Below, piece by piece: positions 1 through 64,000 of a DNA stretch of 64,000 bases. Numbering within the stretch: position 1 is the stretch's first letter; each line of letters opens with the position of its first letter. The notes below the pieces were generated by a model. That model worked only from the letters and a program-made list of their open reading frames with translations, searched no databases and was not told where the DNA came from. The DNA is from Fimbriimonadia bacterium. Its GTDB lineage: Bacteria; Armatimonadota; Fimbriimonadia; Fimbriimonadales; JABRVX01. The stretch lies in NCBI GenBank assembly GCA_041483895.1, contig JBGPGO010000016.1, forward strand, positions 14,952 through 78,951, in the 5' to 3' direction. Both the position numbers and the translations under genes were made by a program.

Positions 1-2220
1 CAACTTACGTAATCGCGACGCCCGCAGCGCCAGGCCAATTCGCTCCGCATCCTCCTCTGCCTGCTTCACCTGCTGATGCGCCACCATGATATGCGCCAGC
101 CGCCGAAACGGAGGATAGCCCGCCTCTTTGCGTATCTCAACCTCGCGCCGATAGAAACCCAAGTAGTCGTGTTTTAGCGCGCACTGTATCGCGGGATGGC
201 CGGGGCTGAAGGTCTGTATCATCACCTTGCCGGGCGCATCCCCACGGCCCGCGCGCCCAGCGACCTGGACCAATAGCTGGAACGTCCGCTCCGCCGCGCG
301 GAAGTCCGGCATGTGCAGGCCCGTGTCGGCGTTGACCACACCGACCAGCGAAACGCGGGGAAAATCCAGGCCCTTCGCCACAATCTGCGTTCCGATGAGA
401 ATGTCCGCGTCGCCGGAACGGAACTTCTGCAACGCCGCCTGCGGGTCGCGCACGTCGCGGTCCAATCGCACAACGTTGGCGTCGGGAAACTGCCGCACCA
501 CGTCTTCCTCCACGCGCTGGGTGCCAAGCCCCATCGGGCGCACGCGGGTGCCGTTGCATTTCGGGCACTTATCCGGCGGCTCGCGTTCGGCCCCGCAATG
601 GTGGCAGCGCAGAACCCCGGCCTTTTGGTGGAACGCCATCGAGACGCTGCAGCGATGGCACATCGGGACCTCGCCGCAATCCCGGCATAACAAGAACGGC
701 GCGTAGGCCCGGCGGTTGAGGAATAGGATGACCTGTTCTTGCCGCTCCAGCGCTTCGTGCATCGCGGCCTCGAGCGGCGCGGCTAGGGCGGATTGTGTGG
801 GCCGTAGCTCGCGCAGGTCCAGCAGTTCGATGGTAGGCAGGTTCTGCTTCGTCACGCGCTCGGGCATCGGCAGAAGCGTGTAGCGGCCGGATGTTGCCCG
901 GTAGTAGCTCTCGATGTCCGGCGTCGCGCTTCCGCGCACCAGCACCGCGCCAGCCTCACGCACACGCCTCTCGCCGATCAGCCGGGCGTCGTATCGCAGC
1001 AGGTTGCCCTGCTTGTAGGACCCTTCATGTTCTTCGTCAATGACCACAAGTCCGAGCGCGGGCAGCGGCGCGAAAACGGCGGAACGAGGGCCGACCACGA
1101 TGGGCGTGTCTCCGCGCGCAATGCGCTGCCACTGGGAATATCGTTGCGATTGGCCCATGCCGGAATGAATGATGGTCGCGGCATCCCCGAACCGCTCGCG
1201 CACCCGCTCCACAATCTGCCCGGCAAGGGCAATCTCCGGCACCAGTATCAGCACCGTTCGCCCCAGCGATAGGCACTCGGACGCGGCCCGCAGATAGACC
1301 TCTGTCTTGCCGCTGGCCGTAACGCCGTGCAGCAGGAACTCCTCGTATCGCCCGGCGGCCAACGATGCGGCGATTCTTCGGCAGGCCGCGAGCTGCGCGG
1401 GCAGCAGGTTTTCTTCGGGTGGGACGGAGCCGAGCAGCACGTCACGATACGACTGCTGTTTGAGGAGCCCCGCCGCCACCAACTTGTCGCGGATTGCCGA
1501 CGAGATGCCAAGCGATTTGATGTCCGCCGGCGAAAGGACGCGCCCTTCTTTTTCTATCAGTTTTTCCGCAGCCTTGGCCTGTGATTTGCGTTGCTTGCCG
1601 GCTAGCTCCATGAACTCAGCCATCGTTTCGGCGTCGGCCACCCGGTAGGGCATGTCCACTTGGCGCGGGACCGGCGGGGTGAGCAGCTCCCACGCTTTTC
1701 TCACAATCCCCTTGCGCCGCAGCGTCTCCAGCACCTTGGTGAACTCCTCGTCGAACTCCGATGTGCGCGCTTCGCCGCCCTTCGCCAGCAGATGGCCGAC
1801 GAGGGCGGCGCCCGGTGTGCCCGCACCCGGCATCGGCGCGCCGGGGATCACCTCCCACAGCGAACGCATGCGCGAACGCGACGCCTGAGGGACCGCTGAG
1901 TAGAGGGCGAGCCACAAAGGACCGCCGTATTCCGCCGCCGCGAAACGGATGAGGGAGAGGAGGTCCGCTGTCAGCTTTGCGCCGCGCGCGATGCCGATGA
2001 GCGGCTTGAGAGAGGTGAGAGGAAAGCCGAGCTTGTCGGGATGGCTCTTGCGCCGCGCGACGATGTATCCGAGGGCCGTGCGGCCATGAAAGCTGACGAC
2101 GACGAGGACGCCGGGATGGCTTACACTCGCGATATGCTCGGGGACGCGGTAGGAGTAATGGGGCTGCGCGTCTTGCGTGCGCACATCCACCACGACATCG
2201 GCGAGGTCGAGCATTTCCAC
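1..2220 (-). CDS. priA: Primosomal protein N' (3' end outside window)
   Basis: Manual translation of the minus strand: LLHGVTASGKTEVY, VIDEEHEGSYKQ, RGSATP, CxxC zinc fingers, GTQIVAKGLDFP, QVAGRAGR. Frame checked at 2214 and 1050. Start GTG 2220 or ATG 2214. Absent from the ORF track because it runs off the edge. Confidence 0.95.
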   Translation of the reverse strand, partial: MEMLDLADVVVDVRTQDAQPHYSYRVPEHIASVSHPGVLVVVSFHGRTALGYIVARRKSHPDKLGFPLTSLKPLIGIARGAKLTADLLSLIRFAAAEYGGPLWLALYSAVPQASRSRMRSLWEVIPGAPMPGAGTPGAALVGHLLAKGGEARTSEFDEEFTKVLETLRRKGIVRKAWELLTPPVPRQVDMPYRVADAETMAEFMELAGKQRKSQAKAAEKLIEKEGRVLSPADIKSLGISSAIRDKLVAAGLLKQQSYRDVLLGSVPPEENLLPAQLAACRRIAASLAAGRYEEFLLHGVTASGKTEVYLRAASECLSLGRTVLILVPEIALAGQIVERVRERFGDAATIIHSGMGQSQRYSQWQRIARGDTPIVVGPRSAVFAPLPALGLVVIDEEHEGSYKQGNLLRYDARLIGERRVREAGAVLVRGSATPDIESYYRATSGRYTLLPMPERVTKQNLPTIELLDLRELRPTQSALAAPLEAAMHEALERQEQVILFLNRRAYAPFLLCRDCGEVPMCHRCSVSMAFHQKAGVLRCHHCGAEREPPDKCPKCNGTRVRPMGLGTQRVEEDVVRQFPDANVVRLDRDVRDPQAALQKFRSGDADILIGTQIVAKGLDFPRVSLVGVVNADTGLHMPDFRAAERTFQLLVQVAGRAGRGDAPGKVMIQTFSPGHPAIQCALKHDYLGFYRREVEIRKEAGYPPFRRLAHIMVAHQQVKQAEEDAERIGLALRASRLRKL

Positions 2221-2336
2221 TTGGTACTGGTACGCCGGACGGCCTCTTCATCCCTTCATAGTCGTACTATGAAGCGGGGCGACTCTTTCCATCCCTTCCC
2301 AGTCGCACTGTGAAGTGCCGTGTTGCAATGTCCGTT

Positions 2337-2470
2337 GTGTTGGGGTCCTCGCTTGCCGCAACCGTTCATCCACCGACGAGCATAGACCCCAACACGCGCG
2401 CAACTACCGATGTGTTGGGGCCCTCGCTTGCCGCAACCGTTCATCCACCGATCAGCCCAGACCCCAGCAC
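2337..2470 (-). repeat. Two copies (2337-2395, 2412-2470) of 59-bp palindromic-ended repeat family A
   Basis: GTGTTGGGG...CCCCAACAC ends; reverse complement aligns with the copies at 29368-29587. Confidence 0.85.
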
Positions 2471-2501
2471 GAGACGGAGGTGTGCGTTTGAGCCGGAGGT
2501 C

Positions 2502-2619
2502 TGTCATTCCGAAGCGAAGCGAGGAATCCCTTTCAGAACCTCTCGACATCCACCAAAGTTAGGAGTCAGCAGGGGCTCCAGAAAGGGATTCCACAGTCGC
2601 AAGCTCCTTCGGAATGACA
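2502..2619. repeat. TGTC/CGTC-type REP-like palindromic element (family D)
   Basis: 13-bp terminal inverted repeat TGTCATTCCGAAG (2502-2514 / 2607-2619) and 12-bp inner inverted repeat GGAATCCCTTTC (2523-2534 / 2581-2592). Confidence 0.8.
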
Positions 2620-2704
2620 ACGTGGTCGTCACCTGGCAGAAAGGGATTCGTGAATCGCTACCTTCCGTCTGAATGAAAACAGAGATGGGTGGTAAGATCG
2701 AGGC

Positions 2705-3553
2705 ATGTTTGAAATGCCGGGTGCGGCACCCGCAGACCTCCGCGCGAAAATGGACCGACTCGCCACGCTCCTTTCGGAGATGGGCGATGTGGCCGTCGCG
2801 TTTTCCGGCGGCGTGGACAGCGCGCTGCTGCTCTATGCCGCGTCGCGCGTTCTCGGTGAAAAGTGCCTGGCGGTCATCGGCGATTCCGAGGCTCTCCCTG
2901 AAGGCGAAATCGACGAGGCCGTCGCGGCGGCGCGCGAGTGGGGAATTCGCCATGAAGTCATCCGCACGCATGAGCTGAGCAAGCGGGAATATGCCGTCAA
3001 TAATCCCGACCGCTGCTATCACTGCAAGACGGAGCTGTTCTCGCGCGTGTGGGACGTTGCCGAGCGGCACGGCATTGCGAACATCGCGGACGGTTCGCAA
3101 ACGGACGACACGGGCGACTTCCGTCCGGGCCGTCGCGCGGGCAGGGAACAGCGGGTGCGCTCGCCACTCTTGGAGGCCGGTTTTTCCAAACAGGACGTGC
3201 GCGATGCGGCCCATGCGCTGGGACTCGGGATGTGGGACAAGCCGTCCTTCGCATGCCTTTCCAGCCGATTTCCCTACGGCACGCAGATTACGCGCGAACT
3301 GCTCGCGCAGGTGGACAGGGCGGAGCGGTCCCTACGCGAGATGGGCTTCCGTCAGGTGCGCGTCCGGCATCATGGGGAGGTCGTACGCATCGAATTGGAG
3401 GCATCCGACATTCCGATTGCGATTGAGATGCGCGAGCGGATAACAGAGGCGATGAAGGCAGCGGGATATGTGTACGCGGCGCTGGATTTGGAAGGCTATC
3501 GCGCCGGGAAGATGAACGATATCATCCGTTTGAAAACGGGCACCGCGCGGTGA
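2705..3553 (+). CDS. larE: ATP-dependent sulfur transferase LarE
   Basis: PP-loop AFSGGVDS, RCYHCK, DFRPG, KPSFACLSSRFPYG, RVRHHG. Confidence 0.93.
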   Translation: MFEMPGAAPADLRAKMDRLATLLSEMGDVAVAFSGGVDSALLLYAASRVLGEKCLAVIGDSEALPEGEIDEAVAAAREWGIRHEVIRTHELSKREYAVNNPDRCYHCKTELFSRVWDVAERHGIANIADGSQTDDTGDFRPGRRAGREQRVRSPLLEAGFSKQDVRDAAHALGLGMWDKPSFACLSSRFPYGTQITRELLAQVDRAERSLREMGFRQVRVRHHGEVVRIELEASDIPIAIEMRERITEAMKAAGYVYAALDLEGYRAGKMNDIIRLKTGTAR

Positions 3554-4299
3554 ACAGGGAGAGTCTCTCTTGCCTCTTAGCTAGCTTGCGCAGCGGGGAG
3601 ATATCGGTGGAAGATGCGATGACGCGGCTACGCGATCTGCCGTTTGAGGATTTGGGTTTCGCGCGATTGGATCATCATCGGTCACTGCGCACCGGTGCGG
3701 CGGAGGTGGTGTTCGGTCCCGGCAAGACGGCGTCGCAACTGCAGGAAATTTTGTCGCGCATCGCCGAAAAACATGGACGCGCGCTTGCGACGAAGGTGCC
3801 TTTAGATATTGCATCCTCGGTGTCTTTGCCCGAAGCCGTTTATGTCGATGACTGCGGCATTCTGCGGGTCGGCAGCAATCACTTGCTGCATCCCGACTGG
3901 CCCGTTGCCGTCGTCTGCGCGGGCACCGCGGACCTGCCGATTGCGAGAGAGGCGGAGGAGACTGCGCGGTATTACGGCGTTGCCGTGACCTGTCATTTCG
4001 ATGTCGGCGTGGCGGGTCTGCACCGGATTTTGGAGGTCCGTCCGGAGCTGGCGACCATGCGCGCGGTTGTGGTGGTGGCTGGCATGGATGGGGCCCTCGC
4101 GAGCGTCGTGGGGGGGCTGGTGCCGTGCCCGGTCATCGCGGTCCCGACCAGCGTCGGGTATGGCGCCTCGTTCGAGGGCATCGGACCGCTGCTCACCATG
4201 CTCAACTGCTGCGCGCCTGGGGTCGCGGTGGTGAACATTGACAATGGCTTCGGAGCGGCGTACATGGCGTTTCGCATCGCATCGGGAGGATTGGTTTGA
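3550..4299 (+). CDS. larB: Nickel-pincer cofactor biosynthesis carboxylase/hydrolase LarB
   Basis: ARLDHHR, AGTADLP, DVGVAGLHR, VPTSVGYG, VVNIDNGFGAA. Confidence 0.95.
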   Translation: MNRESLSCLLASLRSGEISVEDAMTRLRDLPFEDLGFARLDHHRSLRTGAAEVVFGPGKTASQLQEILSRIAEKHGRALATKVPLDIASSVSLPEAVYVDDCGILRVGSNHLLHPDWPVAVVCAGTADLPIAREAEETARYYGVAVTCHFDVGVAGLHRILEVRPELATMRAVVVVAGMDGALASVVGGLVPCPVIAVPTSVGYGASFEGIGPLLTMLNCCAPGVAVVNIDNGFGAAYMAFRIASGGLV

Positions 4300-5444
4300 A
4301 GATCGGTTACTTCGACATGGTCGGGGGCGCGGCGGGGGATATGATTTTGGCCGCCCTAATCGACGCGGGCGCGGACCCATCCGCGATCGACGATGTGCTA
4401 TCCGGAACGGGCGTGATTTATAAGATTAATGTTGAAAAGTTAGACTCTTCTGGCCTTTCGGTCACCCGCGTGAATGTCCAGGCGCAAGACGAGTCCAGCC
4501 ATCGCCACCTCCCCGACGTGCTGGAAATCATCGAGAAATCGTCGGCATCTTCCACCGCCAAGCAAAAGGCCGCCGCCGTTTTCCAGGCACTCGCCGCTGC
4601 GGAAGCTAAGGCGCACGGCACCGATTTGGACCATGTGCATTTTCACGAAGTGGGAGCGGTGGACGCCATCGTGGATATCCTCGGCGCAGCGATCCTTACC
4701 GAGCAGCTAAACCTTTGCTTGCTAGCCAGCTCGCCGTTTCCTTTGGGCCGGGGTGTGATCCATTGCCAGCACGGCGTGATGCCCGCGCCCGCGCCGGCAA
4801 CCCTGAATTTGTTGGAAGGCCGGCCGGTCGTACCATCCGACGCCGGATTCGAAACCGTAACGCCGACGGGCGCCGCCATCCTGACGACCCTGTGCGAACG
4901 CTTCGGCCCGATGCCATCGATGACGCTGGAGAAGACCGGCATAGGGGCGGGCGCCAGGGAATCCGCCCCGCCCAACTGGATCCGATTGCTCATCGGCAAC
5001 ATGCGCGAGACCGCCACGGAAACTATTACCGCCATCGAAACCAATTTGGACGACATGACGCCGGAGGCCATCGCGCATCTTACGACGCGCATCATGGATT
5101 CGGGAGCGCTCGACTGTTACGTGACGCCGATATTAATGAAAAAGGGCCGGCCCGGTCAATGTCTCACCGCGCTCGCCTCACCGCAAACCGCGCAGCAAAT
5201 CGCCCGGCTCATTCTCCAGGACTCCTCCAGCTTCGGCGTTCGGTTTCGCGAAATGGATCGCATCTGTCTGGAGCGGGAGACGAAAGAGGTGGATACGCAG
5301 TATGGCCGCATCCGCGTGAAGATCGGCTATCTGGATGGACAGGTCGTTAAGTCGTCGCCGGAATTTGAGGACTGCCGCACCGCCGCCGAGCAGCACCACG
5401 TGCCCCTCACAACCGTCCAGCAGGCTGCGATCAGCCAACTATAA
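4296..5444 (+). CDS. larC: Nickel-pincer cofactor nickel insertase LarC
   Basis: GAAGDMILAAL, VHFHEVGAVDAIVD, TPTGAAIL, ETNLDD, MKKGRPG, PEFEDC; single uninterrupted ORF. Confidence 0.95.
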   Translation: MKIGYFDMVGGAAGDMILAALIDAGADPSAIDDVLSGTGVIYKINVEKLDSSGLSVTRVNVQAQDESSHRHLPDVLEIIEKSSASSTAKQKAAAVFQALAAAEAKAHGTDLDHVHFHEVGAVDAIVDILGAAILTEQLNLCLLASSPFPLGRGVIHCQHGVMPAPAPATLNLLEGRPVVPSDAGFETVTPTGAAILTTLCERFGPMPSMTLEKTGIGAGARESAPPNWIRLLIGNMRETATETITAIETNLDDMTPEAIAHLTTRIMDSGALDCYVTPILMKKGRPGQCLTALASPQTAQQIARLILQDSSSFGVRFREMDRICLERETKEVDTQYGRIRVKIGYLDGQVVKSSPEFEDCRTAAEQHHVPLTTVQQAAISQL

Positions 5445-8021
5445 GCCGAATCGTTTCTTCCAATCGTCCAGTTTTGTCAGCGCCTCGATGGGTGTCATGC
5501 CGGAGACTTCCATATCGCGCAATTCGCTCATGATTTGCGGCTCTTCCGCCTCAAAAAGGCGGAGTTGCATGGTCTGCGTTTCGATCGATCCTCGTGGACC
5601 GTGGGAGTCTTCTAGCTCCGATAATATCTCCGCCGCGCGCACGAGAACGCTCTGCGGAACGCCGGCCATTCGCGCCACCTGCAACCCATAGCTCTTGTCG
5701 GTTCCGCCCTCCAAAACCTTGTGCAGAAAGATGACGCGATCCTTTTCTTCCTTAACCGCGACCCGGAAATTCCGCACGCCGGGCACCGTCTCGGCCAATT
5801 CATTGAGCTGATGGTAGTGGGTGGCAAACAGGGTCTTCGCGCCCACCTGCGCCAGAAACTCCGCGATTGCCCAGGCCAGGGCGAGGCCATCGTATGTGCT
5901 TGTGCCGCGTCCGATTTCGTCCAAAATGACGAGGCTCTTATTGGTGGCATGATGAAGAATATTCGCGGTCTCGGCCATCTCGACCATAAAGGTGCTTTGC
6001 CCGCTCGCCAGTTCGTCTCTCGCGCCGACCCGCGTGAAAATGCGATCGAGAATGGGAAGCCTAGCGGCTTTGGCGGGGACAAAACTGCCGACTTGGGCCA
6101 GGAGCGCGATGAGCGCAGTCTGGCGCAGATAGGTGGATTTGCCGCTCATGTTCGGTCCGGTCAGAATCACCATCGGCCACACGTCGCGCAGTCGCGTGTC
6201 GTTGGGCACGAACCGTTTGCCATACTGGCTCTCCACCACCGGATGGCGGCCTTCTTCGATCTCCATTTCAGTTCCGTCGTGCATTTCCGGCTTCACATAA
6301 TTAAAGCGGACGGCGGTTTCCGCATGGGAAAGCAACGTGTCAAGTTCCGCAACGGCCGCCGCGACATCGAGAATCGAACGCGCGTTGGAGGCGACATCCG
6401 AGCGCAGAGAGTTGAACAGCTCCGACTCGATATCGAGCATCCTCTCCTCCGCGCCCAGCACGGCGGCCTCATATTCTTTGAGCTCGGCGGTGATGTACCG
6501 CTCGCCCGCCGCCGTCGTCTGCTTGCGGATATAGTGCTCCGGAACTTTGGAAAGGTTGGCTTTGGTGATCTCGATGTGGTAGCCGAAGACGGAGTTGAAG
6601 CCCACCTTCAATGTTGGAATGCCGGTCGCCTGCCGCTCTTTCGATTCGAGCGAGGCGATGTATTGACGGGCGTTCGTGCGAAGGTCGCGGATTTGATCAA
6701 GTTCTTGGCTGAAACCTGTACGAATCACCCCGCCGTCCTTCATCGTCGCCGGCGGTTCGGCCATCAGGGCACGGTCTAGCAGCTCCTGCAATCCGGTCAG
6801 CGGCAGCAGCCGGTCGCGGACGGAATCCAGCTCCGGAAACTCTTCTTTCGTGAGCGTCGCCCGAAGGGCGGGCAGCACGGTCATGGAATCCCTTAGCGCC
6901 GCAAGGTCCCGTGGGCCGGCCACACCGGTTGCGCAGCGCGAGGTCAGCCGTTCCAAATCCTGGATGCGCTTTAGATGCGAGGATAGCTCGTCCCGGAGCA
7001 TGTGCCGATCGCGAAGGCAGCCCACTGCATCGAGCCGGACATCGATCGCCGCCCGATCCAGTAGCGGCTCGGATAGCCAGCGCCGCAGCATCCGCGCGCC
7101 CATCGGGGTGCTCGTGGCATCGACCACGGAAAGCAGGGTCATGCGCCGGCTGCCGTCCGCCAGGTTCTGCGATATTTCCAGGTGCCTCCGCGCGGTCACA
7201 TCCAGGCGCATAAAGTTGTCCACCGAATAGCTGGCGATGGAGGCCAGGTGCTTGGCCGTCGCGATCTCGTTTCGCTTTAGATATCCCAGCACGGAGGCGG
7301 CCGCTCGCACGCCCAGTGTGTACTGCTCTATGCCAAACCCAGCCAAATTCTCCACATCGAACTGGTCCAATAACATGTTGCGTGCGGAGTTGAGCGACGG
7401 CGTGGAATCCACGCGCGTGATTGCCGCCCCGCTCGCGCTTTCCGCCAACTCGGCAAGCTCTTCGCAATCCGTCGGCAGCAAAAGTTCCGAGGGACCCAGG
7501 CGCGCCAGCTCGCCCAGCAGCCGCTCGATGGACTGCTTGCCCACGATCTCCGTCGCCAAGAATCGGGCGGTGGAAATGTCCACATAGCTCAGGCCGAATT
7601 CATTCGCGCCCGGCACCGCCGCCGCCAAGTAGTTGTTCTTCGAAGAGTCCAGCATGGAATCCTCGAGCACCGTGCCCGGAGTCACGACTCGCGTCACGCG
7701 CCGCTTGACCAGCCCCTTGGCCAGTTTGGGGTCCTCAACCTGATCGCAGAGAGCCACCTTGATCCCCTTGGCCAGCAGCCGCGCGACATACCTCTCCACG
7801 CTGTGATGCGGCACCCCGGCCATCGGTATCTTGCCGTTCGGACCGTCGGACTTTCCCGTCAGCGCGATCTCCAGCTCCCGCGCAGCCACCTCCGCATCGT
7901 CGCCGTAGAACTCATAAAAGTCGCCGACGCGCATGGCGAGCAACGCCTCCGGAGCCTGTTTCTTGGCCTCGAAGTACTGCCGCATCATCGGGGTATGAGC
8001 CTCTATCGCCGCCATGTCCAT
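5439..8021 (-). CDS. mutS: DNA mismatch repair protein MutS
   Basis: TPMMRQY, GDFYE, TGPNMSGKSTYLRQ, STFMVEM, DEIGRGT. Confidence 0.98.
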   Translation of the reverse strand: MDMAAIEAHTPMMRQYFEAKKQAPEALLAMRVGDFYEFYGDDAEVAARELEIALTGKSDGPNGKIPMAGVPHHSVERYVARLLAKGIKVALCDQVEDPKLAKGLVKRRVTRVVTPGTVLEDSMLDSSKNNYLAAAVPGANEFGLSYVDISTARFLATEIVGKQSIERLLGELARLGPSELLLPTDCEELAELAESASGAAITRVDSTPSLNSARNMLLDQFDVENLAGFGIEQYTLGVRAAASVLGYLKRNEIATAKHLASIASYSVDNFMRLDVTARRHLEISQNLADGSRRMTLLSVVDATSTPMGARMLRRWLSEPLLDRAAIDVRLDAVGCLRDRHMLRDELSSHLKRIQDLERLTSRCATGVAGPRDLAALRDSMTVLPALRATLTKEEFPELDSVRDRLLPLTGLQELLDRALMAEPPATMKDGGVIRTGFSQELDQIRDLRTNARQYIASLESKERQATGIPTLKVGFNSVFGYHIEITKANLSKVPEHYIRKQTTAAGERYITAELKEYEAAVLGAEERMLDIESELFNSLRSDVASNARSILDVAAAVAELDTLLSHAETAVRFNYVKPEMHDGTEMEIEEGRHPVVESQYGKRFVPNDTRLRDVWPMVILTGPNMSGKSTYLRQTALIALLAQVGSFVPAKAARLPILDRIFTRVGARDELASGQSTFMVEMAETANILHHATNKSLVILDEIGRGTSTYDGLALAWAIAEFLAQVGAKTLFATHYHQLNELAETVPGVRNFRVAVKEEKDRVIFLHKVLEGGTDKSYGLQVARMAGVPQSVLVRAAEILSELEDSHGPRGSIETQTMQLRLFEAEEPQIMSELRDMEVSGMTPIEALTKLDDWKKRFGL

Positions 8022-8109
8022 AGGTTCTACATCTCAATGCCATTAACCTGTCGCCGACGGCGGTTTGTGACAGCCTTAGGGAAAAAACTCTGAATGTTCC
8101 CGAAGTCGG

Positions 8110-9039
8110 TCAAGGCGCATCATTGGGCTGGGCTGGCCGCAAGAGCCGATCCGGTTCGGTCTCACCTTCGGTGGCAGGTCGGAGGAGGGAGGACGGGTCG
8201 TCGGTCGTGGAGGCGGCTCGGAGAAGGCCTGCGGCGTGCGCGGACTGAAGAATGCGATGGCGAACGGCTTCGGCAGCCTTCGCGGCTTGTTCTCTCACTT
8301 CCTTTGGCACCGAATCATTGGCGAGAATGCCGTCCGCAACGCGGCCCAACGGCCAAAGCGCCGGCCCGAAGGAGCTATGCCCAAGAACCTTGCAAATTGC
8401 AATCACGACCCGCCAATCCAGCGGTCTTTTCTTCCATCCGACCGGGATAAGCAACCAGAGTAGGTTGCGAAGTTCCTGCGGCCGCAGCTCACTCATTTCG
8501 TCATCAGTTAGGTCTGCGCTTCTCGAGACGAGATGCTCAGCGGCTTTCGTCCCACATCGTTTGTCACGAATCGCGATCGTCAGCGTACGCAAGGGAATCG
8601 GCTCCCGGGCGTCCAAGGCCGAGTCGATGGCGCGGCGGGCCGAGGCTCGTTCTCGTTTGTAGTGCCAAACGATTTGCCAACTTATGACGACGCCAGGAAG
8701 CGCCATGAAAAAATAGAACAATGGATATGGCATTCTATACCCAAGCTTCAAAAAGCCATACCAGATCAACACGGCAAAGAAGTAGAAAATGCAACCGTCG
8801 CGGAATTTGGCCAAGCGTGGTACTCGAGACGGATGATCCGAGCGGCCCACCCTCGATAGGGTGGCGAGGGAAGACGGAGCCACCTCCGCGCTGGTATCCC
8901 TTTTCAGCTCCGCCACAAAGTCCTTGAGCGTGATGTGGCTTGGCACGATGGTTTTTGCTCCACAAATGGGGCACACCCACGCGCTCGGCCCCCATTCCTC
9001 GAGCTTGACCCGCTCGCAGTTGCAGTTCCGGCATTTCAC
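8110..9039 (-). CDS. Hypothetical membrane protein: N-terminal CxxC..CxxC ribbon, two TM helices, helical domain, LLRxA tail repeats
   Basis: 309-aa ORF with CRNC/CPIC, two hydrophobic segments and three LLR motifs at the C-terminus. Confidence 0.7.
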   Translation of the reverse strand: MKCRNCNCERVKLEEWGPSAWVCPICGAKTIVPSHITLKDFVAELKRDTSAEVAPSSLATLSRVGRSDHPSRVPRLAKFRDGCIFYFFAVLIWYGFLKLGYRMPYPLFYFFMALPGVVISWQIVWHYKRERASARRAIDSALDAREPIPLRTLTIAIRDKRCGTKAAEHLVSRSADLTDDEMSELRPQELRNLLWLLIPVGWKKRPLDWRVVIAICKVLGHSSFGPALWPLGRVADGILANDSVPKEVREQAAKAAEAVRHRILQSAHAAGLLRAASTTDDPSSLLRPATEGETEPDRLLRPAQPNDAP

Positions 9040-9104
9040 GGCGTCGTCAGATTACCCACGAACCAAGGGCCGAACGGCTTCCGCACTTCTTGATTGCCGA
9101 TCAG

Positions 9105-10895
9105 TCATCCGCCCGCGTTGGGTGTTTTGCCTGTGTCTTTCGCATCTACCCTCTTGAACTGGCTGAACGGAAAGCTGTCTTGATATATTTGGCCGTCCGG
9201 CAGGACGAAGTCGAACTCATAGTAGTCTTGAGTTCGTTCGACAATGAAGTCGGTGGACTTGGGGTCTTGCTCCTTGAACATCTGCTTTGCCTCGGCCAGA
9301 TCCTCGACGAAATTCATCGGAACTCCATCCATCATAAAGCAATATCCATGACTGGGTGTGTTCGTGACGTGAATCCTCTCAATCGTGGCAAACGGATCGG
9401 GGATCAGCATCTGCCCCAGCGCGGCCTGCATGGCCGTCTGCTGCGATCGTGAAAGATGGTCAACCGGCAGCCCTTGCTCGGAAATGGCTCGTTCCCGTTG
9501 TATCGGATGTAAGAAGCCCCAAAATCTCAAAGTGAAGAAATTCGGCGCCATCATATCGCCCGGAATCTGCATGCCTTGCGGCCAAACGAATTCGTCCGCG
9601 CAAATGACCCGCATTTGCGCCTCGCTGAGAGTCGCACAAAACGACGACCATCCGTCCAGGCCCGCAGGCATTTGTTTCACGAATTTATTCAATGATTTTT
9701 CCGAAATATCTTCCGGTCGATAGAAGAAGTAATTCCGGTCTCGAAAGAAAACGACGTCACCTTCAAGAGAGGTTGAGAACTGCTTGCTGTTGTCCAACAG
9801 CCATTTCGAGAGATCGCTTCCCGGCTCGCTGTATGAGGAAAATGAAATTCGAAAGACCTCTGCCACGTAACCCATTTTGGATTTGGGAGCAAATGACTTT
9901 AGAACCATCCCAAAGTGCATGTGCGACCACGGCTCTGCGTATTCGGCCGCCTCGGTCGACTCGTTCAACTTGTCATTGTGCTCGAAAACTGCCTGTTCTT
10001 CCGCTTCTGACAGAAATCCCGCGGCTTGCGTAACGGCCTTGTCGTTCCAAAGATGCCACGTGGTCGCGGGTGGATTCGCAAATCCTGATCGGCTCCCCAT
10101 ACTGGTTATCAATGTCTGCAATCCGGTTTCAGACCGAAAGGACATAGTAAAGCAGGTGTCGTCAATCGGCTTTGACAGGTCTTCGGCGTCAAATGCATCC
10201 AACATGCTTTTTTGGGGTAGAGGACCGGAATAAAAACCAGACCCCCAATGCGAGAGGCTCATGAGGGCATTGAAGTTTGGCGGCAGCTTGAACGGCCCTT
10301 TCTGTTCACCGGAATGCAAACGGATCTCGCCGCCTTTCCAAAAATCATCCCACTGTTTCGGACTGAACTGCTTCGCAACGTAAGCGGTCAAGTATTCATG
10401 GAGGCCCGGTTCTACTCGGTTGGAACCAGTCGAATTGCGATCAATCAGAGATTCGATAGTTTTTCTTGCATGCTCTCGCATCATCTGCTCATAGTTTTCC
10501 GGAAGGGAGGCTATCTGTTTTTTGAGCCGATTCTGATCGTCTTTTCGGATCTCCGACTCAGCGGCCGCCTTCGCATCCTTCATGCGCTTTGCCTGTTCAG
10601 CCGTCTGATGCAACCGGTAGGTCCATTTGGGCTCTTCGCCTTCCTTGACCCACGAAAGGTCGAGCGCCTTTGCGATGGCCTTTAGCGCGGCGTCTAGAGT
10701 TTGACCTTTCAAAAACACGGCCAATTTGAGATCGGCGACGGCTGGATCGACGCGCAAGGTGATGCCCGCCTGTTTGGAAAGCTGCTGTGCTACCACGCCG
10801 ACGGGCATCAGCTCGGTGCTGAGCTGCACGGGAGTTTGGAGTCGCTGATCAGACGCCCCCAAAATGAACCACACCAAAAGTAAGACCTGATGCAT
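9105..10895 (-). CDS. Hypothetical exported protein
   Basis: 596-aa ORF, GGAGG upstream, hydrophobic N-terminus followed by a segment resembling secretin/TonB N-terminal (STN-like) domains. Confidence 0.7.
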   Translation of the reverse strand: MHQVLLLVWFILGASDQRLQTPVQLSTELMPVGVVAQQLSKQAGITLRVDPAVADLKLAVFLKGQTLDAALKAIAKALDLSWVKEGEEPKWTYRLHQTAEQAKRMKDAKAAAESEIRKDDQNRLKKQIASLPENYEQMMREHARKTIESLIDRNSTGSNRVEPGLHEYLTAYVAKQFSPKQWDDFWKGGEIRLHSGEQKGPFKLPPNFNALMSLSHWGSGFYSGPLPQKSMLDAFDAEDLSKPIDDTCFTMSFRSETGLQTLITSMGSRSGFANPPATTWHLWNDKAVTQAAGFLSEAEEQAVFEHNDKLNESTEAAEYAEPWSHMHFGMVLKSFAPKSKMGYVAEVFRISFSSYSEPGSDLSKWLLDNSKQFSTSLEGDVVFFRDRNYFFYRPEDISEKSLNKFVKQMPAGLDGWSSFCATLSEAQMRVICADEFVWPQGMQIPGDMMAPNFFTLRFWGFLHPIQRERAISEQGLPVDHLSRSQQTAMQAALGQMLIPDPFATIERIHVTNTPSHGYCFMMDGVPMNFVEDLAEAKQMFKEQDPKSTDFIVERTQDYYEFDFVLPDGQIYQDSFPFSQFKRVDAKDTGKTPNAGG

Positions 10896-11099
10896 TGTCT
10901 AGCCTCCTCGACAAGTATGACACTCAATCCGCATAGGGGCGATCATTCTATCCCTAGACAGGCGGATGCCTAATGACTGGAACTGTTGAGGGCCTCTAGT
11001 ACGACCTCAGTTGTCGGGCCAGTAAGGGCATTAGAACAGAGGGCCTGTTGGGGAATGCGGCAGTAGCAAACCATACGACCGCTGATAGGAATCGTAGCT

Positions 11100-11693
11100 T
11101 CACAGCTGATCTAGTCCACAAGCCCGCCTCAGCAAAATAAAATGTTCAATCGGCTCGTATCTAGAATGGCCGATTACATACCAAGTAAATGGCGGAAATA
11201 CTAGCTTTCCATGCGCGTCTATCCAGAATGGGTCGAAGGTATGAGAGCTCAAACTCTCTTCCCTCAAAAAAATGAATTCGTTAGGAATAACCAACCCATG
11301 ACAGCGAGCGCATCCCAAGAAAAGGTATTCGTTCATGAGGTATAATTTAAACCTTCGGTAACGCGAATAATCTGCTGACAAGAACTTCAACATGGCAACA
11401 AAAATCTCAGACATGTTGTAACCCTTAATCGCTTGAAAGGTAGAAATTATTTCCTCGATTTGCTGTTCGGTTTCGGCAATTACTGGACACTTGGATAGTA
11501 ACGCGACAATCTCCTGGACGTGGCGCTTGGAATCTGGATTATCATTTTCATAATCTGCATTCACACCGTTGATCATGCTCAATTTCGAGACATGGTTATG
11601 TTGCACCATATGGGATTGCATAGATGCATTGATATGTGGCTCCGAACCTTGACCAATGATTATTAAACTGCCGATTAATAGCAATATCTGCAT
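11100..11693 (-). CDS. Hypothetical protein, low GC
   Basis: 197-aa ORF with GAGG upstream and a short hydrophobic N-terminus; AT-rich relative to flanks. Confidence 0.6.
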   Translation of the reverse strand: MQILLLIGSLIIIGQGSEPHINASMQSHMVQHNHVSKLSMINGVNADYENDNPDSKRHVQEIVALLSKCPVIAETEQQIEEIISTFQAIKGYNMSEIFVAMLKFLSADYSRYRRFKLYLMNEYLFLGCARCHGLVIPNEFIFLREESLSSHTFDPFWIDAHGKLVFPPFTWYVIGHSRYEPIEHFILLRRACGLDQL

Positions 11694-11727
11694 CGGAACC
11701 TCAATTCGTTAGGGAGCTTTCAACTTC

Positions 11728-11949
11728 CTAGGCGCCGACTTTGTAGATGGCCGGCCGGTAGGTGGGTAGGAGCAAGGGGATACCTGCCTGTTTCGCCGCC
11801 GCAATCCAGAGAGTCTTGGCCTGTAGGACCTCCCGGACCGCTTCCTCCGGAGTAGCGCCAAAGGCTGAGCAATGCTTCAGGTCCGGGACATCCGCGATAT
11901 AGCCGCCGTCCTCTTCGCTATAGAATACGTTGATGTGATGGGCTTTCAA
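11728..11949 (-). CDS. hicB: HicB-family antitoxin (short form)
   Basis: YSEEDGGYIADVPDLKHCSAFGATPEEAVRE matches the HicB pattern. Confidence 0.85.
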   Translation of the reverse strand: MKAHHINVFYSEEDGGYIADVPDLKHCSAFGATPEEAVREVLQAKTLWIAAAKQAGIPLLLPTYRPAIYKVGA

Positions 11950-12083
11950 TTATTCTGGACTGATAATTCAAGCTTCCAATTGTCGTCTTCAACACATCGT
12001 ACCCCGGTCTTGGTCATCGGCGGGCAAGGGAGGGTACTCGGGGTCCAGGTAGAATCCCCCGTACCGGTGGAGGAGTACGATTG

Positions 12084-12455
12084 ATGAACCTGATTTGGCG
12101 GTGGTTGGTGACTTCGCTCAGCCTCTATCTGACATGCCTGGCGGGGCACACGCTCAAGTTGGGGTTGGGCATTGACGAGAAGGACCCGTGGCGCATCCTG
12201 CTGGCGGGCGCGGCGATCGGGCTGGTCAACTCGTTCATCATCCCGGTCTTCCGCCTTCTCACCCTGCCCATGCACTGTCTCACCCTCGGCCTATCCACCG
12301 CCATTGTCAACATCATCCTGTTCTACGTGGTCGGCAACATGAACATGGGAATGCGCGTTGATACGTTTTGGGGGGCGGCTTTTGGGGTGATCGTGGTGTC
12401 GCTCATCAGCTCCGTTCTCAGCTTCATGCTCCCCGGCAAGGAGAAAAAAGATTAG
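12084..12455 (+). CDS. YvlD-like 4-TM membrane protein (phage holin family annotation)
   Basis: GLVNSFIIPVFRLLTLPMHCLTLGL motif; GGAGGAG upstream; lies before yvcK as in Bacillota. Confidence 0.85.
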   Translation: MNLIWRWLVTSLSLYLTCLAGHTLKLGLGIDEKDPWRILLAGAAIGLVNSFIIPVFRLLTLPMHCLTLGLSTAIVNIILFYVVGNMNMGMRVDTFWGAAFGVIVVSLISSVLSFMLPGKEKKD

Positions 12456-12478
12456 GGCCAACTACACGCGGGTCTTAG

Positions 12479-13834
12479 TTGTCGGCGGGCGAAACGCTAT
12501 CGGCGATCCGTCCCGCGTCTACGGACTGGCGCCCCCCGGCAAGGAGAAAAAGGATTAGCCGACGCCTGTTCCAGATCGTGCTGCTCACCCTGCTGGGGGT
12601 GGCGGCCGTTGCCGCGGCGCTCATCATCGAGTTCACGGTCGCGGTCGGCTCGGCCACCGACTGGCTGACCCAGACGGTCACCGATTTTCTCGCCGGCATC
12701 GTGGCCTCGCCCGACCATCTGCCCATCGCCCGCGCCATCACGTCCGGCCTTTTGGCGGTTGGCGGAATCGGTCTGCTGTACGCCTCCTGGGTGCAGGTGA
12801 TTCGGGGCCTTTCGCGCGTCATCAACCCCAAGATGGAAGGGAAGGAGTTCGACGCCTATTACCGAAAGCGGACGCTGCTCGGCGGCCCCAACATCGTGGT
12901 GGTCGGTGGCGGGACGGGGCTTTCGACATTGCTGCGGGGCCTGAAACAAAGAACTTCCAACATCACTGCCATCGTGACGGTAGCGGACGACGGGGGACAT
13001 TCCGGCGTGCTGCGACGGGAGATGGGGATCATCCCGCCTGGGGACATTCGCAACTGCCTGGTCGCGCTGGCGGATGCCGAACCGAGCATGACCGCGCTAT
13101 TCCAGCACCGATTTGAAGAGAAGGCCGGCGGTTTGGCGGGACACTCCATCGGCAACCTGCTGATCGCCGCGATGACGGAGATCGAGGGGGATTTCGAGCG
13201 CGGGGTGAAGACTCTCTATGAAGTACTTAATATTCGCGGGCGCGTGCTTCCCGCCACCCTCAACCATGTGGTGTTGCGGGCCGAGATGGAGGACGAAACG
13301 ATGATCGAGGGGGAGACGGCGATCGTCGATTCGCCCCTTCGGATACGGAAAATCCATCTTCATCCGCCGGATGCCAGGCCACTCGATGAGGCCATCTGCG
13401 CGATCAAAGAGGCCGACGTCGTCGTCATCGGGCCGGGTAGCGTGTACACGAGCGTCATCCCGAACCTGCTTGTCACTGGAATTGCTGACGCGATCTGCGC
13501 TTCGCCTGCCGGGAAGGTGTATGTGTGCAACGTGATGACCCAGCCGGGAGAGAGCGACGGATTTACCGCCAGCGATCACGTGCGGGCGATCGAGGCGCAT
13601 ACGGGGCGGCGGGTGTTCACCCACGTCATCGTTAATAAGGCGGTGCCCAGCGAGCCGCTCGCCGAGAAGTATCGCGCGTCGGGGCAGGAGCTGGTGTTGC
13701 CCGACAATGATAGACTGAAGGCGATGGGATTGAAACCGATTGTGGGGGATTTTATCAGTGAAAGCGACGTGGTGCGGCACGATCCGGTGCGGCTGGCGGA
13801 CGCGATTTTCCGGCTTGTGGCGGCACGGCGATGA
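12479..13834 (+). CDS. yvcK: YvcK/UPF0052 family UDP-GlcNAc-binding protein with N-terminal TM helices
   Basis: GGGTGLSTLLRGLK, VTVADDGGHSG, PPGDIRNCL, GPGSVYTSVIPNL, NVMTQPGE. Confidence 0.92.
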   Translation: MSAGETLSAIRPASTDWRPPARRKRISRRLFQIVLLTLLGVAAVAAALIIEFTVAVGSATDWLTQTVTDFLAGIVASPDHLPIARAITSGLLAVGGIGLLYASWVQVIRGLSRVINPKMEGKEFDAYYRKRTLLGGPNIVVVGGGTGLSTLLRGLKQRTSNITAIVTVADDGGHSGVLRREMGIIPPGDIRNCLVALADAEPSMTALFQHRFEEKAGGLAGHSIGNLLIAAMTEIEGDFERGVKTLYEVLNIRGRVLPATLNHVVLRAEMEDETMIEGETAIVDSPLRIRKIHLHPPDARPLDEAICAIKEADVVVIGPGSVYTSVIPNLLVTGIADAICASPAGKVYVCNVMTQPGESDGFTASDHVRAIEAHTGRRVFTHVIVNKAVPSEPLAEKYRASGQELVLPDNDRLKAMGLKPIVGDFISESDVVRHDPVRLADAIFRLVAARR

Positions 13835-14436
13835 GTGGGACGCTTGTGGTTCTTTCGGGACCCTCCGGGGTAGGAAAGGACACAGTAATCGAAGCCTGGA
13901 AACGGGTCAATCCGAAGGTGCGGAAGGTGATCACCTGCACGACAAGGGCGCCGAGGGAAGGGGAGGAAAACGGGAAGGACTATTATTTTTTGTCGGAAGC
14001 GGATTTCCAGAAGAGGGTGGATGCCGGGGACCTGTTGGAGCACAAGATGGTCCATGGCAAGAGCTATGGCACGCCGAAGTCCGAGACACTATCACTGCTC
14101 GCCGATGGGTTTGTCGCGGTGCTGAAGATCGATGTTCAGGGCGGGCTGGCGGTCAAGGAGGCGCATCCGGAGGCGCTGCTGCTGTTTCTGGACGCTCCCA
14201 GCCTAAAAGAATTGGAGCGGCGGCTGCGGGAGCGCAACACTGATTCGGAAGAGCAAATCGAAAGCCGATTGGAGACCGCGAAAAAAGAGATCAAGGTGGG
14301 GACGAAGCAGTACGATTATCGCGTGGTCAATGATGCGGTCGAGAACGCGGTGGAGCGGTTGGAACGCATTTTGTGGCTCGCAAAGAGTCTCAGCGAGAGG
14401 GGGTACACGCCTGGACGTGGCGGAGAAGAAGAGTAG
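13831..14436 (+). CDS. gmk: Guanylate kinase
   Basis: SGPSGVGKDT, TTRAPREGE, YGT, IDVQG. Confidence 0.96.
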   Translation: MSGTLVVLSGPSGVGKDTVIEAWKRVNPKVRKVITCTTRAPREGEENGKDYYFLSEADFQKRVDAGDLLEHKMVHGKSYGTPKSETLSLLADGFVAVLKIDVQGGLAVKEAHPEALLLFLDAPSLKELERRLRERNTDSEEQIESRLETAKKEIKVGTKQYDYRVVNDAVENAVERLERILWLAKSLSERGYTPGRGGEEE

Positions 14437-15607
14437 GGTTCTGCTGTGTGTCACCGGCAGCGTCGCGGCGTATCGGGCGGCCGACCTGGCGCGGGAGCTG
14501 ATGCGTTCCGGCGCGTCCGTCCGGGTCTGTTTGACGGAAAGCGCGCGGCGGTTTGTGACGACGGAGCTGTTCACCGCGCTGACCGGTCAGGAGGCATTGT
14601 CCGATCTTTGGCAGGAGCCTTTGGCACACATTCATTTTGCTCGCGAGGCGGATCTGTTTTTGTGCGCCCCGTGCAGCGCCCACACCATCGCGAAATTCGC
14701 CCACGGCCGCGCGAATGATCTGGTGGCGGCGCTGTTCTTGGCGTACCGGGGCCCGGTTCTGGTTGCTCCCGCGATGAACCCGGCGATGTGGGAGCATCCC
14801 GCCGTGCGCGCGAACCTCGCCACCATGCGGTCCTGGGGCATTCGCATTGTGGAGCCGGGGGAAGGAGATGTGGTTGCGGGCGAAACTGGGCTTGGCAAGT
14901 TGGCGCCAATCGAACAGATTGTCTCGGAAGCTCTTGCAATGCTGCGAACGGGCCAAAGTCTGGCGGGCAAGCATATCGTGGTGACCGCCGGAGGGACGCG
15001 CGAACCGATAGACCCCGTCCGGTTCATCGGGAATCGGTCGTCGGGGAAGATGGGCTATGCGATTGCCCGCGCAGCGCAACAGATGGGAGCGCGCGTGACG
15101 CTGATTTCCGCCCCAACCGCTCTGGCGCCGCCCTTTGGTGTGACGGTTCTCGGGGTCGAGACAGCGGCGGAGATGGCCGCGGCCTGCGAGGAGGTTTTTC
15201 CGGCTTGCGACGCTTTCATCGGCGTCGCGGCCGTATCGGACTTTCGCGCGAAGGACACCCGCTCTGGAAAGGTCAAGCGCGAAGACGGCCTGGCCCTGCA
15301 GCTCGAACCCACGGAGGACATTCTCGCCTCCCTTGGGGCCAAGAAACAAAAGCAGGTCCTTATTGGATTTGCCGCTGAAACGGGGGAGGTACTCGCCAAC
15401 GCGAAGGCCAAAATGGCGGCGAAGCGATTGGACATGATCGTTGCCAACGATGTGCTGGCTCCTGGCGCTGGATTCGAGGTCGACACCAATCAGGTCACGT
15501 TCCTGTTCTCCGACGGAACCTGCGAAGCATTGCCGGTTCTCTCGAAAGATGAAGTGGCCGCTCGCCTCGTGGAGCGGATCGCAAGTCTTATCCCAGCCAC
15601 AAGCTGA
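14417..15607 (+). CDS. coaBC: Phosphopantothenoylcysteine decarboxylase/ligase
   Basis: TGSVAAY, PAMNPAMW, TAGGTREPIDPVRFIGNRSSGKMG, GFAAET; start placed at GTG 14417. Confidence 0.96.
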   Translation: MAEKKSRVLLCVTGSVAAYRAADLARELMRSGASVRVCLTESARRFVTTELFTALTGQEALSDLWQEPLAHIHFAREADLFLCAPCSAHTIAKFAHGRANDLVAALFLAYRGPVLVAPAMNPAMWEHPAVRANLATMRSWGIRIVEPGEGDVVAGETGLGKLAPIEQIVSEALAMLRTGQSLAGKHIVVTAGGTREPIDPVRFIGNRSSGKMGYAIARAAQQMGARVTLISAPTALAPPFGVTVLGVETAAEMAAACEEVFPACDAFIGVAAVSDFRAKDTRSGKVKREDGLALQLEPTEDILASLGAKKQKQVLIGFAAETGEVLANAKAKMAAKRLDMIVANDVLAPGAGFEVDTNQVTFLFSDGTCEALPVLSKDEVAARLVERIASLIPATS

Positions 15608-16499
15608 TTGCGGCGTAATCTTGCGCCCGATCGCCAAGTCCACACGGAACAACGTCCACGTCTTCCCAAATCCTCGGCCAACAATGTTCGCGCATCGACT
15701 TTGTAACCGTTGCCAAATATTCATCGCCGGCATGGATTGCGATTGTCCCGAGAATGATCCGCTGAAGGTCCAGCGTCTGCAACAGATTTGCCAGGCCGAT
15801 GCCGAGATAGCGGGCGGCATCCAAAACCACTTCTTTCGCCGTCGGATCTCCCTGCTGGAACATTTCGATTGCCTGTTTGCCGGTCACTTCTCTTCCGAGC
15901 CGATGAGATGCGTTGCGGCCGATGGCAGAGCCGGAAGCCAGCGCTTCCAGACAGCCTCGCTTTCCACACAGGCAGTCGGGTCCGTCAGGCAGGATCGTCG
16001 TGTGACCGACCTCGCCCGCCATTCCTTTCTTTCCGCGATAAAGGCGATCATCCAATATCAGTCCCGCGCCAAGGCCGGTGCCGACGGTCAGAAATGCGAG
16101 CGAATGAAGCCCGCGCCCCGCGCCAAGTTTCCACTCCGCGACCGCCGTGGCATTGGCATCGTTTTCCAGCTTCGCTTCCAGGTACAGCGCCTCTTCCAAA
16201 ATTCTCTTCGCGGGAATTTCGTCCCAGCCGGGAAGATTTGGGGGGGACAGGATTAGGCCCGCCTCGGCATCGAGCGGTCCTCCGCACGAAACACCGACAC
16301 CGACAACATATTGCTTGGAGATTTGGTGCTCTGTCAGGAGCCGCTCACCGATGGCGGCCAGCCGGCGCACAACCGCTTCCGGATTGGGTTCTTCGTCTGT
16401 CCGAAACTCCTCGCGCACGATCAGGTTTCCGTCTTGCGAAATACAAGTCGCGCATTTTGTCCCGCCGATATCGATGCCGATGATGTACGGAATGCTCAC
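15588..16499 (-). CDS. ROK family sugar kinase
   Basis: GIDIGGTK, ENDANA, GTGLGAG, GEVGH, CLCGKRGCLE; start placed at GTG 16499 after GGAG. Confidence 0.92.
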   Translation of the reverse strand: MSIPYIIGIDIGGTKCATCISQDGNLIVREEFRTDEEPNPEAVVRRLAAIGERLLTEHQISKQYVVGVGVSCGGPLDAEAGLILSPPNLPGWDEIPAKRILEEALYLEAKLENDANATAVAEWKLGAGRGLHSLAFLTVGTGLGAGLILDDRLYRGKKGMAGEVGHTTILPDGPDCLCGKRGCLEALASGSAIGRNASHRLGREVTGKQAIEMFQQGDPTAKEVVLDAARYLGIGLANLLQTLDLQRIILGTIAIHAGDEYLATVTKSMREHCWPRIWEDVDVVPCGLGDRAQDYAAISLWLG

Positions 16500-16566
16500 G
16501 ATTTCTTCTCCACAATAATCGGGCCGCGGGTAAAAGTCTACCTTCGCATGCAATACAATAGCACCA

Positions 16567-17493
16567 ATGTCCCGCGTCACAGTCATCCTAACCAGCTACA
16601 ACCACGAGCGCTATCTGCGGCGGGCGATCGAGAGCGTTTTGGCGCAGACGCGAGCGGCCGATGAACTGATCATCGTAGATGATTGCAGTCGTGATGGTTC
16701 GGGAGAGATTGCACGCGAATACGCCGACCGGGCGCGGTTGCTGCTGCTGGAGCAGAATGTGGGGACCTATGCCGCGCTCAATCGCGCCATCGAAGCGGCG
16801 ACTGGGGAATGGATTGCGATCCTGAATTCCGACGACTTCTGGATGCCGCGAAAATTGGAAGCACAGGTTTCGGGACTGGACTGCGACTTCAGCTTCTCGA
16901 ACGGGCATTTTGTGGACGACAATGATAGCCCTTGCGAATATCAGGCCTTTGGCAAGAAGCTGAGCGGTGTGTTCACAGATCCGCCTCCGGCCGGGGTCTC
17001 CTGCCGAATGATAGATCGCCTGATCTACCACAACTATTGCTTCCCCAGCTCTGTACTCCTTAAGAGGTCGCTGTGGGAAGCGGCAGGGAAGTTTCAGGAG
17101 AATTTGATATGTTTGGGAGATTGGGACCTGTTCTTGCGAATGGCGAGGCTCACCAAATTTTGCTATGAGGACAGCGACTTGGTAGGCTATCGCGTGCACG
17201 ACCGGCAGACAAGCCGAAACATCGATCAGATGAACATGGAGGAGGTTGATATTCGCGAGCGATTGATCCTTGGGCACGAGGAAGAATATCTGGCGACGGC
17301 GGACAACCCTGCGTCGATGCGAAAAGCGCTGGCACATTCCGCCGCGGCACTCGGCACGCAATACCACATGCAGGGCAGGGCAGGGGACGCCCGGCGCATG
17401 TATCTTCATTCCCTCGCCCGCAACCCGATGCGATGGAAGAGTTTGCTGCGCTTCTTTCTTGCGTGCGCCAAATCAAGAATCTCCTCCCCGTAA
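16567..17493 (+). CDS. Glycosyltransferase family 2
   Basis: SYNHERY, VDDCSRD, LNSDD, DWDL. Confidence 0.9.
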   Translation: MSRVTVILTSYNHERYLRRAIESVLAQTRAADELIIVDDCSRDGSGEIAREYADRARLLLLEQNVGTYAALNRAIEAATGEWIAILNSDDFWMPRKLEAQVSGLDCDFSFSNGHFVDDNDSPCEYQAFGKKLSGVFTDPPPAGVSCRMIDRLIYHNYCFPSSVLLKRSLWEAAGKFQENLICLGDWDLFLRMARLTKFCYEDSDLVGYRVHDRQTSRNIDQMNMEEVDIRERLILGHEEEYLATADNPASMRKALAHSAAALGTQYHMQGRAGDARRMYLHSLARNPMRWKSLLRFFLACAKSRISSP

Positions 17494-17549
17494 CGCTGCC
17501 TTCCAGGCGGCATTCAACCTTGCCAGAGCGCTGCCTTCCAGCCGGCATT
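17490..17549 (+). repeat. GTAA-tagged REP-like repeat family C, two direct copies
   Basis: GTAACGCTGCCTTCCAGGCGGCAT at 17490-17513 and GCGCTGCCTTCCAGCCGGCAT just downstream. Confidence 0.75.
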
Positions 17550-17558
17550 GGCTCGGAG

Positions 17559-20504
17559 CTAAGAAGAAAGTTGGGCGTCCAAGACTGCGGGGGCATGGGC
17601 CAATGCGTCGGCCAGCTTCGACGGATCTTTGCCGCCTGCCTGCGCAAAATCGGGCCTGCCGCCTCCGGAACCGCCCGCGATTTTGGCGACTTCGCGCACC
17701 AGGTTGCCGGCGTGCGCGCCCATGGCCTGAGCTTCCGGCGATACTTTGGCGACGAAGAGAACCTTGCCATCCGACTCCGCGCCGACCAGCACCACTGCCC
17801 CTTTGTTCTGGTTGGCGAGGTTGTCTGCCACAGTCCCGGCGGCGCTTGCTGGCAGGCCTTCCAGCTTTTGCGTGACCAGCGGCACACCTTTTACATTTGT
17901 GATTGTCGCGCCGCTTTGCCCTGCTCCGCCGCTGATCGCCTTTTCCAACTGCTGCCGCAGGTCGCGAGCCTCTTGGTGCAATTTTTCTACCGCCGTTTTG
18001 AGATCATTTGGGTTGGATTTCAGACCCGTAGCGATGTCTTTGACGAGGCTGTCGCGTTGCAGCAGATAATCATATACGCCTTTGCCCGTGACTGCCTCGA
18101 TGCGGCGCACTCCGCCCGCTGCGCTGCTCTCATGCGTGATTTTGAACAGGTCGATGTTGCCCGTGTTTTTCACATGACAACCGCCGCATAGCTCGATGGA
18201 AAATCCGGGCACTTCGACCATTCGCACCGTGTCGCCGTACTTCTCGCCGAACAGCGCCATCGCACCCTTCGCCTTTGCCTCCGCGATTGGTACGTCGTTA
18301 TAGATGGTGACGTCGATTTCGCGGAAGATCCACTCATTGACGAGTCGCTCCACTGCGTTCAACTCCTCCGGTATCATAGCGGCGCCGTGGGTGAAGTCGA
18401 ATCGCAGATAGTCCGGGGCGACGAGCGACCCTGCTTGCCGCACATGATCGCCCAGGGTTTTTCTGAGCGCGGCGTGGAGGAGATGTGTTGCGGTGTGGTT
18501 GCGGACGATGTTCCGGCGTCGCTCCGCGTCCACCTCTGCGGTGACATCCTGGAACAGGTAACCGGATTTCAGCAGTTCAATTTGCTCTTCTCTGAAGGGC
18601 TCCGTTCTGGAGGGCTCCGTTCTGGAGGGCTCCGTTCCATCGGAGCCATTTTCTTTATCCCCCTCGGCTCCGATGGAACGGAGCCCTCCAACTATCGGCT
18701 TGTGGCTGCGGACGACCTCGCACCGGTGCCACCAGATGCCTTCGGCCTTCTGCGTATCCACGACGCGGAGCTCGAATGCGTCGCAGAAGATTCGGCCCGT
18801 ATCACCGACCTCGCCACCGGATTCGGCATAGAACGGCGTCTCGGCGAGGGCGACATCGAACTGCTTCGCGGGCTGATCGTCGGCGAGGAAGACGGGGCTG
18901 ATTTGTACAAGTTTCGATTGAATACTTGTACAATCATATCCGACGAAATCCGTGTACGGCTTAGCATCACTTGCGGTGAATAGCATAACTCTATTGGTAA
19001 ATACCTGACCAGTGATTTCCTGGTGAGAGCGGGACCTTTCCCGTTGATCTTTGAGCGCGTGTTCGAAACCTCGCTTATCGACGTTGCCACCAAGCCGCTC
19101 CGCTAGTTCTTCTGTTAGTTCTAATGGGAAACCGAATGTGTCATATAGTTCGAAGGCGATCGCACCAGGCAGAATCCATGGCTCGAAGATTCCGATTGCC
19201 GACAGCATGGTAGGGCCGAATTCTAGAGTCACAACTTTCGCCGTGCCGTCTGGCATCCGGATGGCGAGTCCTATTTTCGGCGAGATACCATCGTAACCAA
19301 TACCTCCTGGCTCGGACCCAGGAACATTGCTAGCCCACAACTGGTTCATCAGATGACCAGTCTTTAAATGAAAGTGAATGGCTCCATCAGTAACCGTTCG
19401 TCTAAATAATGACTCCTCACTGTCAAGGACTGTCTTGATTTGATCAAACTGGTCAGAAAGCTCCGAATAATGATCGCCTAGGGTTTCTCTTGCGACTAAG
19501 GCGACCTTGGACAAGAAGTTCGCCCTAAATTGCAAGTAGAGCTGACCCTTGAGCACGGCCCGCCGTATTAGTCTGCGCAGAACATATCCTCGTCCTGTGT
19601 TAGCTGGAAATACACCGTCCGCAATGCAAAACGAAGCTGCGCGGAGGTGATCCGTGATAATCCGTGCGGCGGCAAGTGCCGATGGATCGGATAAGTCATT
19701 CCCCGATAGCTCCGACACGCGGTCCATGATCGGCTTCATCGTATCGATCTGATAGACATCGGAAAATCCGCCCAGCACCGTGGTCGTTCGCTCCAGCCCC
19801 ATGCCGGTATCGATGCACGGCTTCGGCAGCGGGACCAACTCCACATCTTTGGTCAGATCATCCGGATCCGACCGCCGCTCGAACTGCATGAAAACGTTGT
19901 TCCAAATCTCCAGCCACCGACCAGCGTCCGCATCCACCAAATAGTCCCCCGCCAACTCGGAATCCGGCACGGTCTGAAAAAAGATCTCGGAACAAGGGCC
20001 GCAGGGTCCGTTGGGGCCCTCCGACGGCGCGCCCGCCGGCCAAAAATTTTTGTCCTCGTCTAACCGCACAATCTTCGATTCCGGCAGACCCAGCTTGCGC
20101 CATATGGCAAACGCCTCATCGTCATCCTTATAGACGGTGACGCACAGCTTGGCCGGATCCAGCGCCAGCCATTGCGGCGAGGTGAGAAATTCCCACGACC
20201 ATTTCAGCGCATCTTCCTTGAAATAGTCGAAGATGCTGAAGTTCCCGAGCATTTCAAAAAATGTAAGGTGCGATGCATTCCCAACCTCTTCAATATCGGT
20301 CGTCCGAAGGCATTTTTGGCAACTGGTGATCCGCGGGAACGGCGCCTTGGCCGCGCCGCTGATGTACGGCTTGAACTGGACCATACCCGCCGATGTGAAC
20401 AAGAGCGAGGGGTCGTCCGGCACTAGGCTGTCGCTCGGCAGGCGATGATGGCCCTTGCCGTCGAAAAACTCCAGGAATTTGCTGCGTAGCTCTCGCGCGT
20501 TCAT
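17559..20504 (-). CDS. alaS: Alanine--tRNA ligase with two internal insertions (981 aa)
   Basis: FTSAGMVQFK, FFEMLGNFS, IDTGMGLER, LYDTFGFP, HTATHLLH, ELCGGCH, GGGRPDFAQAGG. Confidence 0.98.
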   Translation of the reverse strand: MNARELRSKFLEFFDGKGHHRLPSDSLVPDDPSLLFTSAGMVQFKPYISGAAKAPFPRITSCQKCLRTTDIEEVGNASHLTFFEMLGNFSIFDYFKEDALKWSWEFLTSPQWLALDPAKLCVTVYKDDDEAFAIWRKLGLPESKIVRLDEDKNFWPAGAPSEGPNGPCGPCSEIFFQTVPDSELAGDYLVDADAGRWLEIWNNVFMQFERRSDPDDLTKDVELVPLPKPCIDTGMGLERTTTVLGGFSDVYQIDTMKPIMDRVSELSGNDLSDPSALAAARIITDHLRAASFCIADGVFPANTGRGYVLRRLIRRAVLKGQLYLQFRANFLSKVALVARETLGDHYSELSDQFDQIKTVLDSEESLFRRTVTDGAIHFHLKTGHLMNQLWASNVPGSEPGGIGYDGISPKIGLAIRMPDGTAKVVTLEFGPTMLSAIGIFEPWILPGAIAFELYDTFGFPLELTEELAERLGGNVDKRGFEHALKDQRERSRSHQEITGQVFTNRVMLFTASDAKPYTDFVGYDCTSIQSKLVQISPVFLADDQPAKQFDVALAETPFYAESGGEVGDTGRIFCDAFELRVVDTQKAEGIWWHRCEVVRSHKPIVGGLRSIGAEGDKENGSDGTEPSRTEPSRTEPFREEQIELLKSGYLFQDVTAEVDAERRRNIVRNHTATHLLHAALRKTLGDHVRQAGSLVAPDYLRFDFTHGAAMIPEELNAVERLVNEWIFREIDVTIYNDVPIAEAKAKGAMALFGEKYGDTVRMVEVPGFSIELCGGCHVKNTGNIDLFKITHESSAAGGVRRIEAVTGKGVYDYLLQRDSLVKDIATGLKSNPNDLKTAVEKLHQEARDLRQQLEKAISGGAGQSGATITNVKGVPLVTQKLEGLPASAAGTVADNLANQNKGAVVLVGAESDGKVLFVAKVSPEAQAMGAHAGNLVREVAKIAGGSGGGRPDFAQAGGKDPSKLADALAHAPAVLDAQLSS
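18591..18690. repeat. Family B palindromic repeat inside alaS
   Basis: Perfect 25-bp inverted repeat 18623-18647 / 18666-18690 plus a 3x15-bp tandem at 18591-18635. Confidence 0.92.
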
Positions 20505-20525
20505 GATGGAGCCGGGATTCTACCC

Positions 20526-20579
20526 GTAACCCTGCCTTCCAGGCGGCATTGGTCGTTGCCGGGAGGATGCCAGCGTTAC
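20526..20579. repeat. Family C repeat, inverted pair
   Basis: GTAACCCTGCCTTCCAGGCGGCAT...TGCCGGGAGGATGCCAGCGTTAC. Confidence 0.8.
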
Positions 20580-21691
20580 ATGTTTGGAATCAGCCGGAGC
20601 AGGGAACAGCCGTGTGGATCCACATGCGCCGAGTAACTGCCTCGAAAGACCCCAGCATCCTGCCCCGCCCAGACGTCCCGGACGAGGCAATGCTGACGAT
20701 CGGGAAGCCCCAGACTCTCCCACGCCACGCCAATCAGCCGCTGCTCCGTCTGCCGATTGAAAAGCCCCACCCCAATCGACCCATCCGCCAGCGGCTTGGC
20801 CCACACCTCGCCGAACAGCCAACTTTCACCCACCCGATACCCCTGCCGCCCGAGCGGGTCCTGATTGATCGCGATGGCCTCCTGGTTGGCCAGGATCCGT
20901 TTCGTCTCCGTCGATATCGAACGCACATCGCAGCCAATCATTAGCGGCGAGGCCAGCAGGCACCAAAGGCTGAAATGGGTCCGATATTCCGTATCCGTGC
21001 AGCCCCCTTGGCCGACGTTGCCTTTGCCATACATCCCGACCACCAGCATGTCGGGATCGTTCCAATGGTTTGGGCCGGCATAGCACTCCAATCCCTTCTG
21101 GCCAAAACCGGTCTTTTCGATGCTCTCCCAGGAATCGACGAAGTCCGGGGTCGTGCGCCACATGTGCCCGCCGGCGCTTGCCGCCCATTTCCACGGCTCG
21201 TTGCGTCCCCAATTACAAATACTGTATACTATTGGTCGGCCGGTGGAACGGAGCGCTTGCCCCATGCGGCGATACAGCATCGGGCCGTCCACGCCTTCCG
21301 GCTTGTAGCAGTAATCGTGTTTTAGGAAGTCGATCTCCCAAGCGGCAAAGGTTTGGGCATCCAGCTCCTCGTTCGCGAAGCTGCCCGGCATTCCGGCACA
21401 GGTGTGGGTTCCGACGCACGAGTACATGCCAAACCTCAAGCCCAACCTATGCAGGTGGTCCGCCAGCGGCTTCATGCCACGGGGAAATTTATGCGGGTCT
21501 GGCTGGAGGCGGCCGTCCTCGCCGCGCCCCAGTGCGTGCCACAGATCATCGAGCACGACATAGCGATATCCGGCGTCCATCAGGTGCTCGTCTCGAAAGG
21601 CTTGCGCCGTCTCGCGGATCAGTTCCTCAGAGATGTTGCCGCCGAAGGTGTTCCAGGAGTTCCAGCCCATGGGGGGAGTGGGTGCGAGCAT
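20576..21691 (-). CDS. Alpha-galactosidase, GH27
   Basis: TPPMGWNSWN, LDDLW, DFLKHDYC, WNDPDML. Confidence 0.93.
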   Translation of the reverse strand: MLAPTPPMGWNSWNTFGGNISEELIRETAQAFRDEHLMDAGYRYVVLDDLWHALGRGEDGRLQPDPHKFPRGMKPLADHLHRLGLRFGMYSCVGTHTCAGMPGSFANEELDAQTFAAWEIDFLKHDYCYKPEGVDGPMLYRRMGQALRSTGRPIVYSICNWGRNEPWKWAASAGGHMWRTTPDFVDSWESIEKTGFGQKGLECYAGPNHWNDPDMLVVGMYGKGNVGQGGCTDTEYRTHFSLWCLLASPLMIGCDVRSISTETKRILANQEAIAINQDPLGRQGYRVGESWLFGEVWAKPLADGSIGVGLFNRQTEQRLIGVAWESLGLPDRQHCLVRDVWAGQDAGVFRGSYSAHVDPHGCSLLRLIPNM

Positions 21692-21790
21692 GAGGGTATG
21701 GTTCTGCGCGGGTCCCGCATTCCTGCTTCTCGCCAGAGTCCGATAATAAGTATTATGTTAAGTACAGGCTTCTGGTAGAATGCAAGATAT

Positions 21791-22117
21791 ATGACCCTTC
21801 GGATAAAGCTTGAACAGGACTTCAAGGCATTGGCAGCTAAGAAGGCAAAGGAAAACGGTCAATCCATAGAGGAATTCTGTGAAACCGTACTTGAGACGGC
21901 TCTGCAAAGGGAGATTGGCCGGACGGCACCGACGAACAAGCATTCTGCGGCTAAAAGTGATAAGCCGGTCGGTGCGAGAATAGTCGAGAGTCTTCGCAGG
22001 GCCGGGGTTATAGGCAAACCTTGGCCCGAAAGCGGGCCTGATTCGCAACTGAGTGGGCCGGCACTGGCGCGTCGGCTGCGCAAAAGGTCATCGGTCGGCA
22101 AACGATTTTCAAAATGA
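21791..22117 (+). CDS. Putative antitoxin (ribbon-helix-helix-like N-terminus)
   Basis: Small ORF overlapping a PIN gene by ATGA; N-terminus LRIKLEQD..LAAKKAKENGQSIEE. Confidence 0.6.
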   Translation: MTLRIKLEQDFKALAAKKAKENGQSIEEFCETVLETALQREIGRTAPTNKHSAAKSDKPVGARIVESLRRAGVIGKPWPESGPDSQLSGPALARRLRKRSSVGKRFSK

Positions 22118-22503
22118 TGCTCCTTGATTCTGATGTTTGCATCGATATTCTGCGCGAATTTCCACCGGCGATTGACTGGCTTAGCAGGCTAACGGAATAC
22201 CCATTGATAGCCGGCCCCGCAGCTCTTGAACTCGTTATGGGTTGCCAATCCAACAATGAACTTCGGCGCTTAGCGGCGTTCCTGAAAAGGTTTGAGATTG
22301 CTTGGCCAAATGATATCGATCAACAGAGGGCGTTAAGGACGATCAGTAGGCACTACCTCAGCAATTCAATGGGCGCCGTTGATGCTTTGATCGCGGAGAC
22401 GGCCAAAGGGTCGAAGCTGATACTTTGCACTTTCAATCTGAAGCATTTCAATGACGTCGCCGGGCTCAAAATCCAATCTCCCTACAAGCGAAGCGGAAGA
22501 TGA
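22114..22503 (+). CDS. PIN-domain (VapC-like) toxin
   Basis: LLDSDVCID, ELVMG, DALIAETA, TFNLKHF. Confidence 0.9.
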   Translation: MMLLDSDVCIDILREFPPAIDWLSRLTEYPLIAGPAALELVMGCQSNNELRRLAAFLKRFEIAWPNDIDQQRALRTISRHYLSNSMGAVDALIAETAKGSKLILCTFNLKHFNDVAGLKIQSPYKRSGR

Positions 22504-23822
22504 ATCACGATTGGGACATTATCGTCTGCGGTGGCGGGACGGCGGGGGCGGTCGCGGGGATCGCCGCCGCGCGGGAGGGCGCAAAGACCCTGATCGTCGA
22601 GCAGTTCGGCGCGCTCGGCGGCACGCAGACGCAAGGTTGGGTCACCCCCATGATGCCCAACTTCATCGGCACAACCCAGCTATGCCAAGGCCTGGACGCG
22701 GAGATACGCCGCCGCCACGCCGCCATCCATCCCGGCCCGCCGGAGGAGCACAACGCCCAGTCTTGGTACAACCCGCACATCGTCACCATGATTCTGGACG
22801 GCCTGGCGGAAGAGCACGGCACTTCCCTGCTTTTCCATTCCAACGTTATCTCCGTTACTAAATCTGCCGACGGCTGGATCGTCACAGTCGCCAACAAGAG
22901 CGGCCTCACCGACCACGCCTGCAAGATCGTCATCGATGCCACCGGCGACGCGGACGCGGTGCGGCTGGCGGGCGGCGAACTGTTTTCCGGCGACGACGAG
23001 GGCCGCCACCAGCCGATGACCCTGCGCTTTACCATCGCCAATGTGGACTTCGCCGCGGTTGCCGCCGACCTGGCGACGCTGGGCATCAACACCAAGCCGC
23101 CGCTTCTCTATTGCGGCTTTGCGGAGGCGACTGACAGCCCATTGGGCGATCGCGTGCGGCAGGCCTTGGCGGATGGCGTTTTGGAAGAGGGCGACTTGGG
23201 CTATTTCCAGTTTTTCGGAATTCTGGGGCGGCCCCGAGAGCTGGCGTTCAACTGCCCGCGCCTGCTGGGCTTCGATGGCGCGTCGGCGGAGGACCTGTCG
23301 CGGGCGCAGATTCTGGGGCGAAAGAAAATCCACCGCATTCACCAATTTCTCACGCGCTATATGCCCGGGTTTTCGGATAGCTACGTCGGGACGATTGCGC
23401 CGATGGTGGGGGTGCGCGAGAGCCGGCGGATCGTGGGAGAGTATGTGCTGACGGAGGAGGACTGCCTTTCCGCGCGCAAGTTCGAGGACCCGGTGGCGAG
23501 GTGCAACTATCCGGTGGATGTGCACAATCCTTCCGGCCCCGGTGTGGTGCTGAAGAAGATCCCCGCCGGGGATTATTATGAGATTCCCTACCGCTGCCTC
23601 ATTCCAAAAAACCTGCCCAACTTCCTGGTCGCCGGCCGCTGCCTGTCGGCTACTTTTAATGCGCAGTCCTCTGCCCGCATCCAACCCGTCTGCCGTGCGA
23701 TGGGCGAGGCCGCAGGCATTGCGGGGGCATTGTGCGTGGTTCGAAATGTAATCCCGACTGCACTTGCGTATCCAGAACTGCTCGAGCGATTGGACTGCCG
23801 GGAAATATTCGCGCCGCGCTAA
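22500..23822 (+). CDS. FAD-dependent oxidoreductase
   Basis: CGGGTAG, IDATGDAD, GVRESRRIVG, YEIPYRCL, VAGRCLS. Confidence 0.9.
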   Translation: MNHDWDIIVCGGGTAGAVAGIAAAREGAKTLIVEQFGALGGTQTQGWVTPMMPNFIGTTQLCQGLDAEIRRRHAAIHPGPPEEHNAQSWYNPHIVTMILDGLAEEHGTSLLFHSNVISVTKSADGWIVTVANKSGLTDHACKIVIDATGDADAVRLAGGELFSGDDEGRHQPMTLRFTIANVDFAAVAADLATLGINTKPPLLYCGFAEATDSPLGDRVRQALADGVLEEGDLGYFQFFGILGRPRELAFNCPRLLGFDGASAEDLSRAQILGRKKIHRIHQFLTRYMPGFSDSYVGTIAPMVGVRESRRIVGEYVLTEEDCLSARKFEDPVARCNYPVDVHNPSGPGVVLKKIPAGDYYEIPYRCLIPKNLPNFLVAGRCLSATFNAQSSARIQPVCRAMGEAAGIAGALCVVRNVIPTALAYPELLERLDCREIFAPR

Positions 23823-24160
23823 GTCATCGCAGTCGCTCGTCGCTTCGCTCCTAGACTTTGTTGCGAAGTCCTGCATGTCGCACGCACGGCGGGTGCCCAG
23901 AAATGAAATCGCGCCCGAGCTACCTGTTGACGAATTTCGTGAGAATCTAATGCAATTTCGCCAAATCTAGTGTCAGAGACTTGACAGCCTACAACCGCTT
24001 GAATCACAATCTGGCGTTAAGTTCTAATGTGGCCAGCCCGATTGGGCCAGATCGCTGTACGTTGCAGTATGACCTATCGAGACTTGACCGCAAGATGCCA
24101 TTCGCGCCGTCGGCCCGAAGCGGCCAGAACTTTCCATTAGATCATAAAGGAGAAGCAATA

Positions 24161-24580
24161 ATGAAGGTCAGCTATGCTGTCCTAGCAGACGGAGCGAATG
24201 TGTCCCTCGAGGGCAAGCCCAACATACTCGGCGTCCTCGATACAATCAATTCGCCGGTATTTCCGTGCAACTATCCTGCACTAAGTCTCGTGTTCGGAGT
24301 CGAACTGGGAGCAGCGGAGCGCGTGGATACCAAAGCCCTGGAAGTCATCATTATCGATGATGATGGTAAGGACATTGCCCACCTAAACGGGCAGTTCCCG
24401 CCTCGAGATGAAAATCAGCGGCACCGTACTACGACGCATTTGGTCGTGAATTTCGCGGGCCTTTTGATTCCGCATCCTGGCTCGTACAGCGTCAACATTC
24501 TTGTCGCTGGCGAGGAGAAGGCGACGTTACCATTGACGATCAACCAATTGCGCCCGGACGGCCAACGCCGAGCGGGGTAG
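24161..24580 (+). CDS. Hypothetical beta-sandwich protein (DUF6941-like)
   Basis: AAGGAG upstream of ATG 24161; LAD.A...GK.NILG and PGSYSV pattern recalled from that family. Confidence 0.6.
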   Translation: MKVSYAVLADGANVSLEGKPNILGVLDTINSPVFPCNYPALSLVFGVELGAAERVDTKALEVIIIDDDGKDIAHLNGQFPPRDENQRHRTTTHLVVNFAGLLIPHPGSYSVNILVAGEEKATLPLTINQLRPDGQRRAG

Positions 24581-24666
24581 CACTCGACGAGTAATGCGAA
24601 TTTCGCAGAAGTGAGCTATTGAACCGCACTCGGGCGTAGTTCACAACGACTACGGAATCCTTTCTA

Positions 24667-24707
24667 GCCCTCCGGGTATCGCAGCCCGGAGGGCAATTTG
24701 TTTTTTG
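24667..24707 (+). terminator. Intrinsic terminator
   Basis: 10-bp stem GCCCTCCGGG/CCCGGAGGGC followed by a T-rich tract. Confidence 0.75.
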
Positions 24708-24759
24708 TGTAGTTCCCGGGCCCCTGCATGAACGTTTGGGTGGCGGGTAAACTTTTGTT

Positions 24760-25500
24760 ATGACAAGCGGGACAGCTCTAACGAAAGAGCAGCGCGACTA
24801 CCTGCTAGAGTCCGTCATTCCGTACGAGTTAGTAGGCGTAATTGACGGGGCATCAAGGACGGCAAATCCCAAACTGGACCAGCAGATGCGGAATCATGTC
24901 CTCGATTCGTTCGCCATCCACGCAAGGAATTTGTACGATTTCTTCTTCCCCGGACCAAACCGAAGGGTCGGGGACATCACCGCAGACGCGATCAGCCCTG
25001 GGTTCCAGCCTGTCAAGGACCACAAATTGGACCAGCAGGACGTGTTTGTCAAAGCCAGCACGCTTGTTGCCCACATTTCGGTCGAACGCGTGAATAAGCT
25101 GATCAATCCTGAGTACACAGAATGGCAGCACTGGGGTGTAACTCGCATCGCCGCGTTCTTCTACAATCTTGGCTGCCAATTCTATAAAAGCACTGGTCTG
25201 ACGTATCCTCTACCGAAGGCGACTCCGACACCGAAGTGTCACGTGATCCTGCTTTCTGACATTGAGGATGCAGGTTTGGAAATTGGCTTTGTAGGAGTTG
25301 TCGTTGACGTGCCAAGAGCAGGAGAAGTAGAGGTCGGCTTTGCTGTAAATGGCGGACTGGGATGCATATCAAAAAGTGTTGTGGCGAGCGAATCGTATTT
25401 CCTCGTACTCGCTCAGTACGATGTGTCAGGGTCTAGGGTATCGGCGGGCGGTGGGTGGTCGGAGGGAGTGAACCCCGACACATCGCAGTTGGCGCCATGA
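24760..25500 (+). CDS. Hypothetical protein: helical N-domain, DUF4926-like C-domain, repeat-derived tail
   Basis: 246-aa ORF; VILLSDI...GL..G.VGVVVDV....VEVGF resembles DUF4926; last ~27 codons cross a family A repeat. Confidence 0.6.
   Translation: MTSGTALTKEQRDYLLESVIPYELVGVIDGASRTANPKLDQQMRNHVLDSFAIHARNLYDFFFPGPNRRVGDITADAISPGFQPVKDHKLDQQDVFVKASTLVAHISVERVNKLINPEYTEWQHWGVTRIAAFFYNLGCQFYKSTGLTYPLPKATPTPKCHVILLSDIEDAGLEIGFVGVVVDVPRAGEVEVGFAVNGGLGCISKSVVASESYFLVLAQYDVSGSRVSAGGGWSEGVNPDTSQLAP
25423..25481 (+). repeat. Family A repeat (59 bp)
   Basis: GTGTCAGGGTCTAGGGTATCGGC...GAACCCCGACAC. Confidence 0.8.
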
Positions 25501-25586
25501 CGACCAATCAATGCACTGCTCGCGGTCCCGACAGAGACCCCCAGTCAGTTGAACGATGGATTCGTCAGAGCCTCTCACCGACGTGA

Positions 25587-26255
25587 TTATTGAGGTATAC
25601 CATCATCCCCTTCATCCGATTCGCCTGGTAATTGGGGTTGTACCTCCTCGGCGAGCGCAACGGTCGCATCTTCTATGAGGTGGCGATCCTGGAGTTTACC
25701 AAGTCCCCTAAGAGGTAGCACGATCTGCTGGCTTGTTAGAGAGCGAATTTCATCGTCGGTGTATCCCAAACTTCTGAGGATATCAATTCGCTCGCGTACG
25801 GCTTGATTTTCTAGGATCGTGTTCTCATGCTCTGCCTTCCGATGCAGAATGTCGTCTCGCCATTCCTTGTCCTTAATTCGTTCGTGTCGATCATTCACAT
25901 AATCCCTTATGGTCTCCAAGGGGCTGAGGGCACCAACAAATTCCCAAAATCCAGGCGACGCAAGCTGCACGGCCGACAATTCGAGTGGCACAGCGTCGAA
26001 GAATGGATCGATAAAGTACTGAGAGCCGGGATAGCCCAGCAATTCGTAACCGAATAGCGAAACCAGTTTATTCTGGCGGGGTAAAGGAATGTACTGGTCG
26101 ATTTGCTGAACCGCCGCGACGAATGAATCGAATCGGGATATCGAGTTGTAGGCCTGCTCAAACGATAGCAATATATCCCTCGCATCCTCGACGGCGATGC
26201 CACCGTGGCTATTTAATCGCAATCTTGTCATTTCACTTGGCATAGGTGTCTTCAC
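25587..26255 (-). CDS. Hypothetical protein
   Basis: 222-aa ORF in the accessory patch; no family recognised with confidence. Confidence 0.65.
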   Translation of the reverse strand: MKTPMPSEMTRLRLNSHGGIAVEDARDILLSFEQAYNSISRFDSFVAAVQQIDQYIPLPRQNKLVSLFGYELLGYPGSQYFIDPFFDAVPLELSAVQLASPGFWEFVGALSPLETIRDYVNDRHERIKDKEWRDDILHRKAEHENTILENQAVRERIDILRSLGYTDDEIRSLTSQQIVLPLRGLGKLQDRHLIEDATVALAEEVQPQLPGESDEGDDGIPQ

Positions 26256-26521
26256 CCCTCACTTCTCCACGCTTGGCGAAGGATATTATGCCATCCTTCG
26301 ACAATCAAATTGTTGAGAGGCTTTCTGGATCGCGTCGTTGGGGCCACTGCAGCCCACTCGATGAGCGGCTCATGGTCTTTGCACCCACCACAGATTCTTT
26401 TGAACCAAGGGTTCGGCAGAGCCGCTCAACAATATGATTGCCGAGCGATGCATTCCGGCGCGAAAATGGCCCGATAGGAGTATAATGTCGGTTACGTTTT
26501 ACTTTGTTTTGGAGGTTTGAC

Positions 26522-27073
26522 GTGAACACCAGACTTACTTGGCTACTCGTTTCAGTTTCCGCCGTTTCGCTACTGTTTTCCGGCGCCGTCCTGGTTTCCC
26601 GGCCACTGTCCGCCCAAAAGGTTGACGCGATTCCTCTATGGAGTTCACTGCCGAGACAGTCGGAGCTGTGGAGCATGTCCACACACAACCACCCCGGAGC
26701 TACGTGGGTGCCGTACGACACCCCACCAACAGCGACTTGGTACTTGGAGTTCACCGTTCCAAAGACCGGCCCGCGCCCTGTTGTTACCCGCGTTGGAGGA
26801 GCGTATGAGAACACCCAGTATGGCGTTTCTTACTACAATGACTTGACGCGCCGACGATCTGACGGTGTTTGGGCGTACGTGTTTTTTTTGGAGTCGTATG
26901 GCGAGCCATCTCTTGTCACGAACGGACTCCTCTTGCTTCCGGGGCAGTACCGCATGACAGTTTATTTTAGGAACAGCATCGGCGAAGAAGCGCCGGTTTC
27001 CGATCCCGAAGCGTTCATTTCTGAACACGACTGCTACACGATGTTCCTGAGCGGCTACTGGGCGTTGCCCTGA
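26522..27073 (+). CDS. Hypothetical exported or membrane-anchored protein
   Basis: TATAAT and GGAGG upstream of GTG 26522; hydrophobic N-terminus. Confidence 0.65.
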   Translation: MNTRLTWLLVSVSAVSLLFSGAVLVSRPLSAQKVDAIPLWSSLPRQSELWSMSTHNHPGATWVPYDTPPTATWYLEFTVPKTGPRPVVTRVGGAYENTQYGVSYYNDLTRRRSDGVWAYVFFLESYGEPSLVTNGLLLLPGQYRMTVYFRNSIGEEAPVSDPEAFISEHDCYTMFLSGYWALP

Positions 27074-27108
27074 GAACACCACGGCCACTTGGTGAATGCG
27101 GACCGGAT

Positions 27109-27167
27109 GTGTCGGGGTCTTGGGTATCGGCGCGCGATGGGTGGTCGGAAATAGTGAACCCCGGCAC
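27109..27167 (+). repeat. Family A repeat (59 bp)
   Basis: GTGTCGGGGTCTTGGGTATCGGC...GAACCCCGGCAC. Confidence 0.85.
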
Positions 27168-27226
27168 ATCGCGGGCGGGGGGTAGGCGGCCAGTTCGGGG
27201 CCGGTATCCGGCGCAACAATTGGTCA

Positions 27227-27285
27227 TATAGGACTTATAGGACTTATACGACCTATAGGACCTATGCGGCCTATTGGACCTATAA
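27227..27285 (+). repeat. 9-bp tandem array TATAGGACY x6
   Basis: tataggact tataggact tatacgacc tataggacc tatgcggcc tattggacc. Confidence 0.9.
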
Positions 27286-27304
27286 CTCCGGAGGACTGGT
27301 GCCC

Positions 27305-27334
27305 TTGACGGGGGAGTGGGCCTTCTGATACGCT
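27305..27334 (+). promoter_or_regulatory. Putative sigma-70 promoter, leaderless
   Basis: TTGACG-N18-TACGCT ending 6 nt before ATG 27341. Confidence 0.55.
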
Positions 27335-27340
27335 TTCCCC

Positions 27341-27892
27341 ATGTCCGAAGAGTTGCTGCCTGCTCACGGCGGCTATCGCAATCTGAAAGCTTTCCAAAAT
27401 GCGGAGATCGTGCATGATGGCACGGTGGAGTTTTGCAAACGATTCCTGAGGGCAACGGATCGAACATCGGACCAGATGGTGCAAGCGGCGCGGAGCGGAA
27501 AGCAGAACATCGTGGAAGGAAGCGCGATAAGTGGGACATCGCGTGCGTCGGAGCTGAAATTGATTGGTGTCGCACGTGCAAGCCTCGAAGAACTGCTGAA
27601 TGATTATTTGGATTTTCTCCGGCAGAGGGACTTAGAGGTTTGGGAGAAGGAGCATCCGAAGGCGGTTTTTATCCGGAAGTTGGCATATAGGACGAATAGG
27701 TCTTATGGGACCTATAGGACTTATATTGAGGAAAAGCCTGGTGATACCGCCGCCAACACGCTGATCTGTCTGATTCAGCAGACCTGCTATCTGCTCGATC
27801 GGCTGAAGCGGCAGTTGTCGCAACGCCTGCTCGAAGAGGGTGGCATCAATGAGCGGATTTATCAAGCGAGGCGGAAGCAGCGCGGCTACTGA
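27341..27892 (+). CDS. Four helix bundle protein with suffix domain (Avd/IVP-like superfamily)
   Basis: HGGYRNLKAFQ, DQMVQAARSGKQNIVEGS, VARASLEELLNDYLDFLRQR, ANTLICLI, EEGG..ER. Confidence 0.9.
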   Translation: MSEELLPAHGGYRNLKAFQNAEIVHDGTVEFCKRFLRATDRTSDQMVQAARSGKQNIVEGSAISGTSRASELKLIGVARASLEELLNDYLDFLRQRDLEVWEKEHPKAVFIRKLAYRTNRSYGTYRTYIEEKPGDTAANTLICLIQQTCYLLDRLKRQLSQRLLEEGGINERIYQARRKQRGY

Positions 27893-27906
27893 ACACGAAT
27901 TGGTCG

Positions 27907-27947
27907 TATAGGTCCTATAAGTCATATACGTCCTATAAGACCTATAG
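27907..27947 (-). repeat. 9-bp tandem array, inverted relative to 27227-27285
   Basis: tataggtcc tataagtca tatacgtcc tataagacc tatag; overlaps the pepV stop codon. Confidence 0.85.
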
Positions 27948-29327
27948 CGAGGCGAGGCGATACAGGATGTGCGCGTAGATTTTGGATAGCCTGATATAAG
28001 AAGCGATGGCGATGCGTTCGTTGGCCTCGTGCCCGGGGCCGTCGCCGGGGAAGCCCGCGCCGATGGCAACGGTATTGGGGACGGCCCGCGCATAGGTGCC
28101 GCCGCCCATCGTGCCCGGCTCCAACTTCTCTATGCCCTCGTCCTTGCACACGGATAGGATTGTCTTCACCGGCTCCCTGTCGAGCGGCACAAACAGCGGC
28201 TTGCTGTCCGAAAACTCCTTCAGCTCCCACCCATGCTTTTCGCGCATTTTCGCGTTCTTCTCCAACAGCATGTCGCCGGTCCACTCGACGGGATATCGGA
28301 TGTTGTACAGCGCCTCGATCACTCCATCGTGAATGGAAAGAAGGCCCCAGTTGGAGGTCAGCTCCCCGGCCACCTCGTCGCGGCCATGGATGCCCAGCCC
28401 CACGCCGCCCGTGTCGCCGGTCGCATAGATGGGATCGATCCAGTCGCTCCCGCCGGCCAGCGGCAGATCGGTCAGGACGCGGAACAGGCGGTTGACGGCG
28501 CTGTCCCCGCAAAACGGAGCGGCCCCATGCGCGGGCTTGCCTTGCGCCTTGATCGTGATTTGGTCTCCGGCGCGGCTGTACGTGATGTTCTTGTCCCAGC
28601 ACTCGCCGAGAACTTCCATCGCCTTGTCCAGGTCTTTGTCGGCGCCGGTCAGGGTTGCGGAGGCATATTGCGGCACGATGTTCGGCCTGCTGCCCGCCTC
28701 CCCGCTCACCAATTTCAAACCCTCTGCGATCGGCTGCTTCATGGTCAGCGTTAGGTTGGCGATACCCTTTTCGGCATATATCAGTGGAAATCCGGCGTCG
28801 GGGGCGAAGCCGTAGGTCGGGGCCTCCTCGTGCTCGAAATAGTGCTTGACGCAGCGGAACCCGCTCTCCTCGTTGCAGCCGAAAACGATACGGACGCGGC
28901 GCTTGATCGGGACCCCTGTCTCTTTCAGTGCGCAGGCGGCGAAGTAGGCGGCAAAGCTGGGACCCTTGTCATCCCCTGCCCCGCGGGCGTAGATATATCC
29001 GTCGTCTATGGTCGCGCCGTACGGGTCATATTTCCAGCCGTCGCCCTCCGGCACCACGTCCAGGTGGCAGAGCGCCATCACCATCTCCGGCCCTTCGCCG
29101 AACTCCGCGTGACCGGCATAGCCGTCCAGGTTCTTGGTGCGGAAACCGGCTTTTTCGGCGAGGCTGAGGGCGTGGTCGAGCGCGCGGCGGCATTCGGGGC
29201 CGAATGGGGCGCCCGGCGCTGGGTCGGCCTCTTTACTGGGGATTCTCAGTTGGTCTTGGAGGGCTTTGACCATCTCGTCCTGATGGTTGTCTATCCATTG
29301 TTGGAGTTGCGTTACGGCGGGGTCCAT
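27942..29327 (-). CDS. pepV: Dipeptidase PepV (M20 family)
   Basis: HLDVVP, RGAGDDKGP, GCNEESG, PDAGFPLIYAEKG, GGGTYAR. Confidence 0.92.
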   Translation of the reverse strand: MDPAVTQLQQWIDNHQDEMVKALQDQLRIPSKEADPAPGAPFGPECRRALDHALSLAEKAGFRTKNLDGYAGHAEFGEGPEMVMALCHLDVVPEGDGWKYDPYGATIDDGYIYARGAGDDKGPSFAAYFAACALKETGVPIKRRVRIVFGCNEESGFRCVKHYFEHEEAPTYGFAPDAGFPLIYAEKGIANLTLTMKQPIAEGLKLVSGEAGSRPNIVPQYASATLTGADKDLDKAMEVLGECWDKNITYSRAGDQITIKAQGKPAHGAAPFCGDSAVNRLFRVLTDLPLAGGSDWIDPIYATGDTGGVGLGIHGRDEVAGELTSNWGLLSIHDGVIEALYNIRYPVEWTGDMLLEKNAKMREKHGWELKEFSDSKPLFVPLDREPVKTILSVCKDEGIEKLEPGTMGGGTYARAVPNTVAIGAGFPGDGPGHEANERIAIASYIRLSKIYAHILYRLASL

Positions 29328-29367
29328 GGCGAGACAGTTCTGCCCGGGGGGCGGGTGTCCTTCCAGA

Positions 29368-29587
29368 GTGATGGGGTCTTGGGTATCTGCTGACCGGGGA
29401 TATCGGCGGACGAGGACCCCAACACAACAGCCATTTGGCTACTCCGGAGTGTTGGGGTCTTGGGTATCTGCGGATCGGGGATATCGGCGGACGTGTACCC
29501 CAACACATCAACCCTTTGGCTACTTTGGAGTGTTGGGGTCTTTGGTATCTGCAGACCGGGGATATCGGCGGACGTGTACCCCAACAC
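29368..29587 (+). repeat. Three tandem family A units, 81-bp period
   Basis: 58-bp units at 29368, 29449 and 29530 separated by two mutually similar 23-bp linkers. Confidence 0.92.
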
Positions 29588-29601
29588 AACTTCATCCTTT
29601 C

Positions 29602-29625
29602 ATGCCGGCTGGAAGCCAGCGTTAC
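29602..29625 (-). repeat. Family C repeat
   Basis: Reverse complement GTAACGCTGGCTTCCAGCCGGCAT. Confidence 0.8.
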
Positions 29626-30188
29626 TTTTGGCCGGCGAGGATTGAGTCCACCACTTTGCACCATTCGGACTGTTTCGAATAGTTGGCCCCGTGCTCCGTC
29701 TCAATATCGTACTGGTCCTGCATCTGCTTCCACTTTCCGTTCAGATCGCGCAAGGCAGATTTCACTTTGTCGGTCAAGTCGTTGATAGCATCCGTCTCTG
29801 CCACCCCGGTACCGACCAATCCAGTAAGAACATTATGGTATTCGGTTTCCCAATAGAGGGTGATTGCAAAATGGTATTGCTCGTGGAGCAGAAGATGCTC
29901 GGAGTTCTTTCCCAGCTTGACACCCGACTTCGTGCGATCCATCACGCAGCGGATGCGGGCCACCTCCAGCATCACCGACCACTGACCAGAGTCGTCCTTG
30001 ACCGCCGTGCCGAACTGGTAGTCGCCGCTTAGGCGAGTGGTGATATATGCGTCTTCAGGCCCGGCCGGCGCCTCGCCCTTAAAGTCTCCCCAATCCACAT
30101 TCCGATACCGGGCCGCGGTATCGATCTCCGGAGCGGGGTGAGACGCAGCCAGAACGGCAATCACAAGAACCCTCGGCGACAACACCAT
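29622..30188 (-). CDS. DUF922-like putative zinc protease
   Basis: W.DFKG, LLHEQYHF, YDIETEHG...Q..W; TATAAT and AGGAGG before ATG 30188. Confidence 0.75.
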   Translation of the reverse strand: MVLSPRVLVIAVLAASHPAPEIDTAARYRNVDWGDFKGEAPAGPEDAYITTRLSGDYQFGTAVKDDSGQWSVMLEVARIRCVMDRTKSGVKLGKNSEHLLLHEQYHFAITLYWETEYHNVLTGLVGTGVAETDAINDLTDKVKSALRDLNGKWKQMQDQYDIETEHGANYSKQSEWCKVVDSILAGQK

Positions 30189-30286
30189 AGCAGTCCTCCT
30201 ACGCAAGCATTATACAACCTGATTCGGACATTTCAAATGGGTAACTCGGGTAAAATGGTCGCCGCGAAGGCGTGGGAGGAAAATTC

Positions 30287-30532
30287 TTGGTCGTTGCTTA
30301 CAATATATTTCTTTGGTTGGATCGAATTGTCGCCCTATTGTTCATCGCGCTGGTGACCATGCAGGGCGCAAAGGCCGGCGGGTTGACGGGAGCCTCGGCC
30401 TCGGTCCGAACGACATTCAAGGGGAAGGCCGGTTTTGACGACTACATGTCGAGGGTGACGCTGTACCTGGGGCTTTCCTTCTTCGTCATCACGCTTCTTG
30501 TTGAGGTGTTGGCGCACCGTGGCGGCAGGTAG
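30287..30532 (+). CDS. secG: Preprotein translocase subunit SecG
   Basis: Two TM helices around Q.AKAGGL.G; GGAGG before TTG 30287. Confidence 0.85.
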   Translation: MVVAYNIFLWLDRIVALLFIALVTMQGAKAGGLTGASASVRTTFKGKAGFDDYMSRVTLYLGLSFFVITLLVEVLAHRGGR

Positions 30533-30539
30533 GCAGGCG

Positions 30540-30698
30540 TCAGGCGACCTTTTCGAGGCTTTCCACTTCGCCATTGACGCGATCCGCCCAGTTGCCATCC
30601 GCAAGAGCCAATTCCTCGGGCTCCGGCTGGGCCATCCGCACCATTCCCAAGTAAAATCCGACCGCTGCGCCAACATAAACGGCAAATCCCAACAGCAT
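30540..30698 (-). CDS. Small single-TM hypothetical protein (52 aa)
   Basis: MLLGFAVYVGAAVGFYLGMVRMAQPEPE...; purine-rich leader. Confidence 0.5.
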   Translation of the reverse strand: MLLGFAVYVGAAVGFYLGMVRMAQPEPEELALADGNWADRVNGEVESLEKVA

Positions 30699-30796
30699 AA
30701 TGACTTCCCTCACGAAAGAATCTTCGGCGGCCCGATTGCCGAACTCCACTCTATTCCGCGAACCCAAACGGCTTTTCACACGTATTTCTCCCTGAT

Positions 30797-32500
30797 ATGA
30801 TCCTCGCCACCCTTCTTCTCGCAACCCTGCCGGCAACCGGTATCGAGCTGAGCTACACGCTCACGGTCCCCCAACCCGGAACGAAGAAGGTGGAGATTAG
30901 CGGCAGCCTCATTCTGCCGAAAGAGCGGCGGTTCTCCTTGGTCATCGGCCAAGGCCAGATGTATCCGTTCCAGAAGTTTGGCGAATATGTGGAGGATTTG
31001 GAAGCCGTTGTGGACGGAGAGCGGCTGAGGCCGGTCCGAATTTCGCAAGACGCCTGGCAGATCCCAACGGGTAAACGATGTGACTTCAGTTACAAAGTGC
31101 GGCTCGAGCATCTGAGCGGCGCGTATCAGCAGTCGCTTTCGGAAATCCCCTACTCCGGCCCGGACTTCCTCACCTTCCCTACCATCGGCCTGTTCCTGCG
31201 GCCTTCGGAGGATGTGCGGCCGGTTAAGTCGGTACGGATTCGCTACAAAATGCCGGACGGCTGGAAGGTTGCAACCAACATGCACGTCCAACCGGATGGA
31301 AGGTATGAGGCGCGAAATCCGGGTGCGTTTGGGCAATATTCGTTCGTGGCGCTGGGCCGATTTGCGGAGGCGTCGCTGGATCTCGGGCCGACGAAGGTGC
31401 GGGCGATATTGTGCGGCGACTCGTATGGCTTTCCCAAGCAGAGCTTTGGAGAGGTAGCCGGCAAGGCGGTGAAGGGGGTTCACGATTTCTTCGGCAGCCT
31501 GCCCGAAACGGAGCTTCTGCTGATCGCCGCGCCCTATCCGGGATCGAAAGACCGTGCTGGTGTCAGCTTTGGCGGCAGCGTAAGCCGATCTGAAGGGATG
31601 TCCATGATGTTGAGCGTGGACGAGAAGATGGGCCCGAAGGAACTGAACACTCAGGTCGGTCCGCTCATCGTCCACGAAACCTTTCATCTGGGCAATCCGT
31701 CCTCAAACGTTCCGGACACCTGGTTTCGGGAGGGATTCACAACCTACTACCAGCACGTCATCGCGGCCCGCCTCGGCTTCCTTACAGAGGACGAATTTGT
31801 CACAGAACTATGCCAGCGCAGCCAGAACCATCGAAGGGTCCCGCCGGTATCCTTGGAAGAGGCGGGGAAGCGCATGTTCCAGGATCGCCGCTGCTACGAA
31901 GATGTGTACACCGGCGGCGCGCTGATGGCATTCCTGCTCGATGTCGAAATGCGCAGGCGCGGATTTTCTTTGGACGAGGTAATGCTCCGCTTGTATCGGG
32001 ACTATGCGCTTCGCGGCAAGGATTTCGATCGCGCCGTCATGGGGCGGATCGTCACGAAGATATCCGGCGTCAATCTGGCGGAGATGATTGATCAGTATGT
32101 CGAGCACGACCAATGGCCCTCGATCGAATCGACGGTGCGGGAGTCAGGCTACACAGTGGAAGTCAAGACCGAGCCGTACCAATTGGGGGTGCCGCTCAAG
32201 TCCGTCGGCGATGACGGCTACAAGGTCAGCTCGATACCGTCTGGGATAGATACCGGCCTGAAAGAGGGCGACGTCATCGTCGCGGTAGATGGCAAATCGG
32301 TTCACAATCGCGATCTTCTGATGGCAGCGCTCAAGGGCGATCCGGCGGGCGACCAATTTCAGCTAACCATCAAACGCGGCGACGCAATGATGAACATCGC
32401 CGTTACTCCATACCGAATCACAAAGGTCACCGCGCACAAGAAAGAAGGCGGCGATACATCCGTCATCGACGCAATCGTCAGCGCTGCTCACTCGCAATAA
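30797..32500 (+). CDS. M61-like zinc metallopeptidase with PDZ domain
   Basis: [31 protein letters not shown]. Confidence 0.85.
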
Positions 32501-33041
32501 GGGTCATAAACTCGCTGCGCGTTGTGTGAGAATCGCGAAAAACCCCGATGACGTGGCTCGTCGTGACGCTGGAGTGCTGCTTTTCAATTCCTCGCGCCAT
32601 CATGCACAGGTGTTTGCCTTCACACACCACGGCCACCCCCTGCGGATGGATCGCCGTATCGAGGGCCTCGGCAACCTCCGTCGTCAGCCGCTCCTGAACT
32701 TGTAAGCGCCGCGCAAACATTTCCACCACGCGCGCGATCTTGCTCAGGCCAACGATCTTATCGTTCGGAATATAACCGACATGGACGCGGCCAAAGAACG
32801 GGAGTAAATGGTGTTCGCACAGGCTGAAATACTCGATGTTGCGGACGATGATCATCCCCTCGCCGGGCGAATCGAAGATGGCGTCGTTCAGGATGGTCTG
32901 AAGATTCATCTTGTATCCGCCGGTCATGTAGCTCATCGCTTCGGCTGCGCGCTTTGGGGTCAGCGTGAGACCCTCCCGCGCCGGATCCTCGCCAATTTGC
33001 GAAAGAAGCCCGGAGTACAGCTCGGAGAATTGGCCCTTCAT
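32478..33041 (-). CDS. folE: GTP cyclohydrolase I
   Basis: [34 protein letters not shown]. Confidence 0.97.
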
Positions 33042-33865
33042 TCGCCGGAGTACTCGAAGACGTTATTGGAGGTCTCCCGCACTATGACGCGCGCCAGCTT
33101 CGCCGGCACCTTGTCGACCAGCCGCCGCCATATCAATCGCGTTACGTTTTCCGTCGTCGACACGAGTTCTTTGAAGTCCGGAAGGTCCAGGTTGAGATGC
33201 TTGTGGTCGAGATAGTCCAGGACCTCTCGCCCCACGCATTCATCCAGTTTGGCGAGGTCCGCGAGCATTCCGGATTTCGGATCGATCTGGCCGGTCACCG
33301 AGACCTCGAACGCGTAGTTATGGCCGTGGCCGTGCGGATTGCTACACGCGCCGAACAGCTTCACGTTCTCCTCCTCCGAGAAGTGGGGAGAATAGAGGCG
33401 GTGGGATGCGGAAAATTCGTATCTGCGTGTCAGGAGCATGGCCCCTTCCTTCCTGGTGGGTTCGTAATCAACCCATAACTCATCCGATTCGGCAACGACG
33501 AGCCGCACCATTTCCGTTCCGGGGATGCCGGGCGACAGCTCGCCCCATGCGAAGAGCGCCACGTTCTCGAGGGTCGGGATCGTGTCGAGAAAGGCCGGCA
33601 CGTCGCGGTTGATCCAGCAGTCCCGAAGGACGTGAACCACGCTCTGTTCGAGCAGCTTCGCGACCTCCGAGATGTTGACGACCATGCCGGTCTTGGGATC
33701 GGGGTCGCCGGCGATCGTGAGCAAAATGCGATAGTTGTGGCCATGGGGGGATTCCCGCGCGGCGATGCCAAACAGGCGCGCGTTTTCCTCGCGCGAGAGC
33801 GTGGGGATCCAGAAGTTATGGGCGGCCGAAAACCCGGCCCCGCGGGTGACAAGAACACGGCTCAT
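33038..33865 (-). CDS. queD: Tandem two-domain 6-pyruvoyl/6-carboxy-tetrahydropterin synthase
   Basis: Two PTPS domains (FSAAH..HGHNY and [16 protein letters not shown]); start placed at ATG 33865. Confidence 0.85.
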
Positions 33866-34074
33866 GGTTGACTCCAACGGTACCACAATTTCGTTCGCCA
33901 ACATGGCGCCCGCCAGCGTTAGCTTGCGCTGGGTCACACGCCAGGGGCAGCTTGCAGCTACCAATATTTGCTGATCGCATGGATAGATTCGCAGGGCAGA
34001 TGAGTCTACATTATAGGTCACAAAGAATCCGGCGCTGGAGCCAAGTTGGTATTGCACCTAAAGGAGAAATCTGG

Positions 34075-35412
34075 ATGAAAACTCTTTCCACCGTCCTGGC
34101 CGTCTCGGCATTGGCAGTCGTCTCCGGCCAGGCGCAAACGCTGTGGAACCACGAGCGGTTGTCCAATGAAAGTCTGTTCGCGGGACAGAGCACGAACTGC
34201 TTCATCAACGCAAACGGTGACGTGGCGTTTACAGCGAGCACATTGAGTAGTTACCAAAGCGCCTGGAAATATCATTCTGGCACTGGAACGCTGATCAATC
34301 TCAACCAAGCGTACCTCGGAACGGCCTCCACCGGAACGAGCTACGGAATCAATGCCTCCGGCGAGGTCGCGTGGGTGGGCGAAACGGCCAGCTCACTCTC
34401 TATCAACGCCGACGGCCACGATTTCTACGCACCGCTCTTCCCGCCGGACACGAATAGGAGCCACGTCACGATTCGGGGAATCGACGACGCGGGTGATCCA
34501 TTCTGGTTGTATCAAAAATCCGGCGTCTCCCGGGTGTTCCAAGGGGGGATGGAGATCTCCGGCGGCGCGACGATATCGGCTGTGATGCTTTATGGGACAA
34601 TCGGCAAAGGTGACACCCTGTATCGAGCGACAGATTCGGCCGGAAATATCAATCTTTACAAGAACGGCACGAACTTCACGGCCCCTCTTCTCGGTGATCT
34701 GCAGCTAGCTCCCGAAGGGGTTCTTGGCGTCAACGGCAGCGTTCTTTGGGCCGCGCTCGGATCGACGACGGATGGACGTTTCGACATGTTTCTCAACGAC
34801 CAGAACCTGACCAAAGGGCTGTTTCCCACCATGAAGGGGGGGCATCCCGAGGCGATCAACTCATCGGAACAATATCTGTGGATCCGCTACGATATGGACA
34901 ACTCGGCGCACATGATGAAGGGGATGGAAGACCTGACAGCGGAACTGCCGGAGCTTGGCATCGACGGCGCCGGGCAATTGAGGAATTACATCAATGATAA
35001 CGGGGATGTGTTCTGGGAAGCAGTGAGCAGCCAACAATATGGTTTCATGGCCATACTCAACGGCAAGAATCTCACGACAGATATCGTGGGAATCCCCACC
35101 GATTTCCACATGACAGGTTTGGACGGTTCCGGTAATGGTGTTTGGTATGCGTCGGGTCCCAAGGTTCCTCAACGCAGCGTCTTCGTTAATCAGTTCAATC
35201 TTTCCGCAGACGCGTACGGCGGCTTCAACTATGGTGCGGCCGCTGGGCTCGCTGTGGGCGTCAACGGCCAAGTGCTTTGGACGGCCCAGGATCCTGACGG
35301 CACGTCCTCCGTCTGGCTCTCCACCCCCGTCCCGGAGCCGGGGATCACCGTCCCCGCGATGCTGGTTGCCGCGGGGCTGTGGCGAAGGCGGCCCATCATG
35401 CGCCGAGCTTGA
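34075..35412 (+). CDS. PEP-CTERM exported protein with beta repeats
   Basis: AAGGAG before ATG 34075, signal peptide, repeated IN..G.V.W, C-terminal VPEP-TM-RRR. Confidence 0.85.
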   Translation: MKTLSTVLAVSALAVVSGQAQTLWNHERLSNESLFAGQSTNCFINANGDVAFTASTLSSYQSAWKYHSGTGTLINLNQAYLGTASTGTSYGINASGEVAWVGETASSLSINADGHDFYAPLFPPDTNRSHVTIRGIDDAGDPFWLYQKSGVSRVFQGGMEISGGATISAVMLYGTIGKGDTLYRATDSAGNINLYKNGTNFTAPLLGDLQLAPEGVLGVNGSVLWAALGSTTDGRFDMFLNDQNLTKGLFPTMKGGHPEAINSSEQYLWIRYDMDNSAHMMKGMEDLTAELPELGIDGAGQLRNYINDNGDVFWEAVSSQQYGFMAILNGKNLTTDIVGIPTDFHMTGLDGSGNGVWYASGPKVPQRSVFVNQFNLSADAYGGFNYGAAAGLAVGVNGQVLWTAQDPDGTSSVWLSTPVPEPGITVPAMLVAAGLWRRRPIMRRA

Positions 35413-36349
35413 CCCGCAGCGCGTTAGCAACGACGGAAACCTTCGCCTCCAAGTAGGGGGCCGGCTCCCCATCGATCTGGCACAGGGGTCCGGCGTCGCA
35501 GCGGATTTGGAACGACGTTCCGCGGAACACCTCAACGCGGCGGCTGCGGTCTGCAGTGGCCAGGCTGCCCGCCAGAGCCGGACCCATGATCCCGCCCTTC
35601 CACACGCCGCCCGGCCGCACTACCGCCAAGTCCAAGAGTCCATCGGAAATCGACGTCTCTTTCGACACCCGCATCCAGCCGCCATATTTTGGCGCGTTGA
35701 CGGCGGCCACGAGCAGGGCTTCGCCCTCGAATAGCAGTCGAGTGTTCGGGTCTTTGGTATCGGCGTTCGGAAGGGTATGGGTAGCAGTGGACCCGAACAC
35801 ATCAGGGTTGCTTCCCTCTCTTGTCGGCTCTGATGGAACAGAGCCCTCCACTGTCACGTGCCAGGGTTTGACGCGAAATTGGGCGGCGATGGCAGCCAGC
35901 ATGAATGCGCCTCGGCCCAACCACGGCTTCCAGCGATCAGCCATCGGTACCACGATCCCGTCTATGCCGAAACCGACAGAGGCCACGAACCAACGGTCTC
36001 CGTAACGTCCCAAATCTATCGTGGCCGTGGTGGTTCCCAGGCAAATTTCGGCGGCCCGCTGGTGATCGTTCACGGGTATGTGCAGAGCCTGCGCGAGCAC
36101 GTTACCGGTCCCGCAGGGGATGAGACCGAGGGCCGCGTCCGTCCCAACCAATCCGTTGATAACCGAGTTGACCGTTCCATCGCCGCCGACCGCAATTACC
36201 GTGTCGTAGCGGGATGCTAGGTCGCGGGCAGCCGCCGTCGCCTCCAAGGAGTCACGCGTTTCGCAAAGCTCCGCATCCGGAAACAGCCGGTGCATTGCTA
36301 GGTTTCTCGCCCGCCGCGCACCCCGATTCCACACTACCCCCACGCTCAT
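35396..36349 (-). CDS. Diacylglycerol/lipid kinase family protein with repeat-derived insertion
   Basis: GGDGT, P.GTGN, IDLG, YGG, DGLLD, QIDGE; start placed at ATG 36349. Confidence 0.9.
   Translation of the reverse strand: MSVGVVWNRGARRARNLAMHRLFPDAELCETRDSLEATAAARDLASRYDTVIAVGGDGTVNSVINGLVGTDAALGLIPCGTGNVLAQALHIPVNDHQRAAEICLGTTTATIDLGRYGDRWFVASVGFGIDGIVVPMADRWKPWLGRGAFMLAAIAAQFRVKPWHVTVEGSVPSEPTREGSNPDVFGSTATHTLPNADTKDPNTRLLFEGEALLVAAVNAPKYGGWMRVSKETSISDGLLDLAVVRPGGVWKGGIMGPALAGSLATADRSRRVEVFRGTSFQIRCDAGPLCQIDGEPAPYLEAKVSVVANALRVKLGA
35742..35849. repeat. Family A (35742-35800) and family B (35826-35849) repeats inside the lipid kinase gene
   Basis: GTGTTCGGGTCTTTGGTATCGGC...GACCCGAACAC and GGCTCTGATGGAACAGAGCCCTCC. 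Confidence 0.88.
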
Positions 36350-36441
36350 ACCAGGCAGTATAGCCGGATGTTTCCAATACCTCAACGAGTTGCCGATCAA
36401 GGATTGCCATGGTACAAAGTCGAATGGGGAGAGAAGAAATT

Positions 36442-37212
36442 ATGATCTGTGTCCTCGCTGCCATGGTCGCGCTGAGCGCCCCACCCGCCGGAGCCAGCGC
36501 CATTTCATACGCCGCCAAAAAACTGGGGTCCACCACCCTGCACGTCGTCACCATCGACCTCAATAGCTATGATGTGAAAGTAAGCGGCGTCGTTTCCAAG
36601 CGTTTGGGAGTTGCCGAGCCGGTCGGTCAGATGGTCCATCGCGCCCGGCCCGCTGTTGCCATTACCGGCACCTTTCACTCTTTGCAGACAAAGCGGCCCG
36701 TCGGCGACATCGTAATTGATGGGGAGTGCGTCAATTGGGGCCATATTCCTAGCTGTCTCGCCATTGACTGGTTTGGGAAGGCAACCATCGTCCATCCGGC
36801 CTGGGGCTGCACGCAAAAGTGGCGGGACTACGAATATGTGCTGGGAGCGGGTATTCGCATCATGAAAGGCGGGGTGGTTGCGCCGGATCTGAAAGGGCGC
36901 AAAGACGGCAGCCTTTCTAAGCCGAACCCCCGCGTGGCGGCCGGCATTACAAAAGACAACAAATTAATCCTTATCGCAACACGAAAAAAGATGACACTTT
37001 CCGGCGTTGCGAAGGTTCTAAAGAGCATGGGCGCCCGAGAGGCGATCTGTTTCGACGGCGGCTCTAGTGTCTGTCTGTATTACAGAGGCAGGATGGTGTT
37101 GCCTACCGGAAGGCGGCTCACCAACCTGCTCGTAGCGTATGATCGGCCGGAACTGTACCGGCAGGTCAAAAGTAAGCTGTCACCGCAGCGCGCAGAAAAA
37201 ATTGCCCGGTAG
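36442..37212 (+). CDS. Phosphodiester glycosidase (NAGPA-like) family protein
   Basis: AI.GTF, NPRVAAGI, AICFDGGSS. Confidence 0.8.
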   Translation: MICVLAAMVALSAPPAGASAISYAAKKLGSTTLHVVTIDLNSYDVKVSGVVSKRLGVAEPVGQMVHRARPAVAITGTFHSLQTKRPVGDIVIDGECVNWGHIPSCLAIDWFGKATIVHPAWGCTQKWRDYEYVLGAGIRIMKGGVVAPDLKGRKDGSLSKPNPRVAAGITKDNKLILIATRKKMTLSGVAKVLKSMGAREAICFDGGSSVCLYYRGRMVLPTGRRLTNLLVAYDRPELYRQVKSKLSPQRAEKIAR

Positions 37213-37344
37213 GTTTACCGGGCAATGAGGTGAAGAGCACTGCGCGATCCGCGGTCATAGGAGGGGCCCCGAGATTTACTCGGGGCTTCTCACTCAATCC
37301 TGTGACTTGCCGAGCGAGTAGAATGTTCCCAGGGTATTTCAGAA

Positions 37345-38487
37345 ATGCACGAATTTTCTCGTTGTTGGGCGGAAATCGACCTCGACCATCTTCGGCATAA
37401 CCTCACGCAGCTTCGGGGTCTGGTTACCCCGGGCAGTATGTACTGCTTTGTGGTGAAGGCGGACGGCTACGGACACGGGCTGGTGGAGGTGTCCCGGTGC
37501 GCTGTGGAGCATGGGGTCGATTGGCTGGCCGTTGCTACAGTTGGTGAGGGAATTACCCTGCGAGAGGCCGGGCTCTCTGCGCCCGTCTTGGTTCTATCCC
37601 CCGTTTCCCCGTTGGATGCCGACGTGCTTGTCCGGTATGACCTTCGCAATATGGTGGAGGAGGCTGAGGCTGCGAAGGCCCTCTCCGTGGCGGCCCAGCG
37701 CCAAGGGAAGACCGTGAAGCTGCACATCAAAGTGGATACCGGAATGGCGCGGTTTGGCGTCCAACCGGATCAGGCCGCCGATCTCGCGCGATTGCTGTCC
37801 GGCCTGCCGGGGATCGAATTGGAGGGCATTGCAACGCACTTCAGCAGTTGCGCGCTGGATTTGGACTACACGGCGATGCAGTACCGAGAATTCGAGCGGG
37901 TCCTTGCCGAAATTGGGGCCGGCGGCGTTGACATCCCTATGGTCCACTGCACCAACAGCGCCGCTCTCATTCGGTTCAACAAGGTGCAGCGGTCGATGGT
38001 GCGCAGCGGCATCCTGGCGTACGGCATCCGCAATGTTCCCTGCCCCGAGGTGGATTTGCGGCCCGCGATGACCTGGCGGACGCGGATCATGGCGCTGCGG
38101 GAGATACCGGCCGGGAAGCGGGTGGGATACGGCGGGACTTGGATCACCGAGCGCCGCACCCGTCTCGCGACGCTGGGCACCGGGTACGCCGACGGGTATC
38201 CGAGGGAGCTGAGCAACAAGGGCTCCGTGCTGATTCACGGCAAGGAAGCGCCGGTGCGGGGGATTGTGTGCATGGACCAGGTGATGGTGGACGTAACGGA
38301 TATTCCGTCAGCCAAGCTGGGAGAAGTGGTCGGGCTGGTGGAAGGTCCGGTTACCGCCGAGCGCCTTGCCGGCTGGGTCGGCACCACGCCGCACGAGATC
38401 CCTTGCCGTATAACCGGTCGTGTGGACAGGATCTATCTGCATCAAGTGGCTTCCGCGCCCGTCCCCGTCGCGACAATTGCGGGATAA
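37345..38487 (+). CDS. alr: Alanine racemase
   Basis: VVKADGYGHG, HIKVDTGMARFG, GYADGY, CMDQ. Confidence 0.97.
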   Translation: MHEFSRCWAEIDLDHLRHNLTQLRGLVTPGSMYCFVVKADGYGHGLVEVSRCAVEHGVDWLAVATVGEGITLREAGLSAPVLVLSPVSPLDADVLVRYDLRNMVEEAEAAKALSVAAQRQGKTVKLHIKVDTGMARFGVQPDQAADLARLLSGLPGIELEGIATHFSSCALDLDYTAMQYREFERVLAEIGAGGVDIPMVHCTNSAALIRFNKVQRSMVRSGILAYGIRNVPCPEVDLRPAMTWRTRIMALREIPAGKRVGYGGTWITERRTRLATLGTGYADGYPRELSNKGSVLIHGKEAPVRGIVCMDQVMVDVTDIPSAKLGEVVGLVEGPVTAERLAGWVGTTPHEIPCRITGRVDRIYLHQVASAPVPVATIAG

Positions 38488-38596
38488 CTCTCCCTGCCCC
38501 AATTGCCGCCAGCGACCCTACCGTACGAGCTATTAACCCTGCGGATCAGCGAACCGGCAATTGCCCCTGATTTGGCCGCTTTCTCCAAGAATCCAC

Positions 38597-38625
38597 TTGA
38601 CGGATGGCGGTTCTCGCTATAGAGT
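38597..38625 (+). promoter_or_regulatory. Putative sigma-70 promoter
   Basis: TTGACG-N17-TAGAGT upstream of the gene at 38673. Confidence 0.5.
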
Positions 38626-38672
38626 AGCCTTGTATTTTGTTTTCTTTTTGTGTTCAGGAAAGCGAGTAAGAG

Positions 38673-39311
38673 ATGGATTTACGAACCTACCCTGTGATGG
38701 TTTTCTTGGCGTTGTCCGGAGCCGCCTTTGCCCAGGTATCACAGATGGGCATCGTGGTCGATGGATACACCATTACGTGGAACAATCCGAGCGGATCGAA
38801 GATCATCAACATCGATTCGCCGGCCGGCTATCACCTGTCGGGAAGTATGAAATTCGATGGCAGCCTGTTGAGCTATGCGCTGATCTTGAATGGTGGCCCC
38901 GCTACGGAGGGCAACATCAACATGTGGTACAAGGCTCCAGCGAGCTGGTTCGACACGATTAATTATTGGGGCAACACTGCCGCAGCGCTGTTCTACGGCA
39001 CGCAACTGGGGATTGTTGAAGGCAACACTACGCTTGGCACGGCCTACAACAACGGCAAAATGCTCGGCGACGGTTGGAAGTTTACCAACTTGCCGGGTGA
39101 ATCGAGTTCGTTCGAGCAACACTTCCCGTTCACCAAAGAGCCGCCAAAGTACACGTACAGCATCAATCTTTCGGTCACGAAACCAACCGGATTAACGATC
39201 GACACGCGTGGATGGGCCGGCATTGGCATCGTCCCCGAACCTTCCTCGATTGCCGCGGTGACTATCGGTCTTGGCCTGATGATTCGACGCCGCGTAAAGC
39301 AGCAAGGATAA
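38673..39311 (+). CDS. PEP-CTERM exported protein
   Basis: Signal peptide ending AFA; C-terminal VPEPSS-TM-RRR. Confidence 0.88.
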   Translation: MDLRTYPVMVFLALSGAAFAQVSQMGIVVDGYTITWNNPSGSKIINIDSPAGYHLSGSMKFDGSLLSYALILNGGPATEGNINMWYKAPASWFDTINYWGNTAAALFYGTQLGIVEGNTTLGTAYNNGKMLGDGWKFTNLPGESSSFEQHFPFTKEPPKYTYSINLSVTKPTGLTIDTRGWAGIGIVPEPSSIAAVTIGLGLMIRRRVKQQG

Positions 39312-40218
39312 CAATCCAATCCGGCGGTCGATCCGCCGTGAGGGATAGCGAGTGGCCGGTAATCGGATGCTCGAGGTCTAGCCGAAAGGCGCGCAGCGCC
39401 TGGCCGTCTAGAGACCCGACGCTCCGATTATCGGCTTTCTTGGTTCCATACACTTTGTCGCCGAGGATGGGAAGGCCGATGGAGGCCAGGTGGACGCGGA
39501 CCTGATGGGTCCTGCCTGTGTGCAGCGTGGCGATGAGAACGGCATGCCCGATAAGTCTCTCCGTAACTTCGAAATCCGTTGTTGCCGATCTGCCGTCCGC
39601 AACAATGGCCATTTTCTTTCGGTCATTCGGGTGCCGGCCGATCGGCGCATCGACCCGGAACCGGTCCTGCTGTGGGCTTCCAACGACGATACATTCGTAC
39701 TTTCGCGATACCTTGCGCTCTTGAATCATCCTGGCAAGTTTCGCGTGCGTCGCATCTGTTTTCGCGACGAGCATCAGCCCGGCAGTGTCCTTATCCAAAC
39801 GGTGGACTATGCCAGGCCGGAAGCTGCCGGCAGCCTCTGACAATGCGCCGCCTCGCCCCAGGAGCGCATTCACCAGAGTTCCCTGCCGGTTCCCCGCCGC
39901 CGGATGCACGACCATACCGGCCGGCTTGTTGATCACCATCATGAATTCGTCTTCGTACACGATGTCGAGCGGTATGTCCTCTGGAGTGAGGTTCTCGTCC
40001 GGCGGCGTTTCTCGGAGCTTCGCGCAAGTTACGATGTCGCCGGCCTCAAGTTTGTGGCTTGGCTTTGCCGGCCTCCCATTGACGAGCACTTCCCCCTCCT
40101 CGATCGCGCGCTGCAATCGGGAGCGGCTATGTTCGGGCAGCCGGTCGGCCAGGTAGCGATCCAGCCGGACGGCCGCTGCGATACTTTCGACGATAGATCT
40201 GTGCGTATTTGCCCCCAC
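39262..40218 (-). CDS. rluD: RluA/RluD family pseudouridine synthase
   Basis: S4 domain RLDRYL, NKPAGMVVHP, HRLDKDT, TGRTHQVRVH; start uncertain, GTG 40218 preferred. Confidence 0.92.
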   Translation of the reverse strand: MGANTHRSIVESIAAAVRLDRYLADRLPEHSRSRLQRAIEEGEVLVNGRPAKPSHKLEAGDIVTCAKLRETPPDENLTPEDIPLDIVYEDEFMMVINKPAGMVVHPAAGNRQGTLVNALLGRGGALSEAAGSFRPGIVHRLDKDTAGLMLVAKTDATHAKLARMIQERKVSRKYECIVVGSPQQDRFRVDAPIGRHPNDRKKMAIVADGRSATTDFEVTERLIGHAVLIATLHTGRTHQVRVHLASIGLPILGDKVYGTKKADNRSVGSLDGQALRAFRLDLEHPITGHSLSLTADRPPDWIVILAALRGVESSGQDR

Positions 40219-40372
40219 CCTAACCCTCCCCCGCAAGCGGGGGAGGGGATTTGCATGCTCCCCCACCCTCCACCGCAAGCGGGGGAGGGGATTAACCAGC
40301 CCCCCCTCCCCCACAAACGGGGGAGGGGATTCATCCGCCCCCTACTCTCCCCCTCAAGCGGGGGAGGGGATT
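40212..40372. repeat. Four tandem hairpins CCCTCCCCC(GCAAGC)GGGGGAGGGGAT (family E)
   Basis: Four GC-rich palindromes at roughly 40-bp spacing between rluD and the SRP RNA. Confidence 0.9.
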
Positions 40373-40402
40373 AATCTTCGCAATGGTTAAAGGCGGCAGG
40401 TG

Positions 40403-40672
40403 TGGCCGCGCACCTGCCTTCGACAACACCCTCCGCGGCATGCGAACGACGGCGACTCCTACCGGGAGCTCTGCGGCGCACGGGGCAATCGGTTTACCGT
40501 TGCTTCCTTCCGGACCTGGCGGGGTTCGCCGCCGCTCCGTCGCGCAGTGCCCGATTGTCAACATCGCCGACGAACGTCGTTTCGCGAGGGGCAACTGCCT
40601 AGGGCGGGAATTCGACCCCGCTATAGCGGATTGCGGGAACAGGGCACCGCTGGCTCCCCATCTAGCGCGGCC
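40403..40672 (-). ncRNA. ffs: Large bacterial SRP RNA with Alu domain
   Basis: Minus strand carries GCCAGGTCCGGAAGGAAGCAAC (helix 8), a 5' Alu-like GGGGAGCCAGCGGTGCCCTGTTCCCGCAATCCGC and pairing ends GGCCGCGC/GCGCGGCC; about 270 nt. Confidence 0.93.
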
Positions 40673-40698
40673 ACAGCCGCCGCCTCAATTCTCTAATG

Positions 40699-42060
40699 CT
40701 ATGTCGATTTCGCAGGCCCAGGAGTTCCGGGCGTGTTGGGAACTACTCGATACTTGGGCGCCTCTTCTTGTACCTCTACGAACCCGGGCGTTTCGACGAC
40801 AACCTTCTTATCGCGCCATTCGCCCCGCTGCAAAATCTGGTCCTTTGTAATCGTCAGGGTGCAAAGGATTTGCCGCAAAGACGGGTCGTCTTTCGGGATG
40901 TTCAAGTATCGCTTGTCATCCATGGCTTCCCCATTCCAACCGAGCCGATCTTGAATGCTTGCCGGCGCCCATCGCGGAGACCACGAGAATACGATATCAT
41001 ACTTTTCGGCATCGAACGGATACATGGCGGGATCCTTCGACATGTTGATCGTCCGTGCAAATCGCTTTTTCTTGTTGTACAAATCGTCCTGCATGTAAGT
41101 GACGTCCTTCGGCAGCTCCGGAGAAAACGGCAGCTTTTCGTTTTCCGCCAAATGCAGGTCGTAACTTTGATCCTTCAGGACGATCCGGACCCTTGCGCCG
41201 ATCGGGGCGAGCCCCAACGTCCCCACCACCCGAATGACGCCCGGCTCGGTCACCGTTATTCGCGCTCCAAAATCCATCTGCTCCAAGGGCGGCAACGTCG
41301 TGTAATGGCCTGCCGGACCATAGTCGCCACGCTGTTTCGCGAAATAGCCCCGCGCGGCCATGCGAATGATATGCTGGTCAAGATTCTTCTCAACCGTATC
41401 TCGCCCGATGCGCGCGGATTCGTTGCCGGGATAGTCGTCGAGAATCTTTTGATTCATATCGAGAAGCTCGTACAGATAGTTCAATGCGTCGGATATCTGA
41501 CCGTTCTTGTAATAGGCATGGGCCAAAATGTCGCGACGGGCGAGCGGAATATCCTCAAAGTTTTTCGCCTTTTCAAATGCCTCCACCGCGCCCTTATAGT
41601 CCATGATCTTGTGGTACTTCATCCACCCCAGTTCGAACCACAGCTCATACGTGTTCTGATTGTTGTTGACACCCTCGCGCAAGAGCTGCAAAGCCGGGAC
41701 CAGATATCTGCGATCGGATCGCTGGTCCTCATCGGTAAAGTTGTAGCCCATGTGCCACGCGCCGGTCACGTAGACATCGATCTGCTTTGAATCGAGCAGC
41801 GTGACGAGGCGGACAAGCGGCAGGATCGCGTCATAGTTCCCTTGGTGGAAGAATTCATCGGCCCGCACCCACATGATGCCAGCCAGCACCTCCCGAAATC
41901 CGCTCAGCGCGACCAATACCTGTTCCGCGCCCAAACCTGGGACGGACAGTTTCGGAGGCGCATAGTATTTCTTCCAAAACGGATCGATTTTCGTTTGCAG
42001 CACAGCTTGAGAACCGAATAGCAAAAGGAGGACAGGAATGGCCCACTTCATCCGCTTCAT
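40699..42060 (-). CDS. TPR-like membrane-anchored protein coupled to the ABC transporter
   Basis: N-terminal hydrophobic segment, W..ADE.FH.G, helical repeats; overlaps the permease stop. Confidence 0.7.
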   Translation of the reverse strand: MKRMKWAIPVLLLLFGSQAVLQTKIDPFWKKYYAPPKLSVPGLGAEQVLVALSGFREVLAGIMWVRADEFFHQGNYDAILPLVRLVTLLDSKQIDVYVTGAWHMGYNFTDEDQRSDRRYLVPALQLLREGVNNNQNTYELWFELGWMKYHKIMDYKGAVEAFEKAKNFEDIPLARRDILAHAYYKNGQISDALNYLYELLDMNQKILDDYPGNESARIGRDTVEKNLDQHIIRMAARGYFAKQRGDYGPAGHYTTLPPLEQMDFGARITVTEPGVIRVVGTLGLAPIGARVRIVLKDQSYDLHLAENEKLPFSPELPKDVTYMQDDLYNKKKRFARTINMSKDPAMYPFDAEKYDIVFSWSPRWAPASIQDRLGWNGEAMDDKRYLNIPKDDPSLRQILCTLTITKDQILQRGEWRDKKVVVETPGFVEVQEEAPKYRVVPNTPGTPGPAKST

Positions 42061-42833
42061 CAGACCTCTCTCCGATCGAAGATCACGACGGCGAGCGTGA
42101 GCAAAATGCCGGTGTAAAAGACCGCGTACAGGATCACCTGAAGGTTGTACACCTGTGTGTTGGCAATCATGGATCCCGGATTGATAATCGGATTCTGCAC
42201 GTTATAGTTCGCGAAGTTCGGCAGCACGTAGTGGATCAGGGTGGCGCCGAAGCGGGTTAACTGATTTTCCGTTGTGGAGAGTGATTCGAAGAGCGGGTTC
42301 GCCAGGTTGCCGACCATATAGATGCCGAAGCTGAGGAAGAAGTTGACGAGGGGCGATACGAATGTGCTGAAAAACATCGCGACCGCCGCCAGGATCATCA
42401 TCTGCAGAAAAAACAGAGGCGGACCGGCCAACAGGTTGATTGGGAGACTGTGCTTCGACAGATAATAAACCAGCAAAAACGTGACGGTCATGAGGGCCAT
42501 CATCATAAGGATGGTCGCAAGGCTGCCGAGGAACTTGCCGAGCAGGAATTGATGCCTTTGCACCGGTTTGGACAAAATCGTGTAGATGGTCCTGCGCTCG
42601 ATCTCTTGCGGAATCAGGCTGATGGTGAGAACGACAGCGACCAGCGCGCCAATCATTTGGATCACTCCCAAGCCGAACGAGAGCAAGACCGTGGTTTCCT
42701 GTCGCGGGGAAAGCTGATTGAGGCCGGGGGTGATGATGAGAAGGCCCACGCCGAGGAGCAGGATTACCAGCAACACTTTTCGGCGGACAGCCTCACCCAG
42801 GGTCGTGGACGCAATGGCGTAGATAGCGCCCAT
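42060..42833 (-). CDS. ABC transporter permease (PilI-like)
   Basis: EIERRTIYTILSKPV.R...LLGKF, FDRREV. Confidence 0.88.
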   Translation of the reverse strand: MGAIYAIASTTLGEAVRRKVLLVILLLGVGLLIITPGLNQLSPRQETTVLLSFGLGVIQMIGALVAVVLTISLIPQEIERRTIYTILSKPVQRHQFLLGKFLGSLATILMMMALMTVTFLLVYYLSKHSLPINLLAGPPLFFLQMMILAAVAMFFSTFVSPLVNFFLSFGIYMVGNLANPLFESLSTTENQLTRFGATLIHYVLPNFANYNVQNPIINPGSMIANTQVYNLQVILYAVFYTGILLTLAVVIFDRREV

Positions 42834-43822
42834 TAGACGCCCCCTCCGGTCATGGTCTCGACAAAGAGGTCTTCCAGCCGTTTCCGACGAGGGATGACGC
42901 TGTTGATCTGTGCGTTTCCGGTGCGAAGCAGGTCCAGCACCTGGTTCACGCTGCCATCGTCCGGCACATCCACAATCAGGCGGCCGTCGCTGAGCGAGAC
43001 GATTGCGCCGTTGCCCTGCAGCTTGTCGTGCATCTCTTGGCTCGCATGGTCGGCGATAACTTCCACCCTTCCACCGGCAAGCAGTTCATCGAGCGTCCCT
43101 TCCTTCACCACATCCCCTTTATCCATCATCACCACTCGATCGCAGATCCGTTCCACATCCGATAGTTCGTGCGAGCTGATGAAAATCGTTTTTCCTTCGT
43201 CCCGGAGCTGCAGGATCAGGTTCCTGATTTCGATATGCGCAACGGGATCGAGGCCGCCGGTCGGTTCATCCAGGAAGAGAATCCTCGGTTCGTTCAAGAG
43301 GCATTGGGCTAGACCGATTCGTTGCTGCATGCCCTTGGAATACTGGCCAATCGGTTTGCGCGCGTCACCGGCCAGACCGACCTGTTCCAGCAGCTTCTCA
43401 ATCCTCTGCTTTCGTTCCAAACCGCCTATATGGAAGAGTCGGGCATAAAAGTCCAAAATCTCCGCGCCGGTCATGTGGTCGTAATAATACGGCTTCTCGG
43501 GGAGATAGCTCAATTGATAGTGAGTTTGGACGTCCATGCAGTCGTGGCCCATGATCCAGGCTTGGCCGGATGTTGGATAGATGATGCCGAGCAGAATCTT
43601 GATTGCGGTAGTCTTCCCTGCTCCATTGGGACCGAGCAGACCGAAAATCTCACCCTCTTTGACTTCGATATTGAGATTATTTACAACGTTTCTCTTCCCC
43701 GTCCACCGGGAAGAATAGGTCTTTGTTAGGTTTTCTGTTCGAATGGCAGCCGTCAAGGGCGCCTCCTGTCTGGGCATTCCAAGTGAACCTGAATTATACT
43801 GGCCGCTTGGATTTGCTGTCAA
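42833..43822 (-). CDS. ABC transporter ATP-binding protein (PilH-like)
   Basis: GPNGAGKTT, YSKGMQQRIGLAQ, LDEPT, LEDLF; start may be the later ATG. Confidence 0.92.
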   Translation of the reverse strand: MTANPSGQYNSGSLGMPRQEAPLTAAIRTENLTKTYSSRWTGKRNVVNNLNIEVKEGEIFGLLGPNGAGKTTAIKILLGIIYPTSGQAWIMGHDCMDVQTHYQLSYLPEKPYYYDHMTGAEILDFYARLFHIGGLERKQRIEKLLEQVGLAGDARKPIGQYSKGMQQRIGLAQCLLNEPRILFLDEPTGGLDPVAHIEIRNLILQLRDEGKTIFISSHELSDVERICDRVVMMDKGDVVKEGTLDELLAGGRVEVIADHASQEMHDKLQGNGAIVSLSDGRLIVDVPDDGSVNQVLDLLRTGNAQINSVIPRRKRLEDLFVETMTGGGV

Positions 43823-44043
43823 CGAAGGGTATTTTCAGCTACCCGGTAGAAATAATGTGCCTTGATGTAGGCATTTGCTCGCTTTTTTTCATTGCAATCG
43901 AACCAAATCGTGTGGTAAACCCGTATATAAGGTTGGATAACAAAAACCTAACAGACCGCTCATACTCTCGGTGGTCTTAACGAATTCCACCGTTCTTCGC
44001 GAGAGGAACGAAAGAGAGAACGAGTCAGGTCGGAAAAACAGAT

Positions 44044-44089
44044 TGCGGGAATGTGCTTTGCTCTCCTTTCGGCATTCCCGCATTTTTTT
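44044..44089 (+). terminator. Intrinsic terminator on the plus strand
   Basis: 10-bp stem TGCGGGAATG/CATTCCCGCA followed by T7. Confidence 0.6.
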
Positions 44090-44349
44090 GTCTGGATTTC
44101 TGACGATTTCAGATTGAAAAGCCTTCCCTTTTGCACTTGCAAGGCGCGGGACAGCATTGGGACGCCGCATCGAATTGCCGACCCAGAGTCCCGCGTGGGA
44201 GGGTTGGATTCTTATCCCTTCACCGTCGTACTTTGAAGGGGGCGGGAATTTCTGACATCCAATCGTTATGGCATTTCCGCTGTGGTCAAACGCGGGCCTT
44301 TGGAACTGGCGGACGGAAGAACATCGGCAAACTGGCCCGCGCCGACTGA

Positions 44350-45879
44350 TTAATTGCCGCCGCCGCCAAAATCCCCACCGCCTCCAAAGTCGCCACCGCC
44401 ACCGAAATCTCCCCCACCACCGAAATCTCCGCCTCCACCAAGGTCCCCGCCTCCTCCAAAATCCCCGCCGCCGCCAAAGTCGCCGGATGAGAAGCTCCCC
44501 GCATCGAGATCAGGACCGCTGGAGGGAGCGCCACCGATATAGTCCGGCGGGGCGCTGCTCCATCCACCCCAGCCGCCGCCCCAATCGCCCCAGCCGCTGT
44601 AGCCGTAGTGGTTGTAGCCGCCGTAGCCCCAGCCGTATCCATATCCACCCCCGTACCACCAATTCCAGGGCGACAGAGCGCTAGAAAGAGCCGAAATTGC
44701 CAGATAGTCCCAGAGGAACGAGCGGTCGTTATACATCGTCATCGGGTTGTAGCCTTGGACTTGGTACCAGGGCATCACCTGCCCGTTTTGGTTCAGCGTT
44801 CGCACCTGAGCGTTGCCCTGTTGCGCGGCCGCGAAGCATTCGTTGCAGGCCAAAACGGATCGCCGGTTGCCTCCAATCGTCATGGTGACGGGCGTCAGCT
44901 CGCTTGCCTGGCACGGCTTGCTGCAGAAGAAGCAGGTGTTCTCAACCGGCTGGAACACGTCGCCTTGCTTACCGTCCAGCTCCACGCCCGCTCCGGGAAG
45001 AAGGGCTACCGCGGTCCCGCCTGTCGCGGTTTCGATGTGCGCCTTTCCCGCCTGGGTATCGCGTTGCGCATCTTGGTAGAAGGCAATCGCCTGGCGATAT
45101 TGATTCGTGGTCGGCTGCTTTCCAACCCGATTGTCCCCTTCCGTCAGCTTTGCGGCGGCCTGTTGGCGGACCTTCATCAGCTCATCCGCATCCTGCCCCT
45201 TGAACATTCCTTCATAGCCGTCCATATAGCTGATCCCCTCGATGGCGCGGCCCTTTTCCTGCGCGGCGATTTTCTGCAGCCTGCCGAGCTGCATCTTCCG
45301 GTTGGCGATGGTCGCAATCACAATGAACGCGATGATCCCCACGGGAATGGCGATGACCACGAACCAGACCGAATTCTTGGTTGTCTTTGCCGCTGAAATC
45401 CGAGAATTGAGGGCCTGGACATAGCTGACGAGCCCTTCGGTCGTCGGCTTGGTTCCAACGAGCGACAGGCTTTCGCGGGTGATCGAGTCCAGCTGTTTCC
45501 GGTTCAACACGTCCGAGTAGGCGCCGACGCCCCGATTGGTCATCACGACGACCATGCCGTTCTTTATCCCCAAAGCTTCCATCAGTCCCTTGGAATAGCT
45601 GACCCGATCCTCCTTGCCGGAGCGCATATACCGCGCGGGAAATGTCCGGCTGGAGATGATCACAATCTTTGTTGGGACCTTGCTATTTTTTGCGGCCGCC
45701 TCCAACTTCCCGCGGTCGAACAGATGATCACTTTCCGCTTTCACCGGGATAAACACGTCCGAGGTTCGCAGCACTTCGAGCGGATTGTCGGACCGCAATT
45801 GGGCAAGCACAGGACCGATTAGCGATACGGCCAGCGCGAGGACGAACAAAACACGAGAAAGCCTGTTAGTCATCATCAC
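44350..45879 (-). CDS. Membrane protein with CxxC..CxxC motif and Gly-rich (GGGGDF)n tail
   Basis: Signal peptide, TM helix, CFFC/CNEC, 18-bp coding repeats at about 44355-44485. Confidence 0.8.
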   Translation of the reverse strand: MMMTNRLSRVLFVLALAVSLIGPVLAQLRSDNPLEVLRTSDVFIPVKAESDHLFDRGKLEAAAKNSKVPTKIVIISSRTFPARYMRSGKEDRVSYSKGLMEALGIKNGMVVVMTNRGVGAYSDVLNRKQLDSITRESLSLVGTKPTTEGLVSYVQALNSRISAAKTTKNSVWFVVIAIPVGIIAFIVIATIANRKMQLGRLQKIAAQEKGRAIEGISYMDGYEGMFKGQDADELMKVRQQAAAKLTEGDNRVGKQPTTNQYRQAIAFYQDAQRDTQAGKAHIETATGGTAVALLPGAGVELDGKQGDVFQPVENTCFFCSKPCQASELTPVTMTIGGNRRSVLACNECFAAAQQGNAQVRTLNQNGQVMPWYQVQGYNPMTMYNDRSFLWDYLAISALSSALSPWNWWYGGGYGYGWGYGGYNHYGYSGWGDWGGGWGGWSSAPPDYIGGAPSSGPDLDAGSFSSGDFGGGGDFGGGGDLGGGGDFGGGGDFGGGGDFGGGGDFGGGGN

Positions 45880-46210
45880 CCTCCATTACGCCGTTTTCCG
45901 GCGGACGGTTGCGAATTCGCGTCGCGAACAGTTTGGCCTGCCAGTAGGTTAGAGCCGGGATGGCGAAAAAGGCCAAAACGATGCCTGTCTCCGGGCCGGA
46001 CCCGTTGGCGCCGAACAGCCGCGATATGATCAGGAGCGAAACAACAACGAGCGGCAGCGTCGCGATGAATGCCGCGCGAAAAGCGATGTTGTCGTATTCT
46101 GGCAGCCACCGCACGCCACATTTGAGGCAGATGAATGTGAAATAACGAAACGTCACGTATGTGAATATGCAATAGCCGACGACGGCGTACAGGATGCCGA
46201 ATATCTCCAT
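45866..46210 (-). CDS. Hypothetical 3-TM membrane protein
   Basis: 114-aa hydrophobic ORF tightly coupled to purB and to the next gene. Confidence 0.65.
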   Translation of the reverse strand: MEIFGILYAVVGYCIFTYVTFRYFTFICLKCGVRWLPEYDNIAFRAAFIATLPLVVVSLLIISRLFGANGSGPETGIVLAFFAIPALTYWQAKLFATRIRNRPPENGVMEGDDD

Positions 46211-46211
46211 G

Positions 46212-47507
46212 CTACGGTTCCAGGCCTACGGCTTTGAGCGTGTGCTTGGCGTTTCGCAAGTGATGATCGAGGCTGAGCGCTTGGTCGAGTCCGTGTGCGC
46301 CGAGAAGCTCGCACACCTTTGGTTCGCTTTCCAACGCTTCGCGGAAGCTGCCTCCGGCCCAGGCGGCTGACGCTGCCCGCTGAACGATAGCATATCCCTC
46401 TTCCCTTGGCAATCCCTTTTGGACGAGCGCCAACATGACATGCTCGCTGAATACCGTGTCGCCCAGGAGGCGCAGGTTGGCCATCATTCGCTCTTTGTCT
46501 GCGCGGAGGCCTTGGAGGATGGAATTGAGCTTCGTTACCATGAAATGGATCAGGTGGAAGCTGTCCGGCAGGATGATCCGCTCCACGCTGGAGTTGCTGA
46601 GATCGCGCTCATGCCAGGTGGCGACGCTCTCCAACATCGCCAGGGCGTTTCCGCGAAGAACGCGGGCGAGGCCGCAGAGGGTCTCGCTGTTCCACGGATT
46701 CTTTTTGTGCGGCATGGCGCTGGAGCCTGTTTGGCCCTGCGAGAACCCTTCCTCGACCTCGCTTATCTCCGTGCGTTGCAGGTTCCTCAGCTCGGTCGCG
46801 ATCCGCTCGATGGTTGCGCCGAGGCCCGCGAGGCAATTGAGCAAGTTCGCATGGCGGTCGCGGCTCACGATCTGCGTCGCGGCCGGATCCGGTCTCAGCC
46901 CCAACTGAGTGCAGACCGTCGCTTCGATTCTTGGATCCAGCGTCCCATGGATGCCGACCGCGCCGGATATCTTGCCTACAGACAACTCCTCCTGGCAACG
47001 CACAAGGCGACCCGACCAGCGGGACAGTTCAGCGTGCCACCCGGCAACTTTGAACCCGAAGGTGATCGGCTCGGCATGGATGCCGTGGGTGCGGCCCATC
47101 ATCGGCGTCTCCACATGCTCCTTCGCCATCCGGCCCACCGTCGATTTCAGATTCGTCAAGGCGCCGTTGACAACCGACAACGACTCTCCCAGCATCAGCG
47201 CAAGCGAAGTGTCGATGATGTCGTAGGACGTGACGCCGAAGTGGACATATCGTCCGGCGGGCCCCACCTCCTCCGCCACGTTGCGCACGAACGCCATCAG
47301 GTCGTGGCGGGTCTCCCTTTCCAACTCCGCCATTCGTCCCAGATCGAATTTCGCCTTGCTCTTGATCTCCGCGACGGCCTCCGCCGGGATCAGCCCTTCT
47401 TCCGCCAGAGCCTCACAGACAGCGATCTCCACCCGCAGCCAGGTTCGAGTCCGCGCTTCCAAATTCCAGATTGCATCGATTTCCGGGGTGCTGTATCGTT
47501 CAATCAT
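46212..47507 (-). CDS. purB: Adenylosuccinate lyase
   Basis: MIERYS, GRTHGIHAEP, GSSAMPHKKNP, HERDLSNSS. Confidence 0.97.
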   Translation of the reverse strand: MIERYSTPEIDAIWNLEARTRTWLRVEIAVCEALAEEGLIPAEAVAEIKSKAKFDLGRMAELERETRHDLMAFVRNVAEEVGPAGRYVHFGVTSYDIIDTSLALMLGESLSVVNGALTNLKSTVGRMAKEHVETPMMGRTHGIHAEPITFGFKVAGWHAELSRWSGRLVRCQEELSVGKISGAVGIHGTLDPRIEATVCTQLGLRPDPAATQIVSRDRHANLLNCLAGLGATIERIATELRNLQRTEISEVEEGFSQGQTGSSAMPHKKNPWNSETLCGLARVLRGNALAMLESVATWHERDLSNSSVERIILPDSFHLIHFMVTKLNSILQGLRADKERMMANLRLLGDTVFSEHVMLALVQKGLPREEGYAIVQRAASAAWAGGSFREALESEPKVCELLGAHGLDQALSLDHHLRNAKHTLKAVGLEP

Positions 47508-47513
47508 CGGCTC

Positions 47514-48107
47514 TTACGGTACCCCCAACACGGTGAGGAATGTCGGCACGTCATGAGGCGCCGAAACCTCGAGCCCTTCGCCTACCGATCGGATGGCCCG
47601 GCCCAGCACCGATCCCTCTTCTCGCGTCCAGTGGATCAGCGTCCGCCTCCAAGGCGAGCGCTTGATGACCGCCGTTCCGATCCATCCGGTCTGGACCTGT
47701 TTGAACCGCGTGACCACGATGGCGTCGCCGAACCGCAACCGGACCTCCGGCTCTTTGGCCGCCTTCCCGTATGCGACCTTTGGTTCCGCTGCCGCCAACT
47801 CGGGTACCCCACTCGCCATTGCCGCAAATCGAAGGTATGTGTCCAGTTCCGGCCCAACGATTCGCACAATGCGTTCCGTCACAACCACGCGATAGCGGCA
47901 GGCCGACATTCGATCGAGAGCATCCGAAGCGAGCATCAGCGCGTCCGCACAGTCATCGCACCCCTCAAGATGCTGCAAACCCGCCGGATCAGCGAGGCCG
48001 GCAGCAAGCTCCTCATCCCCCAGGCAGTCGCCAACCGCCGCGCCGCTGCCGCGCAATCCGGCGCGGATCAGGCGCTCCAGTTGCTCCCATTCGCCGTTTC
48101 TAGCCAT
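47514..48107 (-). CDS. Putative soluble zinc-binding anti-sigma factor
   Basis: HLEGCDDC (HxxxCxxC) motif, overlaps the sigma factor gene, no TM helix seen. Confidence 0.6.
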   Translation of the reverse strand: MARNGEWEQLERLIRAGLRGSGAAVGDCLGDEELAAGLADPAGLQHLEGCDDCADALMLASDALDRMSACRYRVVVTERIVRIVGPELDTYLRFAAMASGVPELAAAEPKVAYGKAAKEPEVRLRFGDAIVVTRFKQVQTGWIGTAVIKRSPWRRTLIHWTREEGSVLGRAIRSVGEGLEVSAPHDVPTFLTVLGVP

Positions 48108-48684
48108 CGTCTTCCTCTTGCATCAGCTTTCTCAATTCGACCAGATTTCTATGGTGGATCTGCCGCACCGATGCCTGCGTGCGGCCCAAATCCCGCGCAA
48201 TGACGTCATACCCATCGTCCGACCAATACCGCCTGCGAATAAGCCCCCGGCACTCCGCATGTTCCAACCGGCCGATCATTTGCAGCAGCGCAACCCGCGT
48301 TGGCACCCGGCCCAGATCGGCATCGGCGACCGCGTACTCTTCCAACTTCTCTTCCCGTACGTGCCCGGCAAGAGCCGCGTTCCTTCGCGCCAATCGCCCG
48401 GCGACAACCGCCAGCCAATGCTGGAACGGGGTCCCCGGACGAGCCGCAAACGTCCTCAATCGATTCCATCCCGAATCACCCTTCAGGTGAACGTACAGAT
48501 CTGACAGCAGGTCCCCAATCGGCATTTTGCATCGGCCCGCTACCGTTCGCAAGAGCGGCTCGTTGCGGGCGGTCAATTCTTTCCATAACTCGTTCGCCTC
48601 CTCGTCCGCGGCATCGGGGATGCGGGCGGCCAGCCGTTCGTCCGTTTCCCCCTTCAGCCCCCTAGACTCGTGCAGCGCGCTCAT
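48100..48684 (-). CDS. ECF-type sigma-70 factor
   Basis: Region 2 (F.HWLAVVA.R) and region 4 ([21 protein letters not shown]) only. Confidence 0.75.
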
Positions 48685-48693
48685 TTGTGACAG

Positions 48694-49173
48694 CTACTCG
48701 AGACTTTTTTTCGCGACGGCATCGGCCATGTCGGATTTCATCTGTTTGAACCTGTCTGTGAGGCCGGGATCGGCGGTGGCGAGGATTTGGATCGCAAGCA
48801 GTGCGGCGTTCTTCGCGCCGTCGATGGCGACGGTGGCAACTGGCACCCCCGGCGGCATCTGCACGGTGGCGAGGAGGGCGTCTTGCCCCTGCAGTGCGCC
48901 GGCCGAGATGGGGATGCCGATGACGGGCAGGTGGGTTTGGGCGGCGACCGCGCCGGCGAGATGAGCGGCGACCCCGGCGGCGCATATGAAGACCTTAATG
49001 CCTCTGCCTGGCGCCGCGTCGACGTATTCGGTGAGCAGACGCGGCGCGCGATGGGCGCTGATCACCTGCCGCTCGAACGGCACCTCAAAGGACCGGAGCG
49101 CTTCGTAGGCCGGCTCCAGTTTCGGGTTGTCGGATTCGGAACCCATCAGGATGGCAATGAGAGGATTGTTCAT
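48694..49173 (-). CDS. purE: N5-CAIR mutase
   Basis: [28 protein letters not shown]. Confidence 0.97.
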
Positions 49174-49221
49174 TCCGTTGCAGTTTTACCCGGACGGGTG
49201 GTTGCCGGGCACGCGCGGATG

Positions 49222-50493
49222 TCACGTGGTCGGGAACAGACCGATGTCTCTTCTGTAATTCATCCCCTCAAATGAAATCAGACGGACTGCCTCGTACGCT
49301 CGAGATCGTGCATGGGCAAGAGATGATCCGGTGGCGCTGACGGTGAGCACTCGACCGGCGGCGGTCACTAAGCGGCCGTCTTGCATCGCGGTCCCGGCAT
49401 GGAATATGATCACATCGTCCAGCATCGCGCAGTGCTCCAAACCAGAGATCGGCTTTCCCTTCTCGTACATACCGGGATAGCCGCCGGATGCCAATGTAAT
49501 CGCGATGCAGTGGGACTGCGATAGCATATCTGGCGACGGGGGCGCATTGCCGATCGCAAGCGCGTACAGCAAGGAACCCCAATCGCGATCATCAAGTCGC
49601 ACCAACGTCTGGGTTTCCGGATCCCCGAAGCGGCAGTTGTACTCCAGACATTTCGGCCCATCGGCGGTCCGAATCAGCCCCGCGAACAGTGACCCGACGA
49701 ACAGCCGGCCCTCCGCAGCGAGCGCCACAGCCGCCGCGTCACAAAACTCTTTGCCCCAGTCGCGCAGCGTCCCGTCATCGATCTCCCCAACCAGCGTCCG
49801 CGCTCCCATGCCACCGGTGTTGGGGCCCTCATCGCCATCACAGGCGCGTTTGTAATCCTGAATGGGCGGCAGCAGAACCCCGCCGCCCTCACCCCGCAGA
49901 GAAAAAATGGAAACCTCCGCACCGGACAGCCGCTCCTCTATGACCACCGTCTCTCCCGCCTCGCCGAACGCGCGGTCCACCATCATCTCGTGGATCGCCG
50001 CGAGCGCCTCCTCGAGCGTCGAGGTGACGACCGCGCCTTTCCCAAACGCCTCACCGTCGGCCTTGACAACTAGCTTCCTACCAGCGGCATATTGGGCTTC
50101 GGCATACGCCCGTGCCTTTGCCGCGTCCGTGAACGACTCGAATGAGGCCGTCGGAATGTCGTGTTCGCGCATCAATCGCTTTGAAAACGCCTTGCTGCCC
50201 TCGACCTCGGCGGCCGCGGCGCTCGGACCGAACACCGCAACCCCTTGCCCCCGAAGATGGTCGGCCAGCCCCGCGATCAGAGGGCCCTCCGGCCCAATCA
50301 CGACGAGGTCGATGCCCAACTCCCGACAGTAGTCGGAAATCCCATCGAAATCGGCGTGTGGGAGATTCTCCGCACACTGCGCTGTCCCAGGATTACCCGG
50401 AACGCAAAACACTTTGCGGACGGATGGGGCGATCGACAACTTCCAGCAGAGGGCATGTTCGCGCCCGCCGCCGCCGACCACCAAAATCCTCAC
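49222..50493 (-). CDS. purD: Phosphoribosylamine--glycine ligase
   Basis: GGGGREHA, GPEGPL, EGSKAF, GPNTGGMG, EYNCRFGDPE. Confidence 0.97.
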   Translation of the reverse strand: MRILVVGGGGREHALCWKLSIAPSVRKVFCVPGNPGTAQCAENLPHADFDGISDYCRELGIDLVVIGPEGPLIAGLADHLRGQGVAVFGPSAAAAEVEGSKAFSKRLMREHDIPTASFESFTDAAKARAYAEAQYAAGRKLVVKADGEAFGKGAVVTSTLEEALAAIHEMMVDRAFGEAGETVVIEERLSGAEVSIFSLRGEGGGVLLPPIQDYKRACDGDEGPNTGGMGARTLVGEIDDGTLRDWGKEFCDAAAVALAAEGRLFVGSLFAGLIRTADGPKCLEYNCRFGDPETQTLVRLDDRDWGSLLYALAIGNAPPSPDMLSQSHCIAITLASGGYPGMYEKGKPISGLEHCAMLDDVIIFHAGTAMQDGRLVTAAGRVLTVSATGSSLAHARSRAYEAVRLISFEGMNYRRDIGLFPTT

Positions 50494-51866
50494 TCGCCGC
50501 CCCGTTCGTAGGAAAGGAACCGAGCAAATTCCGGCTGGAACGCCAATGTCACGAGCCCCGTCGGTCCATTGCGGTGCTTGGCCAAGTTCACTTCGACCTT
50601 ATCGGTGGAGGTACCGTCAGAAGGCTTGTACTGCTCTTCGTCGCTGTCTTCCCCGTCCCCGGCGCGCTTGTAATAGGAATCGCGGTACATCATCAGTACA
50701 AGGTCCGCCTCGGCCTCGATCGAGCCGGATTCCCGCAGGTCGCTCAGCATGGGCCGCTTATTCTCCCGATGCTCCACGTTTCTGGAGAGCTGGGACAGGG
50801 CGATCACCGGGACCTCCAGCTCTTTGGCGATGCGCTTGAGGCCGCGGGCGATCTCCCCAATCTCCTGCGTCCGGTTCTCAGTTCTGCTGGCAGAGCGCAT
50901 GAGCTGCAGGTAGTCCACGACAATCAGCCCAAGGCCGTGCTCGGTCCGAAGCCGCCGGCATTTTGCGAGAACCTCCAACGTCGAGAGTTCGGAGCTGTCA
51001 TCGATCCAGAGCGGAATTTTGTAGAGCCTGTCGGCGGCCTCATGAATCTTCTGAAAATCCTCGGTCCGCAGGTTCACCGTCCGCGTTCGCTGGGAATTGA
51101 CCGGGGCTTGGGAGCAGATCATGCGTTGGACCAGTTGCGATGCTGACATTTCCAAAGAGAAGAACGCGACCGGCAACTGCTGCCGGAGCGCGATATTCAT
51201 GGCAATGTGCAGAACCAAAGCCGTCTTTCCCACCGATGGCCGTGCGGCGACGATGATGAAGTCCGAAGCGTACAGCCCCGTCGTGAGCTGATCAAGATCG
51301 GCAAATCCTGTCGGGATTCCCATCTGCTTCTTGCCCGTGTCGAAAGCCTCTTGAACCTGCTCGAAGTACTCATGGATCAGGTCGTTCGCGCTCTGGAACA
51401 TTCGCCCGATGCGGCGTTGGCCGGCCTCCATGATTTTGTGCTCGGCCATATCGAACACGGCCTGGAAATCGCGGTCGGAATGAACCAAGGCGCGTATCTC
51501 ATCTGAGGCGGATAAAAGCGAGCGGAGCATGCTGTTCCGGCGCACGAGCTCGGCGTAGTGGCCCGCGTTCGCGGCTGTCGGGACAGTGTCCACCAACTGC
51601 GTCAGGTAGTCGATGCCGCCGGAATCTTCCAGAACCCCCCGGTGAAGCAGCTCATCTTTCACGGTGATCACGTCCACCGGCTCGCTGCGATCGACGAGGG
51701 AGCAGATGGCGTCGAAGATGGTCTGATGGATGGGGCGGTAGAAGTCCTGCTGTTTGCACCGTTCGAGCGCAAGCTCGACGGCGTTGGGGCTCACCATCAT
51801 GGACCCGAGAACCGACATCTCGGCCTCTAGGTCGTGGGGCGGTAGGACTTGCGCCGCCGTGACCAC
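50490..51866 (-). CDS. dnaB: Replicative DNA helicase
   Basis: AARPSVGKT, FSLEM, VDYLQL, LSDLRESGSIE, KHRNGP. Confidence 0.98.
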   Translation of the reverse strand: MVTAAQVLPPHDLEAEMSVLGSMMVSPNAVELALERCKQQDFYRPIHQTIFDAICSLVDRSEPVDVITVKDELLHRGVLEDSGGIDYLTQLVDTVPTAANAGHYAELVRRNSMLRSLLSASDEIRALVHSDRDFQAVFDMAEHKIMEAGQRRIGRMFQSANDLIHEYFEQVQEAFDTGKKQMGIPTGFADLDQLTTGLYASDFIIVAARPSVGKTALVLHIAMNIALRQQLPVAFFSLEMSASQLVQRMICSQAPVNSQRTRTVNLRTEDFQKIHEAADRLYKIPLWIDDSSELSTLEVLAKCRRLRTEHGLGLIVVDYLQLMRSASRTENRTQEIGEIARGLKRIAKELEVPVIALSQLSRNVEHRENKRPMLSDLRESGSIEAEADLVLMMYRDSYYKRAGDGEDSDEEQYKPSDGTSTDKVEVNLAKHRNGPTGLVTLAFQPEFARFLSYERGGE

Positions 51867-51868
51867 GG

Positions 51869-52324
51869 CTAGGCCTCTACGGTGGTGATTTCTACCGTAA
51901 TGTTCGCGTCGATGTCCTTGTGCAGATGCACTGAGACGGAATGGCTCCCGGCAATCTTGATCGGATGCAGCAGTCCGATATTGCGTTTATCGACATCCAC
52001 ATTGAGCTTCTGTTTTATCGCGGCCGCGATATCGGCCGCCGTGATAGCCCCAAACAGCTTGGTGGAGTTCTTTGCGGTCCGGCCGTCCAGGGTAATCGTC
52101 TGACCGTCCACCTTGGCCTTCATGTCCTCGGCCTGCAGTTGCAGAATGTCGGACTTCTTATCTACCATTTTGACGCGGCCTTCATGCGCCTTGCGATTTG
52201 CGCGCGTTGCCTCATGCGCCATGCCTGTGGGGATCAGGAAGTTTCGGGCGTAGCCATCGGCCACCTTGACGATGTCCCCTGCCCTGCCGACCTTCGCGAT
52301 GGTCTGATTGAGAATGATGTCCAT
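51869..52324 (-). CDS. rplI: 50S ribosomal protein L9
   Basis: VADGYARNFLIP, KLFGAIT. Confidence 0.97.
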   Translation of the reverse strand: MDIILNQTIAKVGRAGDIVKVADGYARNFLIPTGMAHEATRANRKAHEGRVKMVDKKSDILQLQAEDMKAKVDGQTITLDGRTAKNSTKLFGAITAADIAAAIKQKLNVDVDKRNIGLLHPIKIAGSHSVSVHLHKDIDANITVEITTVEA

Positions 52325-52339
52325 ATCTTGTCCTACCTT

Positions 52340-53749
52340 TTACCGCTCGACGGACACGCCGAACACAAAATCATTATCTTGGAATAGTCGGTCGAAACCG
52401 AAATATGCTCCCCAATTTGGGCCCATTCTGAACCGAGATCGCAGGTTCAGGGTGGCATCGTTCGGATCAAATAGGTCCGCGGACAAGCTGACCCGATGCG
52501 ATAGGTCGTAGTCTACCCCAACCCCGACTTTTGAGGCGTACAGGCCATAGCGGGTCCAGAGATTATCCAAAGCTTTTACCTTGTACTGGAGGTTTATCTT
52601 ATTGGTCTCGGTCGCGTCATACACGCCTGCAAGAGCGTAACTATCCTTACCGATTGGATACAGGACGCTGATGTCCGTCCGGAAAAGCCCGACGCCGGTA
52701 TTTCGCTGGAAGTCGAGCTTGATTTTCGGCTCTTTGAATTTGGGGGTGGAGATGGTCGGCACGCTTTGCGCGATCTCATTGAGGCGGTTTAGCAACCTCT
52801 TGGCCTCATCTGCAACGTCCGCGGCCTGCTCCACAAGGCCGTTGGCTTTCTCCGAGAAGGTTTTTACGTTCGAGGCGATCTCTTTGCCCGTCGCCGCCAT
52901 CTCGTTGCCTTTCGCGGTCAGCTCACTTACGTTTGCCATCGTCGCGTCAATGTTTTGGCGCAGTTTTGGGTCGTCTACCAGTTCGTGCACGGATTGGACG
53001 ATCTTGTTGGTCTTGTCCATCGTGTCCTGGATGGAATCGAGAAGCACCTCGGCGCGGCTTTTCCATTGCGGATCCCGGATGAGATCGGTAGCAGAGGCGA
53101 CGGCCACGGTGGCGTCATGCGTGGCGCTGGCAACATCACGGATGATTCGGTCCAAGATCGCTTCATGGTCGCTGGAGAATTTGTTGAAACGGTGCGCGAG
53201 GAGGGATATCTCGGTACTCGTCTTGTCAGCGTTCGCCAGGATGCTCTTGATGCGGTTTTGATATGCTTGATCGTTCAGCACCTTCTGGAGAGATTTCAAG
53301 GTGTCCTGAAACGCGATCAGGGTTTTCTTGCCCTCAGTAATAATGCCTTCCAGCGATTCGCCGAGAACGCCCTTGATCCGGGAACCCGGTGGCAGGTTGA
53401 CGGTCGAGACGGCGGGCGGAATGATCTCTACCCGCATGTCTGTGGGAAGCAGCACTCCCGTCGGGAGCTTCGCATACGATCCTTCCGGGATAAGCTGGAG
53501 TTTGTTGATGGATAGCGTCGCCTGAGCACGGCGGGCAGTTGCCAGGCGAACTTCGGTCACTGTGCCGATCTCCACGCCGGTCATCATCACCTTGGCCCCT
53601 CGTGTTAGCCCACCGGCGTTATCCAGATCGACATAGATGGTGTAGGTTGAGGCCTGTTTGAATTTGGCGCCGAACAGGGTATAGACGCCATACGACAGGC
53701 CGAGGAAGATCAGCACGAGCAGACCCACTTTCCAACCGGCAGCTTGCAT
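52340..53749 (-). CDS. mlaD: MlaD/MCE protein with long helical region and beta-rich C-terminus
   Basis: KVGL, AGGL..GAKV...GVEIGTV; coiled coil; alternating aromatic strands at the C-terminus. Confidence 0.85.
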   Translation of the reverse strand: MQAAGWKVGLLVLIFLGLSYGVYTLFGAKFKQASTYTIYVDLDNAGGLTRGAKVMMTGVEIGTVTEVRLATARRAQATLSINKLQLIPEGSYAKLPTGVLLPTDMRVEIIPPAVSTVNLPPGSRIKGVLGESLEGIITEGKKTLIAFQDTLKSLQKVLNDQAYQNRIKSILANADKTSTEISLLAHRFNKFSSDHEAILDRIIRDVASATHDATVAVASATDLIRDPQWKSRAEVLLDSIQDTMDKTNKIVQSVHELVDDPKLRQNIDATMANVSELTAKGNEMAATGKEIASNVKTFSEKANGLVEQAADVADEAKRLLNRLNEIAQSVPTISTPKFKEPKIKLDFQRNTGVGLFRTDISVLYPIGKDSYALAGVYDATETNKINLQYKVKALDNLWTRYGLYASKVGVGVDYDLSHRVSLSADLFDPNDATLNLRSRFRMGPNWGAYFGFDRLFQDNDFVFGVSVER

Positions 53750-53751
53750 GA

Positions 53752-54513
53752 TTACCCTCCATAACCTTCCAAAGTGTCCGTTCGATAGGCCCGCAACAGG
53801 TCCACCACCTCCGGCGCGCGGCTGTTCATGATCGTGGTTCGATCCCCGAGTTCGATCACCTTGCCCGCCGCGAGGACCGCAATTCTGTCGGCCACGCGAA
53901 AAACGCTGTTCACGTCGTGCGATACAACAACGGAGGTTACCCCCAATCGCCTCTTCATATCGGTTATGAGGTAGTCGATGGAGTAGGCCGTGACCGGGTC
54001 CAGCCCGCTCGTGGGTTCATCGTAGAAGAGAACTTCTGGCCCCGGAGCGATGGCCCTTGCCAAACCGACCCGCTTTCGCATGCCGCCTGACAGCTCATCC
54101 GGATACAGGCCCCCCTTCCCTTCTAACCCAACGAGCTTCAGTTTCTCATCGACCAAGGCCGAGAGCTTCTTCCCCCGCAGTCCCAACAGGCGCTCAACCC
54201 CAAAGGCCACGTTTTCCTGGACCGTCAGGTAATCAAACAGGGCCGCGTATTGGAACACGAACCCCATTCTGCGGCGGAACGGCAGCATCCTCGACTCGCC
54301 TAACCTCCCGATGTCTTCGTTCTTGAACAGCACTTTTCCCGAACTGGGTCGCATCAGGCCCGCCAAGCACCGCAGCAGAGTGGTCTTGCCGCCACCGGAG
54401 GCCCCCATCACCGCAGTAGTTTGACCGGTTGGGAAATCGAGCGTCACTTCATCGAGAACCAGGGTCGCGCCGAATCGGACAGTAAGTGCCTCAATCCGGA
54501 GCAGTCCATCCAT
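53752..54513 (-). CDS. mlaF: MlaF-like ABC ATP-binding protein
   Basis: GASGGGKTT, FQYAALFD, LSGGMRKRVGLARA, YDEPTSGLDP; start placed at ATG 54513. Confidence 0.9.
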   Translation of the reverse strand: MDGLLRIEALTVRFGATLVLDEVTLDFPTGQTTAVMGASGGGKTTLLRCLAGLMRPSSGKVLFKNEDIGRLGESRMLPFRRRMGFVFQYAALFDYLTVQENVAFGVERLLGLRGKKLSALVDEKLKLVGLEGKGGLYPDELSGGMRKRVGLARAIAPGPEVLFYDEPTSGLDPVTAYSIDYLITDMKRRLGVTSVVVSHDVNSVFRVADRIAVLAAGKVIELGDRTTIMNSRAPEVVDLLRAYRTDTLEGYGG

Positions 54514-54622
54514 GCGTGCAATGTACCCCGTCAAAATTTGCTGGGAGCCGCGCCGAGGCCCGCCCAAAGTACCGGATACAATATTGCCGCTGGTTTGTTA
54601 GAATGTACAAAGATCGATTGAG

Positions 54623-55990
54623 GTGAACTCGTTGAAGGTCCTATCTGTAGTTGTTGTTTCCATTCTCGCGGTTACATCCATTGCCCAAATTGTCCCCGCG
54701 AGCCCGGTGCTTCGAGAGCTTTCCCGTCTTTTTGGCTCGAGTTGGACCACGCTTTCTTTGGGCCAGGCCGGCGAATGTTTTGTCGCTACCGACAACCAAG
54801 GGCATGTCTATGTTACGGGGCACCTCTACAATGGTGGGCCAAACGGCATATTTTACGCCTCGTCGGATTGGGGCACGTCGTTTCCGATCAGTCGGCAGTT
54901 CGGCACCGCCTGCTGCGATTTTCAGACTCGCGTCGGGCCGGATGGCCGCGTCTACGTGGTTTATATGAACGATTCGATTACGGGGATGCGGTGCGCGGTT
55001 TCCAGCAATTTTGGCGCGTCGTTCTATCAGGACAAGCAGATATTGTCCGGCAGCTATGACCGCGAATGGTTCGATCTTCGCGGCAGCCAAATCGATATTG
55101 TCTACTCAGACGGCTACATCGGCGGACCGACATCCATCGGCGTCTACTATTCGACGAGCATTAACAACGGCAACACGTTTACCGGGAAGATCCGTGTTGA
55201 CAATGAGGTAACGGGAACACAGGCGGTGGACCCATCGCTGATTTGCAACAACGGCACTATTCTGGCCGGATGGAACACCAGTACGGACAGCAACACCTGT
55301 GCGAAGGTCCGCGTGTCCCGTTCCACGAACGGCGGCATCAGCTTTCAGGACCACACGACGATAGGCACCTTCAATGGCGCGATCGGGGATACGCAGGAAC
55401 GGTGGATGGCGCAGATCCCGATGGTTGCCGCGCCGAACAACGTGTTCTATGTCATCTTCCAGAACTACGCCATGGTCAATGTCGATGGAGTGAACCGCAA
55501 GGCGCTGCTGCTCTACTATCGGCGGTCACACGATGGTGGACAGACCTGGGAACCGGAAAAAACCGTCGCGCCGCTCAGCGACATCAAAGCCTCCATCCGC
55601 AATTATGAGGCGCACAAGGTTACGACGAACGCCGCGATCTTCCCGTACTACATCCAGCATGAGCCATGGGCCTGCATCGATTTGGAAGGGAATGTCCATG
55701 TGGTTTGGTTCGATACGCGGCAAGGCCAGAATTCCACGCAAAACACGAAATGGCAGGTCTACCACGCGCAATGTTCTTCCAGCACGGATGTCTGGAATCA
55801 ACCGGACCCGATCGCTCCAGCGTTCGTATGCGTTATGCCGAACCTTGACTTCATCGGGTGCGCCGGGGACAGCCAGTACGTGTACTGCGCCTGGATACAG
55901 AGGATCAGTCAGACCAGCACTTCATGGTCATTTTACGGCAATATGTTCCTGAGCAGACGGCCGATCCATGCCTACAAGAAGGTTCCGTAG
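54623..55990 (+). CDS. Exported BNR/Asp-box (sialidase-like) beta-propeller, paralog 1
   Basis: Signal peptide; five S.D/N.G.S/T.F/W Asp boxes. Confidence 0.8.
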   Translation: MNSLKVLSVVVVSILAVTSIAQIVPASPVLRELSRLFGSSWTTLSLGQAGECFVATDNQGHVYVTGHLYNGGPNGIFYASSDWGTSFPISRQFGTACCDFQTRVGPDGRVYVVYMNDSITGMRCAVSSNFGASFYQDKQILSGSYDREWFDLRGSQIDIVYSDGYIGGPTSIGVYYSTSINNGNTFTGKIRVDNEVTGTQAVDPSLICNNGTILAGWNTSTDSNTCAKVRVSRSTNGGISFQDHTTIGTFNGAIGDTQERWMAQIPMVAAPNNVFYVIFQNYAMVNVDGVNRKALLLYYRRSHDGGQTWEPEKTVAPLSDIKASIRNYEAHKVTTNAAIFPYYIQHEPWACIDLEGNVHVVWFDTRQGQNSTQNTKWQVYHAQCSSSTDVWNQPDPIAPAFVCVMPNLDFIGCAGDSQYVYCAWIQRISQTSTSWSFYGNMFLSRRPIHAYKKVP

Positions 55991-56059
55991 GCGACGCGGG
56001 TGGGCGCGCCGATTGCCGTCCAATAGACCGGTTACAATCAGGCGAAAGAGGTTAGATCG

Positions 56060-57424
56060 TTGAAGCACTATCTTGCGGCCGGTGTTGCGATTGTCGCGAT
56101 CTCGTGCAATGCTCAAGTCGATCCTATAGGCCCAATTCTGTCCTCGGCGGCTAATCTAGTGACCAGGCCGTGGACGACGGTTGCGCTGGGCACCGCAGGC
56201 GAATGCTCTGTTTCGACGGACAATCAGGGCCATGTCTATGTGACCGGGCACATGTACCAGGGAACATACAACGGCGTAATTTTCGCGTCCTCGGACTGGG
56301 GATCGACGTTTCCGATCAGCCATCAATTTGGGAGCGCCTGCTGCGATTTCCAGAACCGTGTTGGTCCGGATGGGAGCGTCTACGTGATGTACATGGGCGG
56401 CCCCCCCAGCGGGATACGATGCGCGGTTTCCAGCGACTATGGAGCTTCGTTCTACCAGGACAAGTCGATCCTTTTAGGCGACTACGACCGCGAGTGGTTC
56501 GATTTCCGGGGCAGCCAGATTGACGTGGTTTACTCGGACGGCTACATCGGCGGACCGCCGTCAATCGGCGTGTACTATTCGACGAGTGTCGACAACGGCA
56601 ACTCGTTCACGGGCAAAGTTCGTGTCGATAATGAGGTCACCGGAACGCAAGCAGTCGATCCGACTCTAATTTGCAACAACGGCATTATTCTGATCGGATG
56701 GAACACTTCAACGGACAGCAATACCGTATCGTCAGCGCGCGTTTCCCGTTCCGTCAATGGCGGCCTGAGCTTCCAAGACCACACGACGATCATAAACTTC
56801 GCTTCCGGCATTGGGAGTAGGCAGGAGCGATGGCTGGCGCAGATTCCCATGGTGGGCGCGCCGAACAACGTTTTCTATATAATCTATCAAAACTATGCGA
56901 TCGTGAACGTCGACAGAATTGATCGGAAGGCGCTGCTTCTCTACTATCGCCGGTCCGCCGACGGCGGAGCGACCTGGGAACCGGCTAAGACGGTTGCGCC
57001 GCGCAGCGACATCGAAAACTCCATCCGGAGTTTTGAGAAACACAAATTGACGACCGATGCGGCCATCTTTCCCTATTACATTCAGCATGAGCCGTGGGCC
57101 TGTGTGGACTTGGACGGCAACGTGCACGTTGTCTGGTTCGACACCCGCCAAGGTCAAAACTCCGTCCAAAACAGGAACACGAAGTGGCAAGTCTTTCACG
57201 CGCAGTGCTCATCCGACGAGGATGTATGGACCTATCCGGAGCCGGTTGCCGCCCCGTTCGTCTGCGTGACGCCTGATTTGGATTTTATCGGCTGCGCGGC
57301 GGACAGCAAGTATGTCTATTGCGCCTGGATTCGGCGGATCGATCCGAGCGATCGGTCATGGTCGTTTTACGGCAACATGTTCCTCAGCAGGAGGCCGATC
57401 AACGCCGTTTCGAAAGTTCCCTAG
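56060..57424 (+). CDS. Exported BNR/Asp-box beta-propeller, paralog 2
   Basis: Colinear and highly similar to 54623-55990. Confidence 0.8.
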   Translation: MKHYLAAGVAIVAISCNAQVDPIGPILSSAANLVTRPWTTVALGTAGECSVSTDNQGHVYVTGHMYQGTYNGVIFASSDWGSTFPISHQFGSACCDFQNRVGPDGSVYVMYMGGPPSGIRCAVSSDYGASFYQDKSILLGDYDREWFDFRGSQIDVVYSDGYIGGPPSIGVYYSTSVDNGNSFTGKVRVDNEVTGTQAVDPTLICNNGIILIGWNTSTDSNTVSSARVSRSVNGGLSFQDHTTIINFASGIGSRQERWLAQIPMVGAPNNVFYIIYQNYAIVNVDRIDRKALLLYYRRSADGGATWEPAKTVAPRSDIENSIRSFEKHKLTTDAAIFPYYIQHEPWACVDLDGNVHVVWFDTRQGQNSVQNRNTKWQVFHAQCSSDEDVWTYPEPVAAPFVCVTPDLDFIGCAADSKYVYCAWIRRIDPSDRSWSFYGNMFLSRRPINAVSKVP

Positions 57425-58590
57425 GCGACGCGGATTTGCGGCGTCGGCAGCTCTTCCACATCCAAGCCGGGGAGGGTTACGGCCACCAGTTCACCGCCGT
57501 CGGGGTTGGCGGAGACTTCTATCTCCCCATGCAGATCGCGGACGATGGAGTCCGCTATTTCCAGCCCGCGCCGTGTTGCAATGTCAGGCTGGGAAGCGCG
57601 CCGGCCCCTCGCTCCGAAGATCGCGCAAGCCCGTGAAGGTCTGTTCCCTAGCCGCTCGGTTCGGACAGTGACCTCGCCACCGGGACCGGCGGAGGCTGCC
57701 GCGGACAGCATAAGACTGGTGAACACCTGCTGCAGAGAGGAGGCAGGACCGAGGACCATCGGCAGGTCTTCCGCCAACTCGACGCCAAGTTCCGTGCCCT
57801 GGGCGGCAACGGCAGGTTCAATCAGCGTAAGTGTGTCCCGCAGCACGTCGTTGATGTTCTGCGCCCGCGAATGGCCGGCATCCGCTTTTGTGTACCGCAA
57901 CAGGGCATCTACCGTGTTCTGGCATTCACGCGCGGCGTGATCGACGCGGCGCAGCGCATGGAGCATTCGCTGCTGGTCGCTCGGCTCCATCTCTCCGGCC
58001 TCCGAACTGCCCAGCTTCGTGTTGAGATAGGAGGCAAGCTCGATGACGGACTGCAGCGGGGCGTTGATCTGTTTGGCGACCGTGTCGGCGATCTGCCCGA
58101 CCGAGACCATCTTGCCGGTCTCGACAAGCTCCTTCGCATTCTCGCGCAGTTCATCGAACGCCGCATCCAGTTCCGATTTGAGCCGCAGGTTCTCCGCGCA
58201 GAGGTTCCGTCGCTCCAGGGCCCGGTTCACGGCGAGAGAGGCTTCTTGGATATCCGCGAGCGGCTTTGTGAGATAGTCGAACAGGTTGCCCGCCCGGACA
58301 GCGGCAAGAACATTCTCCAAGGAGCCGTGAGCGGTGAGAACGATCACCTCTGTCCGTGGCCACCGGTGTTTTGCGGCCCGGAGCACGTCCAGGCCGTCGG
58401 CGCCGGGCATGCTCATGTCGGAAAGGATGACCGAGAACTCTTCCTGTTCCAGCGACGCGATGGCTTCCAACCCGTCCGCGGCAAGACAGATTTCGTGTCC
58501 GCTCATTTGAAGCTGCCTACCTAGCAATAATCGCAGGTTCTGTTCATCGTCCACGACGAGGATGCGAAGTGGTTTGTCGCTATTGATCAT
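57421..58590 (-). CDS. Receiver domain fused to a degenerate histidine kinase
   Basis: VVDDE, SDMSMPG, TAHG, TKP intact; H-box reads VAKQINAPL. Confidence 0.85.
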   Translation of the reverse strand: MINSDKPLRILVVDDEQNLRLLLGRQLQMSGHEICLAADGLEAIASLEQEEFSVILSDMSMPGADGLDVLRAAKHRWPRTEVIVLTAHGSLENVLAAVRAGNLFDYLTKPLADIQEASLAVNRALERRNLCAENLRLKSELDAAFDELRENAKELVETGKMVSVGQIADTVAKQINAPLQSVIELASYLNTKLGSSEAGEMEPSDQQRMLHALRRVDHAARECQNTVDALLRYTKADAGHSRAQNINDVLRDTLTLIEPAVAAQGTELGVELAEDLPMVLGPASSLQQVFTSLMLSAAASAGPGGEVTVRTERLGNRPSRACAIFGARGRRASQPDIATRRGLEIADSIVRDLHGEIEVSANPDGGELVAVTLPGLDVEELPTPQIRVA

Positions 58591-58617
58591 ACGTCACCAA
58601 AATCCATTCTCGGCGGA

Positions 58618-59304
58618 GTGCTAGACTCCAAGCAGATGGCAGATGTCAGCGAGAGGCTATTTCGTTGGTCGGAGCGGCTCCGGGCGATCGCCCAGACCGG
58701 CTTGGCCTTTGAACCCCACCAATACGACCAGGAGCGATACCGCGAGGCATTGGAGCTGGCGGCGGAGATGCAGGCGGCTTCCATCGGCGATGACGCAGGC
58801 GAATTGTCTGCGGAGTGGCTTTCCCGAATTCAGCGAGGCATGAGGGGCTACGTGACCCCGCAGACCAGCATCATCGCCATCGTGCTCAACGAGAATCGGG
58901 AGCTTCTCCTACTGCAGCGGCCGGATTCCAAGGGCTGGTTCCCCCCAGCCGGCTGGGCGGATGTAGGGCGAACCGGGGCGGAAGTGGCGGCCAAGGAGGT
59001 GGCGGAGGAGACGGGGTATTGGGTCCGGCCCACGTCGTTCCTCGGCTGCTACGATAGTCTGATCAACGGGATGTCGCCGATTCACTTCTTCTGCCTATTC
59101 TGGGGCTGCAGATTGGAGGGCGGGTCCTTGCGAAGGAATGAGCTGGAGGCCCTGGATATCGGCTGGTTTCCCCAGGATCGGCTTCCGGCCCCTCTGCATG
59201 GGGGCGATTGGTGGGTTCCGATGGCGTATGGCTGGGATGCGAACTCGCCAAATCCTATGTTCGATGAATTGGGCGAAGACACTCTGAAGGAGCTATGGAA
59301 ATGA
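58618..59304 (+). CDS. NUDIX hydrolase with N-terminal helical domain
   Basis: AIAQTGLAF...YDQERY, GYVTP, GWADVG...AAKEVAEETG. Confidence 0.9.
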   Translation: MLDSKQMADVSERLFRWSERLRAIAQTGLAFEPHQYDQERYREALELAAEMQAASIGDDAGELSAEWLSRIQRGMRGYVTPQTSIIAIVLNENRELLLLQRPDSKGWFPPAGWADVGRTGAEVAAKEVAEETGYWVRPTSFLGCYDSLINGMSPIHFFCLFWGCRLEGGSLRRNELEALDIGWFPQDRLPAPLHGGDWWVPMAYGWDANSPNPMFDELGEDTLKELWK

Positions 59305-59720
59305 GCGATGTGACAACGATCCGTTGGGTCGGCGGTATGAAGTTCACCGCAAAGGACGATTGGGGCAATGAGATGTTCGCTGATTCGGGTAAAGAGCACG
59401 GAGGCGAGGAGAGCGCGCCTTCGCCGGTGGACTACCTCTATTTCGCTTCCGGCGCCTGTACGGGTATGGATGTGGTGAGCCTGCTACACAAAATGCGGCA
59501 GGAATTGACGGACTACCGCATCGAGATCATTGCGGACCGGCGCGACGAGTTCCCCCGTGCCGTCGAGAGGCTAAAGGTCGTTCATCACGTTAAGGGCAAT
59601 AACTTGGATCGTGAGTTGGTGGAAAAGGCGGTCCGGCTGTCGGATGAAAAGTACTGCACGGTCCTGGCCAGCCTGCGAATCAACGTGAATGTCGAATCCG
59701 AGCTTCAAATAAAGGAATAA
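59301..59720 (+). CDS. OsmC family protein
   Basis: PSP, GACTGMDV, LSDEKYCTV. Confidence 0.9.
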   Translation: MSDVTTIRWVGGMKFTAKDDWGNEMFADSGKEHGGEESAPSPVDYLYFASGACTGMDVVSLLHKMRQELTDYRIEIIADRRDEFPRAVERLKVVHHVKGNNLDRELVEKAVRLSDEKYCTVLASLRINVNVESELQIKE

Positions 59721-59745
59721 GGGCGGCAAGGGTTCTTGCCGCCCT
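59720..59745. terminator. Hairpin between convergent genes
   Basis: 11-bp stem AGGGCGGCAAG/CTTGCCGCCCT. Confidence 0.65.
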
Positions 59746-59771
59746 ATTTCGAACCGATGAAACGGCGAGAA

Positions 59772-59900
59772 CTACTTGGTTGGAGTCTCGGTAGTCGCCG
59801 GCGGCGTCTCTTCCTTCTTTTCGCCGCTGCAGCCCACTACGGCAATGAGTGCCGAACCGAGAACCAGGACTGCCAGAGCCTGGGCAATAATCTTCTTCAT
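59772..59900 (-). CDS. 42-aa lipoprotein (below ORF-track cutoff)
   Basis: MKKIIAQALAVLVLGSALIAVVGCSGEKKEETPPATTETPTK; lipobox VVGC; GGAGG upstream. Confidence 0.75.
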   Translation of the reverse strand: MKKIIAQALAVLVLGSALIAVVGCSGEKKEETPPATTETPTK

Positions 59901-60025
59901 CTCTTTTCCCTCCATAGTTCAGCGGCGCGGCTCAAAAGGACCCCGCCCTGAGATCTCTCTAATAGACTACTCGTAATACAGCCGAGATTCCTACCGGGTT
60001 GCCGCAAAAACATCAGAATCGTCGA

Positions 60026-61096
60026 TTACATCATTTTCTTAACGATAGCTTCCGCCATCTCCCAGGTACCCACGGCGGTCGGATCGTTTCTATCCAGCTT
60101 CAAATCGTAGGTCACATCTTTCCCTTCCGCTATGACCGCGGCAACGGCGTTTTCGACACGGTCGGCCGCCTCTTTCTCCCCCAGATGGCGGAGCATGAGG
60201 ACGCCGGACAGGATCACCGCCGTCGGATTCACTTTGTTTTGACCCGTATACTTAGGGGCGGAGCCGTGGGTTGCCTCGAACAAGGCCGCCTGCTCACCGA
60301 TGTTTGCGCCCGGAGCGACGCCGAGGCCGCCGACGAGACCGGCGCACAGGTCAGAGAGAATATCCCCGTACAGGTTCGGGAGAACGAGAACATCGTAGTT
60401 TTCCGGTCGCATAACAAGCTGCATGCACATCGCGTCGACAAGAACTTCCTCGTATTGGACCCGGCCTTCGTAGCCTTTCGCGACCTCGCGGCCGACCGCG
60501 TAGAACAGGCCGTCGGTAAACTTCATAATGTTGGCTTTGGAAACCGCGGTTATCTTCTTGCGATTGTTGGCAACGGCATACTCGAAGGCGTATTTGATTA
60601 ACCGCCGGCTACCCTCTTCCGATATCGGCTTGATGGAGATTGCCGAACCGGGCCGAATCTTGCCCTTCGACATTTCGATGATCTGATTGGCCTCGGGCGT
60701 GTCTCGGTCCCACTCGACCCCGGCATAGAGGTCTTCCGTGTTCTCTCGCACGATAACCAGATTGATGTTTTCATATCGGCTGCGAACGCCTTTATAGCTC
60801 TTGCAGGGCCGGACGCAGGCGTAGAGGCTCAACTCTTGCCGCATGGCGACGTTGATGCTGCGAAATCCCTTGCCGATAGGGGTCGTTATGGGTCCCTTGA
60901 GGGCGATTTTGTTCTTCTTGATTGAATCGAGCGTGGATTGGGGCAGCAGCGTGTCGTAGTCTTTCAGTGCGGCCTCGCCCGCGATCACCTCTTCCCAGAC
61001 CAGGGCCGCTCCGCTGTTGTCCAAGACGTGGCGTGTGGCCTTGCAGATTTCGGGTCCGGTGCCATCTCCAGGGATAATTGAGATTGTGTGAGACAT
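60026..61096 (-). CDS. Isocitrate/isopropylmalate dehydrogenase family, probably NAD-dependent IDH
   Basis: [45 protein letters not shown]. Confidence 0.93.
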
Positions 61097-61108
61097 TTAC
61101 ATTCCTTT

Positions 61109-62830
61109 CTAGAATGGGTATCCGTTCTCGTCCAGCGTGGCGCGGGCGATCAATCGGTTGAGCGGCAACGTGTCCGTAAGGTCGGTTGTTTCGTACGCCT
61201 CCCGTTTATGCGGGTCAGCGCCAATCGCCATCAGAATGGACGTAGCCAGTCGGAGCGAATCGTCGTAGGCGGTTTGCGTGAATACGGAGGCTACCGCTTG
61301 CGCGACGGCGGTTCCAAGGCGTGTGACCCTGGCGACGACCGATTCCATGCAGTACAGCTTGCATAGCAGATCGGTCATATCCGCCAGCACTTCTTGCGCC
61401 TGAGCCTTATCGGGCGCGGCAAGACATTGGATGGCGCAGTGCAGGGTGAGCATTCGCACGCTGCCGACTCGAACGGATTCCGGATCGTTTGGCGCCGGCT
61501 GTTCCAAGATGGCATCCAACGCCGCAACCAGTTTTGCGCGGCCATCGGGATCGTCAAGAAACGGCTTTAGCCAACGGGCGGAAGCGAATATGCGGTTGAT
61601 TTCATTGGTGCCTTCGTAGATGCGGCTCACGCGGGCGTCGCGCCAATGCCGGGCCACATCGAATTCCTCGGTGAACCCGTAGCCACCATGAACTTGGATC
61701 GCCTCATCGCAGATATATGCCTGCGTTTCGGAGCAAACGATTTTCGTGAGCGAACACTCGATGGCGAATTCCTGAGCGGCGACGGCGTTGTCATCGGCCA
61801 GGCGCGGGCTTTTCGAATCGACCCTGCCAAACGCCTGATCGACGAGGTCCGCGGTTCGGTACAGAATGCTCTCCGAGGCAAAGTAGTCGGTGGTCATCTT
61901 GGCCAACTTGCGCTGGATGAGCGGGAACTCGCCGATGGGCTGGCCGAACTGCTTGCGCTCTTTGGCATAGATGGCGGAAAGGCGAAGAGCTTCCCTCGCC
62001 GAACCCAACGCCATCGCCCCGAGCTTAAAGCGGCCGATGTTGAGGGCATTCAGGGCAACCTTGTGGCCCTTGCCGACTGCGTAGATCACGTTCTCCGCCG
62101 GAATCTTGGCATCGTCCAGCACCAGGCGCGCCGTCGATGAGCCTCGCTGGCCCAGCTTGTGCTCTTCCCGATCGACAGACACGCCAGGGAAACTGCGCTC
62201 AACGATGAACGCGGTGAGCTTGTTGCCTTCGACCTGGGCAAAGACGATGAAGCTTTCGGCCCACTTGGCGTTCGAGATCCACATCTTGGTGCCGTTGAGC
62301 GTGTAATGGCTCCCGTCGGCGGAGAGGACCGCCTTCGTTGCGGCGGCCAGGGCGTCGCTGCCGGACCCGGCCTCGCTGAGCGCATAGGCGCCGATCCACT
62401 CGCCATTGCACAGCTTCGGCAGGTATTTCTCCTTCTGCGCCTTCGTGCCAAAGAGTGAGATGGGAAGCTGGGCTATGCCGCTCTGGACGCCGATGGAGAC
62501 CGCGAACGAGCCGTTGCCGGAGGCCATCTCTTGGATGCGGGCCCCCATTTTCTTGCTCAATCCGAGGCCGCCGTACTCTTCCGGCGCGTCCGGAGCCGCC
62601 AGACCCAAGGCTGCCGCCTTTCGGAGGAGGGTGACCATGAGCCCGTCTTCCTTGCCATCGAGGCGGTCTTGAACGGGGATGACCTCGCCCTGGCTGAACT
62701 TGGCGGCGGTCCCAGCCATGAGGCACTCTTCCGCCGTAAACAGTTCCGGGGAGAAGATGGTGTCGGGGGGAACGGGGCTAAGGACAAAGTCGCCGCCCGA
62801 GGCTTTGTTCGTGCTTGTGGTCGTCGGCAT
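61109..62830 (-). CDS. Acyl-CoA dehydrogenase
   Basis: ALSEAGSGSDA, NGTKMWISN, RKQFG, QVHGGYG, IYEGTNEINR. Confidence 0.95.
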   Translation of the reverse strand: MPTTTSTNKASGGDFVLSPVPPDTIFSPELFTAEECLMAGTAAKFSQGEVIPVQDRLDGKEDGLMVTLLRKAAALGLAAPDAPEEYGGLGLSKKMGARIQEMASGNGSFAVSIGVQSGIAQLPISLFGTKAQKEKYLPKLCNGEWIGAYALSEAGSGSDALAAATKAVLSADGSHYTLNGTKMWISNAKWAESFIVFAQVEGNKLTAFIVERSFPGVSVDREEHKLGQRGSSTARLVLDDAKIPAENVIYAVGKGHKVALNALNIGRFKLGAMALGSAREALRLSAIYAKERKQFGQPIGEFPLIQRKLAKMTTDYFASESILYRTADLVDQAFGRVDSKSPRLADDNAVAAQEFAIECSLTKIVCSETQAYICDEAIQVHGGYGFTEEFDVARHWRDARVSRIYEGTNEINRIFASARWLKPFLDDPDGRAKLVAALDAILEQPAPNDPESVRVGSVRMLTLHCAIQCLAAPDKAQAQEVLADMTDLLCKLYCMESVVARVTRLGTAVAQAVASVFTQTAYDDSLRLATSILMAIGADPHKREAYETTDLTDTLPLNRLIARATLDENGYPF

Positions 62831-62879
62831 ACGGAGCTCCTTTTGCGCTGGCGGATTGTACCGTTTTGGCCCCTACTTG

Positions 62880-62968
62880 TGGAGGGCCCCGTTTGGAGGG
62901 CTCCGTTCCATCGGAGCCGTACGCGCATGCTGTGACGGAGCACAGCCCTCCAGGAACGGAGCCCTCCA
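62880..62968. repeat. Family B repeat cluster upstream of tRNA-Pro
   Basis: TGGAGGGCTCCGTTCCATCGGAGCC at 62894-62918 is identical to the alaS copy; variant and partial copies adjacent. Confidence 0.9.
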
Positions 62969-63000
62969 AGAGTTCCGAATCAGGTATCCTATCGGGCCGT

Positions 63001-63077
63001 CGGGGTGTGGCTCAGCTTGGTAGAGCGCTGCGTTCGGGACGCAGAGGTCGGAGGTTCAAATCCTCTCACCCCGACCA
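63001..63077 (+). tRNA. tRNA-Pro(CGG)
   Basis: Cloverleaf CGGGGTG/CACCCCG, anticodon arm CTGCG-TTCGGGA-CGCAG, TTCAAAT T-loop, encoded CCA. Confidence 0.97.
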
Positions 63078-63090
63078 TCTTCCGTGTTGC

Positions 63091-63115
63091 GGCTGTGACG
63101 GAGCACAGCCCTCCA
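63091..63115 (-). repeat. Family B variant copy
   Basis: GGCTGTGACGGAGCACAGCCCTCCA, matching the copy at about 62929-62952. Confidence 0.8.
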
Positions 63116-63119
63116 GTTC

Positions 63120-63737
63120 TTACGCCGCAATATCGTCCCAACGAAAACTGAGCCCGAGATCGGCTTTGCGCCAGAGAAGCGCCTGCGGCGGCCGGTGTTT
63201 CCGGAACAGCTTGGTCAGTCCGCACGGAGGAATCGGGTCGGATTCGAATGGGATTCGCAGCATTCCAAAGTCGCTCATCAACTCCGCGTGCCTCGCCTCC
63301 AGTACGATGGGCTGAAACCGTTCCTCCGATTGCGGGGCGCCACAGGCGTACAAGAGGCCCTGCGTGGCCAGATGAGCGCCCGCATCGAGCAGCATTTGGC
63401 CGTCGGCCTTTGAACCAACGATGGAGATGAGCTGATAGTTTTGTCGGCTTACGCCGAAGTATTCGTGCGCTTCGCGAGAGAGGATTCGCAGCCGGGGATG
63501 ATCGCCGTGGCGGTTGACCAGCTCGCGCCTCTCCCAGCCATTGGCGACCAGCGCGTTCATCCGGCAACCGGCGTCCAGCAGCACGTCCACGAAATCGATC
63601 GATCCGATGTGCAGTACCGCCGCCTCTACCATTGGCAGCCACAGATGGGCGCGTATCTCCTCCAAATGCACCGCCCATATCTGTTGGTGGCGGCTTTGAG
63701 GGCTTTCGTGGATAGTGATGGGCTGGGTCTGGTTCAT
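63120..63737 (-). CDS. Hypothetical protein, possibly a degenerate SAM-methyltransferase fold
   Basis: 205-aa ORF with GGAG upstream; VLHIG and alternating alpha/beta pattern. Confidence 0.55.
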   Translation of the reverse strand: MNQTQPITIHESPQSRHQQIWAVHLEEIRAHLWLPMVEAAVLHIGSIDFVDVLLDAGCRMNALVANGWERRELVNRHGDHPRLRILSREAHEYFGVSRQNYQLISIVGSKADGQMLLDAGAHLATQGLLYACGAPQSEERFQPIVLEARHAELMSDFGMLRIPFESDPIPPCGLTKLFRKHRPPQALLWRKADLGLSFRWDDIAA

Positions 63738-64000
63738 CCGATGTCTCCAAGAAACCTATCGGCGAATCGGTGGAATAGCTGGAGTGATTTGTTAAGCTGC
63801 CGAAAGAGCCCCCCCCCCCCCCCCCCCCCCCACCGCGGGGGGGGGGTTTTTTTTTACCCCCCCCCCACCCCCCCCCCCCCACCCGGGGGGGGTGTTTTTT
63901 TTTAAACCCAACCCACCCCCCCAAACGGGGGAGGGGGTGCATATGTCCCCAAAGATTGAGGGTTGCCCGTCAAAGAGAAGAACCCCAGCCCCCACCAGCC

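Follow-up and report, generated by a model that had tools for sequence, protein, structure and literature searches.

A GGAG-footed inverted repeat doublet in frame in alaS of a Fimbriimonadia bacterium and its probable kinship with REP elements

How does a palindromic repeat that also lies between genes come to be read in frame within a housekeeping gene, and what does it leave behind in the protein? We addressed this question at the alanyl-tRNA synthetase gene (alaS) of a Fimbriimonadia bacterium, within a window—i.e., the whole stretch of DNA that was analyzed—of 64,000 nucleotides (contig JBGPGO010000016.1, positions 14,952 to 78,951); coordinates below are those of the window unless a contig is named.

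The insert in alaS and the loop that holds it

The product of the gene matches TIGR00344 at full length (797 bits; cut-off 457), has the catalytic, editing and C-terminal domains (PF01411, PF07973 and PF02272), and its predicted fold agrees with solved AlaRS structures. The features are as follows.

17559..20504, minus strand: alaS, alanine--tRNA ligase of 981 aa, the genome's only copy (profile match and gene calls)
18483..18497, minus strand: intact HTATH motif (670-674 in the protein), 31 residues past the insert
18593..18607, plus strand: second additional 15-nt head-half of an arm, one mismatch, RTEPF
18608..18622, plus strand: additional 15-nt head-half of an arm, RTEPS
18623..18647, plus strand: arm 2 of the putative REP doublet, inverted; reverse in the mRNA, GSDGTEPS
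18648..18665, no strand: unique 18-nt doublet spacer, encoding EGDKEN
18666..18690, minus strand: arm 1 of the putative REP doublet, with TGGAG foot, 7-bp stem and bulged loop; forward in the mRNA, GGLRSIGA

Two perfect inverted 25-bp arms (18623-18647 and 18666-18690), separated by a spacer of 18 nt, lie in frame in alaS, as the first-pass annotation had described, and both are unmutated. The insert encodes GGLRSIGAEGDKENGSDGTEPSRTEPSRTEPFR (residues 606-638), which divides into GGLRSIGA-EGDKEN-GSDGTEPS-RTEPS-RTEPFR and stands, again as described, shortly before HTATH, which starts at residue 670 and which we take to be the editing-site motif. A 3x15-bp expansion had also been claimed. Three 15-nt units are indeed present (18593-18607, with one mismatch, 18608-18622 and 18623-18637), but the last coincides with the head of the arm, leaving only two that are extra. 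As RNA, the inverted repeat reaches -66.9 kcal/mol (z = -8.2), a value equally low in 0 of 200 shuffles, and the hairpin drew from Rfam only miRNA-precursor models far under their cut-offs, i.e., it behaves as a generic hairpin. No flanking target-site duplication was seen by eye at the insert, where relatives are too distant to define the target.

Because the assembly is a draft (43 contigs, 3.95 Mb, 95% complete) and, among the run contigs listed, none spans all 100 bases, the insert might be taken for an assembly artefact, or else for a segment cut out of the RNA or bypassed by the ribosome. However, overlapping contigs from four sequencing runs (18234-18639, 18422-18637, 18618-19145 and 18643-18917), which may share one campaign and one of which may be the assembly's source, tile the insert with 0 differing letters, so that the two junctions, the spacer and the tandem units are all covered. 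No joint skipping the insert occurred in these four covering runs or in X5-X8, which cover the insert very thinly, and no allele without it was found in the eight low-depth runs. Furthermore, every in-gene copy of the repeat keeps the reading frame, which would be needless if the copies were removed. We thus regard artefact and removal as scarcely credible and infer that the insert is translated as part of AlaS.

We then compared AlaS with its relatives. The closest homologue is about 65-66% identical over the alignment, and the named homologues are mostly from Fimbriimonadia/Armatimonadota. The first-pass annotation had proposed looking for an empty site in close relatives, and two same-family genomes do lack 29 residues at the insert site in the alignment; the insert peptide occurs in 0 of 29 aligned relatives, which include one unpublished genome (G036) on which alone no claim depends. 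From a GGQVGDTG-like motif to HTATH there are 50-92 residues in 105 homologues versus 99 here, a spread which indicates that the loop at this site varied already, and relatives' AlaS hold other, unrelated extra sequence at the same loop. Other Fimbriimonadia AlaS proteins also bear repeat-like inserts unrelated to the one here. One AlaS (P0064) matched the insert peptide motifs and was set aside, as its repeat looks like another family.

Mapping the insert on a predicted structure, likewise proposed at the outset, placed it in a disordered coil loop before HTATH. In the AlphaFold model (whole-protein mean pLDDT 89), residues 601-637 are a coil that links a beta-strand to a helix, 31 residues ahead of HTATH, and residues 611-630 have a mean pLDDT of 48-49. 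So low a value is in part what one would expect where the alignment offers no homologues for the segment. The insert is thus predicted to add only a floppy, disordered surface loop.

A family of GGAG-footed hairpins within and between genes

A (T)GGAG foot opens each arm; the 7-bp stem next to it closes a six-base top, of which bases 1 and 5 pair too, leaving a bulged T. When the genome was scanned for this pattern (foot GGAG or GAAG, 7-bp stem, xTCCxx loop), 53 arms were found, compared to 0 in each of two shuffles; all 53 came out as GGAG with a T before each, and in all of them the GGAG sits directly at the stem as a conserved, unpaired 5' foot. Stem variants change on both sides together, with 6 of 8 stem pairs varying on both sides among 21 hand-picked arms that had already been chosen for pairing. 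Exact copies of the alaS 25-mer number 19 genome-wide, whereas none of three shuffled 25-mers had a match within 3 mismatches; the repeat is therefore not due to chance. The 53 arms occupy 31 loci, mostly as inverted doublets, whose spacers are unrelated, or as tandem arrays, and otherwise as singles; the doublets span about 59-86 nt, and the spacer differs at every site. The arm is free of stops in all six frames, and the base most often found before its initial T is C (24/53 arms). A GTGG read two bases out of place fits only 5/53 arms, and the family falls outside the canonical GTAG families (GTAG-1 to -24), which carry GTAG/GTGG 0-2 nt before the stem. Three further features of the window belong to this family.

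35826..35850, minus strand: lone arm read in frame as EGSVPSEP, in a gene of the YegS/DAGK family (35396-36295, minus strand)
62880..62968, no strand: intergenic doublet with an identical arm (62894-62918) and an inverted variant arm (62928-62952)
63091..63115, minus strand: lone variant arm directly past tRNA-Pro (63001-63077)

The identical intergenic 25-mer that had been reported at 62894-62918 near tRNA-Pro is thus present, ending 82 bases before that gene; the half-units of its doublet are spaced 14 and 16 nt.

That this dispersed palindrome lies in frame in alaS and other housekeeping genes, as first proposed, was also found across the genome. Using our own gene calls and family searches, with the coding or non-coding label of each locus assigned by hand, 14/31 loci (about 45%) lay inside 12 genes and in their frame: alaS, carB, purL (two loci), ppx (two), dapA, hisF, the YegS/DAGK gene, and genes for an MrfA-like helicase, an M14 peptidase, a GH127 protein, a rhamnosidase and a putative 535-aa membrane protein. 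One further coding locus lies at the end of a presumably nuoA-like gene, named by sequence type, and the remaining 16 loci are intergenic or at uncertain gene starts. In six of the eleven other host genes, the ones taken into an empty-site comparison, three to four relatives each have an empty site (carB, the first purL site, hisF, dapA, ppx and the MrfA-like helicase gene), while the second purL site has no clean empty site in relatives.

We also analyzed the frames in which the arms are read. Of 15 forward arms in coding frames, ten read EG.., five GG.. and none WRA.. (chance 0.002 if frames were equal), and 6/8 reverse arms read G.DG; these counts are small and partly dependent, as with two arms in one ppx locus. 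Trp is present in two in-gene copies of other genomes, in other frames. Short tandem half-units occur at 8/15 coding loci, where all 13 spacings are either 15 or 18 nt, compared to 1/16 other loci with two spacings, of 14 and 16 nt (Fisher p = 0.006). The uneven frames and frame-keeping lengths point to selection on a translated product, and would be sequence-level signs that inserts are translated and selectively filtered.

The inserts might instead be kept for a function, with the mRNA hairpin tuning translation or stability, or a Ser/Pro/Glu/Gly-rich loop modulating the editing domain. The great stability of the hairpin on the mRNA strand, the intact alaS arms and the enrichment of half-unit expansions among coding copies would all fit this idea. 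Yet the target genes are unrelated in function, relatives manage without the insert, and the AlaS site is a variable loop where relatives have other extra sequence, which makes retention for function improbable.

Relatives of the hairpin and a transposase clade in other genomes

The first-pass annotation had regarded the repeat as restricted to this lineage and independent of known systems. The restriction holds at the level of the order, where 0/40 relatives carry the hairpin pattern. Independence does not hold: intragenic REPs have been published (see below), and the same hairpins are found elsewhere. They occur in 10/300 genomes of the phylum, seven of these belonging to a single genus, almost always as the variant with a mismatched stem, and a scan of GTDB contigs gave at least 128 loci with the pattern, of which the 80 listed are mostly from Verrucomicrobiota, Planctomycetota and Lentisphaerae. 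Among the pattern matches listed, the three free stem positions were exactly complementary in 134/164, where about 1 in 64 would be expected. Coding copies were rarer in these genomes. Among 47 candidate frames from the at least 128 loci, 9 had Pfam support, 2 of them doubtful, with 48 loci having short flanks in this check, and in Armatimonadota a long frame ran over an arm at 1/26 loci, counted without a Pfam check. A high coding share is thus no fixed trait of the family.

A locus in Lentisphaerae (L124) carries a REP-associated tyrosine transposase (RAYT) gene (NF047646, 89.7 bits; cut-off 80) with family doublets on both sides. Among the best 80 of 299 confirmed metagenome relatives of this RAYT, a set that includes near-duplicates and kin, a strict hairpin lay within 600 bp in 32/80, compared to 0 in five shuffles, while the other 48 loci were without it; at least two GGAG-footed hairpins were present at 57/80 of these loci, versus 0 for GTAG and 1 for GTGG. 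At 20 Armatimonadota loci of related RAYTs, a perfect stem was found in three; the top matches mostly bear the mismatched-stem GGAG variant, and several weaker ones bear other repeats. Judged by this genomic association, GGAG hairpins are tied to one RAYT clade in other genomes.

In the genome studied here, no RAYT of the cognate clade was found at E <= 1e-15, the best matches having 22-34% identity at E 1e-8 or weaker. Eight RAYT-like genes (six PF01797 members and two more tblastn hits) were considered as cognates and rejected, each lying among other repeats; a doublet is located about 1 kb off the RAYT-like gene on contig C20, outside its flanks proper. In a quick RAYT tree with an unresolved base, the five own RAYT-like proteins included fall outside the L124 clade. 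Apparent RAYTs between two arms proved to be ppx with its two inserts (C1:461969-462518) and purL (C5:181650-182080), and a locus with arms 1 kb apart (L084) has no RAYT inside. Since the genome is 95% complete, a cognate gene may be unassembled.

The missing gene raises the alternative that, once the cognate RAYT had been lost, REP-derived arms reached alaS and the remaining host genes through recombination, gene conversion or replication slippage on the hairpins rather than through a transposase. The apparent imprecision of the half-unit spacings, which take values of 14, 15, 16 and 18 nt, and possible conversion behind the 19 identical arms are both in keeping with this route. However, homologous routes would hardly produce new doublets at unrelated, non-homologous sites, and the gap in the assembly may explain the missing gene; we consider transposase-free spread unlikely.

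How, then, do these hairpins relate to known systems, as far as the accessible parts of the publications show? In-frame intragenic GTAG/CGTC REPs, as singles and dimers, were reported from many species by Di Nocera, De Gregorio, and Rocco in 2013 (PMC3733652), where Opitutus terrae (GTAG-17/18/19) has 70 rows, purL twice among them, and three tRNA synthetases host REPs, with glycyl-tRNA synthetase in species other than O. terrae. The phenomenon itself is thus already known, and the alaS insert is, in that respect, one more intragenic REP. Like those REPs, the elements here are hairpins of 20-40 nt on a 4-nt foot which, alone or in inverted pairs, add 7-30 residues to housekeeping proteins. Unlike them, they have the foot GGAG rather than GTAG/GTGG, hence no TAG stop, and they show an Armatimonadota host, five-codon half-arm expansions and the high share of loci in genes.

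Inverted doublets with variable spacer and bulge, a conserved foot tetranucleotide, tandem arrays and, in other genomes, copies flanking an NF047646 transposase gene are shared with REPIN/BIME elements and their RAYTs (PMC3333891, PMC8266576, PMC6006769 and PMC5581495, each in part), whereas the cognate gene was not found in this genome and copies are frequent in coding DNA. REPs are defined by a GT[AG]G guide in the accessible text of PMC6006769, in which atypical hairpins adjoin subclass 2.6, and it is on that text and the accessible text and table of PMC3733652 that the GGAG family is set apart from the GTAG families. GGAG is absent from the main text of PMC3733652, PMC8266576 and PMC5581495; within Table 1 of PMC2817692, as far as available, it appears only inside repeats headed by GTAG/GTGG; and GGAG-family peptides are absent from the available part of the intragenic REP table of PMC3733652. 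No description of the GGAG family or of REPs in Armatimonadota was found in the literature searched, most subscription journals lying outside the search. The GGAG guide, not found in print, is a notable feature, as are the stop-free arm, the frame bias and the coding-enriched five-codon expansions.

Rickettsia palindromic elements (RPEs) had been named as the precedent. Here, too, a palindrome frequently adds peptides in frame to housekeeping proteins that have nothing to do with one another, and about half of its loci are coding, which resembles the "nearly half" given for RPEs in the accessible part of a review (PMC10969869); in addition, the doublet has terminal inverted arms, so that a coding element of RPE or MITE type, independent of REPs and moved by a DDE transposase, can be envisaged. 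But RPEs measure about 150 bp and have a conserved peptide (PMC10969869, in part), whereas here a 25-nt hairpin forms the unit, is found alone and in tandem as well, is read in several frames and has spacers that differ at every site. Together with the RAYT-clade association and the lack of a flanking duplication by eye at alaS, these differences largely refute such an element, which we hold to be very improbable; as a precedent, the RPE was wrongly chosen.

Entry into alaS, survival and growth

We therefore favor, at a probability of roughly 0.78, the reading that the alaS insert is a GGAG-footed REP doublet (REPIN), likely inserted as single-stranded DNA by a RAYT and likely persisting as a tolerated, predicted disordered loop. 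The doublet would have been pasted into alaS by a cognate RAYT that has since been lost or is unassembled, possibly by the same binding and cutting route as that of E. coli TnpA-REP, which binds folded single-stranded REP DNA, depends on the tetranucleotide of the foot, cleaves at C^T to either side, joins strands and can assemble tandem copies (PMC3333891, in the part available). The initial T of the arms, often after C, fits a C^T cut without proving it. Recent activity, as first suggested, is backed by the identical arms but not by the remaining evidence, since the nearest AlaS is about 65% identical and neither an empty allele nor a cognate RAYT was found.

Once in place, the REP doublet presumably survived because none of the six frames of its arm contains a stop, the net length is divisible by 3 and the loop that received it was variable beforehand; more generally, survival in genes would follow from stop-free arms, frame-keeping lengths and uneven frame use. 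Later growth may have proceeded by 15-nt duplications of the head half of the arm, only frame-keeping lengths surviving in genes, and the effect on AlaS was probably near-neutral.

A broader proposal, which we put forward only tentatively and believe less likely true than false, is that an undescribed GGAG-guide REP class with its own RAYT clade spans PVC bacteria, Armatimonadota and others, was missed by GT[AG]G surveys and acts as a generator of protein loops. Loss of the TAG of the classical foot would leave the arm open in six frames, and the loops would then grow five codons at a time. With the Marinomonas enzyme, an altered foot gave a predictably altered cut site, and under the guide rules in the accessible part of that study (PMC8266576) GGAG would cut CT and CC, which are the ends of the 15-nt units, so that the RTEPS repeats of AlaS might themselves be RAYT-built. 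Coding palindromes tied to a RAYT clade with a non-canonical guide would offer a natural test of the model in which the guide selects the cleavage site.

Inserts of this kind may distort marker-gene alignments and trees in Armatimonadota. They also extend beyond the GGAG family: 23 repeat seeds are each present at 8 or more loci of the genome, and 53 called genes carry one internally, a seed-based count that misses several GGAG-family members. With these, the genome is a good case for studying how mobile hairpins seed new protein loops. Across the 23 seeds, which overlap and include two six-frame-open seeds that are seldom in genes, the in-gene share rises with how many frames are open (rho 0.54, p 0.0075; 37/219 versus 50/585 loci in genes in the open-frame comparison), weakly suggesting that repeats with more open frames reach a higher in-gene share.

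RAYT-like genes in the genome and repeats in the window

Genome-wide, the source genome of the window (G000) carries eight genes resembling REP-associated tyrosine transposases (RAYTs), each surrounded by its own repeat family, at C5:229682, C6:19328, C6:123209, C12:73942, C20:36204, C21:32187, C27:26308 and C3:72086 (C-numbers denote contigs). The families around several of these genes have no GTAG foot. Within the window, the following repeats were found besides the 25-bp GGAG-footed hairpin, or arm, that is inserted in frame in alaS.

Repeats in the window
17484-17535 and 20520-20571: a different repeat family, bordering alaS on both sides
27209-27954: a 9-nt unit in three arrays, of which one is inverted relative to the other two
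40212-40374 and 63810-63941: arrays of C-rich/G-rich hairpins
2325-2471, 25420-25486, 27106-27172, 29362-29604 and 35739-35805: longer palindromic repeats of 67-81 nt
54743-57440: duplicated coding segment of ~1.43 kb, copies 74-79% identical

The longer palindromic repeats look like those surrounding the RAYT-like gene at C6:123209, and the 9-nt unit belongs to a family spread throughout G000. The C-rich/G-rich array copy close to the contig end has decayed into poly-C/poly-G runs and is possibly low-quality sequence.

Repeats within other genes

Internal repeats of many families were detected in the gene at C8:64748-69256 and in 52 other called genes; the DnaE2-like gene contains five of the genome-wide repeat seeds. 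All these gene names are provisional, judged by eye. The loci below are among those that carry the GGAG-footed arm.

Arm-bearing loci
C5:179940-182378: purL, with three repeat inserts, two of the arm family and one of another family
C29:24835-27824: one operon, in which arms lie where a nuoA-like gene ends and close to where nuoC-like and nuoE-like genes begin

Further expansions in AlaS

At residues ~378-445 of AlaS (window ~19170-19370), we observed a second expansion of ~45 residues, different from the arm repeat and predicted by structure modeling to form in part a beta-hairpin (pLDDT 56-78). Comparison of homologues showed that this site holds many differing expansions across Fimbriimonadia AlaS. 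Unrelated repeat-like inserts also occur in AlaS from other Fimbriimonadia, namely homologues P0064, P0045 and P0054 and locus L299 (genome G013); in P0064, the catalytic domain contains about five tandem units of ~21 residues each.

A sibling repeat in another genus

Genomes G053, G079, G115, G161, G193, G202 and G220, all from one Armatimonadota genus, contain a sibling of the arm with a mismatched stem, in up to 36 copies. G161 also encodes a RAYT of the clade many of whose genes are flanked by GGAG-footed hairpins in other genomes, and a repeat of the sibling type adjoins it.
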